64,000 bases of DNA from Eledone cirrhosa (Eukaryota). Below are positions 1-64,000 of the stretch, piece by piece. The stretch covers positions 70,742,001 to 70,806,000 of the forward strand of contig OZ024744.1 in assembly GCA_964016885.1 (NCBI GenBank), in the 5' to 3' direction. A program made the position numbers and the translations under genes. Every line of letters begins with the position of its first letter. Positions within the stretch are counted from its first letter, which is position 1. The notes beneath the pieces were generated by a model. The model worked only from the letters and a program-made list of their open reading frames with translations. It had not been told where the DNA came from and searched no databases.

Positions 1-640
1 CTGGCTTACAGTGAGTCGTTTGATCTCGTAATTACATTGAATGGCTCTGAGTGTTTGACTTGGCCCGGTAAGTGTTATAGAATATTAGGGACATCCAAGA
101 TTGTAATATTGAATCAGTGTCAAGGTCTTTGAGTTTTGTTATAGACTTAACGAAACTTAAAGCAGTCTGTAGTATGGTGGTTGATACTGTCAAGAAAAAG
201 TAGCATTTGTTTTTGTTCTTTGTGTTTTTTAGCCTTTCTGTTACTGAGTTAGTGCTGTCTCAATGTTGAGGTGGAAAGCGTTTTTAATGTTAGATATGAA
301 AGCGTATACAGTTTTGCTGATTACACCCAGATCAATTTTGGAAGGGTTGATTAGTTTGGATGAAAGAATGTTAATTAAATTTCGCTTGTAGTCATTAAGT
401 GTGACGTAACAGCTGTTATGTGTAAGAAGGTTTACTCTATTTCGATAGTTAACTCAGTGGATATTTTGGGATGTGTTGTTGCTGTCATTCAGTGCAGCAT
501 ATTTGTACTGCTTTTGTTTTGTTTTGCTTTTGTTGGTGTTTTTTTATATGTTAGAAATAAAGTTATGGATGAGAAGATGATTAGATGATTTGAGTTTTGT
601 CTGATCCGACGAAACTATTTTGAATATATTTAATATATTT
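1..640 (-). mobile_element. Degenerate Penelope-like element, RT N-terminal remnant
   Basis: Minus-strand translation gives CYVTLNDYK and KLINPSKIDLGVISK, matching the PLE motif FITLKDHK...RLINPAKSELGKISK. Frame is broken and boundaries are approximate. Confidence 0.65.
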
Positions 641-724
641 ATTTTATGCTTCATTTCTTCTTGAAAAAAGTTCGCCAAAAGCAATAAAATCCTGAAATAG
701 CAGGAATTATGAACAAGCTATTTT

Positions 725-910
725 TCACAGTTTGTGACGTTTGAGACATTTGGATAACTGGGTCGCTGGCAATGAAGTTTTTGTCATTGTTGGCAGCTCG
801 CTTTACCGATATATTAGCTGGTGCATGCGAAAGTGCTTGATTATTCCAGCGCCTTATCCTCGCTACCATCCACGAAAATGCAGCGAACATGTTGGCTTGT
901 CTCAAATATT
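725..910 (+). mobile_element. CRE-clade LINE 3' fragment (end of restriction-like endonuclease)
   Basis: Translates ...ETFG...KFLSLLAARF...LFQRLILATIHENAANML, similar to the CRE fragment at 58540-58790. Confidence 0.55.
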
Positions 911-1329
911 ATTAGAAGGAAACTCCAGCGCCACACGTTTTGGCGTGTGATCAAGTAAGTAGGTCTTCTCACAACCCATCTTTTTCTTTTATTTTCCTCT
1001 TTGAAAAAATACACACCATTTGTTTGATGCTAGAGTAAATTATAGAAACAGGCATTGCATTAATACACGTTATTGAGTTATATTGGTAACTAACACTGGT
1101 AAATGACTGTACAATAATTAGTGTTAATACAGGATGTGTTTTATTCATTTTCCATATCAACCTGCTTCCATCTGATATAGATATGTCATTTACTTTAAGA
1201 AGATTCAAATTCATTATCAGACTATCTTGCCAATAAACAAAAGACAAGGGAAAAGCAAGTCGAAAAGTAACTTTTTATCTCCCTTCTCCGCTGTTCAAAC
1301 AAGATCAGCTATATATTACTGTCAGTACA

Positions 1330-1860
1330 GATGGAAATCTTTTTAATCTTAAATTACTTGCTTATCAAAGTCAGCCTTGAACGATGTCATCAGAAAGATC
1401 TTTGAGGTGGTCCGTTTCCCGTTAAAACTGGAACATACTGGCCTCGACCGTAGTGATGGTAAGTTGCCAGACAAGATAACCCTTTTCCCGTTCGAAGGAG
1501 GTAAATCTCTAATCTGGGACGCCACATGTTGCAACACATTCTCCGCCTCTGGCCATGTCACTTCATCCACAAATCCGGGCACTGTTGCTCATAACAAAGA
1601 GGCGAGAAAGATAGGACTTAACCAATTGCTTTCTTTTCATAGCGGTCGCCGGTTATCAGACTGCTGTTTTCCTCCCCAAAATCGGGAGTGCATCTCGCCT
1701 GAGAAAGGAGCCCTGCAAGGTGGAGCGGTTAAAGCAACAAGTTTCGCTAGCTGTTTTCCGCAGCAATGCTTTCGCCATCTTGTCCGCGGGGCGCAGCTAA
1801 GAAATACTGCATAGACATGGATGTATAGTTTTCCCCACCCTTCCTCCTTCACCTTTTAAC
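1330..1860 (+). mobile_element. CRE-clade LINE 3' fragment (RLE domain)
   Basis: ALNDVIRK...LEHTGLDRSDGKLPDKITLFPFEGGKSLIWDATCC is a PD-(D/E)xK RLE; homologous to 33878-34440. Confidence 0.8.
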
Positions 1861-2189
1861 ATTATTTTATTTGTTGCTGTCTATCGTCACCTTTGGCTTC
1901 ATAATTTACTCAATTAAAAGCAGCCGTAGGAACCCCACTGGTTGGAAAAAAAAAGAAAATTTACAAAATATGTTGTTTATACAAAGATTATTTGAATTTA
2001 AATATTGTATTTGTGGAACCATATATGTAATGCTGCATATAGAAATACAAAAAAAAGTAAAACCTAATATGTATTTTGTTTTATTAAAACATCATTTATT
2101 TCCAATTTGTCTTATTTAGGTCTTTACTTTCACACTAGAATATTTAATTTGTTCGTTAAACAACAGGCTATGCACTAGAATGCATGAAA

Positions 2190-2618
<429 letters not shown>

Positions 2619-2619
2619 A

Positions 2620-2868
2620 AGCAGAAGGGATATTCAATTTGATGGTAATTCAACAAATATAAATGTTTATATCTGATTCAGAGCGCTCTACAGATTTTTC
2701 TGGAGTATAATATTCAATGATATTAAATCAATGGAAACTATATTTATAAAACCATATTTATTCTATTATATATATTTCAAGGGTTCCAAAATGTTGGTAC
2801 CCTTGAAATATATATAATAGAATAAATATGGTTTTATAAATATAGTTTCCATTTATTTAATATCATTG
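2620..2868. mobile_element. Fold-back mini-element: 154-bp palindrome (2715-2868) plus one-sided tail, in (TA)n
   Basis: Near-perfect inverted arms around loop AATG (2790-2793). Each arm reads hairpin-GAAA-TATATA-TA, the 3' half of a minimal hammerhead. Confidence 0.75.
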
Positions 2869-2885
2869 TATATATATATATGTAA

Positions 2886-2915
<30 letters not shown>

Positions 2916-2916
<1 letters not shown>

Positions 2917-3119
2917 ACGATGGAGTTGTGGTAAGGAACCAGATGAACCATAACGCACCAGAGTACTCAATACTTAGGATAGTAGAGTGGGTAATGGGAA
3001 AAAGTATGACCGCGACGGCAGAGCTCAAGCCGTTTCGACGGCTATTTCAGGACGCGAAAGTCCAGAAATAGCCGTCGAAACGGCTTGAGCTCTGCCGTCG
3101 GGGTCATACTTTTTTCCAT
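2916..3119. mobile_element. Fold-back mini-element family F, copy 1 (palindrome 2994-3119, tail 2916-2993)
   Basis: Inverted arms; GAAA-CGGC-ttgagctct-GCCG-TC at 3077-3099 is HHR stem III plus a GUC site. Homologous to 16426-16628 and 61277-61472; flanked by (TA)n. Confidence 0.85.
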
Positions 3120-3364
3120 ATATATATATAAACACTTCTCCCTAAGACGAACCCACAACATACACACGTCAACATACATACCTACATCATCACACATCTC
3201 TACCCACATATAAAACAATGACATACGTAAACACACATGTTCTATGGTGCAACACAAATATACACAAATTTGCATACCTTTTGATGTCTATAGATATAAA
3301 CGTGCCGACACACACACATACATAAACGCACACATGCATTGCACACTGATGGGCACATACATTT

Positions 3365-3735
3365 TTGTGCACAGGTATTCCAATACGGCAAAGCCTAATG
3401 AATTCCCCTTGCAGTACGTGCAATCTGGACACACTCCAGATACATATTTGTACACAGGTATACAATTTCTGGACACACTCCAGATACATATTTGTGCCCA
3501 GGTATTCCAATACGGCAAGGCCTTACAATCTGGACACACTCCAGATACATATTTGTGCACAGGTATACAATTTCTGGACACACTCCAGATGCATGTGTAC
3601 AATTTGTGCACAAGTGTACAGTTTGTGCACAGGTATACAATTTCTGGACACACTCCAGATACATATTTGTGCACAGGTATTCCAATACGACAAGGCCTAA
3701 GGATCCCCTTTTCAGTACGTACAATCTGGACACAC
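3365..3735. repeat. Minisatellite, ~43-bp unit (CAATTTCTGGACACACTCCAGATACATATTTGTGCACAGGTATA)
   Basis: About 5-6 imperfect tandem copies visible. Confidence 0.85.
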
Positions 3736-3972
3736 ACACACACACTCACACACACCTTGGTATTATGCCAATACTATATATCATTTCACACCTTTTATTA
3801 TTAAGGTTTTTGATGTTCTATTGAGAGAATCGATTTCACTGAAAATATCGAATAATGTACACCATTTTACCAGGAAAAAAATACTGGTCCACCCACACAC
3901 ACACACATTCACACACACATGCACACATATATACACACACACATACACACGCGTACATTAACATACAAAGAG

Positions 3973-4044
<72 letters not shown>

Positions 4045-4941
4045 CTCCGTATAAGACAAGAGCTGAAAAATATCTTTTAACATGTTAAAATATCCCCCAC
4101 TCACTTACAGACACATTCCTACTGACCATCCCTCTACCACGAATTAGTCTGCTACACACACACACACACACACACACTTGTCTTAATAGGCATTTGAACT
4201 GGCAACAGGCTGCGGTTCGCACACACATCCCTGCTGACCATTATCACAACGAACACTTTACTACTACTACTACACACACACACACACACATATTTGTTGT
4301 GAACGAGTCATTTCTCAGTCAGCCGACACAAACCTACATTTGGCGCAAAATCAATTTTTTACATTCACATGACCTCTACCGACCAATCAAAATTGTTTTG
4401 ACCACAAGAATTTTTGCAACACGAATTGGCGCAAAACCTATTTTAATACCGCTGGAGCCACTTTTTTAACATAAAAACAGGTAGAATTCCCAAAACTAAT
4501 CAGATCAGAGCAAACATCACGGACGCTCTATCTCAAAATTAATTTTGAAAAGCATTAGAAATGCGCAACCGGTAAAACTTAAAACCAAAACAGAATACTA
4601 ACCAATACAATTACTAATTCTCACTTATTCCTAATTAAACTATTTTTCACTGTGAACAATTTGTCAGCATTTTCTATTCCGTTTACCAATATATAATAAC
4701 TTGTGTGTTACACCTCTATTCTTTTAAATATATATATATATACGACCTCTTCTATACCATAAACGTGGTTCTGTCTTTGCGCGTAAATGTTTTTCACCGC
4801 TCCTATTAATGACGTATTATTCGTTTTTTCCCGTTCTTTGCCAGCGAACGTCACCATGAACCAAAGTATCGTCTTCCTGTCTTCCTCCGGTTGCAACGTT
4901 TTTTGAAATATCCAGTTCTGCGTTTACAGATTGACTTTGTT

Positions 4942-4992
4942 AGTTTCAGAAGCTCCCGTTAAGGGTGAAAGCAGCGATTCTTTGCTTAAACT
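4942..4992 (+). ncRNA. Degenerate/variant hammerhead motif (CAGAAG core); relative at 59180-59231
   Basis: AGTTT-CAGAAGC-TCCC..GGGT-GAAA-GCA..TGC-TT-AAACT; stems I-III pair but the core deviates from CUGANGA. Confidence 0.45.
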
Positions 4993-5772
4993 TTAATCTG
5001 TTATTTTAATAAATATTTGCTCTTCGGTTCTTATATATCTGATATATATTTTCCTTATCGAGCCCTCTTTGGATTTTAGTCTTCAATTTTATTATTATCA
5101 CTATATATATATATATATATAGTAGAATAATCGAGTATCGAAAAATCGGCGCACGAGTTCACGATAAACAAAATTCGATATGAGCGGCAGAGGGCTCCAT
5201 AATTTAGATAAATCAGAGCTATAACTATCGTTAAAATACCGTCACACATAGAACAAGTCTACAATCAACCGTACGATCGAAAATTTGCGATCCGGAAGAT
5301 TCGGGACACTCAGATATAAAATCAATAAATCAATAAATTAAATGAATGTAAAAAGCATACCCGGACCCGCTAGGAAGATGTTAAATCTAGCTTCTTGGGT
5401 TTCTGTAAATCCTTAAACTGTTCTCTATCAGCTCACATAAAAATATATAAGACTTCTAGGTACCAGTGGACAGGAAATTTACTTCTTCAACGAGCTTTGT
5501 CCAAACGAATGAAATGACATAACCCAAGCTAAATACGCACATGGAATTCGGCAAGGGAGATAACCTCTACATCCGCGAAAAATATTCGGGAAAATGTGGA
5601 AATACACATATCGAATAAGAGTGCTCAATAGACATGTTAAAATAAACAGGAGCTATTCATCATTTAATAGAATCGACAAAAAATGAACAATAAAATTAAC
5701 TGGTCAATAGCTATATATATATATATGTATATATATATATGTATATATATATGTATATATATATGTATATAT

Positions 5773-5805
<33 letters not shown>

Positions 5806-5818
5806 AATATATATATAT

Positions 5819-5876
5819 CTTTTACTCTTTTACCTGTTTCAGCCATCCGGCTGAGGCCATGCTGGGGCACCGCCCC
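5819..5876 (-). mobile_element. SINE 3'-tail fragment (similar fragment near 23700-23745)
   Basis: Minus strand GGCGGTGCCCCAGCATGGCC...GAAACAGGTAAAAGAGTAAAAG with a short-repeat tail. Confidence 0.5.
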
Positions 5877-5956
5877 TGATATATATATATATATATATAT
5901 AATGTATATATATGTGTGTATATATATATATACATATATACATATATATACACATA

Positions 5957-6084
<128 letters not shown>

Positions 6085-6126
6085 TGTGTGTCTGTGTGTG
6101 TATATATATATATATTTATATGTGAA

Positions 6127-6372
6127 GGCGCATGGCTTAGTGGTTAGAGCATTGGGCTTGCAATCGAAAGGTCTCGGACCGGGTGATGTGTTGTTTCCTT
6201 GAGCAAGACACTTTATTTCACGTTGCTCCAGTTTGCTCAGCTGTAGAAATGGGATGAAGAGGTACCGGCCTGCCCGCCCAGCCAGTGGGATGGCGTTATC
6301 TTATAGTTAAAACAGCACGGCGTGCTGTGACCAGCGGCGCCGAATGGACGTCCGATAGACTGATCGGTCAAG

Positions 6373-6376
<4 letters not shown>
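6127..6376 (+). mobile_element. tRNA-derived CORE-type SINE
   Basis: A-box TGGCTTAGTGG and CORE-like CCTTGAGCAAGACACTT...CTGTAGAAATGGG; homologous to 23332-23605. Confidence 0.75.
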
Positions 6377-6411
<35 letters not shown>

Positions 6412-6880
6412 GCGCATACACACACATATATATATGTGTGTGTATATTATATATTGTGTTTGTACACACGCACATGCACATGCAGGCATATACATATAAA
6501 TATGATTTTTTACGAATGAGTGTTTAATTTGATTTTATCTGTATAAGATATGCGCATAAATACATACATACATGCATACATACATATATACATACATACG
6601 TACATACATACATCATACATACATACATGCAAGCATACATACATATATACATACATACGTGCATACATACATCATACATACATACATGCAAGCATACATA
6701 CATACGTACATACGTACATACGTACATACATACGTACATACATATATACGTACATACATACATGCATAGATACATATATACATACATGCATACATACATA
6801 CATGATGATGATGGCTGCCCCTCGTTATCGAGTATGGCCATTGCACGAGGAGAAGAAAAAAATTAATAAATAAATAAAAA

Positions 6881-6913
<33 letters not shown>

Positions 6914-7040
6914 TGTAGGAGGTGAGTTTTATTGTAGTACAATAAAGCAATGCAGATATCGGATAAGAAGCACTCTACAGTTTGTAGGACTGGAGTATAC
7001 ATAATATAAGATCAAAAGATGGTTAAAGGAGTTCCATGTA

Positions 7041-7107
7041 TTTTATTATGCGCATTTCAAAAACAAACATCATCATGCAATAATATTTGTGTTTTCATCA
7101 GATAAAA
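7041..7107 (-). ncRNA. Minimal type I hammerhead ribozyme (left PLE arm)
   Basis: Reverse complement of 10241-10307. Confidence 0.85.
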
Positions 7108-8142
7108 CAGGAGAACATGATATGAAGGCTAAAAAACACTTGTGGATAGTGCAGTTTTAAATCAACATATGAAAAGTGGTTTTAGATTGATGTGTGATAT
7201 TGGGAAAAATATTTTATTTAGAGAGGGGGGTGGTGGAAAGGATGAAAAAGGGGAGGAGATGAGAGGGAGAGATGGGTGATAGAGAGAAAGAGATAGTTTT
7301 TATAACTGAGAGGAGATATATTGTTTTACATAGAGAGGTTGAAAACCGTTGGAAGATAATGTATAAATTAAAAAAATTTGAAAATTAACGAAGGGAGGAT
7401 ATGTGCGAGGAAAAAATATTTTATTTAGGGAGGGGGGGGGGGGGAAAGGATGAAAAAAGGGGGAGGAGATGAGAGTGAAGGTGGAGAGGGAGAGATGGGT
7501 GATAGAGAGAAAGAGATAGTTTTTATAACTGAGAAAAAGATATATTGTTTTACATAGAGAGGTTGAGAACCGTTGGAAGATAATGTATAAATTAAAGGAA
7601 TTTGAAAATTAACGAAGGGAATTTATGTATGAAGATAGAGAGAAAAAATAATAATTGTGGATGAATATTCTAACGTCAAAAAAAGTGTATGTTGATAAGT
7701 ATTGTGGCAATTTCAAAATTAACGAAGAGAAAAATTATTAAGGTTTGTGTGTAGAAGGATTTGAGAAAAATAATGTGAAGTTAAAGTTTGTATATTGAAG
7801 GAATTGATAATATATGCGAATAAAGAGTTAATATGTATTAAGAATGAGTTCGTTGATGGGGAGAAAAAAAATAATAAATTAAGGATGAAATTGAGATTAA
7901 AAAGATTTATGATAGAGAGAAAAAATAATAATGATTGCGGATGAATATTCTAACGTCAAAAAAACAAATGTATATGTTATGAAGGATTTTACAAGGTGAA
8001 GATAGAATGAGGGTAATGAGTAAACAAGTATTATATAGTGTATAATGCCCTTTAAAGTAAGGTAGGAAGATGGGTATATTTTAAAGAGGTGTATGTATAT
8101 GTGCCTTTGAGAAAAGATTCTAAATTGATAAAGAATTGAATA

Positions 8143-9324
8143 TTAACTGTATACTTTGTGAAAAGTCCTATGGAATTTATGCAGGCAGATAGAAAACAAA
8201 TCTGTACGTCTATTTATTATAGAATCTAGGTTAGAGATAATGGTAAATTTTTCATTTAGGCAGAGATTACAGATTTTAGATAGAGAGCTGTTCAAGTATG
8301 AGGATGCAGAAGAAACCTTCTTCCAAAAGATGGTATATTTAATGTTTTTGTCTTTTAAGGACCATATGAGTTCTGAGAGAGCAGTGTTGGTTCTTTTAAG
8401 TTTGTATTTGAAAGATGAATGATGATTATAGAGACGATCTTTAAAAGAGGTGGAAGTGGAGCCAAAATAGGTGAAGGAATTGGTGCTAGTTATAATTTTA
8501 CATTCATAAATTAAGTTTTTATCGAGACAATGGTTGTTGAGAGGACATTTATTTTTAATGCGGCAGTTGCAATTAGAGAGATTATTAATGAGTGACCTAG
8601 TGTTATCTATAGAAGGAATTGGATTGGAGAAGTTGTTTGCGATAGGAATAATAGGAATAATAGTTTCTTGATTTAGAGTTGGATTATGAACATTTAGCGA
8701 AGTTGTGTTTGACGTTGTATTTGGGTTTACAGAAGTTAGCCTAGGGTTTACAATGACGTCGGGAGTACTATTACTGTTATTATGAAATTCAATGTTGGAA
8801 GGAAGAGATTTAGTATTTAGTATTTTATTGTTGTGTTTAGAGATGATGTTGGAAATATTGGAGGATGTAGAATAAGAAAATTTGATGGTGTGTTTGTTAA
8901 ATATTTTACTATAGATATGTGAGGGAGGGAAGCATTTATTTAAGGCACTAAAAAATAATTTAGGAATATTGTTATTAATAGAGATGGAGAAAGGAGCATT
9001 ATACCAGATTATGTTTTTGTATCTAGGTCTTTTATTAAAATTATTGGAATGATCATGATTAATTATTCTACTGTAAGTTTTTCTAGAATTTGTTTCTTTA
9101 CTATATTTGATTTTATCTGGATAGCCGGCTTTAGAAAGTGCGTTATTATAGTAATTGGCGTTAGCATCAAAGATGTTTTTATTAGAGGATATGTTAGATA
9201 TTCTTTTTCCAATATTACTAACTATAGCATTCTTGATATTGGTAGGATGGTTAGATTTAAAGTTAACATAATTTAGGTTCTCATTGTTTTTATGGTAAGG
9301 GTAATATAGGCCAGTGTCAAAATT
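8143..9324 (-). CDS. PLE polyprotein C-terminal part: RT thumb, Cys-rich linker, GIY-YIG endonuclease (5'-truncated, no start codon)
   Basis: Manual translation is stop-free for ~394 codons: YPYHK..YVNFKSNHP..RISNISS..IIWYNAPFS..CNCRIKNKCPLNNHCL..LIYEC..YFGST..FKDRLYNH..CNLCLNEK..NRRTDLFSICLH, stop at 8143-8145. Confidence 0.9.
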   Translation of the reverse strand, partial: NFDTGLYYPYHKNNENLNYVNFKSNHPTNIKNAIVSNIGKRISNISSNKNIFDANANYYNNALSKAGYPDKIKYSKETNSRKTYSRIINHDHSNNFNKRPRYKNIIWYNAPFSISINNNIPKLFFSALNKCFPPSHIYSKIFNKHTIKFSYSTSSNISNIISKHNNKILNTKSLPSNIEFHNNSNSTPDVIVNPRLTSVNPNTTSNTTSLNVHNPTLNQETIIPIIPIANNFSNPIPSIDNTRSLINNLSNCNCRIKNKCPLNNHCLDKNLIYECKIITSTNSFTYFGSTSTSFKDRLYNHHSSFKYKLKRTNTALSELIWSLKDKNIKYTIFWKKVSSASSYLNSSLSKICNLCLNEKFTIISNLDSIINRRTDLFSICLHKFHRTFHKVYS

Positions 9325-9398
9325 TATTCAATTTGATATTGCCAGCTACTATTCCTCCATTTCGCCTTCACTTCTCAATAATGCTCTATCTTTCGCAC
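9320..9398 (+). pseudogene. Inverted PLE RT fragment (KFIQFDIASYYSSISPSLLNNALSFA)
   Basis: RT motif FDIxxxYxSI, in opposite orientation to the adjacent GIY-YIG frame. Confidence 0.8.
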
Positions 9399-10240
9399 TA
9401 TATATATTATTATTATTATTTTTATTTTTTCTCTCTATCATAAATCTTTTTAATCTCAATTTCATCCTTAATTTATTATTTTTTTTCTCCCCATCAACGA
9501 ACTCATTCTTAATACATATTAACTCTTTATTCGCATATATTATCAATTCCTTCAATATACAAACTTTAACTTCACATTATTTTTCTCAAATCCTTCTACA
9601 CACAAACCTTAATAATTTTTCTCTTCGTTAATTTTGAAATTGCCACAATACTTATCAACATACACTTTTTTTGACGTTAGAATATTCATCCACAATTATT
9701 ATTTTTTCTCTCTATCTTCATACATAAATTCCCTTCGTTAATTTTCAAATTCCTTTAATTTATACATTATCTTCCAACGGTTCTCAACCTCTCTATGTAA
9801 AACAATATATCTTTTTCTCAGTTATAAAAACTATCTCTTTCTCTCTATCACCCATCTCTCCCTCTCCACCTTCACTCTCATCTCCTCCCCCTTTTTTCAT
9901 CCTTTCCACCCCCCCCCTCCCTAAATAAAATATGTTTTCCTCGCACATATCCTCCCTTCGTTAATTTTCAAATTTTTTTAATTTATACATTATCTTCCAA
10001 CGGTTTTCAACCTCTCTATGTAAAACAATATATCTCCTCTCAGTTATAAAAACTATCTCTTTCTCTCTATCACCCATCTCTCCCTCTCATCTCCTCCCCT
10101 TTTTCATCCTTTCCACCCCTCCCTCTCTAAATAAAATATTTTTCCCAATATCACACATCAATCTAAAACCACTTTTCATATGTTGATTTAAAACTGCACT
10201 ATCCACAAGTGTTTTTTAGCCTTCATATCATGTTCTCCTG

Positions 10241-10307
10241 TTTTATCTGATGAAAACACAAATATTATTGCATGATGATGTTTGTTTTTGAAATGCGCAT
10301 AATAAAA
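10241..10307 (+). ncRNA. Minimal type I hammerhead ribozyme (right PLE arm)
   Basis: TTTTAT-CTGATGA-long stem II (caaatattat/atgatgtttg)-GAAA-TGCGCA-TA-ATAAAA; palindromic stem III loop. Confidence 0.85.
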
Positions 10308-10546
10308 TACATGGAACTCCTTTAACCATCTTTTGATCTTATATTATATATACATATATATATATACATACACATACATATACATACATACACACACACA
10401 TATATACACACATATACATTAATAACAATAATAATAATAACAACAATAATAATAACGACAACAACAATTATAATATACATATATATATATACACATACAC
10501 GCACATACATAAACATATCTATACACACACACACACACGATAGCAA

Positions 10547-11860
10547 CTAACAGCGCTGCGATCGAATGTGGCTTTTTAGCCCAGCCAATGATCTAAAATG
10601 TCTTGCACAGAGTCGGCAACCAAAACATTCACTGGGAATAGTCGGCTGTGGTTAGAGTTCGTGTACCTTTGCATGTCACTTGAGCCCTCCTGCTGATTTA
10701 CATTCTCTACCACATGTTTGGCAAGCATGATGAGTAGCATCTCCAACAGCAACCTGGTAGTCAACCACTGGTCTTACTTTATGACTGTGAAGATGACTTT
10801 CGAGTCCAGCTTTGCTTAGGCAGAGTCTCGCACATACGCTGCATGTCAGCACCATAGGAGGACCCTCGCCGTCTGGAAGTGCAACAGCAATGCCCTTCCT
10901 CACATCCCGCTTTACTTTCTCGTATGCGATTCGAGATGCCTCAAAGGCAACTTTTCCCTCATATACAGTCTTTCTCCATTTATTACGATCAGCAGCAATA
11001 TTTTCCCATGTATCAGCAGAGATGTTAGCATCTTTCAGAGAGGCTTTCAAGGAATCCTTATACCTCTTTTTTGGTTTATGTGGCGGTTGTTTTCCTTTAA
11101 CCAACTCTCCATAAAAGAGTTGTTTTGGTATTCTAGAATCCTTCATCCTGGCAAGGTGACCACTCCAACGGAGTCGTTGCTTAAGCACAAGAGCTTCTAT
11201 ACTGTCACACATAGAGCTTTCCAAAATCTCGACATCACTGATGTGATCCCTCCAGTGAACGCCATGGATCCGTCTGAGACACATCTGATGGAAACGCTCC
11301 AATTGCTTAAGGTGGTGTCGATATGTGACCCAAGTCTCGCAGGCATAAAAAAGACAAGAGAGCACACATGCCCTGTACACCTTTACCTTTGTCCTCCTGC
11401 ATATGTCTCGCCGACCACAGAGTCGCCTTTCTAGCTTTCCGAAATGATCACTTGCTTTCCTAATCCTAAGTGAGATTTCACTGTCAAGGTTGCTGTCTCG
11501 ATTGACAGTGCTTCTCAGGTAGACAAACTGATCAACCACTCCAAGTCGTTTACCATACACATAGATATTTGGTTCAGTGTACTGCTTACCAGGGACAGGT
11601 TGGTACATGACGACGGTTTTCTTGAGACTGACAGTCAATCCCAGGGCAGTGCAAGCGTCAGAAAATGCATTCAAAATGTGCTGCATATCACTCTCTGTGT
11701 ACGCTACAAGATCGCAATCATCTGCATACAAGAAGTCTCTTATGATTGATGTAAATACTTTTGTCTTTGCAGCAAAGCGCCTGATGTTAAATATGCTGCC
11801 TGAGGTTCGATATCGGATGTAAACACCATGCTCGCAATTCCTGAATGCAATACAGAAAAT
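10547..11860 (-). mobile_element. RTE (BovB-like) LINE, 5'-truncated; RT C-half and C2H2-like fingers
   Basis: ORF 10676-12055 contains DFLYADDCDLVA, GLTVSLKKT, QRLRWSGHLARM, CSVCARLC and CQTCGREC. Its N-terminus is microsatellite read-through. Confidence 0.92.
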
Positions 11861-11930
11861 ACATACATACATACATACATACATACATACATACATACAT
11901 ACATACATACATACATACATACATACATAC

Positions 11931-12483
11931 ATGGTGGCTGCCAACTCGTTTTCGAGTACGGCCACTACTTTATATCCATGTAGGAGAACCCCTACCGATG
12001 CGCTGAACGAGTGTGACTTTTTAGTCCAGCCAGCGACTTGAAAACTCTGGTACAAACACTACACTTGTGACAATTATTGACACATAGTGCTGGGCCCATG
12101 GTACCATGTAACGACAAGTGCAGAGAGATCTCCAGACATAAAGCAATGCCTGCGCCGTGAAGCTTTTATAGTGAGCAAAGGCACTGCACAAAGCCAGTCC
12201 CACTCTCTTAACCAAGATGATATTTACCAAAAAGAAGAACAAGTCAACATCATTGGATACCATCAGGGTTGCAGGTGTTATATCAGAGTTTTCCTTCTCC
12301 TAGAATTCTGCCTTGACAAAGGTTAAGGGGTCATCTCTCCCGGTGATTTTGGATGGCCATTGACTCTTAAGAGCTCCTTTGCCCTTTGACAGGTTTTGTT
12401 TTTATTCCTGCAGGATGTCCAAAGTCACCCTCCTCACCAAGAAACCTTGGTGGGGTTGCCAGTTTAGTCACCAACGACCCGAC
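11931..12483 (-). mobile_element. Non-autonomous RTE-related ~550-bp element, copy 1
   Basis: Near-identical to 28336-28909. Its 5' part resembles the leader of the RTE at 17271-17490; it ends in a CTCGAAAACGAG hairpin followed by (GTAT)n. Confidence 0.7.
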
Positions 12484-12844
12484 ATACATACATACATACA
12501 TATATACATGCATACATACATAGATACAAGCATGCATACATACTACATACATACTGGATATGCTACTCGGCATTGCTCAGTAAATAGGTCGCAGCCATAT
12601 TTGCGAGTTAGTTTAATAGGATTCATGGTATTTCTGTATGTATGAATTAAATTTAAAAAAACCCCACACATTTATATTATTTTAAACTTAGGTACATCTT
12701 TTTATAATATATCATCTACTCCAACTTTATTCTGGGAACGGAACCTCTTGCAGTCATGGGATCGTGTCTGAAATGCTTTTGTCTAATTCCATATTATTTT
12801 ACTACATGCAAAATTTTGAGAAGCGTACGATATATATATATATA

Positions 12845-13508
12845 AGTCGCATTGTTGCCAGCTGCGAAAAAATGTCATCTCGCTACTACCTCCCCGTGAG
12901 ACACGATGGGATAGCTAGAACCATCTGGAGCGCACTTAGGAAAACGAAATTAAAAACAAATGAGGAGGAATATGTTGAGATAGATGGCACTAAAATTAAA
13001 AACAAACAGGGAAGAATATATTGAGACAGATGGCACTAAGGAATACTGGTGGAACCTGAAAATAAAAACTGCCACCAAATTAAAGCACAACCGGCCTGAT
13101 ATTGTTGTTTGGGACCACACATTGAAAACGTGTTCTGTTGTGGAGATCAGCTGCCCACTTGTTGTAAACGTTGTCAGAAAAATACAGGAGAAGGAGGACA
13201 TCTACGGACCATTGATGAGGAGTTTACAAATCCAGTATCCAAGATACACCTTCAGCTTCATAGCCATCATTATTGGAGCTACGGGTTATATACCAACCCG
13301 CTTGGACCAAAGTATAACTGAACTTGGATTTGTGGACAAAGAGCGCAGCTCCCTAATTCATAGACTACAAATGGCTGTGATATCTGGCACCTTTAAAATT
13401 TATAAAAAGATCTTCCGATTCAAGGGATGACAATTTCTTTTCTTTTACAACCTTGCCTCCAGGAAGGTGGCCGGTCAAAATGTACTCGAAACTCAGAGAA
13501 AGAGAAAC
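12845..13508 (+). mobile_element. R4/Dong-clade LINE 3' fragment (RLE)
   Basis: RHDGIAR...KHNRPDIVVWD...VVEISCP; near-identical to 29690-30310. Confidence 0.85.
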
Positions 13509-13697
13509 ACACATACACATTCGATTATATTTTATTTCTGAACTCATGTGTGTGTGCGTGTGAGTGTGGGGATGTGTGTATTTAATCTATACCTTATGAG
13601 ACGCCGCTTAGTTTAATTGGTTAGAGTGTGGTGACAATAATGTGAATGTCGCGATTTCAATCCTTAATAGCTTTAGACATTCTTTTATTACCTAGAT

Positions 13698-13832
13698 CCG
13701 TCATGGGCAAGTGCGGTCCGTGGGCCACATGAGACCGGTTTGGCTTTCTGAACAGCGCACATGATTTCAAACTTCCTTAGTCTGATCTGTCTCATAATGA
13801 GCCACAACCTCGAAAGAATTTGCCCCTGCCTG
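13698..13832. mobile_element. hAT (Charlie-like) MITE
   Basis: Imperfect TIRs CCGTCATGGGCAA / TTGCCCCTGCCTG; 8-bp TSD ACCTAGAT/ATCTAGAT. Confidence 0.7.
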
Positions 13833-14339
13833 ATCTAGATGCACACAATTATGTTATTGTTTGACCAACGGTGCTATTGTGATAACATAAACTCGTCTTT
13901 GACCTTTACTTGAAACCTTAAATTAAATATTTATTATCATAACTGTCTATTAAATGCGCTTACTTCTTTCGAATATCTAAAGATCTCCTGGAAAATAAAG
14001 TGGTAATCTATTATACACAGTTTTAAATGTCAATATATATACCGCATCTTCTTGTAATTCTAATTCTTTAAGCCTTTTCCCTCCTCCTCCTCCTCCTCCT
14101 CCTCCTCCTCCTCCTCCTCCTCCTCCTCCTCCTCCCCCTCCCCCTCCCCTCCTCCTCCTCCTCCTCCTCCTCCTCCTCCTCCTCCTCCTTATCTTACTAC
14201 TCATTTCCTCGCCTTCTTTCTTTTGTATGTAGCTATCATCTACTTGTCTGTTAACATTTCAATATTCAATCAACGTGTTTCATTAATCTACCTTCTGCTA
14301 TACCCCCCTCGCTCTCTCTCTCCCCCTCTCTCTCTCTAT

Positions 14340-14975
14340 CCCCAGTAGACAACTGATGAGGAATCGCCCCCCCCCCACCGTTCTTGCTTTCTTCCCACTG
14401 CATTTTAAGCTACCTTAAATAGCAACTACACAGCCATTTCTATACTCCATATATTTCATCATGTTTTCGCTGTGGCCATTCTCTTCTCCTACCTAACTAT
14501 TTCGTTACTATCTACTCTTACCCCACTTTCTTCCTCTCCCTTTCTCCCTCTCACTTTCACCCCCCTCGTCTGACCCTCTAGTAGTTCTTTTTTCACTTAC
14601 AACTGCGGGGATCAGACGTGTCTTTTTTTCTCTCGACTACTCAGTCTTGAACTTAAGTTCTCTTATCGTGTGGTCTTGGATTTTCTTACCTTAAGTTGCT
14701 CGCACATTGCTCGGTTTGTGGGTTTTTTCGCTGTTTTTCACTGTTTTCTTTTTCTTCCATTTTGTTTTCCTTCCCTCCCTCCTACGTTTTCCCAATAACT
14801 TATCCAGTTATTGACGCCCTGGGGATAGATATCTTGTCTTTAAAGCGTAGAAATATCCGAGACCCCCAGTAGACAACTGATGAGGACCCCTCCCCCCGGC
14901 CTTGCTTTCTTCTTATTCCCACTCCATTTTAAGACACCTTAAATAGCAACTACACAGCCATTTCTATTCTCCATA
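14340..14975 (+). mobile_element. pLTR-like partial-tandem element (110-bp direct repeats 14341-14452 / 14865-14975) carrying the rearranged hammerhead
   Basis: Direct repeat with ~524-bp period, ending in (TA)n; related motif at 17161 and 59521. Confidence 0.65.
14793..14908 (+). ncRNA. Rearranged (non-circularly permuted) hammerhead-like RNA, copy A
   Basis: GATA-TC-TTGTCT..AAAGCG..GAAA-TATC..AGACAA-CTGATGA-hairpin-TGCTTT; pairings covary with copies B and C. Confidence 0.7.
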
Positions 14976-14991
14976 TATATATATATAGTAA

Positions 14992-16424
14992 CTAGCAGTT
15001 TAGCCCGGCGTTGCTCGGGTTTGTTCATTTGCTATGAAAAGTTACATGCAGGTAAACGTGGCTTGAAAGCGAATTAAGTGCATAAAGCAGTTGAACAGGT
15101 TATTAAAAGTTATGAACCAATTAGCATTTTGGACAATCAATGATGGGTTAATAATCTTCCAATAGCGAATTTAGCAGACCAAAGTTACTAGATGGTGGCC
15201 CTGATGCCGCTGGGTGTCAAGAGGGAGTAGCGAAAAATTTCAATTGAACAGTGAATAAGAGGAAAGTGAGTATTAAGTAAGTTGTATGAAGAATGCACGT
15301 CAAATAGTAGGTGAAACCTGTAAGCCAAGCCCGTCTGAGTTATAGCACAAAAGAGCGTAAACAGGGGCGATATTTTGGAGCACACTGGAAAAAAATCATC
15401 GAAATCGGACGCTCCTGAAAAAAGTTTTTGTCTCATATTGCGAAAAACAAAGAAAAAAATTTACAAAAAGGACAACAACAAAATATGTCTTTGTTGAGAT
15501 TCAAGTAAATGAATGCTTAAGCATCGTTATTGTTACGTTTGTTGTTTTACAAATTCATTGTTTTTGAATATTTATTATTTGATGTAGAATGTAACGGTGA
15601 GAGAGGAATATGTATTTAGTGTTATCGGCTTTTTAAGTTTTGTTATTTGATGTATGAGTGTTGTTATGATTATGTTTGTTGTATAAATTGATGTGTTGCT
15701 TAGTTATCAAAGTTTATTTCGCGTTCTTGAACGAAGAGGGTGAATGATCTATTATAGAGAGAGGGAAGAGCGACGGAGAGAGTGAAGCTAAGAAACCATA
15801 AGGAGGTGTGTTAAACCTTGAAGCATGAAGAGAGTAAAGCAGTTAAATTATAGAGAGGGGGGAATAATCTATTGTAGAGAGAGGGAAGAGCGACGCAGAG
15901 AGTGAAGCTTTGTTTGTTGTTGTATAAATCGATGTGTTGCTTAGTTTTCAAAGTTTGTGTCGCGTTCCTTGAAAAGAAGTTTTGTCGCTGTTCTAAATTG
16001 TAATGGTGATAGGGTAGTAGACGGAGGCATAACCTTTTAAAGAGAGTTGCAGAGGAGATTGATGGGGGAGTAGAGGGAGGGATAAACCTTTTAAAGAGAG
16101 TTGCAGAGGAGATTGAGAGTGGAGTAGAGGGAGGGATGAACCTTTTAAAGAGAGTTGCAACATGTATGTAGTTTCATAGATTGTTGAGGGTAGTAGTGAG
16201 AGTGAATAAGCGTGTAAGAGAGAGGGTTACACCATGTATTTAGTTTTATCGATTTTTTTTCATAGAAGCAGGAAATCTTTGGCAAACTTTATTACGCGTT
16301 GACCATCCTTGGTTAATTTGGAGCGCATTGGAAAAAAATCATCAAAATCGGTAGAGAAATGTGGAAATGCATAAAAATCCTACACACACACAGACAGACA
16401 TCTTCCGTTTTATATATAGAGAGA
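14992..16424 (-). mobile_element. Non-autonomous Helitron-like element
   Basis: Minus strand: 5' A|TC, 3' CCCGAGCAACGCCGGG hairpin then CTAG|T; no TSD. Confidence 0.8.
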
Positions 16425-16425
16425 T

Positions 16426-16628
16426 ATAGGAAAAAGTCAGGACTCCGACAGCTGAGCTCCGGCCGTTTCGACAGCTAGATCCAGTTTGGATCTAGCTGTC
16501 GAAACGGCCGGAGCTCAGCCGTCGGGGTCCTGACTATTTTCCTATTACCCACTCTACTACCCAAAGTACCGAGTATTCTGGTGCGTTATGGTCCACCTGA
16601 TTTCTTACCACACCTTCTTTGTTTTACA
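16426..16628. mobile_element. Fold-back mini-element family F, copy 2 (palindrome 16426-16545, tail on right)
   Basis: Arms around loop GTT; GAAA-CGGC-cggagctca-GCCG-TC-GGGGTC. Confidence 0.85.
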
Positions 16629-16685
16629 TATATATATATAGTGACGAAACATAAGTCAATTGCATGAACTCATAATCCTTTATTT

Positions 16686-16741
16686 ACTGCTATATATATT
16701 TCGATGATAGCCATTGAATGGCTATGACCTCATCAGGCAGT
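16686..16741 (-). ncRNA. Minimal type I hammerhead ribozyme in a short (TA)n-flanked element (16641-16920)
   Basis: Minus: ACTGC-CTGATGA-ggtcATAGCCAT/ATGGCTATcatc-GAAA-TATATA-TA-GCAGT; second copy at 44315-44370. Confidence 0.85.
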
Positions 16742-17160
16742 TAGTCAGTTCTTAGATATGTTAGCTCTGTGTTTATAGTGTTGATGGTATCAGAACCTTG
16801 GGACATATGAGTTTGTTAGGAATAAATTAATGTTGTCAGCAGGAATAGTCTTGATTCTCATTGGTCAGTTTGTAGATGGTAGTAGGGTTGGTATTTGACC
16901 TCAAACAGGCAGGTGGTTTTATATATATATATATCACTCTCTGCTTCTCCCCCTCTCACTTCCTCCCGTTTGGCCTGTGTGGGGTCCTTTCTCACTCACA
17001 CCCCACCCATGTCGGATGGTCTGTATATCTCTGTCGCCCATGAAATTCACCCAGCTTAAGCTGAATAGATATCATGTGCTTGTTTCTTCCTATCTTTCCG
17101 TTGCAATACCATGTTTGTGTGTTTACTTGTCTCGCTCGCTTTACGCTATATTACTTGTCC

Positions 17161-17268
17161 CAATAACTTTATTTAGCTATTGCTCGCACCAACTAGAGGT
17201 ATATGATTTTTAAAGCGATGAAATACCAATGAAAGTTGGAAAATCACTGATGAAGGACTAATTTTATT
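17161..17268 (+). ncRNA. Rearranged hammerhead-like RNA, copy B (in element 16935-17270, 3'-truncated)
   Basis: CCAACT-AGA-GGTA-TA-TGATTTT-TAAAGCGAT-GAAA-TACC-AATGAA-AGTTGG-AAAATCA-CTGATGA. Confidence 0.7.
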
Positions 17269-17270
17269 CA

Positions 17271-20826
<3,556 letters not shown>

Positions 20827-20842
20827 TGTGTGCGTGTGTGTG

Positions 20843-20894
<52 letters not shown>

Positions 20895-20901
20895 TGTGTG
20901 C

Positions 20902-20990
<89 letters not shown>

Positions 20991-21448
20991 GAGTACAACG
21001 CAACGTTGCCCAGGAAATAATACACTGAACTGGCGACCTAGTTGTTTGAGAATTGTGGTAATTCCACTGGATAGTAACCGGTGAAACACATTAAAAAGAA
21101 TTCCGGATGGAAATATTTGAGAAAGACGATGGATGATCACAGGTGCAGCATCATTAAAAACAGACGGTAGATGGTGACGGCTGGAGCGCCATTAAAAATA
21201 AGGTAAACGGGTACTGTCAGGGGTCTGGAGAGAAAGAAGGTGGGTGGGAAAGGTTAGAGTAGTGTTACAAAAGATGGTAGAAGGTCACAGCTGGAGCATC
21301 GTTAAGAAAGAGGAAGGATGGTCATGGTTGGAGAGCACGATATATCACTGTTTTTGTACACACAAAATCTCACATAAAATTATTGGTGTGTGTGTACATG
21401 CGTGCGTTCGTGAATGTATTTGAGGGGAAACTGAAATTATCTTTATAT

Positions 21449-21822
21449 AATTGTTTCTACTTTTGGCACCAGGCCAGCAATTATCCCAGTGCATTACTGG
21501 TACTTTATTTTATCGACCCCGTAAGGATGAAAGGCAAAGTTAACCTCGGCGGGATTTGAACTCAGATCATAAAGGGAGGTAACTCTATACTTCAAAGCAT
21601 GGCGCCCGACCCTCTACCGATACTGCCAATCCACATATAATTGTTTCTACATTAGGCACAAGGCAAGCAATTAACCAGTGCATTACTGGTACTTTATTTT
21701 ATCGACCTCGTAAGGATGAAAGGCAAAGTCAACCTCGGCGGGATTTGAACTCAGATCGTAAAGGGGCGTAACTATGCTGGAAAGCATGGCGTCCGACCCT
21801 CTACCGATACAGCCAATCCACC
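21449..21822 (-). mobile_element. Two tandem tRNA-derived SINEs (Meta-domain-like)
   Basis: B-box GAGTTCAAATCCC and central GCCTTTCATCCTTACGGGGTCGATAAAATAAAGTACCAG. Further copies at 22352-22489(+), 33170-33345(+), 36748-36860(-), 41996-42170(-) and 50420-50620(-). Confidence 0.85.
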
Positions 21823-22098
21823 GATAATATAAGTAAGTATGGTATACAAACACAAACAAACTATTGGCCATTAAGAATAGTAAGCAGAAGCAGACAAAAC
21901 TCTTCAGTATATATACAAACCTGAATTTCGTTGTCACAGATATCCTTACACACTTACAATTCTCTGTAAAAATTGAAAATGAAATAAGCATATTTGAAAT
22001 GATTTTTGAAAAAGTATGTAAAATATGTTTTTTATTAAGAAAGTTAATATTTTTTTTAATGACAAATAAATTTGTTTTTGAAACAGCGAGCGTGTTTG

Positions 22099-22267
22099 AA
22101 ATTAGAAATAAAAGCTTCGCCGTATTTTTTGACTAAATAAATTTTAGCCTGATAATGACGTACGTCAATACTCATCTGTTTCCATTTCTTAGAGGTTTTT
22201 AAATCCCACTATCAGGCTAAAATTTCTTATGTAAAAAAAATATGGCGAAAGCTTCTATTTCTAATTT
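22099..22267. repeat. Imperfect ~56-bp inverted repeat (old MITE or fold-back)
   Basis: 22099-22154 is the reverse complement of 22210-22267 with mismatches. Confidence 0.6.
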
Positions 22268-22489
22268 ATTTTTTTAAATATTTTGTTTTAAAAGATTCAA
22301 TACCATTCAAAGAAATTCCAGGCATATTTTTTTGTATTATCTATATATATAGTGTTACCTCCCTTTATGATCTGAGTTCAAATCCCGCCGAGGTTAACTT
22401 TGCCTTTCATCCTTACGGGGTCGATAAAATAAAGTACCAGTAATACACTGGGTTAATTGCTGGCCTTGTGCCAAAAGTAGAAACAATTA

Positions 22490-22793
22490 TCTATATATAT
22501 AAAACTGAGGATGTCTGTGTGTATGTGAGTTTGAATCCCTAAAACTAGAGAAGTTCCCAACCGACTGTTTTCAAACTTTACACATGTAATACTTATGTTT
22601 GAGGGAGTGTTCTGAGCAAAACAAATTTCAAATTTTCAATGCCCTAGGGACCGCATTAGGCGATATAGCGATCGCTCTCTATAATTCTTAGTCTTTCTCT
22701 TTTTAGATAGATACATACATATAACGTCACGCCTTTATAATATCTGTCTGTATGTCTAGCTGTCTGCATTACGTCACTTCCCTGAGGATGCCT

Positions 22794-22860
<67 letters not shown>

Positions 22861-23309
22861 TGTGTGTGTGTCTGTGAGTTTGAATCCCTAAAACTCGAGC
22901 AGTACCCAACCGACTTTTTTCAAACTTTACATGTGTATTACTTATGTTTTAGGGAGTGTTATGCACATAAAAATATTCAACTTTTTTATCTTTTTTTTCT
23001 TCAGCTTTTAGAGGCTTTTTGAGGCATTCCTTTACGTCAGACCGATTTCCTTGAAATTGTAACTATGTATTAGTCAGACTCTTCTTCATACCGTAAGCAA
23101 AGAAAATCCAACTTTTTTATGGCCTAGGGTCCGCATTAGGTGAAAAACTTCATTTTTTTCAGTTTGTTAGGGCTTTTTTGAGGCATTACGTCTAGTCAAT
23201 TTTCCCGAAATTTCACACAACAAAAAATTATTTTCTTGATCCCCTAGGTCTGTTGGCGGCCCGCGTTCCAAATTACCTTATCCCGAGCAACGCCGGGTAC
23301 CACCGCTAG
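22490..23309 (+). mobile_element. Non-autonomous Helitron-like element
   Basis: A|TCTATATATATAAAA start; CCCGAGCAACGCCGGG hairpin and CTAG|T end; internal ~130-bp duplication. Confidence 0.82.
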
Positions 23310-23331
23310 TTATCAATATATTTCACTATTA

Positions 23332-23605
23332 GTGGAGGCGCATGGCCTAGTTGTAAGGGTGTTGTACTTACGATCATAATGTCATGGGTTCGATTCCTGG
23401 GTTGGGTTGCTTGTTGTGTTTTTGAGCAAAACACTTCATTTCACGTTGTATCGGCATACTCTGTTGAAAATGAGTACCTGCCATAGCTGAGCATTTAACC
23501 CTGTAATGGACTGGTGTCATGTCCAGGGAGGTGTCTTGTACTCTCAGTCACTTCATGGATAAGCACCGGCCTAACGAGCATTCTGGCTTAAGACAGACTT
23601 TAGAC
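23332..23605 (+). mobile_element. tRNA-derived CORE-type SINE with 15-bp TSD
   Basis: A-box, B-box GGTTCGATTCC, CORE-like block; TSD TATATTTCACTATTA at 23317-23331 and 23606-23620. Confidence 0.88.
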
Positions 23606-23798
23606 TATATTTCACTATTAATATATTTCAATGTTAGTAATATATTTCAACAAAATTTTGTGTTGGACGAAAATGCAACTGAACATTATGTATTTATTGT
23701 TTTATTAGTCTCAGTGATTAGACTGTGGCCATGCTGGTTCACCACTTTAATTATAGTCGATCCTTTTTTACTCCTGTGTTTATTAATATTATTATTAT

Positions 23799-26610
23799 TG
23801 GTCTGTTCGGACGTCTTTTTGTTCGCTCCCAGTAAGTCGCTTTATTTACCTGTTATAATTATTTGTTGTTAAATATTTCTTGTTGTGTAAGGGATATAAG
23901 CCCTTGGACTTTGCCCTGTGAAGGGGAAAGTACAATATTTGGGCCTTTTGGCCCAAATATTTGAACATTTTACTTTAAAAAAACAAAAACATGACTGAGT
24001 CACGCCCCCCAGCAATATGTCTGTGGTCGTGTGACAACGGCGTAAAAGTTGAGAGGAGGGTTACAGAAATTGATACAACAAACACCACCACAAACAACGT
24101 GAACAAAGACAACAATGACAACAACACTGAGAACACTAATTTAAAAAATATTACCACACCAACTACAACAATAACAGCGACAACCAAAATACAGACAACA
24201 GAAAAAAATGACAACAAATGCAACAACGATATTAACACCACTAACAAGAAAATAAACAACGACAACACCAACAGCAACAATACAAATTGCACCGAAAACA
24301 ACAACGGTGGCACCAAAAACACAACCAACTACAACAGTGATAACAACAACAGCACCAACAACAAGACCAGTAGCAGCAATTTCGACGTATGAGAATTCGA
24401 CATCTCAGTTCATTTTTTATGGTTAGGCTTTAAGCGGCACTTGGTTCAGCTGTTGATTTACACATCAAGCCCACATATCCCACATATCCCGAGGCAAAAA
24501 GTATGCCACAGTAGACGAACTTTTCGCCACCCACCAAGAGGCGAAGTCTCACTCTTTGTAAACCCTAAAGAGTGAGGAGATAGTCTTGGTGCCCTCCTAC
24601 TGCGGGCAGAAATTTGTGAGGGTCAAAGTGACCCAGGTCCCGCCCGACGTGCCCATACATTGGCTGGCCGCGTCTGTACTTGCTGGAATCGAGGACATGA
24701 CCACCATACTGCAAATAGAGAGAATGGGACGAGAGAACTGGTCAGGTATAGGCATGCAAATGCTAATTCAAACTGACCAGGAGTGCATAGAGGCCATCCC
24801 AGATATCATAGACCTCGAGGAAGGACTCCAACTCCCTATAAGCGTGGAAGGAAGGCGCCCAAACTGCTATTTCGGTGGGCAGAAGAGTCACCTCAGGGTC
24901 TTCTGCCCGTAGAAGACAGCCAAGAAAAGGTCCCCCTCCTCTCCTTCCTCTGCTGCCAAGAGCAGGGCAGGCAACAGAGACAGAAGACCCTTCCATGGTA
25001 AGTAGGAGGGCAGCGTCCGTGGCACCCATACCAAGGCCACGGACAACTAAAACAGCGGCAGCAGTGGCGGCAACACCAACAGTCGCAGTAGCTACACCGG
25101 CGGCAAAATCGCCGGAGCGGGCTCCACTACCACCACCAACAGCTGTGGAGCTCATACCCCTCCCAGACTCCACGGAAACCGACATGGAGTATGAGGCGGG
25201 AGTGAAGTGGCAAGAAGTCTGCCACAAAAAGCAAAAACGAAAGAACCACTAAGCTTCGCCCTCCAAAAGCGAGGACAAACAAAGAAGTGTAAAGGCTGCA
25301 AGGAGACTTGCAGCAACACTACCACCATCTCCATCACCACCAACAACAACCACACCACCACCAGCATCACCAAAAACACCAACATCGCAAACACAACAAA
25401 GCACACACACCCACCATTAACAACAAGAAAACAGCAACAAAACCACCCCTCCCACCAAAAAGCACACAGCCTTAAACATTGCACACCAAGGACTAATGGA
25501 ACACATAAAACAGCACACCTATATTTCAGACGTAAATTACTAAACCCCACTAACACCAAGAACATTACCAAAAAACATTAACATTGTGGAAATTGAACTT
25601 GAAGATTACAAACAATTACAACAAAAATCCCATAAAAGCCCATAAATCTGCTAAACGCAGAGTTTAAGATTTTGGTCAAGGTGTTAGCAAAGAGATTGGT
25701 ACTTGTCGTCGGTGATCTGGTGGGAGAAGCGGAGACATGCGCCATTCCGGACAGATCCATCCACGACAACCTCCATCTCATGCGATACATCATAGAGAGG
25801 GTGGTTAAGGAACCTGGCACGAGTGGGGCTCTGATCAACTTGGATCAATCTAAAGCATTTGATACGGTCGACCTTCGGTATCTGGCTGCGGTCCTCGAGG
25901 TGGCCGGCTTCGGGCCCGTTTTTAGGGGCTGGATCGCTGCGATGCACAGCGACATCTGCTCGATTGTAAGGGTGAATGGTCACCCGTCGCAGGTGGAATG
26001 CTGGAATGTCTCCAAGCGCTCACCGCTCTCTACCAGCTGGGCACTAGTATCGGAGGAACATCCACCTTGACGTTCTATAGAGGGCTAGTAGAGGGGAAGA
26101 GCGACGACGTTCTCGGGGAGACCCTGGGCGTCGAAGCCGATCAGCTGTTCGCTCCCTTCAAGAGAAGTTTCAGCCCGGGGCCCATGGACAACTTCCAGAA
26201 ATCCCTGGCCTGGCAGTGCTACGGGGAGCGTTGCCGGTTCGGGATAAGCTCTATAGACACGGAGGTGCTGTCAGCCGAGCCTGTCCGAGATGCGCGCAAG
26301 GCGACGAAACCGTCCTGCACGCACTCGTTCAGTGCCCGAGGGTTGCTGACTTGTGGAGCTATGTCGAACAGCTGCTGTTGCGTGTAGGACGGATCCAGTT
26401 ATCGACTGAGTCTATTGTCCTTTAAAGAGGAGGAAGGTAAGGCAGTTTTCAACTGCCTGGTGGCCACGCCGAAAGAGATTGTGTGGTGGACAAGGCTGAA
26501 AGGGTTGAAGACGGACACTTTCCTCTCCGGGCAATCCCTGATTAACTTTTTCAAGTTTCACTTGAAGAGGAAAATCAGGGTGGAGAGGCAAATGCTGTCT
26601 TCTAGCTGTA
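23799..26610 (+). mobile_element. Tx1/L1-clade LINE with large internal deletions
   Basis: ORF1 remnants (PSYCGQKFVRVKVTQVPP, VEGRRPNCYF), RT piece (PINLLNAEFKIL..LDQSKAFDTVD) and CCHC (CPRC..ETVLHALVQC). APE and RT core are missing. Confidence 0.88.
24372..24473 (-). mobile_element. ~100-bp RTE 3'-end insertion inside Tx1 ORF1
   Basis: Reverse complement of 20548-20640. Confidence 0.8.
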
Positions 26611-26611
26611 T

Positions 26612-27122
26612 ACGAGCGATAAATGTACGGCTTTGCCAAATTCAAATAAAAAAGAAAACTTTTTTCGCTCTAGATGGCTGAATACAATAAATGTAATCTG
26701 AGTTTTTCGAATATTAATAATAACATTCGATTCGTTTGGCATTTATCGCTAGTATACAGGAAACTCACTGGCCAGTCTGTTGATATGCAAATCTGGCTGA
26801 TCAGTGGAGCTGCTAATATGCAGATCTGACTGATCGGCCAGTCTGCTATTATGCAAATCAGGCCGATCAGTCACTGTGTATTTTTGAAAATAGTATATAT
26901 TTTCACTAGCTCTGACAGTTTGGCAGGTGAACAGTGAGCTGTACTGATGAAGGGTGATACACAGAAACATTAGTGTCTGCAGTTCTGTTCACATGCCAAC
27001 ACAAGAGCAAAAATGAAGGGTTCATTCTACTGACATGGCTATACAATTGAGGCTTGTTTGCATAATTGCAAACGAATCGAATGTTATTATTAATATTCGA
27101 AAAACTCAGATTACATTTATTA
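26612..27122 (+). mobile_element. Short PLE-like element with 53-bp inverted ends (26686-26738 / 27069-27121), tail and internal HHR
   Basis: Inverted ends are visible; body is homologous to 56745-57140. Confidence 0.75.
26936..26985 (+). ncRNA. Type I hammerhead ribozyme
   Basis: GAGCTGTA-CTGATGA-agggtgatacaca-GAAA-CATTAGTG-TC-TGCAGTTC; 8-bp stem I and GUC site. Confidence 0.85.
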
Positions 27123-27816
27123 TATATATATGTATGTATGTATGTATTGTGTGTGTGTATTTACCTGCGTAGATCTATGAACATGGCAAATATTCATATA
27201 GACGGATAAAATGACGAGTCAAACTGCCACTAGAAATAACAGTCAATATAGATCGTCTATCAGCTTACCATATAGAGGGGCAGCAAATTATACATCAATT
27301 CGAAAGAGCGAGGGAAGATGCTGAAGTGTAGTAAGTAACTGCTGTAAAATAGCTTATAAAATAGGGTAAAGATCCTTAGTGAAGGGAAAAGGCGTTATCA
27401 GCGGCTCAATAGCTAAAGCACTCAGTCAGTATTTGAGAGATACGAAGTTCGATCTCTCTTAGCGGCTGCTGATAACACTTTCAACGGCGAAAGTGTTATT
27501 TGGATGGATAGCGAAAGAGACGCATTGGAATAGCTATTTCAATTCACGGGGCTCATTGATACGGAGGACCAATTCTAGCACGGCAGCAGTGAGTAAGGAG
27601 GTGGTTCGGGGGACCAAGAACGCCAGAAATTTTTACTGCTACAATCATGCCCCGCCCCAAGGTGGGCTGTCTGTATAAAGTTGTACTGCTGTAATAGAAC
27701 ACTGTACGAAGGAATCGAAGCGGAGCTGGGTCAAAGAGTTTTGGTTTTCACACTAACTCTCCTTCCGGTGACGAATCTTTCTACTTTCATCCACACATGC
27801 ACACACGTACACATAA

Positions 27817-27877
<61 letters not shown>

Positions 27878-28335
27878 GATATACACACACACACACATGG
27901 ACCCCCCCCCCCCACACGGACCCCCCCCACACAGACAGATAGATAGATAGAGTAGGTGTTTAAAAAGCCATAATACTTAAAACGTTCAAACATTAACTGA
28001 ATAAGCACTCAATATATGTACTTGAGTGTACATTTTATTTTCTGGGTAGAAAAGTAGCAGTGACTTCGAAGTTTCACATTGGACACGGCCAAACTGGAAC
28101 TCTATTCCTAATTCATCTTTTGGACTGAGTGCTCTTCCAACTTTGGATATAACCTGATTTTTCACTGTCCTATGTATATACAGAGAGAGAGAGAGTGAGA
28201 GAGAGGGGGGAGGAAGAGAGAGAGAGAGGAGTGAGAGTCGGACAAAGATATACACACTCTCATACACACATAAAAAAGTACACATACCTACATACATACA
28301 TGCATATATATATATATATATACATACATATACAC

Positions 28336-28909
28336 ATGGTGGCTGCCAACTCGTTTTCGAGTACGGCCACTACTTTACATCCATGTAGGAGAACCCCTAC
28401 TGATGCACTGAACGAGTGTGACTTTTTAGTCCAGCCTGCGACTTGAAAACTCTGGTACAAACACTACACCTGTGACAATTATTGACACATAGTGCTGGGC
28501 CCATGGTACCATGTGATGACAAGTGCAGAGAGATCTCCAGATATAAAGCAATGCCTGTGCCGTGAACCTTTTATAGTGAGCAAAGGCACTGCACAAAGCC
28601 AGTCCCACTCTCTTAACCAAGATGATATTTACCAAAAAGAAGAACAAGTCAACATCATTGGATACCATCAGGGTTGCAGGTGTTATATCAGAGTTTTCCT
28701 TCTCCTAGAATTCTGCCTTGACAAAGGCTAAGGGGTCATCTCTCCCGGTGATTTTGGATGGCCATTGACTCTTAAGAGCTCCTTTGCCCTTTGACAGGTT
28801 TTGTTTTTAGTCCTGCAGGATGTCCAAAGTCACCCTCCTCACTAAGAAACCTTGGTGGGGCTGCCAGTTTAGTCGCCAATGACCCGACCATGAGACAGGT
28901 TGTACTGGG
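28336..28909 (-). mobile_element. Non-autonomous RTE-related element, copy 2
   Basis: Near-identical to 11931-12483; related pieces at 6802-6848, 29035-29148 and 45251-45880. Confidence 0.7.
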
Positions 28910-28994
28910 ATACATAAATACATACATACATATATAAATACATACATACACACATACATACATACATACATACATACATACATACATACATACA

Positions 28995-29025
<31 letters not shown>

Positions 29026-29330
29026 TTTTTAAAGTGAGGGAAGACTGGACACTGAGCCAATCCCACTCTCTGAGCGTTAGTAGATGTAACCCGAAAAGAA
29101 AAAAAGATCAACATCATCGGTAACTACTGAGCCGCAGGTTTTATATCGTACATACATACACGTATATACATACATATACACATACATACATACACATATA
29201 TATATATATACACATACATACATGCATGCATATATACATACATACATATATACATACATATATAATGCATACATACATACATACATACATACATACATAC
29301 ATACATACATACATACATACATACATACAT

Positions 29331-30310
29331 AAAAAATATCATTAGAATAGCGACTGATCTGGAGGAGAGATATGGAATAAAGCCTGATATAAATCTCTCA
29401 CCCAGAAAAATCGGAAGATCCTATTCAATGTTCAAACACGATGAAAAGATTGACCAATTTACAGAAAAAGTGGTGCATGGATACTTGAGACGTAAAACAC
29501 AGACCATAGAGGGGATAAACCACTCAAAAAGCCTGGCATGGAGTTTCGACAAGTTTATGACATTACACCTTGAGGGATATCTCTATGCAATACAAGAACA
29601 AGAACACCCTACCAAATATCTGCTGCACAAAAGAGGAGGGCCATCAGCTGACAATAAATGTAGGCTATGTAACACAAAGATCGAAGATGTAAGCCTTATT
29701 GTTGCCAGCTGCGAAAGAATGTCATCTCGCTACTACCTCCCCATGAGACACGATGGGATAGCTAGAACCATCTGGAACGCACTTCGGAAAACAAAATTAA
29801 CAACAAACGAGGAAGAATATATTGAGACAGATGGCACTAAGGAATACTGGTGGAACCTGAAAATAAAAACTGCCACCAAATTAAAGCACAACCGGCCTGA
29901 TATTGTTGTTTGGGACCACACATTGAAAACGTGTTCTGTTGTGGAGATCAGCTGCCCACTTGATGTAAACATTCTCAGAAAAATACAGGAGAAGGAGGAC
30001 ATCTACGGACCATTGATGAGGAGTTTGCAAATCCAGTATCCAAGATGCACCTTTAGCTTCATACCCATCATTATTGGAGCTACGGGTTATATACCAACCC
30101 GTTTGGACCAATGTATAACTGAACTTGGATTTGTGGACAAAGAGCGCAGCTCCCTAATTCATAGTCTACAAATGGCTGCGATAGCTGGCACCTTTAAAAT
30201 TTGCAAAACATTCTTGCGATTCAAGGGATGACAATTTCTTTTCTTTTACAACCTTGCCACCAGGAAGGTGACAGGTCAAAAATATACTCGAAATTAAGAG
30301 AAAGAGATAA
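29331..30310 (+). mobile_element. R4/Dong-clade LINE 3' fragment; ORF 29428-30231 with Cys-knuckle and RLE
   Basis: EGYLYAIQEQ, CRLC..E....IVASC, RHDGIA, NRPDIVVWD, VEISCPLD; flanked by (ATAC)n on both sides. Confidence 0.9.
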
Positions 30311-30607
30311 ACATACATACATACTTACATACATACTTACATATATACATACATACATACTTACGTACGTATACACACACACACACACACACACGCACAG
30401 ATGCGTACGTATATACACATACACTCACACACATACACGCATATATTTATATATTTATGTATATATACACATGCTATCGTATTTCTAAATCTATGTCTGT
30501 GTGACTTTGATGTTAAGCCATCCGGAAAATTTATAATCTGTCATCATCATCATCATCATCATCACCAGCATCATGATCATCACCATCATCATCATCATCA
30601 TCATCCC

Positions 30608-30639
<32 letters not shown>

Positions 30640-30859
30640 CTTCTCCGTCCCAAACCACAACTGCTACTACCACCACCGCCATCCCCACTACCATCACCAA
30701 CACCACCATCACCACCAACACCACTACCATTAACACCACAACCACCATCATTACCCCGATCCTCTAAACACAACTACTACTACTACCACCACCGCTGCCA
30801 TCACCGTTACTAACATCCCCACCACCTAACTACCACCACTACCACTACGACCATAATCA

Positions 30860-31310
30860 CCACACCACCACTAAAAAACACCACACCACCACTGAAAAAT
30901 ATCACAGCGTCATTAAAAAACACCACACCACCACTAAAAAACACCACACCACCACTAAAAAACACCACACCACCACTAAAAATCACCACACCACCACTAA
31001 AAAAACAACCACACCACCACTAAAAAGCACTACACCACCACTAAAAAACACCACAGCATCACTAAAAACACTACACCACCACTAAAAATCATCACACCAC
31101 TACTAAAAAACACCACACCACCACTAAAAAACACCACACCACCACTAAAAATCACCACACCACCACTAAAAAAACACCACAGCACCACTAAAAACACTAT
31201 GCCACCACTAAAAAACACTACACCACCACTAAAAACACTACACCACACTAAAAAAACACCACAGCACCACTAAAAATACTACACCACCACTAAAAAATAC
31301 CACACCACAC
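30860..31310. repeat. ~21-bp minisatellite (CACCACACCACCACTAAAAAA) within CAT/CAC low-complexity tract 30540-32100
   Basis: About 20 tandem units read directly. Confidence 0.9.
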
Positions 31311-32104
31311 TGCCACAACTAATACAATACCACTACTACAGATTTAAAATATTTCTCTCCATCTCTAGGAGAAAGTAGAGATAAATAATTTAAATTATTA
31401 ACTTTCCATCTGTCTTTTTCTCCCGAGGGATGACTAGAGATAATAAATAATTTGAAGTATTAACTTTACATCTTTCTCTCTCTTTTTCTATCACCACCAC
31501 CACCACCACCACCACAAACACGAAAACCACTACTACACAACACATTAGCATCACCACTACCGCCACCACGGCGACGACGACGGCCACCACCACCGCCACC
31601 ACCACTACAAACACGAAAACCATTACTACACAATGCATTAGCACCATCACCACCACAACCTCCGCCGCCGCCACCATCACAACCATCACCACCACCACCA
31701 CCACCACCACTGCCACTACTATAATCAATATTGTCCCAACTGTCACCCCAAAACACCAACATTACAAATACCACACCACCACCACCACCTCCACCACCTC
31801 CACCACCACAAACACCACCACCACCACAAACACCCAAACTACTACTATACACAACACACTACCACAGCCACCGCCACCGCCACCACAACCATACCACCAC
31901 CGCCATGGCAATTGCCAGCACCAACACCAGCACTAACACTCCCACTACAAACACACCACACACACACACCCACACCCTGAATCAATACTAAAAACGATAC
32001 CACCACCACCACCACCACACTAAACACAAACTATCACATCACTGCATCAAACCACAACCACACCCGTAACATTACACAGCCACCGTCACCACCATCATCT
32101 ACAC

Positions 32105-33125
32105 CAGGGGTTCTCAACCTTTTTTTCGCTGTGGACCATCAAAATAAGTAATTTTTTCCTGTGGACCACCTAAACTTTAAAATCTTATAAGCATCAGTAG
32201 ATGTTTTTTTTTCAATGAATTAGAAAATGCTATTATCATGTCGCAGTGCCTAAAAATCTACGCAAATAAACAGCTGAAGTCATACTTATGCGAAGAATAA
32301 GAACAGCGCTTTAAGTCAAATGCATGGATCAAAAGAGAATTTGCTATTGTACCAAGCAACGCATAACTTATTCGTTATTAATTTGTTATTAATTAATTCG
32401 TTATTAATTCGTTATTAATTTGAATTTTTTCGATTTCATATCTCAGCGACAAATATGAAGCATTGATGTTGAGAATAAGTTTCTACTTCTAATTGGTAAG
32501 ATCGATTTGATTAGTCAATACCATTTTCACTTTGCAATGAAAGTTCCTTTTTTGGTTCCCCAAAGGGAGATGTTTTAAGCACCAAGACGACAGAGAACAA
32601 ACAAATGAGAAAACCAATAAGAAAACCAATTTGAAATGTCTATTTTTTCAATAAAGCTTTATTTGATAGAATCGAGTAGAAAAAGGTTACTGAGTCCTGG
32701 AAAACACTCCCTATCATTCAGATGAAATGGAAAGCTGTACAGTTTAAATATGATAATGTGTAGGGTAAGTTAAAAAAATGCGTGTAAACGTTTGTGGGAA
32801 TAAAACAAATTGAATTGAATTAAAAATGTCAACGACAACACAATTACGCCAAGTCATCAGACAACACGTCAAAAAACTGTCAACGAGACCCTTGTGCTTG
32901 TTTTTGATCCACAAGTTTAGAAATCCTCGACTCTATGTGGCTCAAGCGAAGTCTCAAAGTGCAATCACAGGTGCGAGGTGTGATGAGGCATGTTTCGTTT
33001 GTGTGACGTGTGGGTGTACGGAAGAATTTAAATTTTTCAGGTGGTCCACAGAAAATTTTCTGTGGACCACCTGAATTTTCCTGTGAACCACTAGTGGTCC
33101 ACATGGACCAGCTTGAGAACCCCTG
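32105..33125. mobile_element. Non-autonomous hAT (Charlie-like) DNA transposon, 1021 bp
   Basis: 13-bp perfect TIR CAGGGGTTCTCAA; perfect 8-bp TSD ATCTACAC (32097-32104, 33126-33133); subterminal GTGGACCA repeats. Confidence 0.93.
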
Positions 33126-33459
33126 ATCTACACCACCGTCACCACCACCACCACCATCACCATCAGCATTATTTCATGGTCGAACACCATGCTTTGACGC
33201 ATAGAGTTATGGCTCTTGCCATTCTGAGTTCAAATCCCGCCGAGGTTAACTTTGCCTTTCATCCTTACGGGGTCGATAAAATAAAGTACCAGCAATGCGC
33301 TGGGGTAATTGCTGGTCTTGTGCCAAAAGTAGAAACAATTATTTCTTCGATCAGGGATCAAATTTTCTTTTACTAATGGCTAAGCAACACATCTTCACTA
33401 CTTTACTTAGCCAATTCTACACTATACCACCACGATATGCCTCCCCTAACCCTAACAGA

Positions 33460-34560
33460 AAACAACACTCATCCACTACAAACACGACACTAATATACAA
33501 ACATTCGCCAACACCCATGAATAACAGCTTTCTAAATTAACTCTAGGACATTGCAGGTCTTCCTTCAAACGGATCGAGTCTGGCTTGGACCAACACCACC
33601 TCACTTGCCTCCGATCCACTTCGCAGTCAAACAGTGGTGCGTTGCTCAATTTGTTGCCCTCCTCATCAACCAGTACCAGGGCCTCCAAGAGAAATTTTGC
33701 AAGGTGATACAAGACCCCTTTGGGGCCTGAAGATTTTTTCAAAATGGATGTTGCGTGGTTGCTGTGGGGCCTTCTTAGATCTTGGGCTCCGAAACAAAGT
33801 ACCGGCTGGACCCCCCCCCCCTCTCATAGACCCTGACACTCACAGAGGAGTGGCCCAACGCATCGGCCACCGCGCGTGTGAACCACACAAATACTGTTTT
33901 AGGACTGTCGTTGAAAAGTTTACCTGCACCCACTGCCATGCCCCAGAGCGCAGGCCGGTTATGCAGACATGCTGCTCTCAACGACATATTGAGAAGGAGC
34001 TTTGATAAAACAGGTTTCCCATCACAACTGGAGCCGACAGGCCTCTACCGCAGAGACGACAAACACCCCGACCGAATTACCCTCTTCCCATATGAAGGAG
34101 GTAGATCCCTTATCTGGGAGGTCACATGTTGTGACATGTTCTCCGCATCCAAATTAGTCGCTGCGGCCACATACCCCGGTACTGCTGCTCGCTATGCAGA
34201 GGGAAGGAAAACAAACAAATACCGGAGATTGCTCGGCTGCTTCCAATTCGCGCCGGTCACCGTCGAGACCTCAGGTATTCTAGGAACCCCGTACTGTCGA
34301 GCTCCTCCGCAAGAACAGACCGTCAGCAGCTCGTCTAAGGAAGGACCGCCGCAAGGTGAGTTACCTGTTGCCGCGGGAGTCGCTGGCCATTGTCTTCGGA
34401 AATGCCTTTGCAGTTTTGTCCGCAAGGCGCAGCCCAAACACCACCGCGTCCTAGGTCAAGAGCCCATCACCCTCTCCCCTTACCTCTCTTTTTTTCTGTG
34501 GCCCAGGAGTCCTTGCCTTTTCCCTCACTTTACTCTCATGTATAGCATTTATAGTCCTTT
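33460..34560 (+). mobile_element. CRE-clade LINE 3' fragment
   Basis: RHAALNDILRR..EPTGLYRRDDKHPDRITLFPYEGGRSLIWEVTCCD..FAPVTVETSG. Confidence 0.85.
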
Positions 34561-34784
34561 CCTCTACTTTCCCGTACAGCCAGATCTGTCATTCTTTACC
34601 CATTCTTCCTTTATCTCAATACTTAATTTGCTTTATGTCATTGAATTTAGGATTAAAAGAAGTCCTTCCTTATAACCCTTTAAAATTTTGAAACCTACAT
34701 AGTTATATTACGACAAACACGCATACACACACACATACACCCCCCCACCCCCACACACACACACATACACATATATATGTATAT

Positions 34785-35162
34785 ATCCAGGGAGTGTAAC
34801 TTGGAGTTACTATATGTTCAGCCGGGTGAGCACTCGATGTTTAGGTTCACTTCTGTGTCGAGGTGTAGAGCTAGACAGAGTGTATTATGTAAAATAAAAC
34901 AAGGACGAGAGGTTACTCCTTCATTACGTTTATTAGTTGGTGATGCGCGTTTCGCCACTGATCAGCTCAAGGTTCGATCTGTATCGATCTAGCCCGACTC
35001 TGTAATCCACGACTCGTCAGACCCTTATAATCTGACGAGCCATAGATTACAGAGTCGGGCTAGATCTATACAGATCGATCCTTGAGCTGATCAGTGGTGA
35101 AACGCGCGTCACCAACCAATAAATGTAATGAAGGAGTAACCTCTTGTCTTTGTTTTATTTTA
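34785..35162. mobile_element. Fold-back mini-element: 273-bp palindrome (34890-35162) of two head-to-head hammerheads plus tail
   Basis: Arms around loop CCCTTATAA. Each arm reads CTGACGA-G(C/T)C(A/G)..TGG(T/C)-GAAA-CGCGC(G/A)-TC-ACC. Confidence 0.85.
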
Positions 35163-35169
35163 TTATATA

Positions 35170-36166
35170 CTAGTAGCAGTACCCAGCGTTGCCTGGGTAG
35201 GTAAAATAATATCTGCTTTGATGAAAAGGTGTTGATCTTAGCGACTGCTTCTCGATGACTCATCTATGGCCACACACAGGCCATGCGGGGGAGGGTGGTG
35301 ATGACCTCTATCACTGAGAAACGCGGGTAACTGACGAAGGGGTATGCTGGGCGAGGGAGGTAATGACCTCTAACACTAAGCCAAATTTCCTCACGCTACT
35401 TGATTGGAAACCGATGAATTCTCAAATACACAACTAAAAGCTCAGACGACGTCAGTGGCCATCGTTTTGCCTTTGACCATCTATAAGATGTGCAATGATA
35501 GGTTCTATCGTAGTATAAAAGTTGAACCAAATAAATTGATTTATGTGTGAGGTGGAGCCGAAGTTTCGAATTTGAACGAAATCGGTTGAAAAATGTGGGA
35601 GCTAGAGCCGAAAAGGCTGAGATTTGAGCGAAAAGGTGGTATTTTCGAATATTTAAGCGGCTTCCCCGCCGTTCCTGAACAAAAAATCCAAAATGTAAAG
35701 CCACTTTAAGACATGAAATAATCAGATCTAGCGTAGTGTAAAATTTGAACAAAGTAGGTTGATTAATGTGGGAGCTAGAGCCGAAAAAGTGGAAATTTGA
35801 GTCTAAAAGTGGTATTTTTGAATATTTAAGCGGATACCACGCCGCCCCTGAACGACATTACAGGATGTGCAATGATAAATTCTATTTTGCTTTAAAATTT
35901 GAACGAAATCGGTGGCACAAATGTGGAAGCTAGAGCCAAAAATCTTATTTTTCGATGCCTAAAAAAAGGTGACCCCCCCCCCTATCGATTTTTATCTGCA
36001 GAATGACCCCGGAATAAAAAAAAACGATACGCTGATATATAGAAAATACTCCCCGATGACTAATCTATGAGCCTGTAAAGTTTCATGAAAATCGGTCGTA
36101 AGATGTAGGCCCCTATAGGTAATACACAGACACACACAGACATACTTAATTTTATATATATACAGA
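35170..36166 (-). mobile_element. Non-autonomous Helitron-like element
   Basis: Minus: TC start, CCCAGGCAACGCTGGG hairpin, CTAG|T end; internal ~180-bp repeats. Confidence 0.78.
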
Positions 36167-36178
36167 TGTATCTATGTA

Positions 36179-36223
<45 letters not shown>

Positions 36224-36238
36224 ATAATAATAATAATG

Positions 36239-36732
36239 ATTTCATTTATTGGCCACAAGGGCCGACATGTAGGGTACACTACAAAGAAACAGACAGTGGG
36301 GGTTTACAATAAGGTCGAGTAAAAGTGTACAATGGCAAGACTAATTTAACAATGAAGATATAAAAAAATAAAATAAACTATGCATAAATATAACAAAATA
36401 AATTCCCCTATCGGGGGTGGACGACCCCGGGGTGACTCAGGTACCACACCAATCCTGAACCACCCTGCGCTTCTCGGGCACCGGGAGAGAGCACCCCTCT
36501 CCTCAAGTTAGCTAGCCTATAGGCGCATGGTCAGAGTAGGCCCATTCATACGAGCCATTCTCGCCACATTCATCCACCTTTTAGCAAATGTACTGGGGGG
36601 CAGCACTTTTCTCCCCACCCTCACCTTCCTTTCCAGGGGAAACTTAAAGAAGATGGTGAGGGATTGGCCTAAGAGAAAAGTGTATGTCTTCAGTCCTTTC
36701 AATCTGGTCCACCATATAACCTCTTTCGCAAC
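36239..36732 (-). mobile_element. Tx1-clade LINE 3' fragment between (TAA)n tracts
   Basis: AKEVIWWTRLKGLKT..FFKFPLERKVRV..F.KRW, homologous to the C-termini of the other Tx1 copies. Confidence 0.85.
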
Positions 36733-36874
36733 ATAATAATAATAATAATTGTTTCTACTTTTGGCACAAGGCCAGCAATTACTGGTACTGTATTTTATCG
36801 ACTCTGTAAGGATGAAAAGCAAAGTTAACCTCGGTGGGATTTGAACTCAGTCCATAAAGGATAATGATAATAAT

Positions 36875-39800
36875 GCTTTCTTTATTAACCACAAGGGTTT
36901 ACACAAAGTAAGACATTAAGGACAAGACAGGACAGTATAGGACGGTATAATGGGCATTTCTGCGTGTAAAAAAAAACAAAAACAGAGGATGTAACAAAAA
37001 AAAGGAACAATCAAAAATTCCCCAATAAGGGGGAGACTTCCGAGGGACATTCGTGGAAAAAGCCCATTAAAAAAGCCTCGGTGACCCTAACCACCAGGGC
37101 AAGTGCCCTCTCCTAGTTTTCCACCTTCAGTTTACAGACTCAGAGTAGGTCCATTTACTCGGGCCATTCTTGCCTCTCTCACCCATCTTTCAACAAAATG
37201 CTGGGAAGAGAGCACTTCCCTCTCTACTCTGATTTTCCTATTCAAATGAAATTTGAAAAAAGTTAATCAGAGCATCACCGAAGAGGTAAGTGGTCGTCTT
37301 CAACCCTTTCAAACGTGTCCACCATACTATCTCTTTCGCCATGGCCACCAGACAGATAAAAACTTCCTGCGCTTCCCGGCTAAAGGAAGAGGGCGGAGCA
37401 ATCCTCACGATGGACTCAGCTGATAGCCGGATCCGTCCTACATGCGACAGCAGGTGTTCGACATAAACCCACAAGTCAGAATGCTCAGACACTGGACGAG
37501 TGCGTGCAGGACGGTTTCGTCGCCCTGCGCGCATTTCGGACATGCCTGTAAAGTTTATCCCGAACTGGCAAAGCTCCTCGGTAGCACTGCCAGACCAGGT
37601 ATTTCTGGAAGTTGTCCATAGGCCCCGGCCCGAAAGTTCTCCCGAAGAGATTGGCTAGTTGATTTTCGTCGACGCCTAGAGTTTCCCCAAGTACGTCGTC
37701 GCTCTTTCCCTCCACTAATCCTGTATAGAACGCCAAGGTGGAGTTTCCACCGATCGCATTGCCCGACTGGTCGAGGGCTGTGAGCGCCTGAAGACATTCC
37801 AGTCTCCAAGCGCTCCCACTCGGTCTTCGCTTGACCCAGGACTGCAGCTCCGTCAAGGAGACGAGCTGGAGAAACACGCGTCTAGCAAAAGGAGACCACA
37901 CCTGATCACCGTCGCGGAAGAGGTGGAGATGTCGTAGCCTGAGCGCGTGTCTTCGCATCATTAGCCACGGCATGCCCAGCCCTCCACGTAGCAGGTGCTG
38001 ACAGCAGATGGACCGCCTGACCATCGGAGCGCGTCCCTTCCACAAAAAGCGAAAGAGCAAACGCTCTAGCGCAGGCAGGCGAGGCTTAGGACAAGGCACG
38101 ACGGTCAGGCGATAGTAGATGACGGACGCGATGTACGCATTCGCCACCTCGGCTCGACCTTTCAGGGATAGCTTGCTCTCTGTCCATTTCTGGGTGACAG
38201 AAGCCACTCTGCTCGTCACCTCGTCCGAGTTTTTGTCCGCCTGGAGGTCTGGACCGAACCAGACCCCTAGCAATTTAACCGGTCCGTCCCTCCAGCGTCC
38301 GACGATGCTGTTGGATGGCATGGACCTGTTTCTCCAGGTGCCGAACTGCAGGCCCACCGACTTTTCCTGGTTGATCATTGCTCCTGTCACCGCCTCGTAT
38401 TCTCTTAGTGTAGTGCCGATCACATCCCGCGACCAGGCCCGCCGCTGCCCCCGAACAGCTGAGCGAAGTATTGCTGAAAAGCTTCATACATTTGCCCGAG
38501 ATCGAGTAGCATGCGCCCGTCGTGGTCTACCAAAGACCGGATCGTGGCTTTGTTGCCACGACGCATCTCCGCCACTCGGGCCCATTTAACGGCTTTCGTC
38601 CCCTCGTGTCTGAGAGCACGCACCCTAGCTCTGACAACGCAGCCTTCGTGCTTTGCATTGAAGAATTGGTCAAGGGCCAATTTCGCCGCAAGTACGTCGG
38701 TCGCGATGCCTTTACTAAGCGCCTCGTCTAATTGTCTAACTTGTTCTCCCTCTGCTCTATTTTTCTCTATTGCTAACGCCTTACTAAATCTAATGGACTC
38801 TATTCTAATCGCTCTTTTCAGAGCAAACCACCATTTGTTGTTGACGATGACCCCCCGTCAACGCCCGCTTAACTGGTTCGCTAATCCGGTCTCTGTAGGC
38901 CTTGCGCGCTGTTAACGACGCGTTTAGCTTCCAGTAGCTGGGTCCCTGTTTATGAAGCCTATCTAAGTCAACCACACAGATCACGAATTTGTGGTCCGTG
39001 TAGTCGACTATCTTGTTTTGTGGACAACCTATGCTAGACCTATCTATTTCCCTACAAAATAGCCTATTTAGATATGATCTGGATGACCCGATGCGGTTTG
39101 TCCATGTGCACATTCGCACATATGGGAAATCCAGATGGTACCTGTCAGACAGTTGAAAACGTCTGAGTAGGTTTGCGAGGCTTTTACACCCTCCTCCCCT
39201 ATCCGTATTCCCACACAGTCCCAGCGTGCATCTAAGATCCCGTTCCAGTCGTCCACTAACACTAAAGAGCGGGACGTTCCAAGAAAGGTCTCAGAGGCCG
39301 GAAGAAATCAGGCTGCCCTGCTTCTGTCGGGGCATAGACGGCTACTAGCCTGAAAGCTTTCCTGTCTCCACTGGTCACGTCCAGTTTCACCAACTTACCT
39401 TCTAGGTTCAGGAAGATGGCCCGTATGGCGAGATACAAGCCTCTCCGAAAAAGCACCCCCCCTCCCCTCGCCGATCCTGGACGGCTGGGAGATGCGTATA
39501 CATCGTAGCCGCCGAAGATCGGTGCGAAGGCTCGTGCTTCGGAGATTCTGGTCTCGCTAATGGCCACCACATCTATGTTTAGTGACCTGAGGTCGTTGAG
39601 CAGGTGACCCCGCTTCCATGACGGCCCCAGGCCACGCGCATTTATACTGCTATTTGAGTAAGGTCGTGTTGAAAAGGAGTGGAAAAAGATGGGAAAGACC
39701 ACTTACCTCACTTCTTGTGGAGGAAGGATGGTTTTTCCGTGCTTCTCACTGTTTGTGGCCCCTTCCGGAAAGATGTGTTTATAAATCTTCCTGGAAAGTG

Positions 39801-41952
39801 TTTATCGGAAGTCTCCGATGTCATTGGGGGAATTTTAATTTTAATGTCGTGTGTTTTCTGTGTGATGCGAGTGATTTGTATGTGCGGAGGTGGTGTGCAG
39901 TTTTGGGGTGTTGTATAGTCTTTTTCTGTGATGCTGGTGTTGTGTTGGATGTTGTGTAATAATTGGTTGTTCAAATTTAATGCTGTGTAGTGTGTATCGT
40001 TTTGGTTGCTTTGTTTTGGGTTTGTTTCTGTTTCGCTTGTTGGTGATTTTTGTGGTGTTGGTGATGGTGGTGTTGGGGTTAATGATGGTAATGGTGTTTG
40101 TGTTTGTGGTGATGGTGCTGGTGATGCTGGTGTGGGTGGTGACATAGCTGTCTTAACTTTTTTGTTAGTTTGTTTGTTTGTTTCGCCCTGCATTTTGTTT
40201 TTGGAGGGCGAAGGAAGAGGATTTTTTCATTTTTTTTTTCTTTTTTCCAGATACAGTTTCCCACTTCTCCTCGTCGTTACAATCTGTCTCCAGTTGCGAG
40301 AGGTCGGGGAGTGGAAAATCCTCCACAGGCGTTGGTTTTGGATGCGGCCAGGTGGATGGTAGAGGCGCTGGTGCTAATTCTGGCGCAGTTGGTGGTGGTG
40401 GTGTTGGTTTTGCTACTGTTGCTGCTACTGTTGCTGTTATTGTTGCTGCTACAGTTACTTCTGTTGTTGCTGCTACAGTTGTTGCTGCCATTTCTGCTGC
40501 TGGTTTTCATGGTTGAGTCACTGGGGTGGACAGGAGAGGTGGTCACAACTTTTTAGCATGAGGGCTGAAAGCCATTAGGTGGGTTCCTTCGCCACAAACG
40601 ACACACCTAGGCCTTCTACCCTCAACGATTACGGTGAGGTGGCTGCAGTCATTGAGGTCTATCACCTCTGGAATTTCCTGTATGTTTTTTTGGTCCGCTT
40701 GGATCAGGAGCTCCATCCCATATCCGGCTCAGTTCTCCTGCTTTATTTTTATCACCTCAATTACTTTTATGTCGGCCTCGATGTCGGCGAGGACGGCAGC
40801 CATTAGCCAGGGAATTTCAATGACCGGCGGAACCTGGGTCACCCTGATCCTTACCAGCCTCTGACCACAATAGCTTGGGAGGAGTGTGAACTCGTCACTT
40901 TTTAATGGGGCCATGTAGTGCTCTCTAGCTTCCTGTGGGGTTCTAAAGAACACGTCTACGGTTCCATATTTTTGCCCACGTCTGATGCGGGTTTTTTGAG
41001 CCCACACATGTCCCAAAGCTTTTTGTATCTGGGACTCGGATGCCCGTTCCACTCGGCGTGTTTTAATATTTATTGTGCGATATGACACGGTGCATAGGTG
41101 CCGATGCTCCATGGTATTAGATGGGAGGCGGGGGGCGGGGTCTGACCGTGTAACCATATTTTTTTACCATTCGCTTGGCTTCATTCAATTCTTCCCGGCT
41201 TACCTCAACCGTTTCGATTTTGTTTGCCGCTTTAGCAAACGCCATATTTGGTTTTGCGCTGGTGTTGATGTTGTTGTTGTTATTCTTATTGTTGCTGTTG
41301 TTGCTGTTGTTGTTATTGTTATTTTTGTTATTATTATTTTTAGTTTCAGTTGTGGTGATGGTGGTGGTAGTATCAGTGGCGTTCGGCGTGGAAGGGTCGA
41401 ATTTGGGAGAATCCATTTCAATATCACGAGATAATAATTTATTTTTTGTTTCAGTTGTTGCTGTGGTGGTGGTATCAGTGGTGTTGGTTGTTTTTTTTTG
41501 GGGGGGGGGGGGCATTGTCGTGGTGGGGATGGCGGCTTTAACACCTGTAGACATTGGTAATGGTAATGGTGGGAAATCCATGTCTGCATGTGAAAAATCT
41601 AAATAATTGCCACTGCTATTACTTATATTTTCAGTGTTGGCAACCGTAGCAAGGTTTACAATGGTGGTGGTGGTGGTGAGAGATGTTAGTCTGTTGGAAA
41701 CGTTGTCAGCAGATTTGGGTAGCTGAATGACGTCCATGTTTTTTTTTTTTCAAAGATATTTTTGTTTGATAAAATAAAGTTTAAATTTTGGGCTCAAGGC
41801 CCCAATATTACCGAGTGTCCTTTTCAGAAGCAATATATGTGAACTTATAAACACTTAACCACAACATTTTTCCATAACTGACAATTTGAAACAACTGAAA
41901 ACAACAAACCTTTGTGGAGCTCACGATAATACGATTTCCTACGTAGGTCGCC
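36875..41952 (-). mobile_element. Tx1/L1-clade LINE with intact ends, frameshifted, RT core deleted near 38425-38460
   Basis: ORF1 pieces 41737-39708; APE (INARGL, SETR, AVYAPT, DDWN, TDHK, YWKLN); post-RT region (INQEKS, LLGVWFG, GGLGMP); (TAA)n flanks. Confidence 0.92.
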
Positions 41953-41994
<42 letters not shown>

Positions 41995-42623
41995 TATTAT
42001 TTCTACTTTTGGCATAAGGCCAGCAATTATCCCAGTGCATTACTGGTACTTTATTTTATCGACCCCGTAAGGATGAAAGGCAAAGTTAATCGCGGCGGGA
42101 TTTGAACTCAGATCATAAAGGGTCGTAACTCTGTGCTACAAAGTATGGTGTCCGTCCCTTTACCGACACCATGCTTATATATATATATAAGCTATTTAAA
42201 TTAAGTGGGGAGAAGAGATAACACGTTCGTCACAGATTATTAGGAAAATTAACAGAGAATGAATTTCTTAAAAGAAACCATTAACATTTTTTTTTTTTGT
42301 TTTTTTTTTGCATTTTTAAATAATAAAAATGCAAACGGCTGTTGAGATGGACTTTGGCAATTTCGACCCCTAACAATGGTACTACTGGTCCATCCTGGGT
42401 CGCAACGTCTGGCACAAGCCAAAAGCTGTCCAGTGGAATAAGAGACGAATGCCAACAACATTAATTTATAGCAATTAAGTTATAACAATTACACATAGAA
42501 TTTGTGTGATACCAGGGAAAGATGTGGTGCTTCTTATAGCACGAAAGTCTCGGGGATGGAAGAGAGGAAAAGGAAGAAAAAAAGAAGAAAGTATGATGTG
42601 TTAAAAATGTCAGCCATATTAAT

Positions 42624-42676
<53 letters not shown>

Positions 42677-42981
42677 CACATGTAAAGATTAAAAGTGAAA
42701 AAGCACAGAGATATATTTAAAGATTATTTTTCCTTAATCTAATATTTTTATTTTTCACACACACATACACACATACACACACGCACACGCACGCAAACAC
42801 ATATACACACACGCGCACGCACTCACACATGCACCCACGCACGCACACACTGAGGAAATCCTCAGTTGGTTTTGAATTACTGCTGTATCAAGGAAACTGG
42901 ATAGCACAGTGCTTCTCTCATCTTTACCAGGATCTATATTGGAAAACCCCAATATTACCACACACACACACGCACACGCAC

Positions 42982-43022
<41 letters not shown>

Positions 43023-43189
43023 CAGTCTTTCCACACTGAGCTTTTTGTTTCATAGATACCATTTGTTACTGAAAATTAGAAATACTTCCTGTAGAAGAGT
43101 ATATGTAAAACATGTTCAGAAAGACTTTACACTTGAAATTTATATCCAGGGAAAGACTTTATGCTCACATTGTATACACACCCGTCCCC

Positions 43190-43625
<436 letters not shown>

Positions 43626-43898
43626 CACACACATACACACACACACACACACATGTATATATATATATATATGTGTGTGTGTGTATATATGTGTATATAT
43701 ATATAATAGAAAAAACGTGGAAGTATCGTTTACATATGAAAAATACGCACGTTTGACCCATAGCATTGGCCCATAGGATTTATGGACCTGACTCCAGTAT
43801 CGATCTGCTCTTCAGACTGGTGATGCGACAAAATATATATTTTTGTTGAGGTATGTGGACTGATTCAAGAAACATAATATAATAATAATATATATATA

Positions 43899-44235
<337 letters not shown>

Positions 44236-44314
44236 TATATATATGTATATATATATATATATATATATAGTGACGAAACATAAGTCAATTGCATGAACTC
44301 ATAATCCTTTATTT

Positions 44315-44370
44315 ACTGCTATATATATTTCGATGATAGCCATTGAATGGTTGTGACCTCATCAGGCAGT
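44315..44370 (-). ncRNA. Minimal type I hammerhead ribozyme (copy of 16686-16741)
   Basis: Same core and stems; element spans 44270-44415 between (TA)n tracts. Confidence 0.82.
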
Positions 44371-44571
44371 TAGTCAGTTCTTAGATATGCCAGCTCTGTA
44401 TCAGACCCTTGGGACATATATATATATATATATATATAATTCGTTATATATATATATATTTATATATAATTCGTTATATATATATATATATATTTATATA
44501 TAATTCGTTTTTTATATATATATATATATATAAAAAATTATATATATATAAATATATATATATATAAAACG

Positions 44572-44668
<97 letters not shown>

Positions 44669-44937
44669 GTATCTTGGATCGACTGAGACACTGAGTTTCT
44701 TTTCCGGTGGTTAATTCATCCACAGTGAACCTGGGAGTCCTAGTCAACCCAGGATGCATAATGAATTTTACTCAACTACCAGTAATGAGTTCACCATCAG
44801 TAAATGTTTGTTGTTATTTATAATCCTATAAAATCAACAACTTCAACATTAACAAATACAACATACATACATACATACATACATACATACATAGACGCAT
44901 ATATGCATCCATATATACATATATACATATCCATATA

Positions 44938-45101
<164 letters not shown>

Positions 45102-45944
45102 AATACATACACATACGCATACATACATACAAACATATATGCATACATACATGCATACATACATACACACATACGTAAATACATACACACATACATACAT
45201 ACATACAAACATACATATTTATATAGATACATACTTATATACATATATACATGATGATAGCTGCCCCCTCGTTATCGAGTATGGCCATTGCACGATATAC
45301 CATTATTAATAATTATTAATTAATTCTATCGTGCAATGCCTGTGCGTGAAGATATTTTTTAAAGTGAGGAAAGACTGTGCACTGAGCCAATCCCACTCTC
45401 TGAGCGACAGTAGCTATAACCCGAAAAGAAGAAAAGATCAACATCATCGGTAACTACTGAGCCACAGGTTTTATATCGGAGTTATCCTAGTTTCCTGAGT
45501 TGCCTTCTCCTAGAAGAATGCCCTGACAAAGGCTAGGGTCCTTCACTCCCAGTGGTTTAACCGCGCGATGGAGTGTCCAGCCCGACTATTTCTATGTCCC
45601 CGCGCATATACATATACATGCACCCATATATATATACACATATACATATATATGTACATGCGTATATACATATTTACACACTTTTGGATGGCCGTTGACT
45701 CTTATGAGTTCTTCCGCCCTTTGTCAGGTTTTGTTTTTTGTCCTGCAGGATGTCCAAAATACTCCTCCTCACCAAGTAAACTTGGTGTGGTTGCCGGTTT
45801 AGTCGCCGACGACCCGACCATGCGACAGGTTGTACTGGGTTACATGTTACCAGTAGCACTCAAGAGTGACCCGACATGCAATACATACATATATACATAC
45901 ATATATACATACAAACATACATATTTATATAGATAGATAGATAT

Positions 45945-48900
45945 CTTACTTTATTTGCCACAGGGGCGTACAGAAATGGGATATTACAAGACGTGACGGC
46001 GGGGGTTTTACATAAAAATAACTTTAACATTAATAAATAACAATAATAACAATAAACTATAATAATAACAATAATAACTATAAAATAACAATTAAAATCC
46101 CCAATAGGGGGGAACGTTACTGCAAGGTTTTTACACCCCGTGGATAGAACAACTCTCAACACCAGGAACACGTTTTGTAGGTGTTCCTGTCTTCCCTCTG
46201 TTTATCTTCCTCAACCTACAGGTTTATATACAGAGAAGGCCCATTCACTGGGGCCATTTTCGCCACATTCACCTATCTTTCAGCGAATTTACTGGGGTGT
46301 AGCACCTCTCTCACCACTCTCACCTTCCTTCTGAAGTGATATTTAAAGAAGGGGATAAGTTGTTGTCCGGAGAGAAAGGTGTTTGCCCTCAGTCCTTTTA
46401 ACCTCGTTCACCATATTACCTCTTTCGCCATAACCACCAGACAGAGGAAAACCGCCTCTCCTTCGTTCTTAATTGAAGGCGACGGGGTGATCCTCACGAT
46501 GGACTCGGCTGACAACTGGATGCGTCCCATACGTGACAGTAGCTGTTCGACATAATTCCACAGGTCGGTCACCCCTGGGCACTGAACAATTGCGTGCAGA
46601 ACGGTTTCGATGTCCTGCTCACATCTTGGACAGGTCCTTTTGGCAGGATCTCTGCCAGGACGTTCGTGCCTGTAGATTTTGTCTCGAACTGGTAGAGCTC
46701 CTCAGTAACACTGCCAGGCCAGAGGCCTCTGGAAGTTATCCATAAGCCCTGGACAGAAAGTCCTCCCGAACAGACTGGTCAGTTCGTCCTCCTCGATGCC
46801 TAGAGTTTCCCCGAGAACACCGTCGCACTTATCCTCCACTAATCCCCTATAGAATGTCGAAGTGGAGTCTCCGCTGATCGCCGTTTCTGCTTGGTAGAGG
46901 GCTGTGAACGCCTGTAGGCACTCGAGGTGCCAGGCACCCATTTTCGGTCTTCGCTTGACCCAGGACTGCAGCTCCGTTAGTGAGACGAGTTGTGGAAGAG
47001 CTTGTCTCACAAACAACAGCCACACCGGTTCACCGGTAAGGAATACCTGGAGATGGCGTAGCCTCAGCGCGTGTTTGCGCATCATCAGCCACGGCATGCC
47101 CATCCCTCCGTTAGAAGGATGTTGACAGTAGATGGATCTCCTCACCAATGGAGCCTGTTTCTTCCAGAGGAACTTGAAGAGTAGGCGTTCCATTTTGGTA
47201 AGGTATTCGCGGGGGCAAAGCACGACTGTCAAATGGTAGTAGATGACGGACGCTATGTAAGTGTTCGCCACCCCCGCTCGACCTTTCATGGAGAGTTTGC
47301 ACTCAACCCACTTCTGGGTGAGTGCAAACACCTTCGCCGTGACCTCGTTCCAGTTCTTGTTCACCTGGAGGTCTGGACCAAACCAGATCCCGAGCAATTT
47401 CACCAGTCCTTCCATCCAGTGTCCAACGATTGTCGGAAGGCATGGGTTTGCCTCTCCATGTGCCGAGTTGCAAACTGACAGACTTGTTTGGGTTTAGTCT
47501 TGCTCCTGTCAACGTTTCGTATTCCTGTAATAGGTTGCCGATTACCCCGATTTCTGAGGTTTTCGACACCATTACAGTTATGACGTCGGCATAGGTCGAC
47601 GCTGCTTTCCGCAGTCCTGGTTCGATCGGGATGCCCTGCAACAGCTCCAACTTCCGCAGTAACAGCTCGAGAGTCAGTACATACAGAATGGAGGAGAGAG
47701 GGCATCCCTGACGGATGGAACGCATGATTTGGAATGGCTCTGATAGCTAGCCATTCACCTTGACTGCTGAGCAGATGCTGGTGTGCATGGCAGCGATCCA
47801 GCCTCTGAAGACGGGACCGAAGCCGGCCGCCTTGAGAACTGCTTCCAAGTATTGATGGTCGATCTTATCAAATGCCTTAGACTGATCTAAATTGATCAGA
47901 ACCCCACCCTACCCTCTCTATGATGTATCGCATGAGGTGGAGGTTGTTGTGTACGGACCTGGTCGGGATTGCACACGTTTGAGCTTCTCCTACCAGGTTC
48001 TCGACGACAAGACCCAGCCTCGTTGCTAACTCCTTGGCCAAAATCTTTAAATCTGTGTTGAGCAGAATTATGGGCCTGAAGTTGCTTATCTCATCCACTT
48101 TGTTCTCATCTTTCCTGATCAGCGTTATTACGCCTCTGCCTACAGAACTGGGAATCCTCCCGTTCTGCTGCCAGTTGCTGTAGACCGCTTCGAGGATGCC
48201 AGAGAACAAGTCTGGCATGCCTATGTAAAACTCATAGAGTAGACCATCTAAAGCAGGTGATTTGCGTTTCCCGCAGCGGCCTAGGGCATCTTCTATTTCG
48301 CCCGCTGTGATCGGCCTTTCGCAGCTCTCTGCATCCGTGCTCGAGAGTCGTGGTACGCTGTCGAGGTAGGAGCTGAAGTCCATCACCTCGCTCGATGTAC
48401 CGCTTTGCCCGAACGGTTGTGCAAAATGCTGCTGGAAGGCCGTGCACATCTGCTTGGATTCAAGTATAATGCGTCCATCTTTGTCTTGCAAAGACCGAAT
48501 TGTGGATTTGTTGCCACTTTTCTCCTCTGCCACTCGGGCCCAGCTAACAGCGTTGGCTCCCTAGTTTTTTAGAGCACGTGTTCTACTTCTGACAATACAA
48601 CCTTCGTGTTTCACGTTGAAAAACTGGTCTAGTGCCGTTCTCGCCGCTAGCACGTCAGCTGTACTGCCATTCCTAAGTTCCTCTTCTATTTTAGCTACCA
48701 GTTCCTTTTCATTTTTTTTCTTTCTAAAGCTACTTCCTTGCTAAATGCTATCGATTCTATTCTAATTGCTCTCTTGAGAGAGTTCCAGCACCTGTTGTTG
48801 ACGATCGCCCCCGTCAACTGGCTCTTAACTAAGGTGCTACTCCGTTTACTGTAGGCCTTACGAGCCGGGAGCGACATGTTTAGCTTCCAGTATCCGGGTC

Positions 48901-50230
48901 CCTGTCTATGTATTCTATCAAGGTTGACTACGCAGGTGACTAATTTGTGGTCTGAATAGGCAACCATGTGCATTTGTGGACAGCTTAATGTTTCCTTATT
49001 CTGTCTAATTAAAAATCTATCTAAATACGATCTAGAAGACCCAGTACGGTTGCTCCACGTCCACAGTGGTGCACTTAGGAAGTCTAGTCGATATTTATCA
49101 GCCAGTTGGAATTGGCTGATGAGATTTTTGAGGCTATTATACCCCCCCTCTATTAATACAAACTCCTACATAATCCCAAAGTGCGTCTAAGATTCCATTC
49201 CAGTCCCCCGCTAACACTAAGGAGCGAGACGTTCCCAGGAATGGCTTCAGACGCTTGAAGAACTCTGGTCGCGATGTCCCTGTTGGGGCATATACGGCCA
49301 CCAGTCTGAAAGCTCCACCTTGACTACCATTCACGTCCAGGACCACCAGACTGCCCTCCGGGTCCAAGTGAATCGTCTGTATTTTGAGATCCAAGATTTT
49401 TCGAAACAGAACAGCAACTCCTCCTCCGCCTCCTGGATTCGGTGATGGCTATCACATCTATACAGTGTGACCTGAGATCATTTAAAAGCTAGCCCTGTTT
49501 CCAGGACATGCCCAGGCCACGTACATTCAAACATCCAGCTTGTATAGTCGCCATGTTGATGAAGAAGAGTTAAGGAGAGAAAAGGCAGGAACACTTACCT
49601 TTTCGTTTCCTGGAGGTCGGGTTGTTCGATCTCCATGTCCAGATTGGTGGTGTTTGGGGATGGAGGGAATCCTTTTAGCAGGACACGGTTAAGGGGCTTT
49701 TGGCAAGGGGGGCCCACATCATGAAGGAAGTTCTCTTTTAAAGTTTCATACTGTAGGGTTGTTACCCTGATAAGTTTGAGGTTTGGGGTGGGTCGTTGGT
49801 GGGGAGGGTTTTCCCTTCCGTTTGCATTGTGGGGTCTTTTCGGACAGTTTCCACCAGTTCTTTGTTTCTTGTTTTTATGTATGTGTCATGTGTTTTGTTT
49901 TTTATGTGTACTGCTTCTGTTTTTAGTTTTCTTTTTGTGGTTGGGGTTTGTGATTGTGGTGGTGTGGGTGTTTGTTTTGTTGGTGAAGTGTCTGGTTGTG
50001 TTGGTGGTGATTGTGTTGTTGGTGTGTTTGTCGTTTGTGGCGGTGTGTTTATGGTGGGGTTGGGTGTGTGCGTGTTTTCTGTAGATGATTTTGTGTCTAT
50101 TTTGTCTCTTTTTTGTTTTTTTGGAATTTTTGGGTTCCTCTTCATTCTCACTTGGAGATGTAGAGGTTCCCGTGTCTGAGACTTCTGAATCAGGAGTAGA
50201 TGGGAGAGGTATGTTGTGTGGGGGAGTGTT
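45945..50230 (-). mobile_element. Tx1/L1-clade LINE, 5'-truncated in ORF1, decayed ORF2 (ATG at 49554)
   Basis: MATIQAGCLNVRGL, AVYAPT, GDWN, SDHK, GYWKLN, KSPALDGL, NFRPIILLNTDLKIL, RQGCPLS, YADV. Confidence 0.92.
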
Positions 50231-50679
50231 TGTGCAGGTGTTTGTGGAAGTATTTGACAGGGAGGGAGGAGGCAATAGACACATACATGCATATAATCGC
50301 ATATACATGTATAAATATATATGTGTGTACCTGTATGCGTGCTCTCTCTGTATACACATTATTTGAAATATGCGTGTATGTGTGTATGTTTGTGTGCATG
50401 TATGTATATTAAAGAATGGTTTCTGATTTAGGCACAAGGTCAACATTTTGGTGGGAGAGGAAAGTTGATTAAATCCAACCCAGTGCGTTATTGGTACTTT
50501 AACCGTAAGGATAAATGGCAAAGCTAATCTCGGTGGAACTTGAACTCAGATTGTTATGAGCTATAACTCTATGCCACAAAGCATTTTGTCCGACGCTCTA
50601 CCTTTTCTGCCAATCCACCGTGCATAACACACCGTATATAAGATCAAACAATTTAATGTAGATCTAAGTACGATTTTAG

Positions 50680-53600
50680 CTATAACTACAGATATATCTA
50701 GTTTTTAGATATGTCTACAGTTTTTAGATGTCTACAGTTTTTAGATATATCTACAGTTTTTAGATGTCTACAGTTTTTAGATATGTCTACAGTTTTTAGA
50801 TGTCTACAGTTGATATATATTTCTACAGTTTTTAGATGTCTACAGTTTTTAGATATGTCTACAGTTTTTAGATGTCTACAGTTTTTAGATGTCTACAGTT
50901 TTTAGATATGTCTACAGTTTTTAGATGTCTACAGTTTTTAGATATAACTACAGTTTTTAGATATATCTACAGTTTTAGGATATGTCTACAGTTTTTAGAT
51001 ATGTCTACTGTTTTTAGATATGTCTACAGTTTTTAGATATTTCTACAGTTTTTTAGATATATCTACAGTTTTTAGATGTCTACAGTTTTTAGATATGTCT
51101 ACTGTTTTTAGATGTCTACAGTTGATAAATTTGTCTACATTTTTTAGATGTCTACAGTTGATAGATATGTCTACAGTTTTTAGATATAACTACAGTTTTT
51201 AGATATGTCTACAGTTTTTAGATATGTCTACAGTTTTTAGATGTCTACAGTTGATAGATATGTCTACAGTTTTTAGATGTCTACAGTTGATAGATATGTC
51301 TACAGTTTTAAGATATAACTACAGTTTTTAGATATTTCTACAGTTTTTAGATATAACTACAGTTTTTAGATATGTCTACAGTTTATAGATATAACTACAG
51401 TTTTTAGATATGTCTACAGTTTTTAGATATATCTACAGTTTTTATATATAACTACAGTTTTTAGATATGTCTACAGTTTTTAGATATTTCTACAGTTTTT
51501 AGATATAACTACAGTTTTTAGATATTTCTACAGTTTTTAGATATAACTACAGTTTTTAGATGTCTACAGTTTTTAGATATAACTACAGTTTTTAGATATA
51601 TCTACAGTTTTTAGATATAACTACAGTTTTTAGATATATCTACAGTTTTTAGATATAACTACAGTTTTTAGATGTCTACAGTTGATAGATATATCTACAG
51701 TTTTTAGATGTCTACAGTTTTTAGATATGTCTACAGTTTTTAGATGTCTACAGTTTTTAGATATGTCTACAGTTTTTAGATGTCTACAGTTTTTAGATAT
51801 AACTACAGTTTTTAGATATGTCTACAGTTTTTAGATGTCTACTGTTTTTAGATATGTCTACAGTTTTTAGATGTCTACAGTTTTTAGATATGTCTACAGT
51901 TTTTATATATTTCTACAGTTTTTAGATGTCTACAGTTGATAGATATGTCTACAGTTTTTAGATATCTACAGTTTTTAGATATGTCTACAGTTTTTAGATA
52001 TAACTACAGTTTTTAGATGTCTACAGTTTTTAGATATAACTACAGTTTTTAGATATATCTACAGTTTTTAGATGTCTACAGTTTTTAGATGTAACTACAG
52101 TTTTTAGATATTTCTACAGTTTTTAGATATGTCTACAGTTTTTAGATATATCTACAGTTTTTAGATGTCTACAGTTTTTAGATATTTCTACAGTTTTTAG
52201 ATATGTCTACAGTTTTTAGATATATCTACAGTTTTTAGATGTCTACAGTTTTTAGATATAACTACAGTTTTTTAGATATATCTACAGTTTTTAGATATCT
52301 ACAGTTTTTAGATATATCTACAGTTTTTAGATATCTACAGTTTTTAGATATGTCTACAGTTTTTAGATATGTCTACAGTTTTTAGATATGTCTACAGTTT
52401 TTAGATATTTCTACAGTTTTTTAGATGTCTACAGTTTTTAGATATCTACAGTTTTTAGATATGTCTACAGTTTTTAGATATATCTAAAGTTTTTAGATGT
52501 CTACAGTTTTTAGATATAACTACAGTTTTTTAGATATATCTACAGTTTTTAGATATCTACAGTTTTTAGATATATCTACAGTTTTTAGATATTTCTACAG
52601 TTTTTAGATGTCTACAGTTTTTAGATATTTCTACAGTTTTTTAGATATAACTACAGTTTTTATATATCTACAGTTTTTAGATATATCTACAGTTTTTAGA
52701 TATAACTACAGTTTTTAGATGTCTACAGTTTTTAGATATAACTACAGTTTTTAGATATATCTACAGTTTTTAGATGTCTACAGTTTTTAGATATATCTAC
52801 AGTTTTTAGATATGTCTACAGTTTTTAGATGTCTACAGTTTTTAGATATGTCTACAGTTTTTAGATGTCTACAGTTTTTAGATGTCTACAGTTTTTAGAT
52901 ATGTCTACAGTTTTTAGATGTCTAGAGTTTTTAGATATAACTACAGTTTTTAGATATATCTACAGTTTTTAGATATGTCTACAGTTTTTATATATCTACA
53001 GTTGATAGATATGTCTACAGTTTTTAGATATAACTACAGTTTTTAGATATAACTACAGTTTTTAGATATAACTACAGTTTTTATATATCTACAGTTTTTA
53101 GATATAACTACAGTTTTTAGATATGTCTACAGTTTTTAGATGTCTACAGTTTTTAGATATAACTACAGTTCTTAGATATAACTACAGTTTTTAGATATAT
53201 CTACAGTTTTTAGATATGTCTACAGTTTTTAGATGTCTACAGTTTTTAGATATAACTACAGTTTTTAGATATAACTACAGTTTTTAGATATATCTACAGT
53301 TTTTAGATATAACTACAGTTTTTAGATATAACTACAGTTTTTAGATATAACTACAGTTTTTAGATATAACTACAGTTTTTAGATATAACTACAGTTTTTA
53401 GATATGTCTACAGTTTTTAGATATAACTACAGTTTTTAGATGTCTACAGTTTTTAGATATGTCTACAGTTTTTAGATATAACTACAGTTTTTAGATATGT
53501 CTACAGTTTTTAGATATAACTACAGTTTTTAGATATGTCTACAGTTTTTAGATATAACTACAGTTTTTAGATATAACTACAGTTTTTAGATATGTCTACA

Positions 53601-55405
53601 GTTTTTAGATATAACTACAGTTTTTAGATGTCTACAGTTGATAGATATAACTACAGTTTTTAGATATAACTACAGTTTTTAGATATAACTACAGTTTTTA
53701 GATATAACTACAGTTTTTAGATATGTCTACAGTTTTTAGATATAACTACAGTTTTTAGATGTCTACAGTTTTTAGATGTCTACAGTTTTTAGATATAACT
53801 ACAGTTTTTAGATATAACTACAGTTTTTAGATGTCTACAGTTTTTAGATATATCTACAGTTTTTAGATATAACTACAGTTTTTAGATATAACTACAGTTT
53901 TTAGATATAACTACAGTTTTTAGATATATCTACAGTTTTTAGATATAACTACAGTTTTTAGATATATCTACAGTTTTTAGATATAACTACAGTTTTTAGA
54001 AGTCTACAGTTTTTAGATGTCTACAGTTTTTAGATGTCTACAGTTTTTAGATATATCTACAGTTTTTAGATATAACTACAGTTTTTAGATATAACTACAG
54101 TTTTTAGATATAACTACAGTTTTTAGATGTCTACAGTTTTTAGATATAACTACAGTTTTTAGATATAACTACAGTTTTTAGATATGTCTACAGTTTTTAG
54201 ATGTCTACAGTTTTTAGATATAACTACAGTTTTTAGATATAACTACAGTTTTTAGATATATCTACAGTTTTTAGATATAACTACAGTTTTTAGATATATC
54301 TACAGTTTTTAGATATAACTACAGTTTTTAGATGTCTACAGTTTTTAGATGTCTACAGTTTTTAGATGTCTACAGTTTTTAGATATATCTACAGTTTTTA
54401 GATATAACTACAGTTTTTAGATATAACTACAGTTTTTAGATATAACTACAGTTTTTAGATGTCTACAGTTTTTAGATATAACTACAGTTTTTAGATATAA
54501 CTACAGTTTTTAGATATGTCTACAGTTTTTAGATGTCTACAGTTTTTAGATATAACTACAGTTTTTAGATATAACTACAGTTTTTAGATATGTCTACAGT
54601 TTTTAGATGTCTACAGTTTTTAGATATAACTACAGTTTTTAGATATAACTACAGTTTTTAGATATAACTACAGTTTTTAGATATAACTACAGTTTTTAGA
54701 TATGTCTACAGTTTTTAGATATAACTACAGTTTTTAGATGTCTACAGTTTTTAGATATAACTACAGTTTTTAGATATAACTACAGTTTTTAGATATAACT
54801 ACAGTTTTTAGATATAACTACAGTTTTTAGATATGTCTACAGTTTTTAGATATAACTACAGTTTTTAGATATATCTACAGTTTTTAGATATAACTACAGT
54901 TTTTAGATGTCTACAGTTTTTAGATATATCTACAGTTTTTAGATATAACTACAGTTTTTAGATGTCTACAGTTTTTAGATATATCTACAGTTTTTAGATA
55001 TAACTACAGTTTTTAGATATAACTACAGTTTTTAGATATAACTACAGTTTTTAGATATGTCTACAGTTTTTAGATATAACTACAGTTTTTAGATATAACT
55101 ACAGTTTTTAGATATAACTACAGTTTTTAGATATAACTACAGTTTTTAGATATAACTACAGTTTTTAGATATAACTACAGTTTTTAGATGTCTACAGTTT
55201 TTAGATATAACTACAGTTTTTAGATGTCTACAGTTTTTAGATATAACTACAGTTTTTAGATGTCTACAGTTTTTAGATATAACTACAGTTTTTAAATATG
55301 TCTACAGTTTTTAGATATATCTACAGTTTTTAGATATAACTACAGTTTTTAGATGTCTACAGTTTTTAGATATAACTACAGTTTTTAAATATGTCTACAG
55401 TTTTT
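50680..55405. repeat. ~4.7-kb satellite of interspersed 17- and 19-bp units (GATGTCTACAGTTTTTA / GATAT(GT,AT,AA)CTACAGTTTTTA)
   Basis: Roughly 250 tandem units with a constant CTACAGTTTTTAGAT core. Confidence 0.97.
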
Positions 55406-55450
55406 TTTTTATTTATCAAACGACAAGTGCTCCCACGATTCTATCTACAG

Positions 55451-55573
55451 TGGAACCTTATAGTATGATGAAGAACATAACTGATCTAATTTGCATGACG
55501 GACATTCGTTTGACTATGGACATGAACCTCGAACAAGATGGTTGGATAACATCCGTGAGCTTCGCTGGTCTCT
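55451..55573 (+). CDS. Possible isolated 123-bp host exon ([40 protein letters not shown]), product unknown
   Basis: Unique sequence, CTACAG| acceptor, |GTATGT donor, length divisible by 3, open frame. No homology recognised. Confidence 0.3.
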
Positions 55574-55650
55574 GTATGTGTGCTGTGTGCTGTGTGCTGT
55601 GTGTGTGTGGGGGGGGGGGGGAGCGTGTATATATATATATATATATACAT

Positions 55651-55679
<29 letters not shown>

Positions 55680-55682
<3 letters not shown>

Positions 55683-56667
55683 AAGTATGTATACGTACAT
55701 ACATATATGTATACAGACGTACAGTAGTATGTATATATATATACATACATGCACACACATATATATATATATGTACGTATGGGTTTACCGAACATTTATT
55801 ATAATGCTCGGTTTGTTTGTAAACAAACAAACATCCCGAATTAAGCCGTACAGTGTTTAGCAACCATCGTTGCTCTTTTGTTCAATATTGACAAAGGAAC
55901 GATGTACTAGTTTCAAGCTTATTAGCTATCGTCAGCACCGTATACCTTCCTGCCAGATGATTGAACTTCTGAAAGTCTAAACTTTCCTTATGCATATTAA
56001 CAGCTGAGTAGCCTAATTTGCATATCGAATGAGTTAGCCGGCTGGGCGCACCGAAAACGATAAATGGAAAAAATGAAACGAAATTTCATTTCAATTCTCA
56101 CTCTTAGTGCGGCTGTTACTTAAATGTAAGTATGTATACGTACATACATATATGTATACAGACGTACAGTAGTATGTATATATATACATACATGCACACA
56201 CATATATATATATGCACGTATGGGTTTACCGAGCATTTATTATAATGCTCGGTTTGTTTGTAAACAAACATCCCGAATTAAGCCGTACAGTGTTTAGCAA
56301 CCATCGTTGCCCTTTTGTTCAACACTGACAAAGAAACGATGTACTAGTTTCAAGCTTATTAGCTATCGTCAGCAACGTATACCTTCCTGCCAGATGATTG
56401 AACGTCTGAAAGTATATACTTTCCTTATGCATATTAACGGCTCGGTAAAACCATACGTATATATATATATGTGTGCATGTATGTATGTATATACATACTA
56501 CTGTACGTCTGTATACATATATATATATATATGTACGTATACATACTTATATTTAAGTAACAGCCGTACTAAGAGTGAGAATTGAAATGAAATTTCGTTT
56601 CATTTTTTCCATTTATCGTTTTCGGTGCGCCCGGCCGATTAACTCACTCGATATGCAAATTAGGCTT
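55680..56667 (-). mobile_element. Retrozyme/pLTR-like ~437-bp tandem units with terminal inversion (56445-56667)
   Basis: Unit is repeated (HHRs at 55899 and 56336), then the reverse complement of ~56011-56230 follows. Confidence 0.8.
55899..55941 (-). ncRNA. Minimal type I hammerhead ribozyme (also 56336-56378 and 63450-63492)
   Basis: Minus: ACGGTG-CTGACGA-tAGCTaataAGCTt-GAAA-CTAG-TA-CATCGT; palindromic stem III loop. Confidence 0.88.
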
Positions 56668-56929
56668 CATATATAATAAAATAAAACAAGGACGAGTGGT
56701 TACTCCTTCATAACGTTTATTAGTTGGTGACGCGCGTTTCGCTATTAATCGCTCCTATACAGGAAACTGACTTGCTGATATGCAAATCTGGCTAACCAGT
56801 GGATCTGCTAATATGCAGATCTGACTGATCAGCCAATCTGCTAATATGCAAATCAGGCCGATCAGTCACTGTATATTTCAGAAAATATAATATATCTTCA
56901 CTAGCTCTAACAGTTGACAGGTGAACAGT

Positions 56930-56979
56930 GAGCTGTACTGATGAAGAGTAATACCCAGAAACATTAGTGTCTGCAGTTC
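56930..56979 (+). ncRNA. Type I hammerhead ribozyme (family of 26936) in element 56672-57140
   Basis: GAGCTGTA-CTGATGA-agagtaataccca-GAAA-CATTAGTG-TC-TGCAGTTC. Confidence 0.85.
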
Positions 56980-57895
56980 TGTTTAGATGCCAACACAAGA
57001 GCAAGAATAAGGGACTCATTCTACTGACATGGCTTTGAAAATGAGGCTTGTTTGCATAATTGCAAACGAATCGAATATTATTATTAATATTCGAAAAACT
57101 CAGATTACATTTATTGTATTCAGCCATGTAGAGCGAAATTTAAATATATATATACGTATAGAAATTTCGTATTTCTAAAGAACTACGGTATGTTTACAGG
57201 GTAAAACATTTAGGAAGCCGTAGCTATGCAAACACCGGGGCTAACGCCCTCTGGTGGTGTCCAGCAAGGGGGACAACCATCTATGCATTTCAGGCTTGAC
57301 TGGTCTTCACCAGGACGGTCCCTCCCACGCTTGCAACTGCTGGACTTGAGAACAGTGGAGAATATATAGTTTCTCGTCTGTGTAAATGAGGTGATTAATC
57401 ATATTTGCATGCAAAATTTCATTAAGACATGCGTTATTAAGAAAACCATGAAGGAACAAAACCAATGAAGAACATTGAACTACAGTCATGCAACCTGTAG
57501 TTTATTTACATTTATTTAAGAAGAAAAAAAAACCGGCGAGCTACAGCTATACTTGATTAGTGTTGTGGGGATTAATAGAAGACCCATGACCTAATGGTTA
57601 GGATATAACAGTTTCGGCATACCAAATTTAGTCAAAAGGCTGGTTGGTTCAAGTCTATAATACAAGACATTTGCCAAAGGTGCCACATAGAACCCAAAAC
57701 CATATGGTTGTGAAGCGAATTTCTTAATTACACTGCCATGCTTTATCATTTCAAACGATTAATTTTTCATATTTTCTGAAGACGGCGGGGTGTCCACCAT
57801 AAGGCCTTTTCATGCTTGGCCACCAGGCAGATAAACACTGCCTGTATTTCCCCACTAAAGGAAGACGGCGGGGTGATCTTCAGTGGGGCTCCGGT

Positions 57896-58916
57896 TCGTA
57901 TTTCTATCGAAGAACAAATAAGCACTCGTCGATTAAACCTTTAACTTAAAAATTATTTTGATCATCAATTTCTCTGTGGGATTAATTTTCGAAAGAAAAT
58001 AATAAAATTAGAGAACTTAATCATCATCACCGTTCAACGTCCATTTTTCCATGTTAGCTTGTATTAGACGAGTTGTCCTGTTTTGAGCAATGCTAGGTCA
58101 GGGTGCTGCGTTGTGTTCTTGAGCCATACATTTTATTTCACGTCGCTCCAGTACACTATCTTGTATTCGCAGTCGCTTAACGCCAAAGAAACCAGAGATA
58201 AGTACCAATATGATAACCTTCGGCTTACAACAGATTAATAGAAAAGACACGATTTCTTTCTTTCCTAATCTCCTATGCATTTCTGTTAGTAAGATCATTT
58301 GAAACGCTTTCTTATAGTAGAGTCAGCAATTCATTTACTTTGAACGAACGCTGCAATAGTACATATATACACGCACGCGTAATTACATTTTACAATTTAA
58401 CGTATTACGTGATGCTCAGACAATAACATAGAATTAATAAATGTGTCCGGAAGAGCCGAACTCCCACTGTCATCGCCTCCATCTCTCTCGCCCTCTCCAA
58501 CTCTCTGTATTATGAGCAAATCGGGTCCCACGTGCTGGCTGCCCCACGGCCCCGGCGTACAGCATAGAGAAAGCGTTTCCCCGGAGGATGGTAAGGGAGA
58601 TGCGCTGGAAGAGCCATTCCATCTCGCGAGGCTCACACATGCGGCTGGCCAGCTCAGCACCTATGGTGGTAATTAGGGAGGTAGCCCTAGAGCCAAGGAC
58701 ATCAGAAGTCTCCACTGCTAAGGGCACGACTGCAAATCTATCGGAGAGCGACCAATACTTAAAACGCGTACGTTTTTATGAGAAATAGATACTTTCTTCA
58801 TTTAAACATAAATTTCAAGTGCCTCGATTTTATAGTAAATTCCTATAATCTCTTGTGTAATTCTTTTTGTCAGCCTTAATCAACGGGTACTTATTTGTTC
58901 TTCGATGGAAATACGA
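57896..58916. mobile_element. Putative old TIR element with nested SINE and CRE fragments
   Basis: 41-bp inverted repeats 57896-57936 / 58876-58916 with about 4 mismatches; TSD not evident. Confidence 0.55.
58540..58790 (-). mobile_element. CRE-clade LINE 3' fragment
   Basis: PLAVETSDVLG...EPREMEWLFQRISLTILRGNAFSML. Confidence 0.8.
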
Positions 58917-59520
58917 GTCAGGGAAGACAACTATTCTTGAGTCATTGTTCATCTTAAAAATGATTGATTTCTTTCAAGAGTTATGAAGCATCTTTGGTTT
59001 CCAACAGAAGTTATCAGGTCGATCAGGAAGAGTTAAAGTTTCATATATAGCACTCAGGAAGCTCAGTGGATAAAGTAAAGCAAAATTAGCACACACACAC
59101 CCACACACATGTCTATATATATATATGTGTGTGTGTATGTATATATATATATATATATATAGATCTTTATGGGAAACTGAGTTTCAGAAGATCCCTTAAA
59201 AAGGTAAAAGCAGGGATTCTTTACTTAAACTTTAATCTGTACTTATAATATATATATATATATAATATAATATAAGATATATATATATATATATATATAT
59301 ATCCGAATTCGCAGACCAGACCGCTTCTTCCTCCCGTTAGACCTGTGCGAAATTCCTTCCTTGCTCACATTTCAACCAGGTTTGATGGTCTTTATTCTCT
59401 CGTTCGCGATTTCACCGAATTTAAATTCATAGAAATCTGGGACTTGTCTCCTTCTTCTTCACTTTCTGTTGCTTCACCATTTTGTTTGTTTACACCTGCG
59501 TCCCCTTTATTTACGTGTCC

Positions 59521-59627
59521 CAACGACTTTTTTTGGCCGTTGCTCGCACCAACCGGAGGTATATGGTCTTTAAAGCGATGAAATGCCTATGATGGTTGGA
59601 AGATCACTGATGAAGGACAAACTTTTG

Positions 59628-59629
<2 letters not shown>
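59521..59629 (+). ncRNA. Rearranged hammerhead-like RNA, copy C (in element 59303-59629)
   Basis: CCAACC-GGA-GGTA-TA-TGGTCTT-TAAAGCGAT-GAAA-TGCC-TATGAT-GGTTGG-AAGATCA-CTGATGA-AG-GACAA/TTGTC. Confidence 0.7.
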
Positions 59630-59692
<63 letters not shown>

Positions 59693-59694
<2 letters not shown>

Positions 59695-60152
59695 GTAGGA
59701 GGTGAGTTTTATTGTAGCACAATAAAGCAATGCAAATATCGTTTTTTTAAAATTTCTCTCTGTGAGACAGTGTTTCCCAGTATTAAAGGTTATCTCTCTC
59801 TCTCTCTCTCACTCATTTTCTCCTCCTCTCTCATCCTTCCTTCTTATACTCCTCCTCCGTCATCCTTTCCTTATTATTATATTTTTTTCTTATTATATTC
59901 TTTCTTCCTCTTCCTTACCTTTTCCTTCCCCCCTTCCTTTCCTTTTTTTCCCAATCTCATATATCCATCTTATTTTATTTTTAATATGTTGATTTAACAC
60001 TTCACTGCTCGCAAGTGTTTTTTAAGCTTCATATCATGTCTCCCTATTTTATCTGATGAGAACGCAAATATCATCCCATGATGATATTTGTTTTTGAAAT
60101 GCGCATAATAAAATACATGGAACTCTTTTAACAGTCTTTTGATTTTATATTA
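59693..60152 (+). mobile_element. Short relative of the 6911-10347 PLE ends with hammerhead at 60045-60115
   Basis: 59693-59741 matches 6912-6961; 60010-60152 matches 10205-10347. HHR stem II is caaatatcatc/gatgatatttg. Confidence 0.85.
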
Positions 60153-60271
60153 TATATATATATTGCCCCCTTGACCACATATGGCGAAACTGCTCTTTTT
60201 TATACATATGTACAGAACAATTAATTTGTAAGTAAACATACATATTTCAAGATGGTAAAAACCTAAACTGA

Positions 60272-60325
<54 letters not shown>

Positions 60326-60526
60326 ACAATATACAAATCACTAGCAAACTGCCTAGGGCTGAATTTTTAAATGTTCTCTACATGTTGTTAACGTTTAACA
60401 GAGCGGCAGATATTACATGACAGACCGTAATGAGTGCTAAAAATACCCCTCCAAGCAGGTCCCATCAAAGCAACTCAACTAATTTTTACAAAATTAACAG
60501 TAGAATTATGATAAATTTAGGTTTAA

Positions 60527-60852
60527 TCTATCTATATATAAATTACTGCAATTCTGTCACAACACGTAAAGAGAGAGGAGTAGTTTGACTACCTCACACT
60601 ACTACTCTCTCTTTACGTCTGCTGCGTGCGTAAATGTACGTGAAGGGAATGGTAAAAAAAACTACACTGTGTGTGAGTGTATGTGTGTGTTTGTGTAATT
60701 GTATGTATGTGTGTGCTTGTGTGAATGTATGTCTGTGAGTGTGTATTTTTTGAGTCTGTGTTTGCGCGATTATATTTATATACTCAAACATATAAATGTA
60801 TGCATATGCACATACACACACATACGTGTCATCGTGTGAAAAAAAATTCTAG
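60527..60852 (+). mobile_element. Short non-autonomous Helitron-like element
   Basis: A|TCTATCTATATATAAA start, CATACG..CGTGTG hairpin, CTAG|T end. Confidence 0.6.
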
Positions 60853-61089
60853 TATATAAAATATATATATAGAGAGAGTGAGTAACTTTGATGTAGTGGA
60901 CTTGTGTTAGAGGGTTGATAGTAGAAGGCTCGAAATTTTCTGGTATTGAACTGTATATTGTTGTTGAACAATTTGATTATGGAATTCATTCAAATCTCGA
61001 TGCAAGAGAGTAATGTCAGCTGGATTTTTGATTCTCTGAGCTACTTTCGTGTGAGTATATATATATATGTATATATATATATATGTATG

Positions 61090-61128
<39 letters not shown>

Positions 61129-61276
61129 TTTAGTACAGCATTAACGAAGCTCTAGTTCGCGGCCAAGCTAACGAATGCAAAATCGGTCTGTAGCTTTAGC
61201 ACTCGGATGGGGAAAAGTACCCCAGAGTAATAACAATACGTTTAGACAGCTTAGCAAATCAAATATATAAATATAT

Positions 61277-61472
61277 AACGAAGGAATTGTGGTAAGGAAC
61301 CAGATGGACCATAACGCACCAGAGTACTCAGTACTTAGGGTAGTAGAGTGGGTAAAAGGAAAAGGTATGACCCCGACGGCAGAGCTCGAGCCGCTTCAAC
61401 GGCAATTTCTGGACTAGTCCAGAAATAGCCGTCGAAGCGGCTTGAGCTCTGCCGTCGAGGTCATACCTTTTC
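61277..61472. mobile_element. Fold-back mini-element family F, copy 3 (palindrome 61359-61472)
   Basis: Centre TTTCTGGACTAGTCCAGAAA; homologous to 2916-3119; (TA)n flanks. Confidence 0.85.
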
Positions 61473-61865
61473 ATATATATATAAATATATACACACACAC
61501 ACATATTTGTGTGTGTGTGTGTGAAAAACAGAAATAACAACACAGTCGGTACAGTATATGGAAGGAATATATTAGGTTAACGCTTAAAATAGCAGGAAGA
61601 GGACGTTTCGGGCGCTAGTCCTTCATCAAAAGAAAGAATGGAAAATTAGAAAGATTGAAGGGACGAGCGGGGCGGAATCGGAAATAAATGTTTTTTAGAG
61701 AAAAATAGCAGGTCCATTCATTTGCCATTTCTTGGAAAACTGTTGATGCTGGCATTTTGTGTATGATATACTTTTTTTTTAGAAAAGTGGATGATGGAGC
61801 GCGTCTACCTGAAATGGAAAAAAAAAAACGTTTTGTATATAGAGATATACGTGTGCACGTGAGTA

Positions 61866-61970
<105 letters not shown>

Positions 61971-62295
61971 TATATATATGGAGAGAGACATATTTATATA
62001 TACATACTTTCACAGACATACACACACAAACACATTCAAACACATTTATATATATGCACGTTTGTTTGCGTAAACAGCTTGACAGATGCTAGACATTTTC
62101 TCATTCCTGTGAAACTTTAAGTAATGGAATTCTGATTATGAAAATGTTTACATAACAAATAAATATATGATCTACAAAACAAGTTGGATGCTCTTTTCTT
62201 TCGTTTATATATCGATCAATCGCTTTTTGGCATCTTCTCCCCTTCAGTCTACCTCTCTCTATATATATACATACTTGTATGTATATATATGCACA

Positions 62296-62870
<575 letters not shown>

Positions 62871-62889
62871 AATATATATATATATATAG

Positions 62890-63278
62890 TATTAAGGATA
62901 CTATTTATGGTTATGTATATACTAAAACCTTTTATAGTTATATATATTTTAAACCCTAAACAGTGAAAGTTACCAGTAAGATAAATATTACCAGTAAGAT
63001 AAATAACTCAATGTAATAACATCAGTTGTTCTACAGAGCAGTTATATAGAAATTTCATGAATCAAAGTTCTGTTCAAACCATTGATGTTTACATACATGA
63101 CCTCCTTTCCAACACAAGAGACATACAGAAACATATGTATATATCGATGCACAGGAGGTCATGTATGTAAACAATCATTGAAAAATTGCTCCGAAGACTC
63201 CAAATCTCGGCTTGGGAGAAACAATTGTAAGCTAATAAATGGTTTGAACAGAACTTTGATTCATGTAATTTCTATATA
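62890..63278. mobile_element. Mini-element with nested inverted repeats and variant HHR at 63188-63232
   Basis: Outer IR 63045-63083 / 63238-63277; inner IR 63086-63106 / 63152-63172; GCT-CCGAAGA-ctccaa/ttggga-GAAA-CAATTG-TA-AGC. Confidence 0.7.
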
Positions 63279-63291
63279 TATATATATATAT

Positions 63292-64000
63292 ATAAATATA
63301 AGTATGTATACGTACATACATATATGTATACAGACGTATTTACCGAACATTTATTATAATGCTCGGTTTGTTTGTAAACAAACATCCCGAATTAAGCCGT
63401 ACAGTGTTTAGCAACCATTGTTGCCCTTTTGTTCAACACTGACAAAGGAACGATGTACTAGTTTCAAGCTTATTAGCTATCGTCAGCACCGTATACCTTC
63501 CTGCCAGATGATTGAACGTCTGAAAGTATATATTTTCCTTATGCATATTAACGGTTGAGCAGCATAATTTGTATATCGAGTGAGTTAATCGGCCGGGCGC
63601 ACCGAAAACGATAAATGGAAAAAGTGAAACGAAATTTCATTTCTCACTCTTAGTACGGCTGTTACTTAAATATAAGTATGTATACGTACATACATATATG
63701 TATACAGACGTACAGTAGTATGTATATATATATACATACATGCACACATATATATATGTACGTATGGATTCATCGAACATTTATTATAATGCTCGGTGTA
63801 TTTGTAAACAAACATCCCGAATTAAGCCGTACAGTGTCTAGCAACCATCGTTGCTCATTTGTTCAACACTGACAAAGGATGTAAACAAACAGCCCGAATT
63901 AATCGTACAGTGTTTAGCATGTTTGTTTACAAACAAACCGAGCATTATAATAAATGTTCGGTGAATCCATACGTATATATATATATGTGTGCATGTAAGT
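63292..64000 (-). mobile_element. Second locus of the ~437-bp HHR unit, partial tandem with inversion from ~63919
   Basis: Homologous to 55680-56667; HHR at 63450-63492. Confidence 0.8.

Follow-up and report, generated by a model that had tools for sequence, protein, structure and literature searches.

This locus raises the question of whether the conserved blocks of a hammerhead ribozyme still make a hammerhead when their order is not a circular permutation of the usual one, and what kind of element carries them. The sequence analysed is a 64,000-nt stretch of the Eledone cirrhosa genome (assembly GCA_964016885.1, contig OZ024744.1, positions 70,742,001 to 70,806,000), referred to below as the window. 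It is eukaryotic in character, with many microsatellites and retrotransposon fragments, and the assembly size is 3.0 Gb. A preliminary description had reported three copies of the motif and had taken the strand order to be new. The novelty of the order does not stand, as it is that of the natural type-SGC hammerhead of Eckert et al. 2023, who split the hammerhead into blocks S, G and C and validated the type in vitro (PMC10085705). That study collected 583 type-SGC sequences, all from metatranscriptomes, obtained none from a known organism in a RefSeq search, and recorded cleavage by five ribozymes at 0.007-0.19 per minute. Its authors take it that the stem II strand belonging to CUGAnGA comes immediately after it. 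Their descriptor, as given in the accessible part of the paper, requires a stem II in which block G pairs straight with block C, through a C-G pair and 2 bp or more besides. The accessible text of a 2026 paper citing that work (PMC13725137) holds no SGC data, and a literature search with subscription papers largely outside its reach yielded no later genomic example of the type.

Sequence inspection placed all three copies (A, B and C) on the + strand at the positions claimed. The pattern AAAGCNNNGAAAN{10,35}CTGATGA had three exact matches in the window and none in 100 shuffles. A generic S-G-C descriptor (stem I of 5 bp, stem III of 4 bp, UH, GAAA and CUGAnGA) recovered just the three copies, with H17 at 14833, 17203 and 59563, and gave 0 hits on the minus strand, 1 in the reversed window and 0 in the complemented window. 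Pattern and pairing descriptor both give S, G, C as the block order, which bears out the proposal of a pseudoknotted, non-circularly permuted hammerhead.

The expectation that standard descriptors would miss the motif was also correct, as no hammerhead was found among the best 150 of 247 Rfam matches in the window. The other matches among these 150 were microsatellites hitting miRNA models and a sub-threshold snR66 at 17203-17247; a box C/D snoRNA reading of the latter was dropped, since the motifs concerned are part of the hammerhead stems. The published SGC descriptor would likewise miss the copies because it demands a direct stem II, which is absent here. A script search with strict stems detected no canonical type I hammerhead motifs in the window. 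By eye, a minimal type I hammerhead-like motif (CTGATGA...GAAA) that this script missed is visible near position 7100, in a Neptune-like Penelope fragment (7020-9327, minus strand, with a GIY-YIG ORF at 8143-9327).

In the structure that we propose, the chain would run from segment a through hairpin H to segments b and c, the 5' strand of stem III, UH with the cleavage site, and stem I. A linker of 3-4 nt would then lead to b', GAAA, the 3' strand of stem III, a kink and c', followed by stem I', CUGAnGA, optional extra nucleotides and a'. Helix IIb joins the strand before GAAA to segment b, just 3' of H (UCGC/GCGA in clade M, ACGC/GCGU in clade A), and helix IIa joins the strand after CUGAnGA to segment a, just 5' of H. 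The outer helix is c/c'. The features in the window are as follows.

14340..14978, + strand: 5'-truncated clade A element, 1.2 copies of a 524-bp tandem unit, (TA)n end
14786..14890, + strand: ribozyme copy A, whole
14790-92 (TCC) / 14884-86 (GGA), + strand: copy A helix IIa, 3 bp only
14793-14813, + strand: copy A hairpin H
14814-17 (ACGC) / 14845-48 (GCGT), + strand: copy A helix IIb
14819-24 (CTGGGG) / 14864-69 (CCCCAG), + strand: copy A outer helix
14828-32 (GATAT) / 14853-57 (ATATC), + strand: copy A stem III
14834-39 (TTGTCT) / 14871-76 (AGACAA), + strand: copy A stem I
14850-53 (GAAA) and 14877-83 (CTGATGA), + strand: copy A core, predicted cut 3' of C14833
16959..17325, + strand: clade M element, 367-bp 5'-truncated copy, (TA)n end
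17157..17258, + strand: ribozyme copy B, whole
17157-60 (GTCC) / 17255-58 (GGAC), + strand: copy B helix IIa
17161-82, + strand: copy B hairpin H
17184-87 (TCGC) / 17215-18 (GCGA), + strand: copy B helix IIb
17189-94 (CCAACT) / 17234-39 (AGTTGG), + strand: copy B outer helix
17195-97 (AGA) / 17228-33 (AAT-GA-A), + strand: copy B k-turn-like loop
17198-17202 / 17223-27, + strand: copy B stem III
17204-10 / 17240-46, + strand: copy B stem I
17247-53 (CTGATGA), + strand: copy B core, predicted cut 3' of A17203
59303..59636, + strand: clade M element, 5'-truncated copy of 334 bp flanked on either side by (TA)n
59516..59619, + strand: ribozyme copy C, whole
59516-20 (TGTCC) / 59615-19 (GGACA), + strand: copy C helix IIa
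59521-42, + strand: copy C hairpin H
59544-47 (TCGC) / 59575-78 (GCGA), + strand: copy C helix IIb
59549-54 / 59594-99, + strand: copy C outer helix
59555-57 (GGA) / 59588-93 (TAT-GA-T), + strand: copy C k-turn-like loop
59558-62 / 59583-87, + strand: copy C stem III
59564-70 / 59600-06, + strand: copy C stem I
59607-13 (CTGATGA), + strand: copy C core, predicted cut 3' of A59563

The preliminary description overlooked that the motif belongs to a high-copy element, probably a retrozyme. The partial repeat it had noted at 14341-14390 is real (14340-14390, + strand) and is the start of the 524-bp tandem unit. Three genome-wide patterns gave 7,259, 7,447 and 911 matches, compared with 0, 2 and 0 for the reversed-pattern controls. 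The first and second patterns are mutually exclusive, as are the second and third, and the overlap of the first and third is small because a related pattern matches only 49 times in all; the total is about 15,600 exact-pattern matches in the 3.0-Gb genome. Motifs on the same strand are mostly spaced 494-804 bp apart, and the longest array has 3.3 units (L041). Copies have variable start points, often with an inverted piece, and (TA)n ends. Of 280 copies, 188 have a (TA)5 run that begins at most 150 nt after CUGAnGA; the distances peak at 10-19 nt, where 38 copies fall, and at 50-69 nt, where 71 do. Three monomers have a GC content of 43-46%, 67-70% pyrimidines and a longest ORF of 32-65 aa; between the monomers of clades M, A and F there were only 26-nt BLAST matches. 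Two sequencing runs of unrecorded kind, available as contigs, cover the unit and may come from the source sample. The motif sits in a 0.5-0.8 kb non-coding tandem unit with Penelope-type insertion marks in (TA)n, a probable retrozyme.

Almost nothing outside the ribozyme is common to clades M, A and F, and the same fold is kept in all of them. Cross-clade counts were made with anchor-based scripts because MAFFT misaligns clades M and A; the anchor alignment holds 66 copies hand-picked for an intact 5' part (36 of clade M and 30 of clade A). Changes on both sides were counted for five pairs of stem I, two of stem III, four of the outer helix (between clades) and two of H. An unbiased scan of all column pairs, for helices of at least 4 bp paired in at least 80% of both clades, returned six helices. 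H, IIb, the outer helix, stem III and stem I showed compensatory changes and one helix did not covary, giving five covarying helices compared with a mean of 1.0 and a maximum of 4 in column shuffles. Within clade M, 25 representatives (one per cluster, from 89 copies of standard spacing) had 94% of cells paired in a six-helix pseudoknotted structure, with 12 compensatory pairs. None of 500 shuffles reached these values and slid controls were 23-48% paired; among these representatives IIb had no both-side changes and IIa had one. The first description of stems I and III, of the outer helix and of the 5' hairpin holds, and their covariation was confirmed in larger copy sets. Covariation is shown for stems I and III, c/c', H, IIb (b/b') and IIa (a/a'), with b' partly fixed by the search patterns and with a count that rests on few family-founding events. 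Nested minimum free energy folding did not recover the structure (z +0.3 to -1.6).

The CUGAnGA and GAAA core is present in all copies by construction of the patterns. Two positions that were in none of the patterns are informative: U16.1 is U in 65 of 66 copies, and H17 is A or C in 66 of 66. N7 varies between T, C and A where the pattern left it free. Conservation of U16.1 and H17 (never G) while N7 varies matches what would be expected of a catalytic constraint.

Stem II is where the copies depart from the published type. The IIb pair beside CGC is U-A in 35 of 36 clade M copies, A-U in 30/30 of clade A and G-C in 23 of 24 of clade F. The pair next to G12 is G-C in all 24 clade F copies (G10.1-C11.1), A-U in five clade A copies and U-A in both copies at locus L342. 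In clade M, the largest clade and the bulk of the family, 10.1-11.1 is a mismatch in 36/36 (C.U, C.C, C.A or U.U/U.C), and N11.1 has no partner in 22 of the 30 clade A copies. Helix IIa is GUCC/GGAC in clade M and ranges in clade A up to GUUUUCC/GGAAAAC; it is just UCC/GGA in some clade A copies. Window copy A is one of these 3-bp cases and may be a weaker ribozyme than copies B and C; IIa as a whole missed the 4-bp scan list. The first IIa pair in clade F is U-A or A-U in 24/24 copies (11 and 13), and another IIa position is G-C in clade M, U-A in clade A and A-U at L342. A direct A10-U11.1 pair was considered and dropped, as 11.1 may be U, C, A or G.

Clade F provided a prediction written before its copies were fetched. 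Spotted by GCGCC before GAAA, they were expected to carry GCGC as segment b and a segment a complementary to the strand after the core. The fetched copies had GGCGC, and CCCT with AGGG, confirming the predicted splint; the k-turn part of the same prediction failed. Clade F counts refer to 24 of 41 copies, the other 17 being left out with an unparsed 5' hairpin. In the further set that includes L342, 18 of 30 copies were parsed (12 left out for the same reason), and four parsed copies were in the wrong register (three lacking a base after H, one truncated). Sporadic GCGC mutants on clade M and A backgrounds had no compensating change by eye (30 loci), as expected if they reflect decay after insertion. 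Clade F and some clade A copies leave no unpaired linker where the core, IIa, H and IIb meet.

From these pairings, IIb would sit on the core where stem II normally does, the 5' splint would provide nucleotide 10.1, and IIa and H would complete a four-way junction. We infer by analogy that IIb stacks on the core, IIa stacking being the alternative, because stem I, the 3-4 nt linker and the 5-nt strand before GAAA mirror the geometry of HRIMA-1. No natural hammerhead with an extra stem or a four-way junction like this one was evident in the accessible literature, and the wiring does not appear in the accessible parts of Perreault 2011 (PMC3088659) or Forgia 2023 (PMC10162972).

A k-turn consists by consensus of a 3-nt bulge followed by tandem G.A/A.G pairs; k-turns adopt a kinked fold and bind L7Ae/15.5K. 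In clade M, stem III is separated from the outer helix by a 3-nt bulge of variable sequence, after which GA stands in 36/36 copies, with GA on the opposite strand in 34 of 36, which matches this consensus. In clade A without subfamily A3, position 1n is A in 18/18 copies and 2n is U in 14 of 18, with GA in four of 18; the U at 2n in most clade A copies presumably resembles Kt-23. The consensus is absent from A3 (12 copies), which has a larger loop, and from clade F, which has Watson-Crick pairs plus bulges or plain loops. The feature common to all clades appears to be a flexible break after stem III. Beyond it, the stem III extension meets stem I across a gap that is 0-1 nt long in most subfamilies; in one clade F subfamily the gap is about 5 nt. 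The 3-nt bulge or k-turn would fold this extension back on the stem I end, and the I-to-IIb linker would stand in for the loop-loop contact. In the accessible literature, the search for natural hammerheads with a k-turn returned only a paper on synthetic switches.

The motif shares with type SGC (HRIMA-1 and SGC variant) the S-G-C order and the pseudoknotted core, the few linker nucleotides that lead out of stem I into the strand before GAAA, and an optional extra nucleotide after CUGAnGA. The differences lie in the helices. In type SGC, stem II is formed by block G with block C directly, whereas here it is split into IIa and IIb by the 5' splint; three direct pairs were found in only two of the 217 copies that have the S block (62 further pattern matches lack it). 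The published helix joins stems I and II, whereas here stem III continues through the kink into a helix joining stem I. Specifically, the unbiased scan of 66 copies detected no helix linking the outer sides of stems I and II, and the segment 5' of stem I' pairs instead with the 5' strand c (four compensatory pairs). A GGUUGG/CUAACU helix akin to the I-II helix of Eckert et al. was dropped, being impossible in clade A. The sources differ as well: type SGC was known from metatranscriptomes only, while the copies here are genomic, with ~15,600 matches. By its sequence, the motif appears to work like a type-SGC hammerhead, yet it fails that type's definition of stem II. What is new beyond Eckert et al. 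is the animal retrotransposon context and the rebuilt core helix, not found in the literature searched.

Two known groups of elements resemble the unit, as far as the accessible parts of the respective papers describe them. Non-LTR animal retrozymes, which were located with type I descriptors, have hammerheads of type I (PMC7229834; 10.64898/2026.07.22.740005), and their monomer RNAs occur in linear and circular form. Like the unit here, they are non-coding tandem units with one hammerhead each and low GC (43-46% here), and occur in thousands of copies alongside Penelope-like elements (PLEs). The unit of 0.5-0.8 kb is longer than the retrozyme circles of 170-400 nt and falls within the 51-972 bp of the preprint, and its S-G-C order differs from the type I hammerhead of those retrozymes. 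The pseudo-LTRs of PLEs (Poseidon PAc, PMC11167929; Naiad/Neptune, PMC8557442) share several marks with it: 5' truncation, partial tandem copies and inverted 5' copies, insertion into (TA)n or AT-rich DNA, and 3' ends that favour a few sites past the ribozyme on its downstream side. The reverse transcriptase (RT) of Poseidon initiates at two internal sites, and its targets are AT-rich (PMC11167929). PLE ribozymes are minimal type I hammerheads, unlike the motif here, and no RT-GIY-YIG ORF was found linked to the unit. An autonomous PLE has an RT plus GIY-YIG ORF between its pseudo-LTRs; a tblastn search with six ORF queries from this genome found no PLE ORF at a fixed distance or orientation to the motif in 207 loci of 3-10 kb (mostly 1.5 kb on each side). 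Poseidon- and Neptune-type elements are both present in the genome.

The motif probably defines a family of non-autonomous retrozymes whose 0.5-0.8 kb tandem unit carries an S-G-C hammerhead with a split stem II. Multimeric transcripts would self-cleave at H17 into monomers, and the cut ends would stay paired by about 20 bp (stem III, the outer helix, IIa and IIb), so that religation or circularisation should be favoured. The RNA would be copied in trans by an RT/GIY-YIG protein of Penelope type (Poseidon or Neptune). Reverse transcription into (TA)n would start within the RNA, at AU-rich sites a short way downstream of the ribozyme, and such copying would yield 5'-truncated, partial-tandem and inverted copies. 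Counting against this reading are the 10.1-11.1 mismatch of clade M, the short IIa in part of clade A, the few independent events and the weak nested-fold scores. By analogy, so do published element ribozymes that are inactive or protein-assisted: the accessible text of the preprint reports that eight of nine frog retrozyme dimers did not cleave (10.64898/2026.07.22.740005).

Much the same evidence could describe a real fold that is no longer, or never was, efficiently catalytic and serves as a Penelope protein site, an RT-initiation signal or a site of protein-assisted cleavage. The clade M mismatch and the clustering of insertion ends just downstream of the motif would suit this account, as would the PAc hammerhead, which is described in the accessible part of its paper as protein-dependent and dispensable for insertion in vitro (PMC11167929). 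We nevertheless consider it unlikely, given that U16.1 and H17 are kept outside the search patterns while N7 varies and that clade F has the full canonical G-C pair. The preliminary description had in turn proposed an invariant AAAGCG paired with a downstream TGCTTT as stem II. AAAGCG is not invariant (ATGCG in 7,447 matches, TCAGCG or TAAGCG in clade F), and TGCTTT is not conserved, being seen by eye in clade A copies and not in M or F. The idea returns as an ordinary type-SGC ribozyme with a weak direct stem II, of one or two pairs or AAAGCG/TGCTTT, in which the pairings on the 5' side have a peripheral or regulatory role. In 174/217 copies one or two direct pairs could form, TTGCTTT is common downstream in clade A, and according to the accessible text (PMC7229834) a U.U mismatch at the foot of stem II does not stop an axolotl hammerhead from cleaving. 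Against these stand the scarcity of three direct pairs (2/217), direct registers that do not covary, and clade F, where the partner of the canonical C11.1 would be A or U in the strand after CUGAnGA but is G in the splint in 24/24 copies; we regard a weak direct stem II as quite improbable.

Two further accounts concern the element. The unit could be the pseudo-LTR of an autonomous PLE, its copies being 5'-truncated insertions. Partial tandems, inverted 5' copies and (TA)n microsatellite targets are PLE marks, and a minimal hammerhead of a Poseidon element at locus L033 opens with exactly the CTGATGAAGGACTA of clade M. The lack of a linked ORF in the 207 loci, the arrays of up to 3.3 units without an ORF, and the minimal type I motifs that nearby Poseidon and Neptune elements carry themselves (by eye) make this very unlikely. 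Cleavage between molecules or units, with blocks of different tandem units building a canonical hammerhead, appears to us scarcely credible. The units are tandem, and minimal PLE and amphibian hammerheads act as dimers in the accessible account (PMC7229834), but a canonical C-G-S order would need three units 0.5-0.8 kb apart, and all partners lie within about 110 nt with linkers of conserved length.

For the retrozyme with a split stem II, a stronger reading is evenly balanced between true and false on the sequences at hand: that it is an active natural hammerhead of four separable blocks, with the 10.x strand taken from the 5' splint and a k-turn cage around the cut ends, and that it drives ~15,000 circular-RNA retrozymes. 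If true, its four-block wiring would lie outside the six permutations of Eckert et al., and animal genomes would hold a whole ribozyme layer invisible to current descriptors. The S-G-C order, earlier seen just in environmental RNA with unknown hosts, is here part of a multicellular organism's DNA, where its copy number is very high and diverged family versions are available for comparison. With the split stem II proposed here, CUGAnGA need not precede its own stem II strand, which breaks the stated assumption; more wirings are therefore possible and published search patterns too narrow. A construct of ~110 nt is short and testable, with natural variants that have or lack the 10.1-11.1 pair and the k-turn. 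The result also suggests a new look at PLEs reported without canonical hammerheads, such as Naiads.

Collections other than this genome gave little. A loose pattern had 57 matches in viral contigs, of which two near-identical ones passed stems I and III and were judged chance on their G.U-rich fit; the clade F pattern had two matches there, neither passing. Metagenomes gave 50 matches with a best score of 10 of 12, none complete, and one tight pattern gave 0 matches in prokaryote genomes. These collections hold few eukaryotes and therefore say little about other animals.

Several loci showed further features. On the minus strand of L033, a Poseidon-type element has minimal type I hammerheads at two places, 7300-7270 and 4875-4845. 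One of these starts with CTGATGAAGGACTA and has its stem II closed by GTCC; the GGAC/GTCC helix is that of clade M IIa and is a possible clue to origin. A 5'-truncated copy at L250 (1490-1550), with stem I TTGACC/GGTTGA, may represent a further clade. Head-to-head inverted pairs forming long perfect hairpins occur at L024, L028, L037, L302 and L321, with the inversion point inside or just upstream of the ribozyme. L001 (1750-2030) holds a clade M monomer in which a stretch of ~140 bp is duplicated internally, the two parts being 71% identical. L298 (2740-2560, minus strand) has, immediately upstream of its clade F dimer, a long inverted repeat with CTGATCAG and GAAAC motifs, possibly another element's ribozyme.

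Within the window, a long near-perfect palindromic element lies at 16432-16535, and similar sequence stands beside several loci, e.g. L028. Other retrotransposon fragments are at 1353-1814, 33830-34675, 12984-13430, 29266-30231, 37238-41163, 46702-49165 and 10676-12058, with what we take to be restriction-like endonuclease, L1/Tx1-like and RTE-like ORFs. A neighbouring SINE presumably resembles one from octopus genomes.

Follow-up and report, generated by a model that had tools for sequence, protein, structure and literature searches.

The internal loop on stem III of a scrambled hammerhead motif in Eledone cirrhosa was read as a kink-turn (k-turn) in three copies within one window, the whole stretch of 64,000 nucleotides analysed here, and this sequence-only reading is borne out by the pattern of invariant and free positions in 21 lineages of the carrier repeat and by recurrence of the motif in unrelated elements. 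Taken with the covarying helices, this fixed and free pattern and the recurrence of the motif next to unrelated helices make it very probable that main-clade copies of the repeat carry a true k-turn. Its role is likely architectural, that of a bend that would close a compact self-cutting fold.

Layout of the scrambled hammerhead in the window

In all three copies, designated A, B and C (Table 1), the conserved blocks run from the cleavage site to GAAA and then to CUGAnGA, the order of a type-SGC, non-circularly permuted hammerhead, and the loop lies on stem III, between this stem and an outer helix. Read 5' to 3', the first half of copy B holds the 5' strand of the outer helix, AGA, the 5' strand of stem III with UH, the 5' strand of stem I, UAAA and helix IIa, and the second half holds GAAA, the 3' strand of stem III, the AAU bulge, GAA, the 3' strands of the outer helix and of stem I, CUGAUGA and helix IIb. 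Where a plain stem II would be, the leader of copy B and the IIa and IIb strands make up a four-way junction. Every loop base quoted earlier for the three copies was correct, and the link of 0-1 nt between the outer helix and stem I was confirmed, with the end pair of stem I forming in 12 of 24 aligned rows. The A-U noted at the second position of copy A is present as well, but its ATA strand is a minority state, the subfamily majority being TGA with the standard A.G pair; U at 2n is nevertheless a genuine lineage state in 3 of the 21 lineages.

Rfam searches of the whole window returned no hammerhead or k-turn family and only microsatellite-driven miRNA matches among the best 150 of 173, and the interval 17100-17300 gave only four weak, unrelated matches. 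The UAA linker that runs from stem I to helix IIa is unchanged in all 21 lineages, is UAA or UCA in the sister F clade, and may make a tertiary contact.

Table 1. Features of the motif and its carrier repeat, in positions of the window.
Feature	Position	Strand	Remarks
Earlier tandem unit before copy A	end near 14360		truncated
Copy A, same fold, k-turn ATA / CGA-GAC	14819..14883 (loop 14819-14869)	+	subfamily majority TGA
Repeat unit with copy B, 5'-truncated, between (TA)n tracts	16935..17316	+	limits approximate
Copy B 5' leader: IIb partner GTCC, 7-bp hairpin, IIa partner TCGC	17157..17188	+	compensatory pairs: hairpin 5/7, IIa 2/4
Copy B, motif	17189..17253	+	
Copy B outer (NC) helix, 5' strand, CCAACT	17189..17194	+	partner 17234-17239; 96.5% of cells paired, 5/6 pairs compensatory
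Copy B k-turn, non-bulged strand: 3n A, 2n G, 1n A	17195..17197	+	A1n unchanged in 21/21 lineages
Copy B stem III, 5' strand GGTAT (17198-17202) with U16.1; H17 = A at 17203	17198..17203	+	C helix of predicted k-turn; 98.3% paired
Copy B predicted cut	after 17203	+	by analogy with hammerheads
Copy B stem I, 5' strand	17204..17210	+	partner 17240-17246; 6/7 pairs compensatory
Copy B linker TAAA, helix IIa strand GCGA, position 11.1	17211..17219	+	TAA (17211-17213) invariant
Copy B core GAAA and stem III 3' strand (ATACC 17223-17227)	17220..17227	+	core invariant
Copy B k-turn, bulged strand: bulge L1-L3 AAT (17228-17230), then G1b, A2b, A3b (17231-17233)	17228..17233	+	read from sequence; G1b, A2b 0 changes; L1-L3 3-6 changes
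Copy B outer (NC) helix, 3' strand, AGTTGG	17234..17239	+	continues straight into stem I
Copy B stem I 3' strand, core CTGATGA (17247-17253), position 10.1, helix IIb strand GGAC	17240..17258	+	
Copy C, same fold, k-turn GGA / TAT-GAT, U.G at 3b-3n	59549..59613 (loop 59549-59599)	+	99% identical copies genome-wide

Fixed and free positions of the loop in the main clade

A total of 255 unique copies were parsed, of which 192 had main-clade geometry. Clustering of the 177 copies with the most frequent spacing, based on positions other than those of the loop, gave 37 clusters, and the alignment was composed of representatives of 16 of the 17 clusters with at least two copies (one redundant representative omitted), 5 of the 20 singletons and the three window copies. 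These five singletons were picked by eye as distinct and intact, and among the 15 dropped are two in which an insertion displaces 1n and an F copy that was mis-parsed. Representatives J1 and D6s came from a GA-constrained list, the J1 subfamily being present in the unconstrained list also. The 21 lineages so defined are related and all from one genome, and their tree was built without the loop positions.

On this tree, parsimony gave no changes at 1b, 2b and 1n and three at 2n, always to U, with 6 changes at L1, 3 at L2, 5 at L3, 4 at 3b and 6 at 3n. Counted per copy, A1n was present in 186, G1b in 184 and A2b in 187 of the 192 copies, and 2n was G in 170 and U in 19. A 3-nt bulge followed by G1b.A1n was found in 21/21 main-clade lineages, the spacing being fixed by the parse, and the subfamilies with 22- and 24-nt spacing also have 3 nt and then GA. 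The second pair, 2b-2n, is A.G in 18 lineages and A.U in 3, the canonical helix end of a simple k-turn (C-G at -1b/-1n) is present in 19, and the NC arm carries on as a helix of 6 bp, five of whose pairs are compensatory. The pattern for standard k-turns, as given in the available part of PMC5061560, is likewise a C-G at -1b/-1n, a free bulge, a fixed G.A and 2n as the usual site of substitution. Watson-Crick pairing at 3b-3n was restricted to 1 of the 21 lineages, an avoidance that alone is not significant (P 0.09). Other non-core columns were unchanged in 8 of 61 cases, and the naive chance for the three named invariant columns is 0.002, or 0.04 against unpaired columns only.

In the 3.0 Gb of genome searched, GAAA-N23-CTGATGA had 28,105 matches as compared to 506 for the reversed control (spacing 24: 4,425 against 486; spacing 22: 3,467 against 480), and with GA placed exactly at 1b-2b there were 20,880 against 54. 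Matches to GAAA-N23-CTGATGA that are without this GA include the F clade and one unrelated family, which forms 16 of the first 100 listed matches and by eye is like an ordinary type I hammerhead.

Folding in ions or with protein

It is quite unlikely that the ribozyme is protein-gated, with a k-turn that folds only with Snu13/15.5K or another L7Ae-family protein, whereby cleavage would be timed or the RNA flagged for a nuclear particle. The 3b-3n pair is U.U in 10 of the 21 lineages, C.U in 5, U.G in 3, and A.A, C.A and C-G in one each. By the published 3b-3n rules U.U is of the box C/D type, which speaks for gating since box C/D k-turns with this pair do not fold in ions alone and in isolation need protein (PMC5061560, in part), but by the same rules the 9 lineages with 3b = C or 3n = G are expected to fold in Mg2+ alone, and lineages switch from one class to another; the C-G lineage is a rule-1 non-folder and the A.A of copy B falls under no rule. 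In the available parts of the sources, 97% of U4 k-turns are non-folders and those of SAM-I group with the folders, so that U4 has consistent selection for protein dependence whereas the lineages of the repeat are mixed, and L7Ae is described as binding even an A2n k-turn, which again favours gating. Against it, L3 and the 4b-4n pair are free to vary across lineages and the F lineages are without such a site.

The box C/D consensus is RUGAUGA opposite CUGA. Eight of the 21 lineages combine a purine at L2, U at L3, GA and U.U, and in 3 of the 21 CUGA stands opposite RUGAUG too, a near-match that gating could claim; a conserved box C/D motif was not found across the 21 lineages. An L7Ae-family protein could bind the predicted k-turn. 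The earlier suggestion of a Mg2+- or protein-switchable ribozyme is unsupported, the 3b-3n classes being mixed and the near box C/D motif confined to 3/21 lineages.

Sister lineages with other bulges

Core, leader junction and tandem arrangement are common to the F clade and the main clade, but only 2 of the 58 F copies carry the A1n and G/U2n signature. Half of the refutation test set with the sequence-only reading, a loop length and GA dinucleotides that are not conserved family-wide, has thus come out against a family-wide k-turn: G1b, A2b and A1n are fixed in the 21 main-clade lineages, but the signature is nearly absent from the F clade. A family-wide k-turn has to be given up, with three abundant sister subfamilies and the coral Naiads having plain or asymmetric bulges. 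In F1 the same UAU-GAU strand lies opposite AUC, which leaves a plain 3-nt bulge between perfect Watson-Crick helices and makes F1 a natural A1nC form (C at 1n) with links nearly as short as in the main clade. F2 has a 3x6 loop. In F3 stem III extends over 8 bp, the bulge is of 5 nt and lies on the opposite strand, and the linker is slack. About a thousand candidates of each were found (1063, 1236 and 966 for F1, F2 and F3), so the clade is abundant, and the 96-98% identity of F3 copies to the query makes part of it recent. Alternative k-turn or k-junction registers drawn by eye for F1 and F2 were dropped as they break the longer Watson-Crick run (F1 duplex -15.7 kcal/mol). The F1 subfamily (L116, L301-L330) has the cleavage triplet GUU, and CUGU/ACAG is common to its outer helix and stem I, so that two local hairpins could compete with the active fold.

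As judged from sequence comparison, the k-turn would be one of several bends and dispensable in sister clades, because F1-F3, the Acropora Naiads and the published SGC RNAs use other arrangements. The wider family would then need a bend and not a particular motif, its sister lineages using other bulges in the way RNase P swaps a k-turn for a pk-turn, the two being interchangeable there (PMC5061560, in part).

We hold it improbable that the loop is a flexible hinge only, whose G and A bases are kept for some other contact or by descent and adopt no k-turn geometry. F1 would suit such a hinge, as it retains the UAU-GAU strand with a Watson-Crick partner and is still amplified to about a thousand candidates, but in the main clade both strands are conserved in register, the changes tolerated at 2n (U and A) are only those known from Kt-23, and the motif recurs in elements with unrelated helices.

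Recurrence of the motif in other elements

A GA-free pattern scan of metagenome and viral contigs gave at least 147 matches, mostly chance, and the five metagenome or viral matches that passed a fixed-register filter for stems I and III have 2 of 6 outer pairs each. By eye the full fold is present in loci L366 and L398, both just past the end of a retrotransposon-like ORF; L366, from a metagenome, has G.A, A.G and C.U, and L398 has G.A, A.G and U.G with a weak stem III (3/5 pairs). The peptide of L398 identified 30 loci in the genome from which the window comes, and in 13 of them an SGC-order core could be parsed no more than 600 nt past the match (one or more of these being a loose chance parse). 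The ORFs of these loci match zf-RVT below the Pfam cut-off, and we take the elements to be HERO-like retrotransposons. Their 3' UTR families were chosen without a GA constraint. One family, with 15 ungapped copies among the 30 loci, has a 6-bp stem III, a 3-nt bulge and the pairs G.A, A.A, U.G and A.A, the A.A at 2b-2n being present in 14 of the 15 copies; T. thermophilus Kt-23 has the same U.G and A.A at positions 3 and 4, and T. solenopsae Kt-23 the same A at 2n, as given in the available part of its source. A second family of five degraded copies has by eye AGA opposite 3 nt-GAA and a standard core. Stem II of the HERO-like 3' UTR form (L506-L531) is a clean four-way junction, with a 9-bp IIb directly after A9, an 8-bp hairpin and a 5-bp IIa directly before G12.

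Naiad_Obim and Naiad_Ovul ends, taken from the available part of the supplement of Craig et al. 2021 (PMC8557442), have by eye the same fold with UGA opposite ARU-GAU, the records placed before the Naiad_Ovul and Naiad_Omin headers being taken as Naiad_Obim and Naiad_Ovul, respectively. In the same part of the supplement, Acropora Naiad ends have by eye a 12-bp stem III and a larger bulge. The metadata of Naiad_Ovul there carry the comment 'HHR_half_core'; therefore the Naiad authors appear to have seen part of the core without the permuted fold. An unlikely but wider scheme is that retrozyme-like repeats, HERO-like and Naiad elements share one natural hammerhead architecture: the stem III k-turn would complete a three-armed cage around the active site and act as a hinge open to locking by a host L7Ae-family protein (Snu13/15.5K); if true, this would be a naturally protein-gated self-cleaving ribozyme timing the processing of retroelement RNA.

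Helix covariation and geometry of the proposed closed fold

Over the 35 proposed pairs 91.9% were paired and 23/35 compensatory, a level reached in 0 of 500 shuffles (which ignore relatedness) and by none of the slid controls. Stems I and III covary around an invariant core, and the strand preceding stem I pairs with the 5' leader. Stem II beside the core has 0-1 bp (16/24 rows pair), followed by the four-way junction with the 5' leader.

Between the outer helix and stem I there are 0-1 nt, and between the outer helix and helix IIa 1 nt. We infer that the 5-bp stem III acts as the C helix, and the G.A and A.G pairs with the 6-bp outer helix as the NC arm, whose far end would be held by these two links; because they are so short, an acute angle would be needed. 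The loop likely folds as a standard k-turn that bends the far end of stem III back, giving a compact scrambled hammerhead. Mg2+ and closure of the fold as a whole would keep the kink in place, as happens with the SAM-I riboswitch, whose tertiary closure stabilises an impaired k-turn (PMC5061560, in part), so that protein would not be required.

In a rough model of the bend, a planar best-case triangle with assumed helix dimensions and closure set at 18 A or less, 44% of draws closed at 50 degrees, 9% at 70 degrees and none at 90 degrees or more, the median gap even at 50 degrees being 20 A. The claim that a sharp bend is required is thus upheld by this rough model provided that all helices form together, but F1, with a plain bulge and nearly as short links, goes against it. 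To be consistent with the model, F1 would need a bulge that is made to kink, an outer helix that frays or some other working form.

Nested-only folding, which is blind to pseudoknots, placed whole copies no better than shuffles (z -0.6 to -1.6). It is very improbable that stem III and the outer helix make a straight off-state rod in competition with stem I, the outer helix opening or tandem units swapping strands before cleavage, for although the units are tandem, nested folding gives a rod without stem I in copies B and C and a rod would account for F1, which with its plain bulge fails to close in the model, such prediction cannot show pseudoknots, a rod has no need of invariant sheared G.A pairs, and stem III, the outer helix and the links are each of fixed length, which suggests that they form jointly.

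Predicted cleavage and the carrier repeat

In the 255 copies, 47 alignments of 5'-truncated ends fell in the examined span: 21 at -5..+12 of the cut (18 positions), 6 at -40..-6 (35 positions), 14 at -55..-41 (in part from edge effects) and 6 further 3'. For the step at the cut the binomial P is 4e-6, the interval having been drawn after seeing the data and two loci contributing two ends each. These ends lend indirect support to cleavage at the predicted H17. As 11 of the 21 are main-clade and 10 are F, both forms may cleave; activity is not guaranteed because stem II next to the core has only 0-1 bp.

The carrier is a non-coding repeat arranged in head-to-tail tandems, 5'-truncated, often inverted and lying inside (TA)n tracts, with 21 of 26 distinct same-strand spacings between units at 445-804 nt. 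Cleavage would split tandem transcripts into units, and retrotransposon enzymes would copy the units back into (TA)n tracts. A Penelope-like family with C-terminal GIY-YIG was rejected as autonomous partner, since among 30 loci the query alone has an SGC core after the ORF, and 23 of the 30 have a type-I-like core of their own. This family is large (L201-L230), and its minimal type-I-like core lies about 150-195 nt past the ORF in most of the 23/30.

Relation to known ribozymes and retroelements

Type-SGC HRIMA-1 and its variants (Eckert et al. 2023, PMC10085705, in part) have the same S-G-C order, the full core, a short U-rich linker between stems I and II and, like the repeat, a strand from stem III to stem I. 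These RNAs were obtained from metatranscriptomes and not from genomes of known organisms, and they differ from the repeat in a continuous 5-bp stem II and an interaction helix with the 3' tail, both absent in the repeat, and in having UCA/UCU or UUA in place of its UAA linker; no outer helix on stem III is present among the 52 + 33 rows examined of the published alignments. That paper, in its available part, flags the 0-nt link in type-SGC hammerheads as a puzzle, for which the predicted k-turn offers a concrete answer, as it would let stem III reach the region of stems I and II with its far end and no linker. The words 'kink' and 'k-turn' do not occur in the text and supplement of PMC10085705. 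Literature searches, with thin coverage of subscription journals, returned Eckert 2023 only for 'type-SGC', and neither a natural hammerhead with a k-turn nor SGC hammerheads in animal genomes in the titles and abstract starts among the matches listed. A k-turn in a natural small nucleolytic ribozyme has no precedent in the literature searched.

With standard simple k-turns (Kt-7, SAM-I, box C/D, U4) and Kt-23, as described in the available parts of PMC5061560, PMC2790904 and PMC3985660, the repeat has in common the C-G at -1b/-1n, the 3-nt bulge, G.A and then A.G, a non-Watson-Crick 3b-3n and U or A variants at 2n. Unlike these, the predicted k-turn, its kink read from sequence, has stem III for its C helix and is 5 bp away from the active site of a hammerhead. 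Natural variants of one scaffold in the genome cover A.G, A.U and A.A at 2b-2n, six different 3b-3n pairs and an A1nC lineage, a series that suits tests of k-turn folding rules with cleavage as the read-out, and the loop is a ready site for building protein-responsive ribozymes.

Animal non-LTR retrozymes (available parts of PMC7229834 and 10.64898/2026.07.22.740005) share with the repeat non-coding head-to-tail units with one hammerhead each, thousands of copies and a host genome with Penelope-like elements; those described have type I hammerheads and units of about 150-450 nt, whereas the repeat has the SGC order and most of its spacings are longer (see above). Naiad Penelope-like elements (Craig et al. 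2021, PMC8557442, in part) have the same preference for (TA)n and tandem and inverted copies, and the leader hairpin of the repeat resembles octopus Naiad ends. Naiads were reported there without hammerheads under standard descriptors, for which the permuted fold suggests a reason; the repeat itself is non-coding.

Other repeats in the window

Two copies of another repeat at 26929-26985 and 56923-56980 (+ strand) have CUGAUGA, GAAAC and a UC site in type I order and are possible conventional hammerheads. Related repeats at about 16700-16751 and at 44330-44380 (- strand) have CUGAUGA, a short hairpin and CGAAA, end in (TA)n and are possibly truncated type I hammerheads. A tRNA-like SINE head, presumably of an octopus SINE, lies at 6123-6170, where ARAGORN calls no tRNA. 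The arms of a long inverted repeat at 6995-7935 and 9415-10353 are 95-98% complementary around a 1.5-kb spacer, like a foldback or DNA transposon, and satellite arrays at 50670-52800 and 30811-31310 consist of 17/19-nt and 21-nt units.
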